A DNA stretch of 64,000 nt, taken from contig NC_068983.1 of NCBI RefSeq assembly GCF_001194135.2, positions 96,701,429 to 96,765,428 on the forward strand, read 5' to 3'. Under the pieces are notes generated by a model. It made no database searches, was not told where the DNA came from, and saw only the letters and a list, made by a program, of their open reading frames with translations. Position numbers and translations under genes: made by a program. The DNA is from Octopus bimaculoides (lineage: Eukaryota). Shown here in pieces: positions 1 through 64,000 of this stretch; the stretch's first letter is position 1; each line of letters opens with the position of its first letter.

Positions 1-236
1 ACAGTGTGACAAGGCTGACCCTTTGAATTACAGGCACAACAGAAACAGGAAGTAAGAGTGAGAGAAAGTTGTAGTGAAAGAGTACAGCAGGGTTCGCCAC
101 CATCCCCTGCCTGAGCCTCGTGGAGCTTTAGGTGTTTTCGCTCAATAAACACTCACAACGCCCGGTCTGGGAATCGAAACCACAATCTTATGACCGCGAG
201 TCCGCTGCTCTAACCACTGGGCCATTGCGCCTCCAC
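1..236 (-). mobile_element. tRNA-derived SINE, family B (head and body; 3' part runs off the window start)
   Basis: Reverse strand begins GTGGAGGCGCAATGGCCCAGTGGTTAGAGCAGCGGACTCGCGGTC...GGTTTCGATTCCC (Pol III A and B boxes, tRNA-like cloverleaf remnant). The body (CCTTTGAATTACAGG) is shared with 11826-12143. Confidence 0.85.
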
Positions 237-1086
237 GTACCACTCATACTTAGTGTGGAATCTTGTCTTTAGAAGCACGTGGAATAACTAAAAACGTAAC
301 TTTGCTTGTTCAAAGTTATAGCATGATTCAGGAGAATGTTAGCTATTAAAAAGTTCAAAAGTAATATTGTTAATACAAATATACATAAAATATCAGCCAC
401 AAAATACATTACATATATATTATATTTTTACCAGGGATTTTTTAAAATCAGCCATGTGACTAACATTACTTTAGCTCCAAACAATGTTGACAATTCTCAC
501 ATCTTGTAAATTGCAATAAAGTTGATAAAAGACAAATAAATATTTGTATAGGTTCTTTTAATTGTAGTACTAGTGATGACTAAATGAAAATTTGGTAAAA
601 ACAAATAATGTAAACGTTGACTATAAAAGTAGTGGTACAGTTTTTGACACTTTCGTATATGAAAATCTCATTAACATGCCTTTCGCTCCGCTCTATATAA
701 TGCAATACTCCTGTAGACCAAACAAAACAGCATTCTAGGCTTGAGTTTTAAAAACTATATTATATTTAATATTCTAGTGGAAACTTATCAAAATGACAAT
801 CTAGATTCTTTTCGAAAGAGCGAAAATGGAATCACTTATCGCATCCACTAAATAAATAACCCAAAGATGCTACTACGAAGAAAAATAAAATGGCTAAGTT
901 AAATAACAATTTTTCACTACATACAAGATGGCGCCTCGGAGTCATTCTTAAAACTTTTCTATTTTCTATGTCAAACCAACGAACAAGCTTGTGCATATCC
1001 TGAGCAATACTCGCATCATTATTTCGTCAAGTACGTCGAAGTCTATGCTTTGTTGAAATATATCTGGTCTCTTATCGTACTGAGAT

Positions 1087-1288
1087 AATCCTTTCTACTA
1101 TAGACACAAAGCCTGAAATTGGAGGTAGGGTGATAGTCGATAACTTCGACTTGAGTACTCAACTGGTACTTATTTTATCGATCGCGAAAGGATGAAAGGC
1201 AATGTCAACCTCGGTGGAATTTGTACTTACAACATAAAAACGAACGAAATGCTGATAAGCATTTTTCCTGCCGCAGTCAGCTTGCCGT
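1087..1288 (-). mobile_element. tRNA-derived SINE family A, copy 1 of a tandem triplet
   Basis: Reverse complement matches the most intact copy at 34353-34567 (GGCGGCGAGCTGGCAG head; CTTTCATCCTTTCG core; AGTAGAAAGGATT tail). Confidence 0.85.
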
Positions 1289-1310
1289 TTTAATAATGAT
1301 TTCAAATTTT

Positions 1311-1445
1311 GGCACAAGGCCAGCATTTTCGGGAGAGGTAGATAAAATAAGTACTCGAGTTGTACTTATTTTATCGACCCCGAAAGGGGACTCGGCGCAA
1401 TTTGAACTCAGAAATGCCGCTAAGCATTTCGCCAAGCTCACTGCT
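1311..1445 (-). mobile_element. SINE family A, copy 2 (internally deleted)
   Basis: GGCACAAGGCC...AGTACTTATTTTATCGACCCCGAAAGG...TTTGAACTCAG...GCCAAGCTCACTGC; same modules as copies 1 and 3. Confidence 0.8.
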
Positions 1446-1448
1446 TTA

Positions 1449-1450
<2 letters not shown>

Positions 1451-1511
<61 letters not shown>
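1451..1511. repeat. (AAT)n microsatellite between SINE-A copies
   Basis: About 20 perfect AAT units, read directly. Confidence 0.98.
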
Positions 1512-1693
1512 TTCCATTCTACTAAAGGTTCAAGGCCTGAAATTTGAGGAGAGGGGACTAGTCGATTACATCGACCCCAGTGTTTCACTGGTATTTAATT
1601 TATTGACCCAGGAAGGACGAAAGAGAGAGTCGACGGGCGAAATACTACTAAGCATTTCGTCTAGCGTGCTAACAATTCTGCCAGCTCACCGCC
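1511..1693 (-). mobile_element. SINE family A, copy 3
   Basis: TTCTACTAAAGG...AGTCGATTACATCGACCCCAG...CTAACAATTCTGCCAGCTCACCGCC; head abuts (TAA)n. Confidence 0.85.

Positions 1694-1694
<1 letters not shown>

Positions 1695-1753
<59 letters not shown>
1695..1753. repeat. (TAA)n microsatellite, left flank of the Dong element
   Basis: About 19 perfect TAA units. Confidence 0.98.
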
Positions 1754-2563
1754 TTTACCCTACATGGTAAATACTGGGCTAAACTAAATGCGAANNNNNN
1801 NNNNNNNNNNNNNNNNNNNNNNNNNNNNNNNNNNNNNNNNNNNNNNNNNNNNNNNNNNNNNNNNNNNNNNNNNNNNNNNNNNNNNNNNNNNNNNNNNNNN
1901 NNNNNNNNNNNNNNNNNNNNNNNNNNNNNNNNNNNNNNNNNNNNNNNNNNNNNNNNNNNNNNNNNNNNNNNNNNNNNNNNNNNNNNNNNNNNNNNNNNNN
2001 NNNNNNNNNNNNNNNNNNNNNNNNNNNNNNNNNNNNNNNNNNNNNNNNNNNNNNNNNNNNNNNNNNNNNNNNNNNNNNNNNNNNNNNNNNNNNNNNNNNN
2101 NNNNNNNNNNNNNNNNNNNNNNNNNNNNNNNNNNNNNNNNNNNNNNNNNNNNNNNNNNNNNNNNNNNNNNNNNNNNNNNNNNNNNNNNNNNNNNNNNNNN
2201 NNNNNNNNNNNNNNNNNNNNNNNNNNNNNNNNNNNNNNNNNNNNNNNNNNNNNNNNNNNNNNNNNNNNNNNNNNNNNNNNNNAGAAACAATTCCTATCAT
2301 AGTAGGTGCCTTAGGTATAATAAAAAAATACTCAGACAAATACATAACAAAAATACCAGGACTTACAAATATATGTAACATACAGAAAATTGCACTACTG
2401 GGTACTGCACACATCCTACGCAAAACACTTTCAATACAGTAAACATAAAAGCACCACAGCAAACCACAGCACATACCCAAGGCGCACAGAGCTGCGCTCG
2501 GTAGTGAAGTGAAAGCACGTTATAAAAATAAAACTACTGAACAATAATAATAATAATAATAAT
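1754..2563 (+). mobile_element. 5'-truncated Dong/R4-clade non-LTR retrotransposon spanning an assembly gap, with 3' UTR and (AAT)7 tail
   Basis: Before the gap, 1760-1792 translates LHGKYWAKLNA (the LHG.Y motif seen upstream of the CCHC/RLE region in R4/Dong proteins). After the gap, 2284-2442 translates ETIPIIVGALGIIKK...IQKIALLGTAHILRKTLSIQ*, a typical R4/Dong C-terminus. A 3' UTR hairpin GCGCA-CAGAGC-TGCGC and an (AAT)7 tail follow. Confidence 0.85.
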
Positions 2564-2958
2564 AGTTCCTTTTATTAGCTACAGGAGCGTAGATGACGGG
2601 GACATCACATGGACAGACCACAATTTGTGTGGGGATTTACATAAAGGATGGGGAGAAAGAAATGGAAACGGCGAATTGCGATAAAAGTACACATTGTATA
2701 CAAAATATGTGATAGCATGAATTATGCAGTCCTCCTGTTACAGGATAGACTACAGCTAGGATCAATCAAGGAACCTCACAGGTCCAGACACACTGAAGTC
2801 ACGAGACCTCTCTTACGCTCTCTAATCTACAGGCACATACTTAGAGTAGAGCTATTCACCCTAACCATTTTTGTCGCGGTCACCCATCTTTTCATAAATT
2901 CAGTGGGTGATAGAGTTTTCCTCTTCAACCCTTTTTTCCTTTCAAATTGAAACTTAAA
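2564..2958 (-). mobile_element. 3' end of an L1/Tx1-type LINE (ORF2 C-terminus, 3' UTR, AATAAA, (ATT)n tail)
   Basis: Minus strand reads FKFQFERKKGLKRKTLSPTEFMKRWVTATKMVRVNSSTLSMCL* (stop at 2827-2829), then about 260 nt of UTR ending GCTAATAAAAGGAACT(ATT)7. Clade assignment is from recalled similarity to Tx1-like C-termini. Confidence 0.6.
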
Positions 2959-2964
2959 AAAAGA

Positions 2965-3201
2965 TGAAGGTTCCATGAAATGTTTTGATTTAAATGTATG
3001 TATTGCAAGACACAGCTAGGTTTCTTTCGTCAACATTTTGCATGGTTCAACCTACACGAGTTTATGAGTTAATAACAAAATAGGAATTTTGAAAGAAGTA
3101 TCTAGAAAATTAGTTTTTAACCATCGAATGGCTATAGGAGTGCATCAGAATAGAATAGTAAACAAAGTGGTCCATAGGTAAAACATGGTTGAGGATCACT
3201 A
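2965..3201 (+). mobile_element. hAT MITE, 5'-truncated copy (family of 14391-14718 and 28380-28829)
   Basis: Shares internal sequence (GTTCAACCTACACGAG, CATCGAATGGCTAT) and a right TIR GGTTGAGGATCACTA, followed by TACTAGAG. Confidence 0.75.
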
Positions 3202-3349
3202 TACTAGAGAGAAGAACATCACCTGCCATGCCTTGTTATAGGTGAATGGTGGGGCGATCCTCACGATAGAATCGGCCGATAGTCGGATTCATCTGACTCA
3301 CGATAACAGCTGTTCGGCCTAACTCGGCAGTACTCGGAAACTGAACGAA

Positions 3350-3490
3350 TGCCTGTTGAACGCTCCTTCGTTTCTGGTTCAGTCCAATAGCGCAGCAATT
3401 TGGTCAAGTGTCTTTTACTGTAGCTTTGGGCTGACCAATGCCTTGTGAGTGAATTTGGGAGACGGAAACTCTGTGAAAGCCCGCCGTATG
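3350..3490 (+). mobile_element. SINE family C, diverged 5' half
   Basis: GGTTCAGTCC...TTGGTCAAGTGTCTTTTACTGTAGC...GCCTTGTGAGTGAATTTGGGAGACGGAAAC aligns by eye to 40055-40210. Confidence 0.7.
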
Positions 3491-5649
3491 CACACATGCA
3501 AACACACAGACGCTCACACACATATATGAAGACTGAAAAATTTGTCTGGCACTTTATTTTATGATCCTGAACGGAAGAAAAGCGAAGTTGACCAGGAGGT
3601 ATTTGAACTCAGAGCATAAAGAACCGGAAGAAATAACGACTCATTTTGAGTTAGAGTCAATACTGAAGGAAGCCTAACCGACGTTCTGAACATGCTTCAA
3701 ATCTAATGTCCTTTAAATGTGATATTAATTAGTGCATAATTAAGGTTTTCAGGGCTGCAGGTTACTCGATGCCATCGAGGTAGTACTTTATTGGTACTTT
3801 GTTTAATCTGAAAATAATGAAGACAATGTACTCACTTTCCATCCGCTAAATTCCATTGAAAAGTGTCGATGAACACGATGCTTATGGTAGGAAACATTTG
3901 CCCAGTGTGTCACGCGATTTGATGGAATCAAGAAGGCCATCATTGTGAAACAATATTTGCAACACACGCAAGCGCGCATACTGCTATGCGTGTGGCTATG
4001 GTATAAATCAATTAAAACGATGAAAGACAAAGTCAACTCTGATGATATTTGAACTCACAGCGTAAAGGTTAAATGCTGAAATAGTAAATATAAGCAACAA
4101 TCGGTAGAAACTAATTATGGTTAGCCCCAATAAATGAAAAGAAAGAAAATGAAAATTGATAAAATTCGTAAAATGAGATAAAGAGCCAAGCCCAATGGCG
4201 TCAGAATTCACATCTTTTTCTCACTGCATATCTAATTATCTTATTTTATTAAATGCTGTACAGCATGTAAAATATTTAGTCAGATGATGTTTGTTTTCTG
4301 CCAAATTCACTGTCCTTCGTCTCGACCACATACTGTTTTTCATGTAAGCAACATGATCATTCCCATCATTAAGAAGAACGACAGCGACCGCACAAACACG
4401 ATACATATACATACATATACAGTAATATATTCAAGTATATAATCTGTACGGGCTCAGAGCACATATACAAATACGCGAGCAAAACAAAACATAGCCGTCA
4501 ACGTCACTGCTACAAATATATCTACACATAACGCAGTCTTACAACACACACAAGCACAAACACATAAAGAGTCACATAACCATACTCATACACATGACAT
4601 ACATACCAGTCCCTAGCACCCTCCTCTCATACACTTCATGTACTTTTTCTACAGCAATGGCAAGAAGAGCAACAATGAACAAACAATGGCGGACAGAAAG
4701 ATGATGAAATGTATAAAATAGAATAACAATATAAACAGTGACAATTTTTTTTTTTTTAGGGAGAGTTAGAGAAGAATAGAGAGGGAGAAACAGAGAGAGA
4801 GAGAGGAAGAGAGCAAAAACGATAGGAAGAAAGAGACAAAGTGATACGACACAGAAGTGGTGTGACACACGGAAACAACGGACAAGAAAAGAGAGGAAAA
4901 ATAAAAGCAAGAGAACGAGAAGGTGATTGACAAAAGTAATGGGTAGATAGTGAGAAAAAGAGACAAACAGAAGCGTAGAGAGAGAGAGAGTGAGAGAGAG
5001 AGAGAGAGTGAGAGAGGGTATATGCATATGTGTATATATATNNNNNNNNNNNNNNNNNNNNNNNNNNNNNNNNNNNNNNNNNNNNNNNNNNNNNNNNNNN
5101 NNNNNNNNNNNNNNNNNNNNNNNNNNNNNNNNNNNNNNNNNNNNNNNNNNNNNNNNNNNNNNNNNNNNNNNNNNNNNNNNNNNNNNNNNNNNNNNNNNNN
5201 NNNNNNNNNNNNNNNNNNNNNNNNNNNNNNNNNNNNNNNNNNNNNNNNNNNNNNNNNNNNNNNNNNNNNNNNNNNNNNNNNNNNNNNNNNNNNNNNNNNN
5301 NNNNNNNNNNNNNNNNNNNNNNNNNNNNNNNNNNNNNNNNNNNNNNNNNNNNNNNNNNNNNNNNNNNNNNNNNNNNNNNNNNNNNNNNNNNNNNNNNNNN
5401 NNNNNNNNNNNNNNNNNNNNNNNNNNNNNNNNNNNNNNNNNNNNNNNNNNNNNNNNNNNNNNNNNNNNNNNNNNNNNNNNNNNNNNNNNNNNNNNNNNNN
5501 NNNNNNNNNNNNNNNNNNNNNNNNNNNNNNNNNNNNNNNNNNNNNNNNNNNNNNNNNNNNNNNNNNNNNNNNNNNNNNNNNNNNNNNNNNNNNNNNNNNN
5601 NNNNNNNNNNNNNNNNNNNNNNNNNNNNNNNNNNNNNNNNNNNNNNNNN

Positions 5650-5690
<41 letters not shown>

Positions 5691-5693
5691 GTG

Positions 5694-5794
5694 GAATCAA
5701 CAGAGTGACTCAAGAGCCGAGAGTTCGGTGCGTTGGCGCTTATCAAAATATGAAACGCACAAAACGTTCGGTCCTTGTGTCACTCTGTTGCTTC
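5694..5794. mobile_element. About 100-bp hairpin / MITE-like element
   Basis: CAACAGAGTGACTCAAGAGCCGA is inverted to TCGGTCCTTGTGTCACTCTGTTG, with inner GTGCGTT/AACGCAC pairing. The right-arm sequence recurs at 54212-54231. Confidence 0.55.
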
Positions 5795-6436
5795 TGTTGT
5801 AGTTCCATCAAGACCATGCTCATCGTGGATCTAGTCTTTTTCATTCGCAAAATGAGCCCCCTTTAATTTTGCTGAGATTGCTTTCAATTTTGGTGCATTG
5901 ATGCAACTCTGAATTTTGATTACGAACCGATAATTTTATCTCGTAAATTAAAGAATCTGATGGTATTTAGAATTAAAGTTGGGAAATTTGGGTAATTTTA
6001 GCCAATCAACACACAGCGAGGCATTAACAGCTTGTTACTATGACAACCGCACATTGTTTTGTGCTTCACCCGCATGTTCTATTGATTCTTCACATCATGA
6101 GATTTACTTTATCCTTGTGTTTTATTTTAATAAAAAATTACATTTATCAATTAGAATTTTATTATAGATATTTTTCGCCAATTGTCTTAATGTTTTACAT
6201 ATTTTTCATATAAAGCAAAAGTTGTTTGCCATGTTTATACAGTTTCTTGGCATTATGGAGGTGAATGGAATATGTGAACTTAGTACAAATAATTTGACAT
6301 TATTTTCGAATTCTGCATGCAAAACATATAAGTTACAGGTATCCTTTTTCTTGGGACAAATTCTTTGTTGACCAGTGTTATTCTCATCGTAGATTACAAA
6401 TCCAAGCATGAAAATGTTACTCAACTTTGAAGTTTT

Positions 6437-6438
<2 letters not shown>

Positions 6439-6506
<68 letters not shown>
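6439..6506. repeat. (CA)n microsatellite
   Basis: Perfect run of about 34 units. Confidence 0.98.
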
Positions 6507-6508
<2 letters not shown>

Positions 6509-6975
6509 ATATATTAATGATGTACATAAATACATGACAGGTAATCATAAAACTGAAATGTGCATAAAGTAAACACATGCAAACAAATATATTATTACAA
6601 TAAAAAAAATAACATACAATCAATGAGGAGACAAACGAAACAGTAAGATGATACATATTGATTTTATGAGGTATTTCTTTTTATTTAAGAAGCCTACAAT
6701 AAAGAGGTCATTTCATAGACGCTAAATAATAAATTTCACAGGGTACAACCTTAAAGTTGACACCGCCCGCAAAACGCAGAAAATTTCTGTTTCGCTATTG
6801 GCTATAAATACAGTTTTTTCGATTTTTAAACCTCTGTAACCTGTTCCTTCAATTTTTTCTCCACATCATACCTTCATAGTAATTAGACTGGAAAACTTGA
6901 TTATCATAGTCGATTTTCAGATTTCTTTTACTGTCTTTTAAAAAATATATATTTTGCGAATGAAAAAAAAAAAGA

Positions 6976-7508
6976 TCTCTTATCGTTCTTTTTAGACATC
7001 TGCAGTATTGTGCATTGAGAATTTGTCCCCCAGGGCCAAACTATCAATCGAGAGTTCTACTGTGAAGTTTTGAGACAGTTTGAAGGAAGACATTCGGCGA
7101 AAGTGACCGGATCTGTGGAGAGCGAAAATCGGATTCTTCTGGACGACAATGCATCCTGTCACTGAGTTCTCTTCACTCATGAGTTTCTCGCCAAAAACAA
7201 TATCGTATCGCTTCTGCAGCCGCTCTATTCGCTAGATTTAGTATCTGCGAACTTCCATCTCTTTCCCAAGATGAAAATGGCGGCTCAAAAGTCGCCGTTT
7301 CAACACCATTGTCGTGATCAAGAGCAAATCCCGGAAGATCCTTGAGTCACAGAAAACAACTTCCAAATCGGATTCCAAAGGTGGCAGAAACGCTGGGATC
7401 GGTGTACTGCTGCGCAAGGCCACTATTTCGAAGGGGACGATGTTAAAACTTAAGTAATTACTTTACTTTAAAGCATAGTTAGTCCGGGAATTTTTTGATA
7501 CCATCTCG
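6976..7508 (+). mobile_element. mariner (DD34D-type) transposon, 3' half with right TIR; pseudogenised transposase
   Basis: Translates FLDICSIVH*EFVPQGQTINREFYCEVLRQ...ILLDDNASCH*...LYSLDLVSANFHLFPKMK...FQRWQKRWDRCTAAQGHYFEGD, with 34 residues between D and the position of the third D (mutated to N). Right TIR GTCCGGGAATTTTTTGATACCATCTCG is followed by TA. Confidence 0.88.
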
Positions 7509-7798
7509 TATTTATCACCCAGTTAACTGATTCTATCAATCCCGGTTAACTCCAAACTTGAGCTAAAAGTTTCTAGACTTAAACTATACATCTTCCACAT
7601 CCTTTAAAACCAGTCAAATACATCACCAAACCTTTCTCAATTGCAATGCCTTACATGGTATTCATGGTGTCCACTGGCACCCAAACATTTCAATCCGGTG
7701 TTTATTGCTGGCTTCTATTCTTTTAATCAGAATGCATGTCACTGATAGTATCATCTTAAGCCTTAATGGTAACTTTGATGAGCGGGAGTGGAGATATA

Positions 7799-7955
7799 AA
7801 TCCTTTCTACTATAGGCACAAAGCCTGAAATTTGGGTGGACTGGAATTTGGAGGGACTGGAATTTGGAGGGACTGGAATTTGGAGGGACGAGTCGATTAC
7901 ATCCACACCGGTGTTCAATTGGTACTTATTTTATCGACACCGAAAATTTGAAAGT
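7799..7955 (-). mobile_element. SINE family A, 3' half, with an internal 16-bp triplication
   Basis: AATCCTTTCTACTATAGGCACAAAGCCTGAAATTT...AGTCGATTACAT...GGTACTTATTTTATCGAC; (GACTGGAATTTGGAGG)x3 at 7839-7886. Confidence 0.85.
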
Positions 7956-8067
7956 ATCTCCAAATCTACATAGACGAGCCAGCCCATCATCTTCCCTCAC
8001 GGATTACCATGTGCGTCGCTGGCGGTACCGCAGAAAATCTGTGGTTTACTATCCGGGAGTGAATAAT

Positions 8068-8298
8068 TTATTATTACAATTAAAAGGGTAAAGGATTATC
8101 AATTTATTAATAAATTAATAATTAATAATTTTTACCAAGCCCTGCTGAACCCTTAATTTTGTTTATAAATGTATAAGAACTTTTAAATAAGTTCCACTCC
8201 GATAATGGTGCTTACATACCGAAGGGCTTGGTAAAAATTATTAATTATTAATTTATTAATAAATTGATAATCCTTTACCCTTTTAATTGTAATAATAA
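8068..8298. repeat. Perfect 76-bp inverted repeat with 79-bp spacer (fold-back element)
   Basis: 8068-8143 is the exact reverse complement of 8223-8298 (checked base by base). Confidence 0.95.
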
Positions 8299-8307
8299 TA
8301 TATATAT

Positions 8308-8460
8308 AGTGCACTTCATATTCGAGGCTCCGATAAAGCTATAAGGCATTATTCAGGCGCTAAACTATGAGCGCACTGCATTTATAGCAGAAACAGCTGT
8401 AAGCTAATGAAGTTCATAATATAATCGATGTTTCTTTTGTCATCTCATTTTGCTATTATA
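8308..8460 (+). repeat. Unclassified interspersed repeat, copy 1 (others at 18423-18573 minus and 19275-19350 plus)
   Basis: GCAGAAACAGCTGTAAGCTAATGAAGTTCAT is exact at about 8388 and 19279, with a reverse-complement match at 18.4-18.6 kb extending to GTGCACTTCAT. Confidence 0.8.
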
Positions 8461-8505
8461 TATGTTTGTGTCTTTGTGTGTGTATGTGTGTATACATCAA
8501 TTTGG

Positions 8506-8557
<52 letters not shown>

Positions 8558-8564
8558 ACATACA

Positions 8565-8597
<33 letters not shown>

Positions 8598-9567
8598 CTT
8601 CATGTATATATATATATACATATATANNNNNNNNNNNNNNNNNNNNNNNNNNNNNNNNNNNNNNNNNNNNNNNNNNNNNNNNNNNNNNNNNNNNNNNNNN
8701 NNNNNNNNNNNNNNNNNNNNNNNNNNNNNNNNNNNNNNNNNNNNNNNNNNNNNNNNNNNNNNNNNNNNNNNNNNNNNNNNNNNNNNNNNNNNNNNNNNNN
8801 NNNNNNNNNNNNNNNNNNNNNNNNNNNNNNNNNNNNNNNNNNNNNNNNNNNNNNNNNNNNNNNNNNNNNNNNNNNNNNNNNNNNNNNNNNNNNNNNNNNN
8901 NNNNNNNNNNNNNNNNNNNNNNNNNNNNNNNNNNNNNNNNNNNNNNNNNNNNNNNNNNNNNNNNNNNNNNNNNNNNNNNNNNNNNNNNNNNNNNNNNNNN
9001 NNNNNNNNNNNNNNNNNNNNNNNNNNNNNNNNNNNNNNNNNNNNNNNNNNNNNNNNNNNNNNNNNNNNNNNNNNNNNNNNNNNNNNNNNNNNNNNNNNNN
9101 NNNNNNNNNNNNNNNNNNNNNNNNNNNNNNNNNNNNNNNNNNNNNNNNNNNNNNNNNNNNNNNNNNNNNNNNNNNNNNNNNNNNNNNNNNNNNNNNNNNN
9201 NNNNNNNNNNNNNNNNNNNNNNNNNNNNNNNNNNNNNNNNNNNNNNNNNNNNNNNNNNNNNNNNNNNNNNNNNNNNNNNNNNNNNNNNNNNNNNNNNNNN
9301 NNNNNNNNNNNNNNNNNNNNNNNNNNNNNNNNNNNNNNNNNNNNNNNNNNNNNNNNNNNNNNNNNNNNNNNNNNNNNNNNNNNNNNNNNNNNNNNNNNNN
9401 NNNNNNNNNNNNNNNNNNNNNNNNNNNNNNNNNNNNNNNNNNNNNNNNNNNNNNNNNNNNATATATATATATATATATATAAACAATATATGAGTATATG
9501 CATATATATGTACATGTATGTATATACCTTCATCCACATGTACATATAGATACATAACTGGGTACAC

Positions 9568-9603
<36 letters not shown>

Positions 9604-10004
9604 GAATGCACACACAGGCACACACATATATGTAATTATGTTATTATGGTGAATGTTTGTATATATAATACATATAACATATTGCATCGAGTATTCATTT
9701 GTCAGCTAATATACAGAAGCACCGAATTAGACATTTGCTTAATCTAAGTACTACTGAAATATAATCTTTCACATCACTATTAATAAACAATTAACTGCTA
9801 CATAGAAAAGTGAGCTTAGTTACATCCTTTTACTATCTTCGCTGAACCACATTATTCATTGAACAGTTAACATCTTTTGCAGTTGTAAATTAAATGTGAA
9901 AATGTTAAATTCCACTTGTTAATAAGAAATAAGCTCATAACAGACCATCCATTCACACGTACTCAAATACAATTACATTTACATTTAAATATATTAACCC
10001 TTTA

Positions 10005-23496: not shown

Positions 23497-24032
23497 ATGA
23501 TGCAGTACTAGACAGTGGTTCTCGTGGCTTTTGATCCTAACTGATTGGAAGTATTATCATGTACATTGTTTTGTCTTGGTATAAAGGATGGGCTACAACA
23601 AATATTCTGCTCAATACCACAGATTTGCTTGTCAGTTGCTTGACCTTAACCAGTTGAGCATGTCCCTTAATAGTTGATGATATGTGCATATCTGATCATG
23701 AGCAGAAGTAGTGAGGGTACCTCATAACGATATGGTGCGAGGAATTCTTTGGTGTTTGCATATTTCATCTCTGGAAACATTCGTGTTTTGTTTATCATTC
23801 TTAAACGAGCTTTATTCAGGAACCTTTTGAGCAGGATGAGCTACTCAACCTGAAGAAAATTCTAACTGGGTTCCACTTGTAAGGTCATGCGCTGTTTATC
23901 GTGATATGAGATCACCATGTCGCGCACATATGGTTGTTGTACATGTGCCTGGTGTATCCTTATCAGACGGGTAGTCATGACGGGTATATTTTACCCCAGT
24001 GTCACTTTGATGGCATGCACTACTCTCTCACA
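23497..24032. mobile_element. 'Element X': about 535-bp non-coding interspersed repeat flanked by TAA-type repeats on both sides
   Basis: Left flank GATAATAATCGTAATAAT; right flank (AAC)n(AAT)n; partial second copy at 15160-15330; no long ORF. Confidence 0.65.
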
Positions 24033-24090
24033 CAACAACAACAACAACAACAATGACAACAACAACAACAACAACAATAATAATAATAAT
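24033..24090. repeat. (AAC)n-(AAT)n compound microsatellite
   Basis: Read directly. Confidence 0.97.
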
Positions 24091-24303
24091 CCTTTCTACT
24101 ATAGGCACAAGACCTGAAATTGTGGTGGAGGGGAATAATCGATTACATCGACCCCAGAACTCAACTGGTACTTAATTTATCGACCCCGAAAAGATGAAAG
24201 TTAAAATAGACCTCAGTGGATTTTGAACTCATAACATAGAGACAAACGAAATGCCGCCAAGCATTTTGCCCGGCGTTCTAACGATTTTGTCCGATTGCTG
24301 CCC
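24088..24303 (-). mobile_element. SINE family A, full length
   Basis: AATCCTTTCTACTATAGGCACAAG...ATCGACCCCAG...GACCTCAGTGGATTTTGAACTC...CTAACGATTT...GCTGCCC, followed by TAATAA. Confidence 0.88.
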
Positions 24304-24310
24304 TAATAAA

Positions 24311-25266
24311 TTCCAAACTGGAAGAGCGCAGGGGTAGGTGGTGTCCAAGGTAATTGGATGAAGCTGAGAGGGCTCCACGAAAAGATAGCAGAGCAACTGG
24401 ACAAGTGCTTGCAGGAAGTCTCTATACTCTGCTGGATGACAAAAGGAGAGACATTGTTATGTGTCAAGGATCTTGAAAAGGGTAATATTGCATCCATCTT
24501 TCGACCAATAACGTGTCTTTTGCTCATGCCGAATCTGTTGTTAGATTTTGGCCGGTAATGGACACTTAGAAAAAAGTGGGCCGCTACCTACTGAACAGAA
24601 TGGTTGCCGGAAAAAGAACGGGAAAATGAAAGATCAGATGTTAATTGATAAAGTAATCATCAGAAACTGCAAGAGAAAGCACATGGATTGATTATCGTAA
24701 AGCATATGATATGATACCATACTCTTGGATAACAAGAACTAGGGGAATGTATGGAGTAGGAGAAAACATGAGACGCCTAATATGGAGCAGTATGACATGA
24801 TGGAGAATTGAATTGACAGCAGATAGTCAGGTATTTCGAGAAGTGATAATTAGGAAAGGAATCTTCCAGGGAGACAGTGTATCTCCACTGATCTTTGTGC
24901 AAAGAATGATTCACTTGAATGATATATTGCGGAAGACAAAGTTGAGATATGATCTAGAAAAGCTTAATCACCTGCTATTTATGAATGAATAGAAGTTTTT
25001 TCAAAAAAGTGAGACAGAACTGGACAGTCTAGTCCAGTCTGTGTGGATTTTTTTCTAATGATATCAAAATGGGGTTTGGACTTTCAAAATATGCTGCGAT
25101 AGTGGTGAGATGAAGAAAGTTTGTCAGAACAGAAGGTGTATGTACGCCAAGAGGTGAAATGACGAAGGCAATTGAACCTAAATCCGGAATTAAATACCTG
25201 GGAATACTCGAGACAGATGGAATTAAGCATAATGATATGAAAGAAAAGGCAAGGAAAGAGTATCTA
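24311..25266 (+). pseudogene. Dong/R4-clade reverse transcriptase fragment (pseudogenised)
   Basis: Translates PNWKSAGVGGVQGNWMK...WMTKGETLLCVKDLEKG...FRPITCL...EQNGCRK...[16 protein letters not shown]...DYRKAYDMIPYSWI...GIFQGDSVSPLIFV...LNHLLFMNE* (degenerate FMDD)...KYLGILE...KEKARKEYL; these are diagnostic R4/Dong RT motifs. Confidence 0.9.
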
Positions 25267-28200
25267 GATATCTAGCTCAACGACGCGCGGCTTCAGCTGC
25301 CCTTCTCCTCCTTTTGCTACCTTATAAAAAAGGAAATATACGCAATTGAAATAGTCTCTTAGAAAATATAGAAGTCCCAATTCATTCTGAACCCTAAAGA
25401 AACAATAACGTCGCAGTCAAATTTGGCAGCATTTGAACTTGGAAAATAACATACAGAGACTACATTAAATACTACATAACGTCGAATCTGGTTTTCTATC
25501 AGTTTTGCCTTTCCAGCACATTTAGTTAAAAAGCGAAACTTGCCATAGACAACCTCCTTTTGTTCCAATAGCTGTAAATGTAAAGTTGTCAGTGTAACGT
25601 GACTCTCATTCATGGTTCCATATGATAGTCACGTCATTCCATTGATATATACTGAACATGTTTGGACGACAACTGATTATAGAGCAGCAACTTGTTAATT
25701 CTTTTTCTTAATCTTGTCACCGACAATATCTTGTCACTAGCAATATGGTGACGAATTATAATTATTTTGTCATCTTATTGTTGTCATCTGCAGCCGTTAA
25801 ATAGATTGTTTGAGGAGGACAATTATAGTGTAAGTGATCAGCCTATTCTTATAGTTTGTAAACTACTTACATGGTTCGCAATAAAACTAGTGATTCTATG
25901 ACGTATACAATCTTTAACAACTCATGACACCTGTTATAACGTTACCATAGATACTAATTAGCTATTGTGACTGACATGACAGCTATCACATAGCGTAACC
26001 ATAGGTACTCTTTCGCAACTCGTGAAACCTGTCAGTGTTGCCATATACATCGTCTCTCATTTATGACTGACATTTGCTTACAATTATCCAGGGGTAATCA
26101 TGAATAGAATTTCAGATATGTAATGAATATTTACTGATATGTTTCATTTGAATTCTTGTTTAATATAAGAAAGATAGATTTGTTCATAGTCTCTGCAGTT
26201 TCACTCAGACTGAGGAAGTCGATGCACTTGATCAGGAAGAAAATCTGTTTTGATGAAAAAGAATTGGGGAAAGTTCTCTGTGTGTTGTTACTAGTGGAAT
26301 AAGAAAAGAATATATGGGTGCATTGATGGAGATTTGCTGATGATAGTAGACATGTTACTAGTTCGAAGGAGAAGAAGCAATTTAAGACTCAAGCATTTGT
26401 CTACTTTTCATAGCAACCAGACATTAATAAAGTGCCGAAACCGTATCACAAGACAAGGCTTATCTTTCTACTAAAGGTAATATTTTAACCAAATAAAACA
26501 TATTCGTAGAAAATAATCAGCAAAAATAACTTTCTGATTTCTTTTTACTCCTATCTACACTTACCTTGTGCGGAATTCTTTTCTGCTCTTGTCGTTTTCG
26601 CTGGGTCACCACTCACAAATCTCCTATTAAAGATTTCACTTCAACCTCCCTTCACATTCTACGCGAAATTCAAACAACTCGAGTGTGATATAAAAAGTCG
26701 TTAATATCAATTAACCGCCGTTATGGCTAAGTCCGAACCAAATTTGCACGAGATTTGTTGTTTCATTCGTCATTGTCCTTTTACCCTTGAACTCCTTCAT
26801 CGGCAACAAATACTCATTCTAATCACTTTCAAATCTTCCTGGCAAATTAACAACCATGATATATATAATTGGTCACACGTCTGGGGCGGTGTGACTTCAC
26901 CCCACCACCTAAACATACCTACAAGCACATAACGAAACATCCTTGAATGCAAAACACAACACTCTATTTGGCACACATGCAGGCTTCGTTGCATAGAATG
27001 AAGATATGGCTCTTTCTGATTGCCAATCCGTTCACCGGAGATTTTTTTGTCCACCGCCCCTACCCCACCCCACCCCGCATGTTTGGCGATACATACTCTT
27101 CTATTGATGTTTGCACTGTTTACTCTTTGAGTTTCTGGACACAGTTGTCATCAACATGTAACATAGATCCCTCACATCAAACAAACATATACCGTATCTA
27201 TAAGCAGATCCTGCGAACCGTCTTTCAGTGGAAATAAAAGAACATGATCGTATTCAACACGCCCAGCATTCAATTGCTACACATTTTAAGTAACAAAAAA
27301 ACGTCAAATGCCACCAGGTTAATCATGAACAAATTACAACCTTCAAAACCGCTAAAATTTCAACACTTTAAAGTTTTTTGATTTCTCATGGTGATAGATA
27401 TTACGTATATATCGGCACTAGAATTGTATCACATGCACAAGATTTTCATTCTGGAAGCTGTATTCCCGTTTTTCTTAGTACACACGCACGCACGCATGCA
27501 CGCACGCACGCGCACAGAAAGAGAGAGAAGGAGAGAGACATACACACAAACACACACACACACACATAAACAAACATACACACACACAAACACACATACA
27601 CACACCCACACATTTAAATTTTCCCACATGAGAATTTATCTCTGCGATAATATTACTCTAAGTATCAGTATATTGTTGATGATGGATCTGTAGATTAGGA
27701 CATTGTATTTCATGTTTTTCAATTTACAAGATTAAAATGGTTTTTCCTTCAGTGAAGCATCCAGTTCTTTTCTGTAGCTTGGCCATTTAATTTCAACTCC
27801 TTCAGCGATTATTTTATTCATACGTCTTGATTATTTTAGTTGGAAGTTTGGCCCTTCGTCATTCCTGGGTATTATTATTCACTTTCTCATATTTTATAGC
27901 GATTTGCCTTTTCCTACTTTTAGCGATGATTCACTGTTTCGAAACCATATGCCTGAGCCCAACGGTCTTAGCACAACGCCTTTTTTTCTTTCTGGGTTAC
28001 TTATAATTATTTCCTTTTATAATATCACGGAGAGATGATGTGGAGGAAATGGAGGCAAGTTACTTGACGGATTCTAATCCATTTCCACACAGCACAGAGA
28101 CTGAATTAGTGGTAGATCGAATTAATAGTGAGTTGTTTCCCTTCCCTCAGTAAACCTACTCTAAATATGACCAAAGCTGGATATTCGAAAAGATATATCA

Positions 28201-28379
28201 GTTACATTATGGATGGTTATTTCTTCTCAGAAATTTCCCGAAGTTCTTTTAACATTTTCTCTTGTGGCGTTCTGTTCACTATTTATGCACTTACCCCGAC
28301 AAAACTTACTTCTGTTATTATTGGTACCGACTTGTTTTAATTCTTATTTAAATCTAACTGTTTGTAAAATTGCTTAAGG

Positions 28380-28829
28380 CAGTGGTTCTCAACCGGGGTC
28401 CATGTGGCTCTATGAAGGTCCACATAACATTTTTTATATTGGGATTCATGCAATAAAGTAGTAAATTGGGGCTCCGGAAAAATGTTTGCTTTAGGTGCAT
28501 GTATTGGTATGAATTGAAAAAAACAAAACACAACAAAAAAAAAAAAACAGCGAGGTTTCTTTCTCTGACGTTTTAAATTGGGGATCCACAAAAGTATTTT
28601 AAGGACCCTTCAAAAAAATTTTGCTTCAGACGTATTGATTAGTACGTATTGTTAGAAGCAGCTAGGATTCTTTCTCTAGCGTTTTGTATAATTCAATCTA
28701 CACAAATCAATGTATGAAAAACAAAATTGGAATTTTGAAATAAATTTCTATATAACTAGTTTTTAAACATCGAATGGTAAAATAATATTTCAAAGGGGTC
28801 TATAGATAAAAAGTGGTTGAGAACTCCTG
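28380..28829 (+). mobile_element. hAT (Buster-type) MITE, full length, TSD GCTTAAGG/GCTTAAGA
   Basis: TIRs CAGTGGTTCTCAACC / GGTTGAGAACTCCTG; 8-bp TSD with a 7/8 match at 28372-28379 and 28830-28837. Confidence 0.9.
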
Positions 28830-29116
28830 GCTTAAGATCTGGGTCGAACTGCTTGCTTAGCTCAAAGCTTCACTGTCGCTTTCCATACTAATACGTTTTT
28901 TGAAATACGAAGACAATCTCTTATTCTGGGCAGTTCTTGATTTTGGGTGCCCTTGCTTACCTTTGTCTAATATTATATGTCTATGTGTAGTTTCCATTTC
29001 ATCTATTTTCGGTGATTGATCTATTTAAGGATTGAAATATTTTTATAATTTTATTTTTCAATTCTTCTTGGTATTTTTGTTTTCGACATTTGCTTGCTTG
29101 TTTTGATATACGCATT

Positions 29117-29222
29117 GAAGAAGAAGAAGAAGAAGAAGAAGAAGAAGAAGAAGAAGAAGAAGAAGAAGAAGAAGAAGAAGAAGAAGAAGAAGAAGAAGAA
29201 GAAGAAGAAGAAGAAGAAGAAG
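29117..29222. repeat. (GAA)n microsatellite (about 35 units, triplex-prone)
   Basis: Read directly. Confidence 0.98.
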
Positions 29223-29725
29223 CCATAGCTGTAGTAGTAATAGTAGAGGAGGAGAAGGAGGCGGAGGATAACGAAGAAGAAGGAGGAAGACGAGGATTAC
29301 ATCAACAATATTGAAAACAAAAATACTATAAATAACAAGAGCGACAATAACAACTAGAAGAACATGTACAACGCTGATGATAACCGTATCTACTGATGCG
29401 GCAATAATTTCTTATTGACATGAAAAACATGAAATAACACAAACACACAAATAAATACAATTCTAAAGTATGGAAATAATACTATAAAACAGATTTCTAC
29501 AGAACCATTATCAGAGTTAATCCTCTGACTTTGCTCCTACTGAACCCCGAAACTTGAAATGGTTCGAAACTACAACAAATTTTAATAAATCCCATTTGAA
29601 CACGAACTTTGTATGGCTGAATTCCTGACAATGATAGGGAGAGATTTAAATTTTAAAATCAGATTTAAGCTTGAAAAACAAAACAAAGAACAACAAATTC
29701 ATGCAAAAACAACTGCATGCAAGCA

Positions 29726-29761
<36 letters not shown>

Positions 29762-30713
29762 NNNNNNNNNNNNNNNNNNNNNNNNNNNNNNNNNNNNNNN
29801 NNNNNNNNNNNNNNNNNNNNNNNNNNNNNNNNNNNNNNNNNNNNNNNNNNNNNNNNNNNNNNNNNNNNNNNNNNNNNNNNNNNNNNNNNNNNNNNNNNNN
29901 NNNNNNNNNNNNNNNNNNNNNNNNNNNNNNNNNNNNNNNNNNNNNNNNNNNNNNNNNNNNNNNNNNNNNNNNNNNNNNNNNNNNNNNNNNNNNNNNNNNN
30001 NNNNNNNNNNNNNNNNNNNNNNNNNNNNNNNNNNNNNNNNNNNNNNNNNNNNNNNNNNNNNNNNNNNNNNNNNNNNNNNNNNNNNNNNNNNNNNNNNNNN
30101 NNNNNNNNNNNNNNNNNNNNNNNNNNNNNNNNNNNNNNNNNNNNNNNNNNNNNNNNNNNNNNNNNNNNNNNNNNNNNNNNNNNNNNNNNNNNNNNNNNNN
30201 NNNNNNNNNNNNNNNNNNNNNNNNNNNNNNNNNNNNNNNNNNNNNNNNNNNNNNNNNNNNNNNNNNNNNNNNNNNNNNNNNNNNNNNNNNNNNNNNNNNN
30301 NNNNNNNNNNNNNNNNNNNNNNNNNNNNNNNNNNNNNNNNNNNNNNNNNNNNNNNNNNNNNNNNNNNNNNNNNNNNNNNNNNNNNNNNNNNNNNNNNNNN
30401 NNNNNNNNNNNNNNNNNNNNNNNNNNNNNNNNNNNNNNNNNNNNNNNNNNNNNNNNNNNNNNNNNNNNNNNNNNNNNNNNNNNNNNNNNNNNNNNNNNNN
30501 NNNNNNNNNNNNNNNNNNNNNNNNNNNNNNNNNNNNNNNNNNNNNNNNNNNNNNNNNNNNNNNNNNNNNNNNNNNNNNNNNNNNNNNNNNNNNNNNNNNN
30601 NNNNNNNNNNNNNNNNNNNNNNNNNNNNNNNNNNNNNNNNNNNNNNNNNNNNNNNNNNNNNNNNNNNNNNNNNNNNNNNNNNNNNNATAAAATCTTGAAC
30701 TCAATGTTATATA

Positions 30714-31108
30714 TAACAAGAGCACTCAAAGAGCGCAAACCTCCGCCAAGGCAACAGCAAAGTCCTCTAAACGATTAGCCAACGATTAGCCAGAGATGAG
30801 AATATATGAAACAAACTCAACTGCTCTCACAAACGATAATACTTAAAATGAACCCGACTGCTCTCAAAAATTAAGTAAAGAAAAAACAAAAAAAAAACAG
30901 GAAAAATAATCCAGAATCCTTGTCCGGTACCGGATCGATCCTAAAATCTAATCAGTTTGTACCAATCACGAGGCCAAACATCTCTGAAAGTTTCATCCGA
31001 ATCCATTCAGCAGTACTTGAGATGTCTTGTCCTCAGACAAACGAACAAACAAACGAACAAACAAGACTGAAAACAATACCTCCGCCTTCGCTAAGGTGGA
31101 GGTAATAA
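30714..31108 (+). mobile_element. Non-autonomous Helentron-type element (HINE/DINE-1-like)
   Basis: Starts TAACAAGAGCACTC; 5' subterminal ACCTCCGCC (30739-30747) is inverted to GGTGGAGGT (31095-31103); 3' hairpin ACCTCCGCC-TTCGCTAA-GGTGGAGGT; CAAA-type microsatellite near the 3' end. Confidence 0.7.
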
Positions 31109-31761
31109 ATACTAGCATATTTATATGAGCAGATAAATACATTAATATATATACATACACACACACTCATATATGAACCATGAATGTATTAACTATATTA
31201 TACTCAACGTTATGTACTTCAAGTTTGCCCTTCATCATCTTGAATCCGGTTTGACCCCAGAGATCAGTCGCAAAAAAATAAATATGACAAGATTATTGGG
31301 ATGGACTCGAGAATGTCAAACTTTACTCCCTTGCAATGACACCTGAGTGCTATATCATTTTATGATGTGGAAATGTTTCCAACAGCATTGCCCGAATGAT
31401 AGTGGTATCAGCTTTGAAATTCATGCAATTCCGTCCTCTACAAAAGTCATGCATGCTTCACATCGCGACACTTAGAGAACTATTTCACTCCAACTGTCTC
31501 TGATACCTTTGACATCATTCTAAGACATATAAGAAAAGAAAAAAAGATCACATAACATTTTAACGGTTCCTGGATGAATATCTTTAGCAAATTCCCGAAA
31601 CACATACACCCAAATATATCTGTACAAAGAATACCTCTTTACTCAAATGGGCTACAGTCTTCAAAGAATGACTGTACTATAATATGAAACATCTATAAAT
31701 ATCTTTTCCAGATGGTGCTGTTATAGCGGAAACTTAACTAAGTATATAACTTATCTAAGTG

Positions 31762-31807
<46 letters not shown>

Positions 31808-31843
31808 TGTATGTATGTATGTATGTATGTATGTATGTATATA

Positions 31844-33117
31844 GAGGGGCTGGACAGAATAATGGAAACACCTAGCATCATAGCATCGTAATTTTGAAAT
31901 ATCTATAAAACCGTCAAAAGCTTATTTATTTTTATGTTATTTTGATTTATTATTAGTGTTGCTTAATATGTTTTGCTAAAAATTGCTGTTTCTTTTCAGA
32001 TATCATCAGAAAAAGGTAATTAAACTACATTAAAATGACAGATCTATCGGGCTTCCAAAGAGGTCAAATCGTTGGTGCTCGTATGGCCGGCGCTAGCGTA
32101 ACGAAAACAGCCGAAATGTTTCGTGTATCAAGAAATAATGTCTCGAAAATAAAGACAGAGTTTGGAAAAAAGAGGGAAAACCTCCTCGTCAAAACAAAAC
32201 TCAGGAAGAAAACCAAAACTTTCAGATAGGGACCATCGGACTCTTGCGCGAATTGTTAGAAAGGATCACAAAAGTACAGCTCCCAAAATTACTGCAGAGT
32301 TTAATGACCACCTCGAGAACCCAGTTTCCACAAAATCTGTTCGATGGGAGTTGCACAAAGCCGGATTTTACGGGAGGGCTGCAATTAGAAAACCACTACT
32401 TTAAAAAACAAACTTTGCAAAGCGTTTAGCATGGAGAAAAAACCTACATAATTGGTCCCTAGAGCAGTGGAAGAATGTTATTTTCTTGGATAAGTCATCC
32501 TTTACCTTATTTCCGACCACCGGCCGAGTATACGAGTGGAGACAACCAAAAGAAGCATTTGACCCAGACTGCTTTCTTCAAACTGTTAAACATGGAAGAG
32601 GATCTGTGATGATCTGGCGGGATATATCTTGGAAATCCAATGGCCCAATGGTTTCCCTACATGGCAGAATTAATAGTCAAGACTATTTAAGCATTTTATC
32701 TGATTACATTCATCCTATGTTTGCGGAACTGTTTCCGGAGGGAAACGGCATCTTTCAGGATGATAATGCATCAATTCACACAGCTGAAATGTTACTGAAA
32801 GGCACGAGGAACATTCTAGTGAAATTGAACATCTCATGTAGCCATCACAGTCCCCAGATCTCAATATTATTGAACATTTATAGTGCATTTTAGAAAAACA
32901 AGTAAGGAGTCGATATCCTCCACCATCATCACTACAAGAACTGGAGACTGTTTTAGCTGAAGAATGAACAAAATTCCTTTGGAAACAATTCAAACTTTGT
33001 ACGAGTCCATACCTCATAGAATTCAAGCTGTAATTACTACCAATGGTGGTCCTACCCCATATTAAAATGAATTTGTTTAAAATTTGAAGGTGTTTCTATT
33101 ATTTTGTCCAACCCCTG
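31844..33117 (+). mobile_element. Full-length Tc1-family transposon (1274 bp, about 29-bp TIRs, TA TSD) inserted in a (TATG)n microsatellite
   Basis: Left TIR GAGGGGCTGGACAGAATAATGGAAACACC and right TIR GGTGTTTCTATTATTTTGTCCAACCCCTG; TA at 31842-31843 and 33118-33119; (TATG)n continues on both sides. Confidence 0.95.
32035..33065 (+). pseudogene. Tc1 transposase pseudogene with DD36E spacing (Incomer-like)
   Basis: MTDLSGFQRGQIVGARMAGASVTKTAEMF...SGRKPKLSDRD...HKAGFYGRAAIRKPLL...VKHGRGSVMIW...FQDDNASIHTA...SPDLNIIE...GGPTPY*. At least two frameshifts and several stops. Restoring one deleted base near 32790 gives 36 residues between D and E. Confidence 0.92.
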
Positions 33118-33224
33118 TATATGTATGTATGTATGTATACGTTTTGTTTTTATGTTGAGTTACAATAAAAAAATATTTCCATTAGTATGATGGGTTACTA
33201 TATGCTTTTGTAGAGTACAAATTT

Positions 33225-33347
33225 ATTCTTAAACAAGAATATTATCAACAGTGACTTCAAAGTTTCAACTAGCAACGCCATCGTCCGAAATAGGCTTAGC
33301 TGGCCGAAACTTCGAAGTCACTGTCAACTTTATTCTTGTTTAAGTAT
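33225..33347. other. Palindromic fold-back element with degenerate minimal hammerhead-ribozyme motifs (Penelope-like-element derived, inferred)
   Basis: Arms CTTAAACAAGAAT...ACAGTGACTTCAAAGTTTC and GAAACTTCGAAGTCACTGTC...ATTCTTGTTTAAG. Minus strand reads CGGACGA-TGGC-GTTGCTA-GTT-GAAAC-TTTGAA-GTC; plus strand reads GGC-TTAGCTG-GCC-GAAAC-TTCGAA-GTC. Confidence 0.65.
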
Positions 33348-33348
33348 C

Positions 33349-33400
<52 letters not shown>

Positions 33401-34352
33401 TTAAGTGTATGTGTTTGTGTGTATAGACACACACACACACACACACATACTAATATGCAAATATCTTATCTCTTTAGCTAAATAGTTTTTTTTTCTCTTA
33501 TACCCATATATTCCTTAATGTGTGTGCCACATAGCTGATATTAAACTGCAGGTAATTTAGATATTTGATTTAAAGCCGTTTTCTGCCCCCGAGCTTTCAC
33601 TGTCATGGCACCGTTTTGTACCATGTCTTTAACCTTAGTTATCATTTGACTTCTTAAGCAATATTCATATTCTCTTTCATAACCTGGAGAGAACTTCTGT
33701 CTTATTTTTCCCTAAGGGTTCGTTGCATAAAACTACATTTTCACCCCTAACCAATGTGATTTTTAGATTTCAGGAATATCATGTCATCTTTTTTGTTCTT
33801 TATTCTATGATCAATACGATATACATTTTATCTCTCTGCTCGATCCCTGCCTCTTTCATTCAATAGTTTTTTTCTGCATAGCATATCAATACACAATATT
33901 TCCAACTAATACTCTATAAAATTTTTGTAAAACTATTTTTAAGTTACTGAATTATTTTTTCAAAACATATTACTCGCTCTATCGAAAGGTATACATCTCA
34001 TTCTATAGTTATACTGTACTTTACATAGCGTATAATTTTTTTTAATATTTAAGATCTCATACTTACTTCCTTCGGCCATTAAATAAATTGCATAATTTTT
34101 ATTTCACTATATATCTGTATTGTATAAATTTTATGCTGTGATCTACTTGTACTTTTATCATTTTTTCACTGGTTCACAACTGCAACTTCGTCAACCATCT
34201 GAGGTCTTATATTTCATTACACTGTGTAACACGATTTTTTTTTACCTTGGGTAACAACTGTTATTTTATCTTTGCTTATTGCTAGAAAGCATGAAAAATA
34301 GTTAATATTTCCTTCAAACTTTACTTTTGTTACGATATTTATCCAAACCTAA

Positions 34353-34567
34353 GGCGGCGAGCTGGCAGAAACGTTACCACGCCGGGCGAAATGCTTAGCC
34401 GTATTTCTTCTGCTTTTATGTTCTGAGTTCAAATTCCGCCGAGGTCGACTTTGCCTTTCATCCTTTCGGGGTCGATAGATTAAGTACCATTTGCGTGCTG
34501 GGGTCGATCTAATCGACTGACCCTCTCCCGCAAAATTTCGGCCTTTGTGCCTAGAATAGAAAAGGAT
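34353..34567 (+). mobile_element. SINE family A, most intact copy
   Basis: GGCGGCGAGCTGGCAGAAACGTTA (A box), GAGTTCAAATTCC (B box), central GACTTTGCCTTTCATCCTTTCGGGGTCGATAG, GTCGAT/ATCGAC hairpin, tail TAGAAAAGGAT. Confidence 0.92.
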
Positions 34568-37500
34568 ATATATCCAAACTTAATCTTACATAGTAGACAT
34601 CCTATAATATAATACACAATGAACACGACAAGGTATTCATATAATTCACCTTCTGAACAACTGCCATCCCTTAATATAGTGTGTCCCATGCTATTTTCTT
34701 CTAAGCGCCACAATAACTTTCCAGAAAAATGTATGCCCCACCAGTGGTTGGAAAAAAGTGCTTTATTTTTAAAATTTCATCATTATATATTTTCCTTCAA
34801 GAAATATCCTCACTAGGGTATTGGAGTAGCGCTATACTGTAGCAAAGTCTTCACAAGTATGCTTGACTGGAGGGATTGGTTTGGCTAGATTGAGTATAGG
34901 TATAGTATGTTTGCTGTGAAAAATAGATTTTCACAATTCCATGTCCCACTAAAAGAAAAAAGAAAAAAGTTTTGATCCAACGCCCCATCACAATATTCCC
35001 AGACTTCACCGGTTAGGCATATTCCTCACGCTGGGAAACAATGCCTTAATATAACACAAACACTAACACAGAACTTGTACAACGCGTTCACCAGCTAACA
35101 AAATAATGCAATTCAAACAGGACACATCTTACGCAAAAAGTGGATCAAGCACTAGAGTAAGCAACAAGATAGTTGTGATATGCGAATCTAATACTACACC
35201 TATACACGCTGCACCCACATCATCACAGGAGTGCACCGAGTGCGACGGCAGAAACACTCATGAATCTATTGCAAAAACGATGATATTAACGACGACGACA
35301 ACGATGATCATCGCCATGACGACACGACGATGATCATAATGAACATGATGTTACCACATTTAGTCTCGTACAAGTTTAGAATTGCGGATATTAAAATGAG
35401 TCTAAAGTAAAAGAAGAGAAAATATGTTTTAATCAGGAGGACGAAAACAGTTCTTCCTTCTTTGTTCATCATACTTCGTTCTTCGTTCTTTGTTCTTCCT
35501 CTTCTAAGATCCCACAGTTTTCTCTACTTACAAGAAAGCACACGTATACACGCAAATATTAATGATCTTCCCTCAAAATCATTGATGACTGTTTCTCTTA
35601 CAATTGTGGAGCATTTGATACGTGTCCATCCTAATCTATCTCCTCTTTCAATGGCGGTTGCTCTGGAGTCTTAAAGAAGCGCAACATATTATTGATAGGA
35701 GAATTATTGCGTGTGCTACCGTCTATGCTATATCTACTGCATGACTTCAGGAGCAAGGAAACTATGAAAGTAACGGTATAATATTATCGAAGACGTGTGT
35801 GATATTCTGGCCGCTGCAACGACAGCATCAACTTTTAAACTCATGATCCATGGTTTTAGATTTCAGATGTAATCATTGTCGTTGTTGTTGAAAATATCGG
35901 TGTAATGAATCATTAAAATGATTTTAGAGTGCACCTTTCCCAGTTTCCCTATATCCACAGTGAAAATGATAAATCAAGTCACAAGGGCAATCGAACACGA
36001 CTGCTATTTCTTTCAGCTGCGGGAAACTTGCTGAGAAACAGCGGTGGGAAATCTTTTTGTTTACAAGCTCATCTTAATTGAATTCTCAGCTTTATTTTCG
36101 TTGGGGTGAGAATGCCTATTCAGTATTTCGCAGCAAAAATAATGAAGATTCAACAGGAGACTCAGATGGTAAATAACGCAGTGTTCAGTGTTCTGGGGAT
36201 AAATGTTATCTTTTGATATTAATACTGCTTCTGAAGCTATTAATTAATTTTTGATAAGTCCATTGACTATTTGCGACTCCAATTCCGGAATAGACAGTGA
36301 GATTCTATCTATATCGCTGACGAGGGAATCAATGCTATCTCTACCCATGGGCGCTTGCCATTGACAAGATTCATGAAGGACGAAATCATGTGATCCGGTA
36401 GTACCGGCGGCGATAGCGGACAATTATCTACCGCAAGTGATAGAGACATGAGTGATTTTGTGTACCACAAATCCATATGAAATGTTATCTCATTTTGTAA
36501 CACAACATCTACTTTTAAGTTGGGATAAATAATTTAGCAATTTCGTATATAATTTGTAGATAGTAAAATTTTATCGCATTTTCTCTTTTGTAAATGTATA
36601 CTAATACGAGAAACCATTATTTAGACGTACCTGGATACTGAGTTCACACTGAGTATGTGTATGTGTCTTCATATTCACTTTATTGACATAAATTATTAAG
36701 ATAGTACTGACAATGTGGTAGTGTTAATCTATTCCGAGTCCCTTTCTCCTTAAAGTTGCCATTCACATATTCCATGTAGATAGCTAAGTTGTTTTCCATA
36801 CAAACGATTCGCCAAAACGTTTCTTCATAATAAAGAGCCTCCTTAAATATCACCAATCTTCTTCTCGAGTCTCTATAGAAAGTTTCTTGCTTTTCTACTA
36901 CCCTCGTTCCTATAAAAAGAGAAGTACCCCAGGTCTATTTTTTAAACATTGTAAATTAATTTTATTGAAAAATGTTTAGTTTACTCTTTCTAACTATAAT
37001 CATTACTAAACTTTGTAATATTCTGACTATGTGTTATAAGGAGGATGTTCCTCGTTTAAGTTGTCAGGATAGATGTATGTATACATGTATGTATGTGTGT
37101 TGATAAATAGTAGCTCTGTGTAAGTGGTAACAGTGGCTCTCTATACATGCATCTGGATACATATTTCTAGGCACATCTAAGTACACACTAATATCTCACT
37201 ACAACACTGAAGTAGAATATGTATATTTTCTATATGTAAGTGCAAATCAGCAAATACTGTACATTTATATACACACGCATATATATATATATATATNNNN
37301 NNNNNNNNNNNNNNNNNNNNNNNNNNNNNNNNNNNNNNNNNNNNNNNNNNNNNNNNNNNNNNNNNNNNNNNNNNNNNNNNNNNNNNNNNNNNNNNNNNNN
37401 NNNNNNNNNNNNNNNNNNNNNNNNNNNNNNNNNNNNNNNNNNNNNNNNNNNNNNNNNNNNNNNNNNNNNNNNNNNNNNNNNNNNNNNNNNNNNNNNNNNN

Positions 37501-38743
37501 NNNNNNNNNNNNNNNNNNNNNNNNNNNNNNNNNNNNNNTATATATATATATATATATTGTGTAAATAACTAGACGTATCAAAGTATTAAAATATATTTCA
37601 GTCGAATATTCAAAATTTATGTTTTTATATTTCTACTGTAAATAAAGTGAAAATCTCACCAAAAACAATTTAAGAAGTAGTAAGAAAGAAAAAGAAGAAA
37701 AAAGAGAAACAAAGGAATGAATTTCATCCGAAACACCGAAGTGAAAATCTTGGAAAGAAAAAAAGAAAAGGAAAATGAAAAGAGAAGAAAATACTACAAA
37801 ATTTGAATTGTAATACAGAAATAGAGAGAAATGGCTATAAGCACACTAACAACAACATTAACAAAAGAAAAAGATAATAATGTTAAATGACTTAAATGAA
37901 AAACAAAGGAAAGATGGTTTTAAAACCACAACATTCTTTAAATAGTTAACTTGAAAGTCTACGAGTTAAACCTACGAATAACAAAGATTCATTTCTTTCA
38001 TTTTTCGTTTGTTGCTGTTTTTGTTGTTTTTATTTTTGTTGGTTGTGTGTTTTCTTTTTTTCTGTTCTTTAAATAAGAGGGAAATCTGATTAAAAGGAGA
38101 GTTTGAAAGTGAGGTAATTAAAAGAAGAATAGATAAAAACGTGAGAAACGAATGAACAATAGCGGTGGCTATAATGCGATCATTTCTGAAACGGTATATA
38201 TCTTTTTACTTACTCCAAGAAGACGGACCTTCTTTATTATTTTTCTTTTCTGCTTTCTGTTATTGCTACCATACGTACGTACACCACTTTCGCTCCACTA
38301 TGGCTTGCTAAGCAAATCTTTAAATATTTCAATGAGATTTTCAACTAAATACATATCGATCTATGTAGAAACGAAGTGAGAATTCATAAAATTGGAACTG
38401 AAAAAGAGAGATGAGGGGGAGAAAGAGAGAGAAAGAGAAAGAGAGATAAAGAGAGAGAGACGGAGAGGGGAAGGAAGATAGTGTGAAAGGGGGCAAAAAA
38501 TTTAAATTACAAGACTTAAGCAGATATCTAAGAATGTAAGAACAAAAGAGTTTTTCTCTCACCCTTCATCATTTTCTTTATACGTTTTCTATCTTACTCT
38601 CACCGTTCCACCCGTGTCGAACTATCCTCAGCTCTGATTCCACCACCTTTTCTCGCGCATCCTCTCTCTCTCACTTCTCTCCCCAGCTCTCTCTCTCTCT
38701 CTGTCTCACTCTTTTTTCTTTATCTTTCTATTTCCCTTCTCTC

Positions 38744-38751
38744 AGAAGAAG

Positions 38752-38780
<29 letters not shown>
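38744..38780. repeat. (GAA)n microsatellite within a purine-rich low-complexity region
   Basis: Read directly. Confidence 0.95.
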
Positions 38781-38782
<2 letters not shown>

Positions 38783-40054
38783 GTTATTAATGAAAAGAAA
38801 ATAATAAAAATAAATGCAAGATGATAGGGGAAAAAATCTGATAAAGAGGAAAGGAAATATAATGTGAAAAGTGAAGGTTAGAGAGAAAGTAGATTTTAAA
38901 ATAAAAATAATATAATTATGAAATTTCGAACGCATTTTTGCATTAATAACTTAAGAGAAATATATGTGTGCATTTTATTTATACACCTCCTGTATGAAGA
39001 AGGATTACCATGGGCAACCAGGCAGAAGTTAAAGTCTCGCCATAACTGAACTCACTTTTTCTACACGCTTTTGCATACATACATTCATTCATACATACAC
39101 ACACATACGTATATACATACATACATACATACATATATAAATGTATAAATGTGTATTCGTATACATTCATATGTGCCTATATATATATGTAAGACTATTA
39201 CAAATACACATACAAACATACATACGTATCTTCGTATATAAATAAATATGCATACATGTGCATACGAACGCGCGTCCTAACCCCGCCCCACACACATGTA
39301 AGTTATCATACATCTGAATGAATATTATCTTCTATATTTATTTTACGTATACATACTTGTATGTGCGTGAGTATTTACAGAGGTGATTATTTTCAAATAT
39401 AAACATTTTAAATATACTCGTTTTATTTGATTTTTATTGCATATATGCTTATAACTTTGCGCTTATTACAGACACAGAGAAATATATATAAACATATATG
39501 TATATATATATNNNNNNNNNNATATATATATGTGTGTGTGTATGTATGTATGTATATGTATATGCATATATATATACATTAACATTTATATATATACATG
39601 TATGTGTAATCTTCGATTCTCTTCTGTTTGTGTCTATATTTGTATATATGAATGAGTGAATGATTTATAGAGAGACAAACATTCAGACAGATACAGAGGC
39701 AGGCAGACACGTAGACAACCAAATAAACTCCTAGGACAAACAAATAGTCAATCAGATTGACAAAGGGACATATATGAAACGGATGGTTTATAGCTGTTAT
39801 TGATTAGTATTATTTGTACAATACCACATACATATGGGAGGTATATAACTTATTATATTGACCACAGGGTTTTTGCGTGTACTTATTTTCTGAACTCTGG
39901 CGTATTGAAAGGCTAAAATCAACCCAGTGTCATTTGAACCCATAACGTAGTATGACGGGCATAAATATCGCATGGCGATTTGTCCTCCACAGTACGAATT
40001 CTGAGAATACTCTACTCAGGGTTTATAAATTGTATTCAACGACATCATAAACAT

Positions 40055-40488
40055 GCGTGGCTGTGTGGTAAGAAGTTTGCTTCTCAACCACATGGTTCCG
40101 GGTTCAGTTCCACTGCGCGGCACCTTGGGCAAGTGTCTTCTACTATATCTTCGGGTCGACCAAAGCCTTGTGAGTGTATTTGGTAGACGGAAACTGAAAG
40201 AAGCCTATCATATGTATGTGCACGTGTGTGTTTGTGTGTGTGTGTGCGTGTGTGTGTGCGTGTGTGTGTGTATCTATGTCTGTGCTTGTCCCCAACCCCC
40301 ACCCCTACCCTCCGGTGCTGCTTCACAACCAATGCTGGTGTGTTTATATACACATAACTTGGTGGTTCGGCAAAGGAGACGATAGAATAAGTTCTAGGCT
40401 TATAAAAAATAAGTCCTGGAGTCTTTAAGGCAGTGCTCCAGCATGGCAGCAGTGAAATGACTGAAACAAGTAAAAGAATAAAAGAATA
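40055..40488 (+). mobile_element. SINE family C, full length (tRNA head, CORE-like block, internal (TG)n, TAAAAGAA tail)
   Basis: GCGTGGCTGTGTGGTAAG...GGGTTCAGTTCC...CCTTGGGCAAGTGTCTT...(TG)n...GCTCCAGCATGGC...GACTGAAACAAGTAAAAGAATAAAAGAAT. Confidence 0.92.
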
Positions 40489-40852
40489 ATATAAATACCA
40501 ATTTGGAAGAGAAAGATAAATATTCTCACTAATAGTAAATAATACATTTAGGTGTTTGTCCGCCTGTTTTTACTTCTTTATAAAATTGCTATTTGCAGTG
40601 TCTGATAAACTTATATTAAGATCTTAGCAATCAATTCATACTAGTTTATAAAATTACCATACATTCATGTGCTAACCTTTCAGGCGATCTCTATAATTTG
40701 CCAATGCAGGCCATCACTAGCTTCTTCAAATAAATTTTTTTCGTCATGTTGAGTGTTTCATTGATCAAGTTTTCATTTATTCTTAAATTCCAGCTCGTAC
40801 CGACAGTCCAAGGACTGTGAATCTATCAAGGCGAATGAGATATACACTTTGT

Positions 40853-41220
40853 CGGTGCTACTTTGGCGTATGATCTACAACTTCAAGGGCGATTACTTTA
40901 GATTAGTTTTTAGTTTCTTTACGTTGCAAAACTCGCAGCTACCAAATTTGTGTGATCTACACGCTTATTTTAAGTATTATATTGTTTATTATTGGTTTCT
41001 ACTTATTATTTACAAAAGCATAAGTGAAAAATGGTTTTATTATTAAAATAGTACGAATTTTGAAAAAAATTCATTTACGATAATAAGTATGTACAAAAGA
41101 ATTTATAGTAAAAAATCTTTAGCCAACATCTTAAAGGTCTTTAGAAATTGGTAAGTAATCTAAAAAGTAACCTAAAGTAATCGCCCTTTAAGTTGTAGAT
41201 CCCACGCCGAAGTAGCACCC
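40853..41220. mobile_element. MITE with about 60-bp TIRs and apparent 5-bp TSD TTTGT
   Basis: GGTGCTACTTTGGCGTATGATCTACAACTTCAAGGGCGATTACTTTAG is inverted to CTAAAGTAATCGCCCTTTAAGTTGTAGATCCCACGCCGAAGTAGCACC; TTTGT at 40848-40852 and 41221-41225. Confidence 0.85.
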
Positions 41221-44200
41221 TTTGTTTGACCCTTACACTATAGGTACTTATTTTGCATGAAACAGTACATACTGATTTGAAATCTGACCAGATGAAACAA
41301 AATGCTGCAAAACTGGTGTTGTACGGCGTTACTCGTGCACTAGTCTGATTACAAATATCTGTATTTTAACCTATGATTGGTATTGGAATTTATAATAGCT
41401 ATTAAATTCTTTCATCTATTAAAATAACATGGTATATCCCGTAAAGAAATTTTTACTTCGTATAGAAGCAATCTGAACTACTTACTCTCAACCGCAGTAA
41501 TCCATTTCTCCCTACTAAAATTAGGTATTCTAGTATAGTCAAAACGCCTAAATATTGATTTGTAACAGACATAAGGCCAGGAAACTAACTTGTGTAATGG
41601 GAAAAGTCAATTACAAAACCTCTCGATATTAACTGGTGCTTATTATATTAACGTTATATAACTGACAAAGGTGAAACGAGAAGTTTAAAGATAAACAAAC
41701 TGCGGTAACATTTATTCTGACATTCTGTTGTTTGTGCTGCTATCACAACTGGCATGTAGCTGATTAAAGGGACTGCTTAGAGTTAAATATGTTTGTTTAC
41801 AACAGACAGGGCTGCTCTGGGGAACAGGGTGAGGCACTGATCTAACAACTAGTCTTACTTTTGTCTCCTACTCCAGTCTTCCCCGAGAATGAAATACTCT
41901 AATGTCAATACTGATTAACAAGAAATTTTTCATTTTATGTCTCATGGTTAGCTTGAATAGTTATTTACATATTCTCATAGACTGGTGGTATCACTATAAA
42001 CTAAAAGTGATGAAAGTATGAGTGATATTGTAATACAGAAATATCTGAATGGGGGAGATATTCCTCGAAGAATCAGTGCTTCGATTGTGTGTTTGATGTC
42101 AGAATTGGGAAAAGAATCAAAGTATACAGTATTCGAGAGGTACATCTGAATAGATATAGCATTAATCTAGTTGGTTAAAATTGAAGAACAAAGAGCAACT
42201 ACAGACTAAAGGTTTACATCAGCAAGACAGATTAATAAATTTCACAAAAAGAATAATTTTGTGTATGTGGTTCAAAAGACAGTTAGTTCTAACCTGTAGG
42301 GTAAGGTTCTTCGTCACAAAGAAATTTAAAGCAGTCAAAAGAAGCATAGGAAAGAGGATATGTCATTAGAGCTGTTGTTGCACGAGTCAAGACAAACTGT
42401 GATCAAGTAGAACTATAACACGCAAATAGCTTATGGAACAACTAAATACGATCAGTAGACATATTGTTTCAAATATACCACCAAATATTTGAGGACTATA
42501 ACACAATATAGTTGAGAACCAAAACACAATATAGCTGAGGGCCATACTGTATATTTCAACATGTACTGTGGTATGTGTTCCCTGGATACATAAGGACAAG
42601 ATGTACACCAGCCGAACGATTATTGTGAGTGTTATGAATTCTTCTGAAAATGCCAAAGGTTCCCAGACCAGAACATAGAAACATTTTACTTATTTCATCT
42701 TACAAAAACTTTCAATAGTGCCTGATATTATATATGGTTTTAAAGCTAAATATTTCCCGCAGTTTTAATGTTTCAGTCTTGATAAATAAAGTTAATTAGA
42801 CTAAGTCGACTACATTAGTTATGCGTTTGTATTCAGGAAACCACTCCATGTAACCATTTACATAGGTCACTATGTAGGCTCTTAATATTGAGGGTCGTAT
42901 AATCTACATTACAAACTCGTGTGATAGAAAAGAAATGTCAAGAACCTGACAGTCACACTGACTAGTTGGGATTAGAGAGGTACACTACTTGTTTAGGGAA
43001 TCGGGGAATAGGTGTACCAATATACGTGTGATGTAGTTGAGAATAGCAGGTAATTAACATTAATTAAGCTATGTATAAATAGGTTAGCCATTTGGTGAGT
43101 GGTGAAATATCACTGAACATACTGTTGATTCCTCTCCGTTGGTATGTGGCACCTATTTTTTCAATATAAGGTAGTATGGTATGTGTTTGTATAAACATTA
43201 AATAGTTTCTGTTCATTTGCTATGAAATGATTACAATCTCAGAAAAAATAATCAGTGATCCAAAACAAAAATATAAATAAAAATAAAAATAAAATAAAAT
43301 TTATAACAATGAAAGCGAAAAATAAAAAAAGCTCGAAAGAAATTAATTTGTGTTTTTTTTTAATTTGATTGACATAAAATAGTCGTCTACAAACAAAGAA
43401 GTGATGAATGCATCGAAGGAATGTCAGCTCTTTCCATTTTATATGACCAAGAGAAAACCGTGAAGATATCAAGTTCAAAATTACTTAAGTGTCAGACCAG
43501 TGGGGAATGATGGAACACTGTGATTGTGAATTAGAGCGGTGAGCTGGTAGAACCGATAGCGCGACGGGTAATGCTAAGCGACTTATGCCAAAACTTGAAA
43601 CCAGTATCTTATAGGTATTTTATTTATCGATGACAGATAAGCTAAAATTAAAAGGACGGATGTTAAGGTAGTGAGATATGAACTAGATATTTCTGAAGAA
43701 CAATACCTGAAAATCAGCATCTGCATCAAATTCACAAGACGGATGTGCTTGTTAAAACATGTTTATATGTCTGTTCACAGATTCACTATTCACAAATATC
43801 TATAATTAATAAAAGTTGACGAAAGGCTCTTCTTGGAGATGAAAGATGTACTAAGGTTTTCAATAGACAGACGAACGCATTGTTAAATGAAAACTGTACT
43901 TGTGTATGATTTGTTACGTTATAACTCTAAGGAGATGAAGCAAAAGTAAACAGACTGTATAGATTTGTCAGCCGTCTAAACATACTTATAATAAGGCTTT
44001 TGTCAGAGTTTATATACACTAGATACATTTTCATATAGACTGTGAAGAAATCATGTAAATTTATCTTCAAACTGGAGTTTGTTTAAATAAAACTACATTA
44101 ATCCGTTATCCATATATGTTATATATGCTATATGCGTACGCATATGCATTTATAATTATAAATGCGCATGATAATGTATAAATATGGATATACATCAACA

Positions 44201-44604
44201 CACGTATTAATAATTATCAATGGATATGCGTATACATATAACAAAGCACACATACATATGGGATGCGTTACACAAACACTTCCGCGCGCGTGCATAGTAT
44301 AATTCGCGTAAAAACCTGCATTTAAGAGTTCTTATATCGTTTATTTGGCTACCACATGTTATCCTACAGTAGGGTATATTCCAGGGCTGGATAAACAAAT
44401 GTAGAACTCCTCTTTGCGTAAGATTACTATAAGAAAAATAGAACACAAGGATGGAGGATATCAGGCTTTAAATGCTGTGGTCTGCTATTAAAGTCTGATG
44501 TCCTTCATTCTGGTCCTTTACTTAGATACACACACGTATATTATATATGCATATATATACACGTACACGCACGTCTTTCTATCGCTGTATCTCTCTTCAT
44601 ATGT

Positions 44605-44670
<66 letters not shown>

Positions 44671-45124
44671 GCGCGCACACGTGCGTATATGTATATATAA
44701 TGCACATATAAAACACACACACAAACACATATATATATATATACATGTATATATGTATGTATCTACGTATAGTATATATATGTACATATACTATACACGT
44801 TTCATCTTATAAAATCTCATAATAGATTTGTATATCGTAATCAGAGCTGAATATCTCGTGCAGCTTTTCTTTCAATCTTGTTAGAGTGGGTAGAACACGG
44901 CTGACATGGTGGAACTCTAGTTATGCGTTTCTCTTCAACTAACCAGTCCATGTAACTATTTTAATAGGTCGTTATATAGGCAATGAATAATTATATTTTA
45001 CAATCTACCTCGCAACAGATAGGAAAGATATGTCAAGTAACAGAGATTCACGGGATTACATGGAATGGTACAATGCATGATTAGCGAATCAAAAAGATAG
45101 GTAATGCAGGTTTCATAATTTGTT

Positions 45125-45301
45125 ATAAAGCCAGCAAGTTCGAGGGAATGGGGTAAGTCGATAACATCGACCCCAGTAATTAACTATTACTTATTTTATC
45201 GACCCTGAAAGAATGAAAGGCAAAGTCGACCTCGGCGGAATTTGAACCCAGAGCGTAAAGTATTTTGCTCGGCGTGCTAACGATTCTGCCAGCTCACTAC
45301 C
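45125..45301 (-). mobile_element. SINE family A
   Basis: AAGTCGATAACATCGACCCCAG...GAAAGGCAAAGTCGACCTCGGCGGAATTTGAAC...GCTAACGATTCTGCCAGCTCAC. Confidence 0.9.
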
Positions 45302-46944
45302 TTAGAAAGATAGGTAAATACGATAGACGTGAAAGACAGATATGAGGTTGTAGTAATCAGCAACTAAGTGTCGTTGATATCATGGTTAGTGATTCTTTTG
45401 GTCTGTCGGATGTTTGGCCACTTTTTCCGATGTGATCAAAATGGAATGCTTGTATTTGTAGAAGCAGCACCGCTCCACATATGTGACCATTAACTTAGCA
45501 TAAATAGCAAGGGATGCCTCAGTGTGGGTGCAATCCAATGATTGAAATAAGTAAAAAAGCAAATGAATTTTATTTCGAAAAAAATTTTAATATAGTTTTA
45601 TTTTATAAAACTATATAAAACAAATTTGGTATGAAATTAAAAGAAAATAGATACAACTAAATATAACAAAGACTTTGTTGTATTTAAGTGTATGTTCTAT
45701 TTAACTACTATTAAGTTGTTATAATGTGGTATTAAAGTAGATTACAATAAAACAGAAATAAAGAAAAGCTGGGAAATAGAAATAAAGCAGAAAGTTTATA
45801 AGGGCGGAAACGCAGGTGTATAAGATTATATCGTTTGCAATGATTATTATGTATTAAATCAGGTAATTAATTCACGTTGTTAAAACCAAGTTGAAATCAA
45901 GTTGATTCCAGTATTATAAATTGAAGGCTTAATAGGAATTTGTAGTTTGTAAATTCAATATTAAAATAAAAATAGTAAATAGGGAAGGAGAAACAATTGT
46001 TAAGTCTATGTGTAAATAATTACATCTGGGTTTATTGGTTGCTATGGTGTGTTCTCTCTGTTATATTATTATAAATCAGAAATCATAAGGATGAAACTAG
46101 TAATTGTTGTTGCTGGAAATATACTATTGTCCTTGATAGTAATAAACATTATGTTGAAAATGTTAAACATTATGTTGAAAATGTATTCTAACTAGTTATT
46201 ATTAATAATAAAATTTCATAAGAAAATCCATCATTTGAGTGTTTCTGTGCTTGTTCAAAAAATTATTATTTGTTTCGAAATATAGGTTAAAATGATTTTA
46301 TGTTTCCTAAAATTATTTCTGCACGATGAAATTAATTTGAAGTACCGATAAACTAGTAGTGCATAATACATCAAAATTTTCTCGCATATGCAAAGTTTAA
46401 AAGTTTTCTTTTCTTTTCTTTTTACTTTAGAAATGGTAGAATTTTCATTACATATTCCCATGTATTCATTAGCAGAAATTTCCTGTTAATTTGATATCAT
46501 AGGACTTCTTTGGTTTTAATTAATTAGCACTCTCTTTCAATATATCAAAATTGTTCTCTATAGGAACATATAGTCTTCACATATACATTTAACTTGACCC
46601 AACTTTACAAAGAACATATTTTTGTTGAGGTAAGTTTGAAAGATAATTCTTTTAAATTAAGATATTCGTTAAAATATAAATTTTGCAGATTTTCCCTTTC
46701 CAATAAAGCAAAAATTTCACCTTAATAAGATTAAAAGATTTCGCAATCTGGCTTTCAGATGAGTTTACTTCGGACTACAATATAATCCAATAAATGAGGC
46801 CGAGTTGCCGGTCCACGTGTAACTCGAAATTCTAATGCGCTCCTCCCTAATGCATCTCTCTTCTATGGAGCCACTGTGTACAAGTGAAAGTAGCTCGCCA
46901 GGCATAACAGGAGCCAAGTTGTAACTGCTGTGTCGTGGAAAAGT

Positions 46945-47310
46945 GCGTGTGCGTGTGTGTGTATGAGATTATATATGTATGTATGAATGTGTATATACAT
47001 TCATATATGTATGTGTCTATGTTTTATAGTCTGGTCATACAAGAGAAGAGTCCATAACAACTGGAGAACCGAATGTAGTAACTAGGGAATTCACTACTCT
47101 AATTGCTGGTCGACCCACCTCAAGTGGCATGCAACCGGGACGGAAGTGGTGAGTCCCAACTTATTTGCCATAGTTTCTACATTTGGTTCTTCAGTTTTGG
47201 ATGATATGGACTCTTCTCTTCTTGACTAAGCTATAAAACATATAGGAACATATACACATTCATACATATATATATATACAATGACATACACATACACACG
47301 CACCCGCCCC
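46945..47310. repeat. Degenerate fold-back (about 140-bp arms, about 87-bp spacer)
   Basis: AAGAGAAGAGTCCATA...CTGGAGAACCGAATGTAGTAACTA (47041-47083) is inverted to TAGTTTCTACATTTGGTTCTTCAG...TATGGACTCTTCTCTT (47171-47220). Pairing extends outward through TATGTTTTATAG/CTATAAAACATA and GTATGAATGTGTATAT/ATATACACATTCATAC. Confidence 0.75.
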
Positions 47311-47820
47311 CACGCTCATACCCCACCCCCACGCACACAAATACTTTGAAAATTGTGACCAGTTAATTTCACAGTACTCTTATAACGGCAAGACTCTCAG
47401 AAAATATACTTTCTTTCTCAAGGAATCCGAAGCATCATACGCAGAAAAACAGGCTAAATATTTCCTATAACAATATTTGTGTTTCCAGAAACCATGAGCA
47501 TGATAAATGAAAAGTGATGGCTTCAAGTAGGAATTGAAACTATGCTGCTAGCTCGTTTTGTAGCGACCTTACCTCGTGTTCTAATATTATATTATCGTAT
47601 TAAATTTCATTGGTAATGACATTTCACGACGAATTATTATTGAGAGAAGAGTGTGACTATACAATGTGGGTGGGTCTTAATGCCAGTATGAATTAAAGAT
47701 GATTTGGGTTGTAAAGTTTATATTTGTAGAATCGTAAGGAGAAATGGTTTACGGTTCAGCTTCGCACGCCATTTTTTTTTTACGTTCTGGATATATATCC
47801 TGCGGATGTCTACTGTGGAT

Positions 47821-47980
47821 GAGAAGGAGGATGAGAAGAAGAAGAAGAAGAAGAAGAAGAAGAAGAAGAAGAAGAAGAAGAAGAAGAAGAAGAAGAAGAC
47901 GAAGAAGGATGAGAAGAAGAAGAAGAAGAAGAAGAAGAAGAAGAAGAAGAAGAAGAAGAAGAAGAAGAAGAAGAAGAAGA
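47821..47980. repeat. (GAA)n microsatellite with a duplicated AGGATGAG interruption
   Basis: Two blocks of AGGATGAG(AAG)n, read directly. Confidence 0.95.
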
Positions 47981-48179
47981 AAATGGAGCAAAACAATTTA
48001 TGTAATGTAATGAAAGTGGTAGTGGCGGTAAACATGAGGGTAGGACAATTACATTATTCCCGGTTTCATTAAAATAATCTTAGCGATCATAAACTCGACG
48101 ATAAAACGATAGCAGTGCTGAAATCAATCATGCATCGATTTCAGTGGTATGTTACTATAGACAGGCCTAAAAGGCTTGC

Positions 48180-48239
<60 letters not shown>

Positions 48240-48251
48240 ATTAAGAGTATA

Positions 48252-48535
48252 GACGCTCTTCGGTCATGAATGACCATAAGATTGCACCTAGAAAGTTCCC
48301 CTCCGGGGCACAAGTCGAGGGCAAGGTTGTTTATGGAAGACCAGCAGTCTCCCTTGCATACCAGCCTCTCCTTTTCATGCCACCGATGTTATCTCAAGGG
48401 AGAGACAAAAGCCGATTCAGTTTGGCACCAGTGACGTCGCAACTCGTTTCTACAGTTGAGTGAACGAGACCAACATGAAATAAAGTGCTTTATCCAAGAA
48501 CACAGCACACAGCTTGGTGCGGTAATCGAACTCAC
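48252..48535 (-). mobile_element. SINE related to family D in its central block but with a different 3' tail; head truncated
   Basis: Central GAAATAAAGTGCTTTATCCAAGAACAC block matches about 12040-12066. The tail (GATTGCACCTAGAAAG...GCAAGGTTGTTTATGGAAGACCAGCAG) is unlike that of families B/D. Confidence 0.7.
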
Positions 48536-48599
48536 ATATATCCATACATACATACATGCATACATACATACATACATACATACACGCACACACACACAA

Positions 48600-48632
<33 letters not shown>

Positions 48633-48959
48633 CAGCGTCCACGTGAGAGAGCTAGGTAAATAGATAAAGAGAGAGAGAGAGACTACTGAGAATAAAAAAT
48701 TCACATTGCGCAGATGCAAGCATCCAAGAATACATGTGTGTGTGTGTGTGTTTATAAACGTCATCACCGAGAAGTACATAATTATATGCATATACACAAA
48801 TAAGGAGGGAGTCTGAAACTTTGTATTGAAGATATCCAAATAGAAAGCAAAGATTCTTCAGATTACTGAATCTACGTATGCCTGCAACCTACATTTCATA
48901 CTTTTTATGATAACCTGTTTCTTTTGCCTGAAAATGGGTCGAATTTTTCAATTGTCGTT

Positions 48960-60274: not shown

Positions 60275-63200
60275 GTTATCTTAAGGTATAGAAGCGGAAG
60301 AGGCTACTTACAGTAATTTAGTTGGCAAGGAGAGATGGATGTTCTGTCCCCGTTGGTATGTGTGGATGTTTCAACGAGCAGTTCTTTATATATTCTTATA
60401 TTTTTGTTTCTTTGGAAAGCCCCTACTCGTTCATAGTATTTTGTTTTGACGGTGTTTTATGTGCGTTGTCATGTTTGTATGAGTTCAATATGTGTTGGTG
60501 TGTTATTTCTTGGTGAGATAAAATCAGTGTGTGTGATGTCTGTATGGTTATATACGTTATCCATAAGTTTTTTGTTGTTAGTGNNNNNNNNNNNNNNNNN
60601 NNNNNNNNNNNNNNNNNNNNNNNNNNNNNNNNNNNNNNNNNNNNNNNNNNNNNNNNNNNNNNNNNNNNNNNNNNNNNNNNNNNNNNNNNNNNNNNNNNNN
60701 NNNNNNNNNNNNNNNNNNNNNNNNNNNNNNNNNNNNNNNNNNNNNNNNNNNNNNNNNNNNNNNNNNNNNNNNNNNNNNNNNNNNNNNNNNNNNNNNNNNN
60801 NNNNNNNNNNNNNNNNNNNNNNNNNNNNNNNNNNNNNNNNNNNNNNNNNNNNNNNNNNNNNNNNNNNNNNNNNGTGAGTGTGTGTGTGTTTTACAACTAT
60901 GTACCATATTTGTATGTATAGATGTGTATCTCCATATGTGTGGACATGTATCTCTATGTGTCCTTGTGTGAAGTAAAGTGTGTGTGTATATGTGGTCATG
61001 TGTTTCCCTCTTCATTTGTGTATGTATGCGTATATGTGCTTGTCTGTTCATATAACCTATGTACCTAACCGTCTGTATGTTGATCTGTTTACTTTCATAT
61101 CCATATGCTTACATACATGTGCATTGCATATACATATATATGCATACACTCACACACACACATACATCTATCTACATAACAGCCCACTAACTATTCTACT
61201 CTACCTGTGTAAACTGGGTATGGGTGTATGATATCTACTATGTGCATTTCCTATTTATTACATAGTGGTAAAACACACACACACACATACACATGCACAC
61301 ACAAGGAGACAGAGGTACACAAACATATACAAGCACACAATCAGGCATACATAAAAACACACAAACACGGACACGCAAACACTTGAATATGCAGAATACA
61401 TACATACAAATGTACAGACGTACATACATAAATACATGCATACACACACAAGCATGCATACATACATACATGCATATGCACACACACGTACACTAACCCA
61501 CACAAATGTGCACAAACAAACAGCAAGGAACGCAGTGTGAATAACGGACAGAGTCAAAAATCTATTGAAAAGGTAGCAAGATGCAACGAAAATTTTAGAA
61601 AAATAAAGCAGGAAATAAGTGGAAATTTTACCGAAAGAGAATTACTCTTCCCAGACACAACAGAATATACTTCAACACACGACCTCACATAAAGAATCCT
61701 GTAAACCAAATCCAAAAACGAAATATATATNNNNNNNNNNNNNNNNNNNNNNNNNNNNNNNNNNNNNNNNNNNNNNNNNNNNNNNNNNNNNNNNNNNNNN
61801 NNNNNNNNNNNNNNNNNNNNNNNNNNNNNNNNNNNNNNNNNNNNNNNNNNNNNNNNNNNNNNNNNNNNNNNNNNNNNNNNNNNNNNNNNNNNNNNNNNNN
61901 NNNNNNNNNNNNNNNNNNNNNNNNNNNNNNNNNNNNNNNNNNNNNNNNNNNNNNNNNNNNNNNNNNNNNNNNNNNNNNNNNNNNNNNNNNNNNNNNNNNN
62001 NNNNNNNNNNNNNNNNNNNNNNNNNNNNNNNNNNNNNNNNNNNNNNNNNNNNNNNNNNNNNNNNNNNNNNNNNNNNNNNNNNNNNNNNNNNNNNNNNNNN
62101 NNNNNNNNNNNNNNNNNNNNNNNNNNNNNNNNNNNNNNNNNNNNNNNNNNNNNNNNNNNNNNNNNNNNNNNNNNNNNNNNNNNNNNNNNNNNNNNNNNNN
62201 NNNNNNNNNNNNNNNNNNNNNNNNNNNNNNNNNNNNNNNNNNNNNNNNNNNNNNNNNNNNNNNNNNNNNNNNNNNNNNNNNNNNNNNNNNNNNNNNNNNN
62301 NNNNNNNNNNNNNNNNNNNNNNNNNNNNNNNNNNNNNNNNNNNNNNNNNNNNNNNNNNNNNNNNNNNNNNNNNNNNNNNNNNNNNNNNNNNNNNNNNNNN
62401 NNNNNNNNNNNNNNNNNNNNNNNNNNNNNNNNNNNNNNNNNNNNNNNNNNNNNNNNNNNNNNNNNNNNNNNNNNNNNNNNNNNNNNNNNNNNNNNNNNNN
62501 NNNNNNNNNNNNNNNNNNNNNNNNNNNNNNNNNTTAAGGAAAGGGAAAAAACAGAACTAATATTTTTGATCTTGTTCGGCTCTATGAATTTTATTTTTCT
62601 TTAAATGCTTTCGTCCATTACTTGGTACAAGAAAAAAGAAATTGGAAAAACCCTGACCAAAACAGAGAAATTGTAACTTAACAAAAAAAAGTAGAAAGAG
62701 AAAGAAAAAGTTGCATTCGAAAGCCAAAAGATGTTTTTTTTTTTAGTTGTAATTTTATAATAAAAACAACTTCAAAATTTGAATTTCGGCACATAAGACT
62801 TAGCATGTTATCTGGTGTATGGCCGAATTGAAATGGGTAGAAGACCTAAAACAAATGTGTGTGTGTGTGTGTGTGTTAGTGAGTGGTTGGCCCCTTAATA
62901 GGTAGGAGTCCGTTTCAGTTCAATCGTAGAGAGGAATTCAGATACCTATCAGCTACTCCCTATCACTCTCTCTTTCTCTCTCCCTTGCTCGATACACGCG
63001 TCAAAGTATCTCAATTTTCTCATTAAAATCGTTGCTGCTTCGGTGGCCCAATAGGCATCGATGTGGAGAAGTAATAATATAACACGTAGGTGGTGGTTTC
63101 AAATCTCTTCCAGAAATTACAAGAGATTTAGTTAAAAGTTGTTATTCAAGCAACAAAATTTCTTTCAACAATTTCTTTCTCTTAAGCGTGACACACGCGT

Positions 63201-63465
63201 CAGATACGTACAAAAAACAAAATGGAGTATTATTATTATTGATAATATTAATAATAATAATAATATGTATAGTAAATACACAAACGAGAGGTAAAAGCGT
63301 GTAAGGTATTTTTGTGCAGAAACGGACAGAAGACAGACATAGAAGGTTCCTCATTCTTGATCAGTTACCAACCAGATGGTATAACTTAATCGAAGAAACA
63401 AGTATGGTGAGGCGAATATCTTAAATTTTGGCTTTGTTTGCAGTAGACTTGGCTGAAGAAACATA

Positions 63466-63795
63466 AGCGCCGCCTGGCGCAAATCCAGAAACTGACTTTA
63501 AGATATCTGCCATTCCTTTTGCGATCTTTACGGAGGTCAGACCCATGACTTTTATTCGCCGCCCGCGTTTCACCATGCTTGTTTTAAGTGTGACTTAGTT
63601 TAGGGGTTTATTTGACTCCTGTTTCTAGCGAAGCCGGTATTTTGCAGCACCATAATTATATATATATACATATATATATAAATAACTTTCGAACAGATAG
63701 TCAGCAGCGCCGCCTGGCTAGGGCTTGGCTGCTCTGCATTGACAAGGGGCAACACCCTGAAACTAGTCTGCAGATGCCAAACCAGCAGGGGGACA
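63466..63795. promoter_or_regulatory. Cluster of CTCF-like motifs (tentative)
   Basis: AGCGCCGCCTGGC occurs exactly twice (63466-63478, 63706-63718) and CCAGCAGGGGGACA once (63782-63795); each resembles the CCASYAGRKGGCRS consensus with mismatches. Confidence 0.3.
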
Positions 63796-64000
63796 CTGCT
63801 GACCTCCCCTGTTCGAAGGTTATAAAGGACACAGGTTTCGTGTGTCACATAGCTAGCTAGAGGCGATGGCTTCTTGGAGCTAATTCACGGCAGCTTTCGT
63901 CCTAATTTTGGGACTGCCATGTTGGCTTGGCGATAACTATTAATTTCCAGTACCGCTGTCGTAGTCTCCTTTAGAGAGACTTAGAAATATTAATAACTCT

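What the first reader, a model, noticed from the sequence alone, without database searches (positions are those of the whole stretch)
1087..2958. (TAA)n hub 1: five retroelements from three unrelated families chained through TAA repeats
Seen: the order is SINE-A(-), TAATAAT, SINE-A(-), (AAT)20, SINE-A(-), (TAA)19, 5'-truncated Dong/R4(+), (AAT)7, L1/Tx1 3' end(-), with almost no unique DNA between them. Established: Dong elements of the R4 clade target TAA repeats, and several Tx1-clade families are microsatellite-specific. Inference: TAA repeats act as a shared, self-renewing landing pad. Each insertion brings or duplicates more TAA/ATT, creating targets for the next. Dong uses the TAA strand, while SINE-A and the Tx1 use the ATT strand.
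Basis: partly seen in the sequence, partly recalled or inferred. Interest (0 to 1): 0.8.

Follow-up and report, generated by a model that had tools for sequence, protein, structure and literature searches.

The report
Retroelement pile-up at an octopus TAA microsatellite
In what looks like octopus DNA, three old SINE copies and one young, 5'-truncated Dong-like LINE sit head-to-tail joined only by TAA repeats; this is an ordinary example of a known habit of such elements, and the claimed fifth element (L1/Tx1) could not be confirmed.

Summary
Three copies of one SINE family lie on the minus strand (1087-1290, 1298-1449, 1512-1694). They are joined by TAATAAT and by two pure TAA arrays of about 20 units. 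A 5'-truncated LINE on the plus strand follows and ends in (AAT)7.

The assembly gap (1795-2282) was tested first. Both edges match one Dong-like element in order and orientation (37/37 and 97% identity to a 990-bp octopus-type contig). About 560 bp is missing against 488 N, so reading-frame continuity cannot be decided.

The LINE has a CCHC knuckle plus a restriction-like endonuclease. Its relatives in other organisms carry an RT domain and have TAA repeats at both ends. It therefore behaves like Dong; placement in the R4 clade was not tested.

The "L1/Tx1 3' end" (2565-2967) has no support: no protein domain, no homologue, no second copy and no target duplication.

The landing-pad idea is partly supported. 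It is strong for the Dong-like LINE. For the SINE it is only a preference for ATT at the insertion site, because dispersed copies lack TAA arrays. Genome-wide statistics could not be run.

This is known biology: a new example of it, of low to moderate interest.

The parts
1087..1290 (-). SINE-A copy c1. It keeps the 5' end and has an 11-bp deletion in the head. The body ends ...AGAAAGGATT with an AT tail at 1085-1086.
   Evidence: It is about 80% identical to a rough seven-copy consensus. It is flanked by ATTATTA (5') and ATTAT (3') in SINE orientation.
1291..1297 (.). TAATAAT spacer. This is the short ATT tail of c2 and the target of c1.
   Evidence: Read directly.
1298..1449 (-). SINE-A copy c2. 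It has internal deletions and keeps the 5' end CTAAAGCAG. Its 3' end is the variant also seen in the dispersed copy at 45156-45300.
1450..1511 (.). (TAA)20.7 array, 100% pure. It reads (ATT)n on the SINE strand, between the c3 3' end and the c2 5' end.
   Evidence: TRF.
1512..1694 (-). SINE-A copy c3. It has a deletion of about 30 bp over the B-box-like region. Its 5' end merges into the next array.
1695..1753 (.). (TAA)19.7 array, 100% pure. It is the 5' flank of c3 on the minus strand and the 5' target flank of the Dong-like copy on the plus strand.
   Evidence: TRF.
1754..1757 (.). TTTA filler at the 5' junction of the truncated LINE.
   Evidence: Identity to L012 starts at window 1758.
1758..1794 (+). 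Dong-like LINE, left edge of the gap. It encodes (P)LHGKYWAKLNA.
   Evidence: 37/37 identical to L012:108-144. The same peptide is in P0126 residues 21-32.
1795..2282 (.). Assembly gap of 488 N. It should hold about 560 bp of the element, including the CCHC and restriction-like endonuclease coding part.
   Evidence: L012:145-704 is the missing stretch.
2285..2542 (+). Dong-like LINE, right edge of the gap. The last 52 codons lie at 2284-2439, the stop at 2440-2442 and the 3' UTR at 2443-2542.
   Evidence: 97.1% identical to L012:705-984. 87% amino-acid identity to an Octopus bimaculoides protein and 94% to P0126.
2543..2564 (+). (AAT)7.3, the 3' tail of the Dong-like copy.
   Evidence: L012 ends ...ACTGAAC(AAT)9 or more at the same point.
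2565..2967 (.). On present evidence it is simply the right-hand flank of the microsatellite.
   Evidence: No Pfam hit in six frames. The 100-aa ORF has no homologue among 1.84 billion proteins. No second copy in the window. No target-site duplication. No resemblance to the SINE-A tail.
2968..3215 (+). An unrelated interspersed repeat that bounds the unassigned piece. It is not part of the hub.
   Evidence: Copies at 14496-14725 (80%) and 28621-28821 (69%).

Best explanation
This is a TAA/TTA microsatellite locus in an octopus-type genome that has collected retroelements by target-primed reverse transcription.

SINE-A steps (inferred from junctions):
- Three old SINE-A copies entered independently on the minus strand. 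Each went into ATT repeats left by, or lying next to, the previous copy.
- The enzyme that SINE-A borrows appears to start cDNA synthesis where the target begins with ATT, which can pair with the SINE's ATT 3' end.
- A run of ATT therefore offers many start sites in a row. It is a preferred target, not an obligatory one.

Dong-like LINE steps (the element's identity, position and truncation are shown; the target specificity rests on relatives and published work):
- Much later, a Dong-like LINE carrying a restriction-like endonuclease inserted on the plus strand at the right-hand end of the TAA array.
- That LINE lineage is specific for (TAA)n.
- The copy was 5'-truncated and added its own (AAT)7 tail.

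Other points:
- The long pure arrays are kept or extended by replication slippage (inferred).
- The piece at 2565-2967 is most simply the original right flank, not a fifth retroelement.
For: Dong-like LINE:
- Both gap edges match one element in order and orientation.
- That family's last 271 residues carry CX2CX8HX4C and then RPD...(13)...D...K, followed by the conserved C-terminus. They hit Pfam zf-RVT. The only PDB match is the CCHC region of an R2 protein, E=0.015.
- Relatives have RVT_1 upstream in the same locus.
- Every relative whose 3' end could be read ends in (TAA)n or a degenerate form: L012, L013, the TARA loci, L031 and L032.
- In three relative loci the 5' junction was read, and each begins right after TAA-type repeats.
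- L031 appears to hold two copies in tandem joined by TAA repeats, read from the position of the TAA runs and gene calls.
- The same locus in three samples carries 15, 14 and 25 TAA units.
- 97-100% identity to L012 marks this insertion as young. The SINE copies are about 80-87% identical to their consensus.

SINE-A:
- There are seven copies in the window.
- The hub copies are mutually 68-69% identical and are of different 3' variants.
- All hub copies keep their 5' ends and have ATT on both sides.
- Duplications at two dispersed copies start with ATT: ATTTATCCAAAC and ATT(T)ACCTATCTTT. A third candidate, ATTTATTA, is ambiguous.
- Clustering has p of about 0.003.

Literature:
- Dong targets TAA, including in a snail (PMC3812793, PMC2887409).
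- Most restriction-like-endonuclease clades are target-specific (PMC4640811).
- Dong-R4 is the most abundant recently active LINE group in O. vulgaris (PMC13282606).
Against: - Only seven SINE-A copies and one Dong copy could be examined in this species, and no genome-wide flank statistics were run.
- Dispersed SINE-A copies have no TAA array at either end, so any SINE preference is weak. It rests on two clear and one ambiguous duplication, whose boundaries are blurred by the ATT tail itself.
- The LINE partner of SINE-A was not found.
- SINE-A's tRNA origin was not confirmed: ARAGORN and Rfam gave nothing.
- The middle of the Dong copy is unread. The scaffold join between two parts of a high-copy element could be wrong.
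- The two arrays of nearly equal length (about 60 bp) may be capped by short-read assembly.
- Placement inside the R4 clade by RT phylogeny was not done.
Confidence: 0.6

Rival explanations
1. Tails only. SINE-A has no preference for TAA/ATT. The three copies chained because each landed in the A/T-rich tail of the previous one, or nearby by chance. The short ATT tails later grew into long arrays by slippage, and only then did the TAA-specific Dong-like LINE arrive. The microsatellite is a product of the SINEs, and a target only for Dong.
For: - Dispersed SINE-A copies carry tails of 0-4 units and no 5' TAA.
- The arrays are 100% pure although the neighbouring SINEs are 13-20% diverged, which points to later slippage.
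- Retroelement tails are a known birthplace of microsatellites (PMC3812793, PMC2887409).
Against: - All three hub copies have ATT on both sides with exact 5' ends.
- The duplications identified at dispersed copies also begin with ATT.
- Three same-strand copies within 610 bp has p of about 0.003.
- This rival overlaps the main explanation. It differs only in whether ATT is preferred at the nick.
Confidence: 0.25
2. A minus-strand L1/Tx1-clade LINE fragment (2566-2958) with an (ATT)n tail founded the array. SINE-A and the Tx1 share the ATT strand, giving five elements from three families.
For: - On the minus strand an AATAAA lies 13 bases before the (ATT)7.
- Some Tx1-clade families are microsatellite-specific, for TC and TTC repeats (PMC3812793).
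- L1-Tx1 families exist in octopus (PMC13282606).
Against: - No Pfam domain in any frame of 2566-3300, nor on the minus strand of 3200-5040.
- The only long ORF has no homologue among 1.84 billion proteins.
- No second copy in the window, even with sensitive searches.
- No duplication shared with the far flank.
- No similarity to the SINE-A 3' end.
- The (AAT)7 is where the Dong copy's own tail must be.
Confidence: 0.1
3. Assembly artefact. The chain, or the Dong part of it, comes from mis-scaffolding of short-read contigs that end in TAA repeats or in a high-copy LINE.
For: - The window has 13 gaps, several next to microsatellites.
- The Dong family is young and, in a sister species, has over a thousand copies (PMC13282606).
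- The two arrays have suspiciously similar lengths.
Against: - The SINE-TAA-SINE-TAA-Dong junctions at 1087-1794 are continuous read sequence with no N.
- The two gap edges are collinear with one element at nearly the expected spacing, 560 against 490.
Confidence: 0.05

Closest known systems
Dong (Bombyx mori) and its relatives DongAg and DongBg (Biomphalaria glabrata), R4 clade of non-LTR retrotransposons
   Same: - C-terminal CCHC plus PD-(D/E)xK restriction-like endonuclease.
- (TAA)n 3' tail, with insertion into (TAA)n microsatellites and repeats at both junctions.
- Also present in a mollusc.
   Different: - Clade placement by RT phylogeny was not done here.
- The window copy is a dead 5'-truncated fragment of about 880 bp with its middle unread.
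- A TAA tail alone is not diagnostic, because the Drosophila I element also ends in TAA repeats (PMC3747384).
Alu insertions into poly(A) tails of older Alus, through the L1 endonuclease TTTT/AA preference (own knowledge)
   Same: - Non-autonomous SINEs chain head-to-tail.
- The tail of one copy is a good nick and priming site for the next.
   Different: - The tail here is ATT rather than poly(A).
- The partner LINE is unknown.
- The preference rests on a handful of copies.
TRAS and SART LINEs in Bombyx telomeric (TTAGG)n repeats (own knowledge; TRAS targeting is mentioned in PMC2887409)
   Same: Two unrelated retroelement systems use opposite strands of the same simple repeat.
   Different: - Those are both autonomous, strictly sequence-specific APE-type LINEs at telomeres.
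- Here one partner is a SINE with only a weak preference, at an interstitial microsatellite.
Kibi and Koshi, Tx1-clade LINEs specific for (TC)n and (TTC)n
   Different: Nothing in 2565-2967 could be tied to this clade, and no Tx1-clade family specific for TAA/ATT came up in the papers I read.
RTE-type LINEs that carry and spread simple repeats at their 3' ends (PMC2887409)
   Same: Each insertion brings a short simple repeat that can grow into a microsatellite. (ATT)n is among the reported units.
   Different: No RTE sequence was found at the hub. Whether an RTE mobilises SINE-A is untested.

Membership tests
Dong / R4-clade non-LTR retrotransposon | Reverse transcriptase domain in the element's ORF | tested here: inconclusive
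   The window copy is 5'-truncated and has no RT part. The octopus-type contig L012 covers only the last 271 codons, which hit zf-RVT at E=4.8e-6. Relatives L011 and L031, which share the C-terminal domain, have RVT_1 upstream.
Dong / R4-clade non-LTR retrotransposon | C-terminal CCHC knuckle followed by a PD-(D/E)xK restriction-like endonuclease, with no APE endonuclease | tested here: met
   P0126, P0127 and P0128 carry CX2CX8HX4C and then RPDIVVKD...(13)...D...K. The sole PDB hit is the same knuckle of an R2 protein. In the window copy this part lies in the gap. Absence of an N-terminal APE could not be checked.
Dong / R4-clade non-LTR retrotransposon | (TAA)n at the 3' end and insertion into (TAA)n, with repeats at both junctions | tested here: met
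   The window has (TAA)19.7 at the 5' junction and (AAT)7.3 at the 3' end. The relatives L012, L013, L002-L011, L031 and L032-L034 show the same.
Dong / R4-clade non-LTR retrotransposon | RT phylogeny places it within the R4 clade rather than R2, NeSL, HERO or CRE | not tested
   No full-length octopus ORF and no named reference sequences were available. The literature annotates Dong-R4 as abundant in Octopus (PMC13282606, PMC9115989).
tRNA-derived SINE (SINE-A) | Short, non-coding, dispersed in many copies, with target-site duplications | tested here: met
   Seven copies of about 220 bp lie in 58 kb. Duplications of 12-14 bp flank the copies at 34352 and 45156. One copy is 5'-truncated and keeps the 3' end (7799-7954).
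tRNA-derived SINE (SINE-A) | Pol III head derived from a tRNA (A and B boxes) | tested here: inconclusive
   By eye there are box-like motifs: GAGCTGGCAGAA and GAGTTCAAATTCC. ARAGORN found no tRNA, and Rfam gave no hit even at E<=10.
tRNA-derived SINE (SINE-A) | 3' end shared with a partner LINE | tested here: not met
   No LINE in the window shares the SINE-A 3' end. The piece at 2565-2967 does not either. Only 58 kb was searched.
L1/Tx1-clade LINE (piece 2565-2967) | ORF2 remnants: APE endonuclease, RT or C-terminal zinc knuckle | tested here: not met
   No Pfam family at E<=1 in six frames of 2566-3300, and none on the minus strand of 3200-5040. The 100-aa ORF has no homologue.
L1/Tx1-clade LINE (piece 2565-2967) | Repeated in the genome and bounded by a target-site duplication | tested here: inconclusive
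   No second copy in the window, and no shared word of 8 bases or more with the far flank. The rest of the genome could not be searched.
L1/Tx1-clade LINE (piece 2565-2967) | Own 3' tail | tested here: inconclusive
   The adjoining (AAT)7 is already accounted for as the Dong copy's tail. An AATAAA 13 bases upstream on the minus strand is weak evidence in DNA of 36% G+C.

The most novel reading that the evidence does not exclude
Both strands of ordinary TAA microsatellites in octopus genomes serve as insertion sites for two unrelated retroelement systems. The TAA-specific Dong-like LINE uses one strand. SINE-A, with a still unidentified partner LINE that prefers ATT at the nick, uses the other. 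Such microsatellites would then grow into self-extending harbours that account for part of the SINE clustering in these SINE-rich genomes.
Probability: 0.25. Interest if true: 0.45.

Novelty: new member of a known kind. Interest (0 to 1): 0.25.

Why it matters
If the pattern holds genome-wide, it would show how simple repeats steer where the very abundant octopus SINEs and Dong-R4 LINEs accumulate, away from genes. It would also explain why short-read octopus assemblies break at such places, and it would point to the LINE that mobilises SINE-A. As a single locus it is a tidy illustration of mechanisms already described in insects, fish, snails and primates.

Tried and rejected
- Looked for more sequence from the same species so that flanks could be tabulated. 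Exact look-ups of ten window ORFs and of the O. bimaculoides protein found nothing. The best contigs were about 1 kb.
- Scanned the metagenome collection with the SINE-A core. It returned 17 contigs that share only the central 48 bases, so they come from other invertebrates and are useless for flank counts.
- Two long ENA contigs holding Dong-like relatives contain no SINE-A, so they are not octopus.
- Submitted a six-frame concatenated query for the 'Tx1' piece.
- Tested whether the 'Tx1' piece could be the LINE partner of SINE-A through a shared 3' end. The alignment scores equal those of shuffled sequence.
- Looked for a duplication bracketing the whole hub. None was found.
- Rejected tandem duplication as the origin of the three SINEs, on the basis of their pairwise identities.

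Full report
**Source and setting.** The window is AT-rich eukaryotic DNA (36% G+C) with 13 N-gaps. The only named protein match of the hub's coding fragment is an uncharacterised Octopus bimaculoides protein (87% identity). A Logan contig from run SRR7158634 is 97-100% identical at the DNA level. I therefore treat the window as octopus DNA. The species was not established.

**The repeats.** TRF finds two perfectly pure TAA arrays at 1450-1511 (20.7 units) and 1695-1753 (19.7 units). An (AAT)7.3 run lies at 2543-2564. These three runs, all inside the hub, are the only TAA runs of six or more units in the window.

**The SINEs.**
- The three stretches at 1087-1290, 1298-1449 and 1512-1694 belong to one family of about 220 bp. 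Four more copies lie at 24088-24290 (-), 34352-34570 (+), 45156-45300 (-) and 7799-7954 (-, 5'-truncated).
- Orientation follows from four observations:
  - the conserved 5' end is CTAAGGCGGYGAGCTGGCAG;
  - the conserved 3' end ...CCTATAGTAGAAAGGATT is followed by ATT units;
  - the truncated copy keeps the 3' end;
  - target-site duplications bracket the copies at 34352 (ATTTATCCAAAC) and 45156 (ATT(T)ACCTATCTTT).
- They are 68-69% identical to each other, no closer than to dispersed copies. c2 has a different 3' variant, shared with the copy at 45156. They are therefore separate old insertions, not a local duplication.
- Random placement of seven copies gives three within 610 bp on one strand with p of about 0.003.
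- A tRNA origin of the head is plausible by eye, but ARAGORN and Rfam did not confirm it.

**The gap, tested first.**
- The 41 bases left of the gap translate to FTLHGKYWAKLNA. The bases right of it translate to ETIPIIVGALG...LRKTLSIQ followed by a stop.
- A search with both parts separated by X returned P0126 (271 aa), which contains both peptides.
- Its contig L012 matches window 1758-1794 at 37/37 (L012:108-144) and window 2285-2564 at 97.1% (L012:705-984), including the 3' UTR and the start of the tail.
- Both edges therefore belong to the same family, in the same order and orientation.
- The missing part is 560 bp in L012 against 490 positions in the window. Each edge sits in the codon phase expected from the L012 ORF.
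- With the nominal gap length the two parts are out of frame by two bases. The gap length is only an estimate, so frame continuity cannot be judged.
- It matters little, because the copy starts about 270 codons before the stop and is a dead 5'-truncated fragment. Four filler bases (TTTA) separate it from the array.

**What the LINE is.**
- P0126, P0127 and P0128 show CX2CX8HX4C, then RPD-(13)-D...K, then the conserved C-terminus.
- Pfam gives zf-RVT. The only PDB match is the equivalent knuckle of an R2 protein, just upstream of its endonuclease.
- Relatives that share the C-terminal domain at about 60% identity occur in TARA and other ENA metagenome assemblies of unknown marine eukaryotes. 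They have RVT_1 upstream.
- Wherever their 3' end could be read, they end in ...(TAA)8-12 or a degenerate form.
- In three loci the 5' junction was read, and each follows TAA-type repeats. L031 appears to hold two copies in tandem joined by TAA. One locus seen in three samples has 15, 14 and 25 units.
- An endonuclease of the restriction-like type combined with TAA at both junctions is what is published for Dong, including a snail Dong (PMC3812793, PMC2887409, PMC4640811). Dong-R4 is reported as abundant and recently active in Octopus (PMC13282606, PMC9115989).
- I did not run an RT phylogeny, so 'Dong-like, R4 clade likely' is the honest label.

**The alleged Tx1.**
- Nothing supports it. There is no Pfam family in any frame of 2566-3300 or on the minus strand up to the next gap.
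- The only long ORF (100 aa, plus strand) has no homologue among 1.84 billion representatives.
- Sensitive BLAST, nhmmer and tblastx find no second copy in the window.
- There is no duplication with the far flank and no resemblance to the SINE-A tail.
- The stretch ends at 2967 because an unrelated repeat starts there, with copies at 14496 and 28621.
- It may still be a repeat elsewhere in the genome, which could not be searched.

**Mechanism.** Read on the minus strand, the order is: flank, (ATT)7, reversed Dong, (ATT)19.7, c3, (ATT)20.7, c2, ATTATTA, c1, ATTAT, unique DNA.
- Each SINE has ATT on both sides. That is the signature of insertion into ATT repeats with an ATT duplication. For example, c1 lies between ATTATTA and ATTAT, so it entered c2's short tail.
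- Dispersed copies have no arrays, but the duplications identified begin with ATT: two clearly, and a third candidate (ATTTATTA) ambiguously.
- This fits target-primed reverse transcription in which the nicked strand pairs with the SINE's ATT 3' end (inference).
- A TAA/TTA array would then be a run of good sites, preferred but not required.
- The Dong-like copy is the youngest event (97-100% against about 80-87% identity). It inserted at the right end of the array on the other strand, in line with the lineage's specificity.
- The purity of the arrays next to diverged SINEs implies ongoing slippage, renewal or assembly limits (inference).

**Comparison and novelty.** All ingredients are known:
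- TAA-specific Dong;
- microsatellite-specific LINEs;
- SINE tails as seeds and targets of further insertions (Alu in Alu tails, own knowledge);
- opposite-strand use of one repeat by two element families (TRAS and SART, own knowledge).

The locus is a clear octopus example and a new member of a known kind. It needs the genome-wide test, which these tools could not run.

Noticed in passing
window 34442-34489 (SINE-A positions 91-138); loci L014-L030: The central 48 bases of SINE-A (...CTTTCATCCTTTCGGGGTCGATARATTAAGTACC) recur at 83-95% identity in 16 of the 17 JGI metagenome contigs returned by the scan. Those contigs share nothing else with SINE-A. It looks like one of the conserved SINE central domains (Nin-DC/Deu type, from memory). 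The domain type was not verified.
   Followed up: partly
L031:2341-10701: In a long-read metagenome contig of an unknown marine eukaryote, two Dong-like copies appear to lie in tandem. The layout is (TAA)29+..., copy 1, degenerate TAA at 6990-7025, copy 2, (TAA)12. This is the same chaining through TAA in another organism.
   Followed up: partly
L032:6192-6236, L033:6198-6239, L034:6162-6236: The same Dong-like insertion locus, seen in three samples, has 15, 14 and 25 TAA units at its 5' junction. The flanking array is length-polymorphic.
   Followed up: no
window 7825-7889: The 5'-truncated SINE-A copy at 7799-7954 carries an internal 16-bp tandem repeat (CTGGAATTTGGAGGGA x4.1) derived from the SINE's own 3' body.
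   Followed up: no
window 24032-24089: The SINE-A copy at 24088-24290 has an (ATT)4 tail that runs straight into an (ACA)15 array on the plus strand. It is another SINE end abutting a microsatellite of a different motif.
   Followed up: no
window 58070-60214 (-): A degenerate, frameshifted LINE with an RT domain (RVT_1, E=1.5e-10) and an endonuclease-like N-terminal part seen by eye. It shows no DNA similarity to 2565-2967.
   Followed up: partly
window 60-245 (-); 3230-3520 (+) with partial copies at 40095, 52343 and 55973: At least two further SINE-like families are present. One has a clearly tRNA-like head by eye (60-245, minus strand, a single copy in the window). The other ends in CA/TG-rich simple repeats.
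   Followed up: no
window 32486-32893 (+): A 135-aa ORF with a ...GIFQDDNASIHTA... motif that recalls Tc1/mariner transposases by eye. Pfam gave no hit at E<=0.01.
   Followed up: partly
window gaps 5042-5649, 8627-9460, 16315-16712, 29762-30686, 50645-51079: Several assembly gaps are bordered on one or both sides by di- or tetranucleotide microsatellites. This suggests the short-read assembly breaks at simple repeats, so array lengths in this window should not be taken at face value.
   Followed up: no
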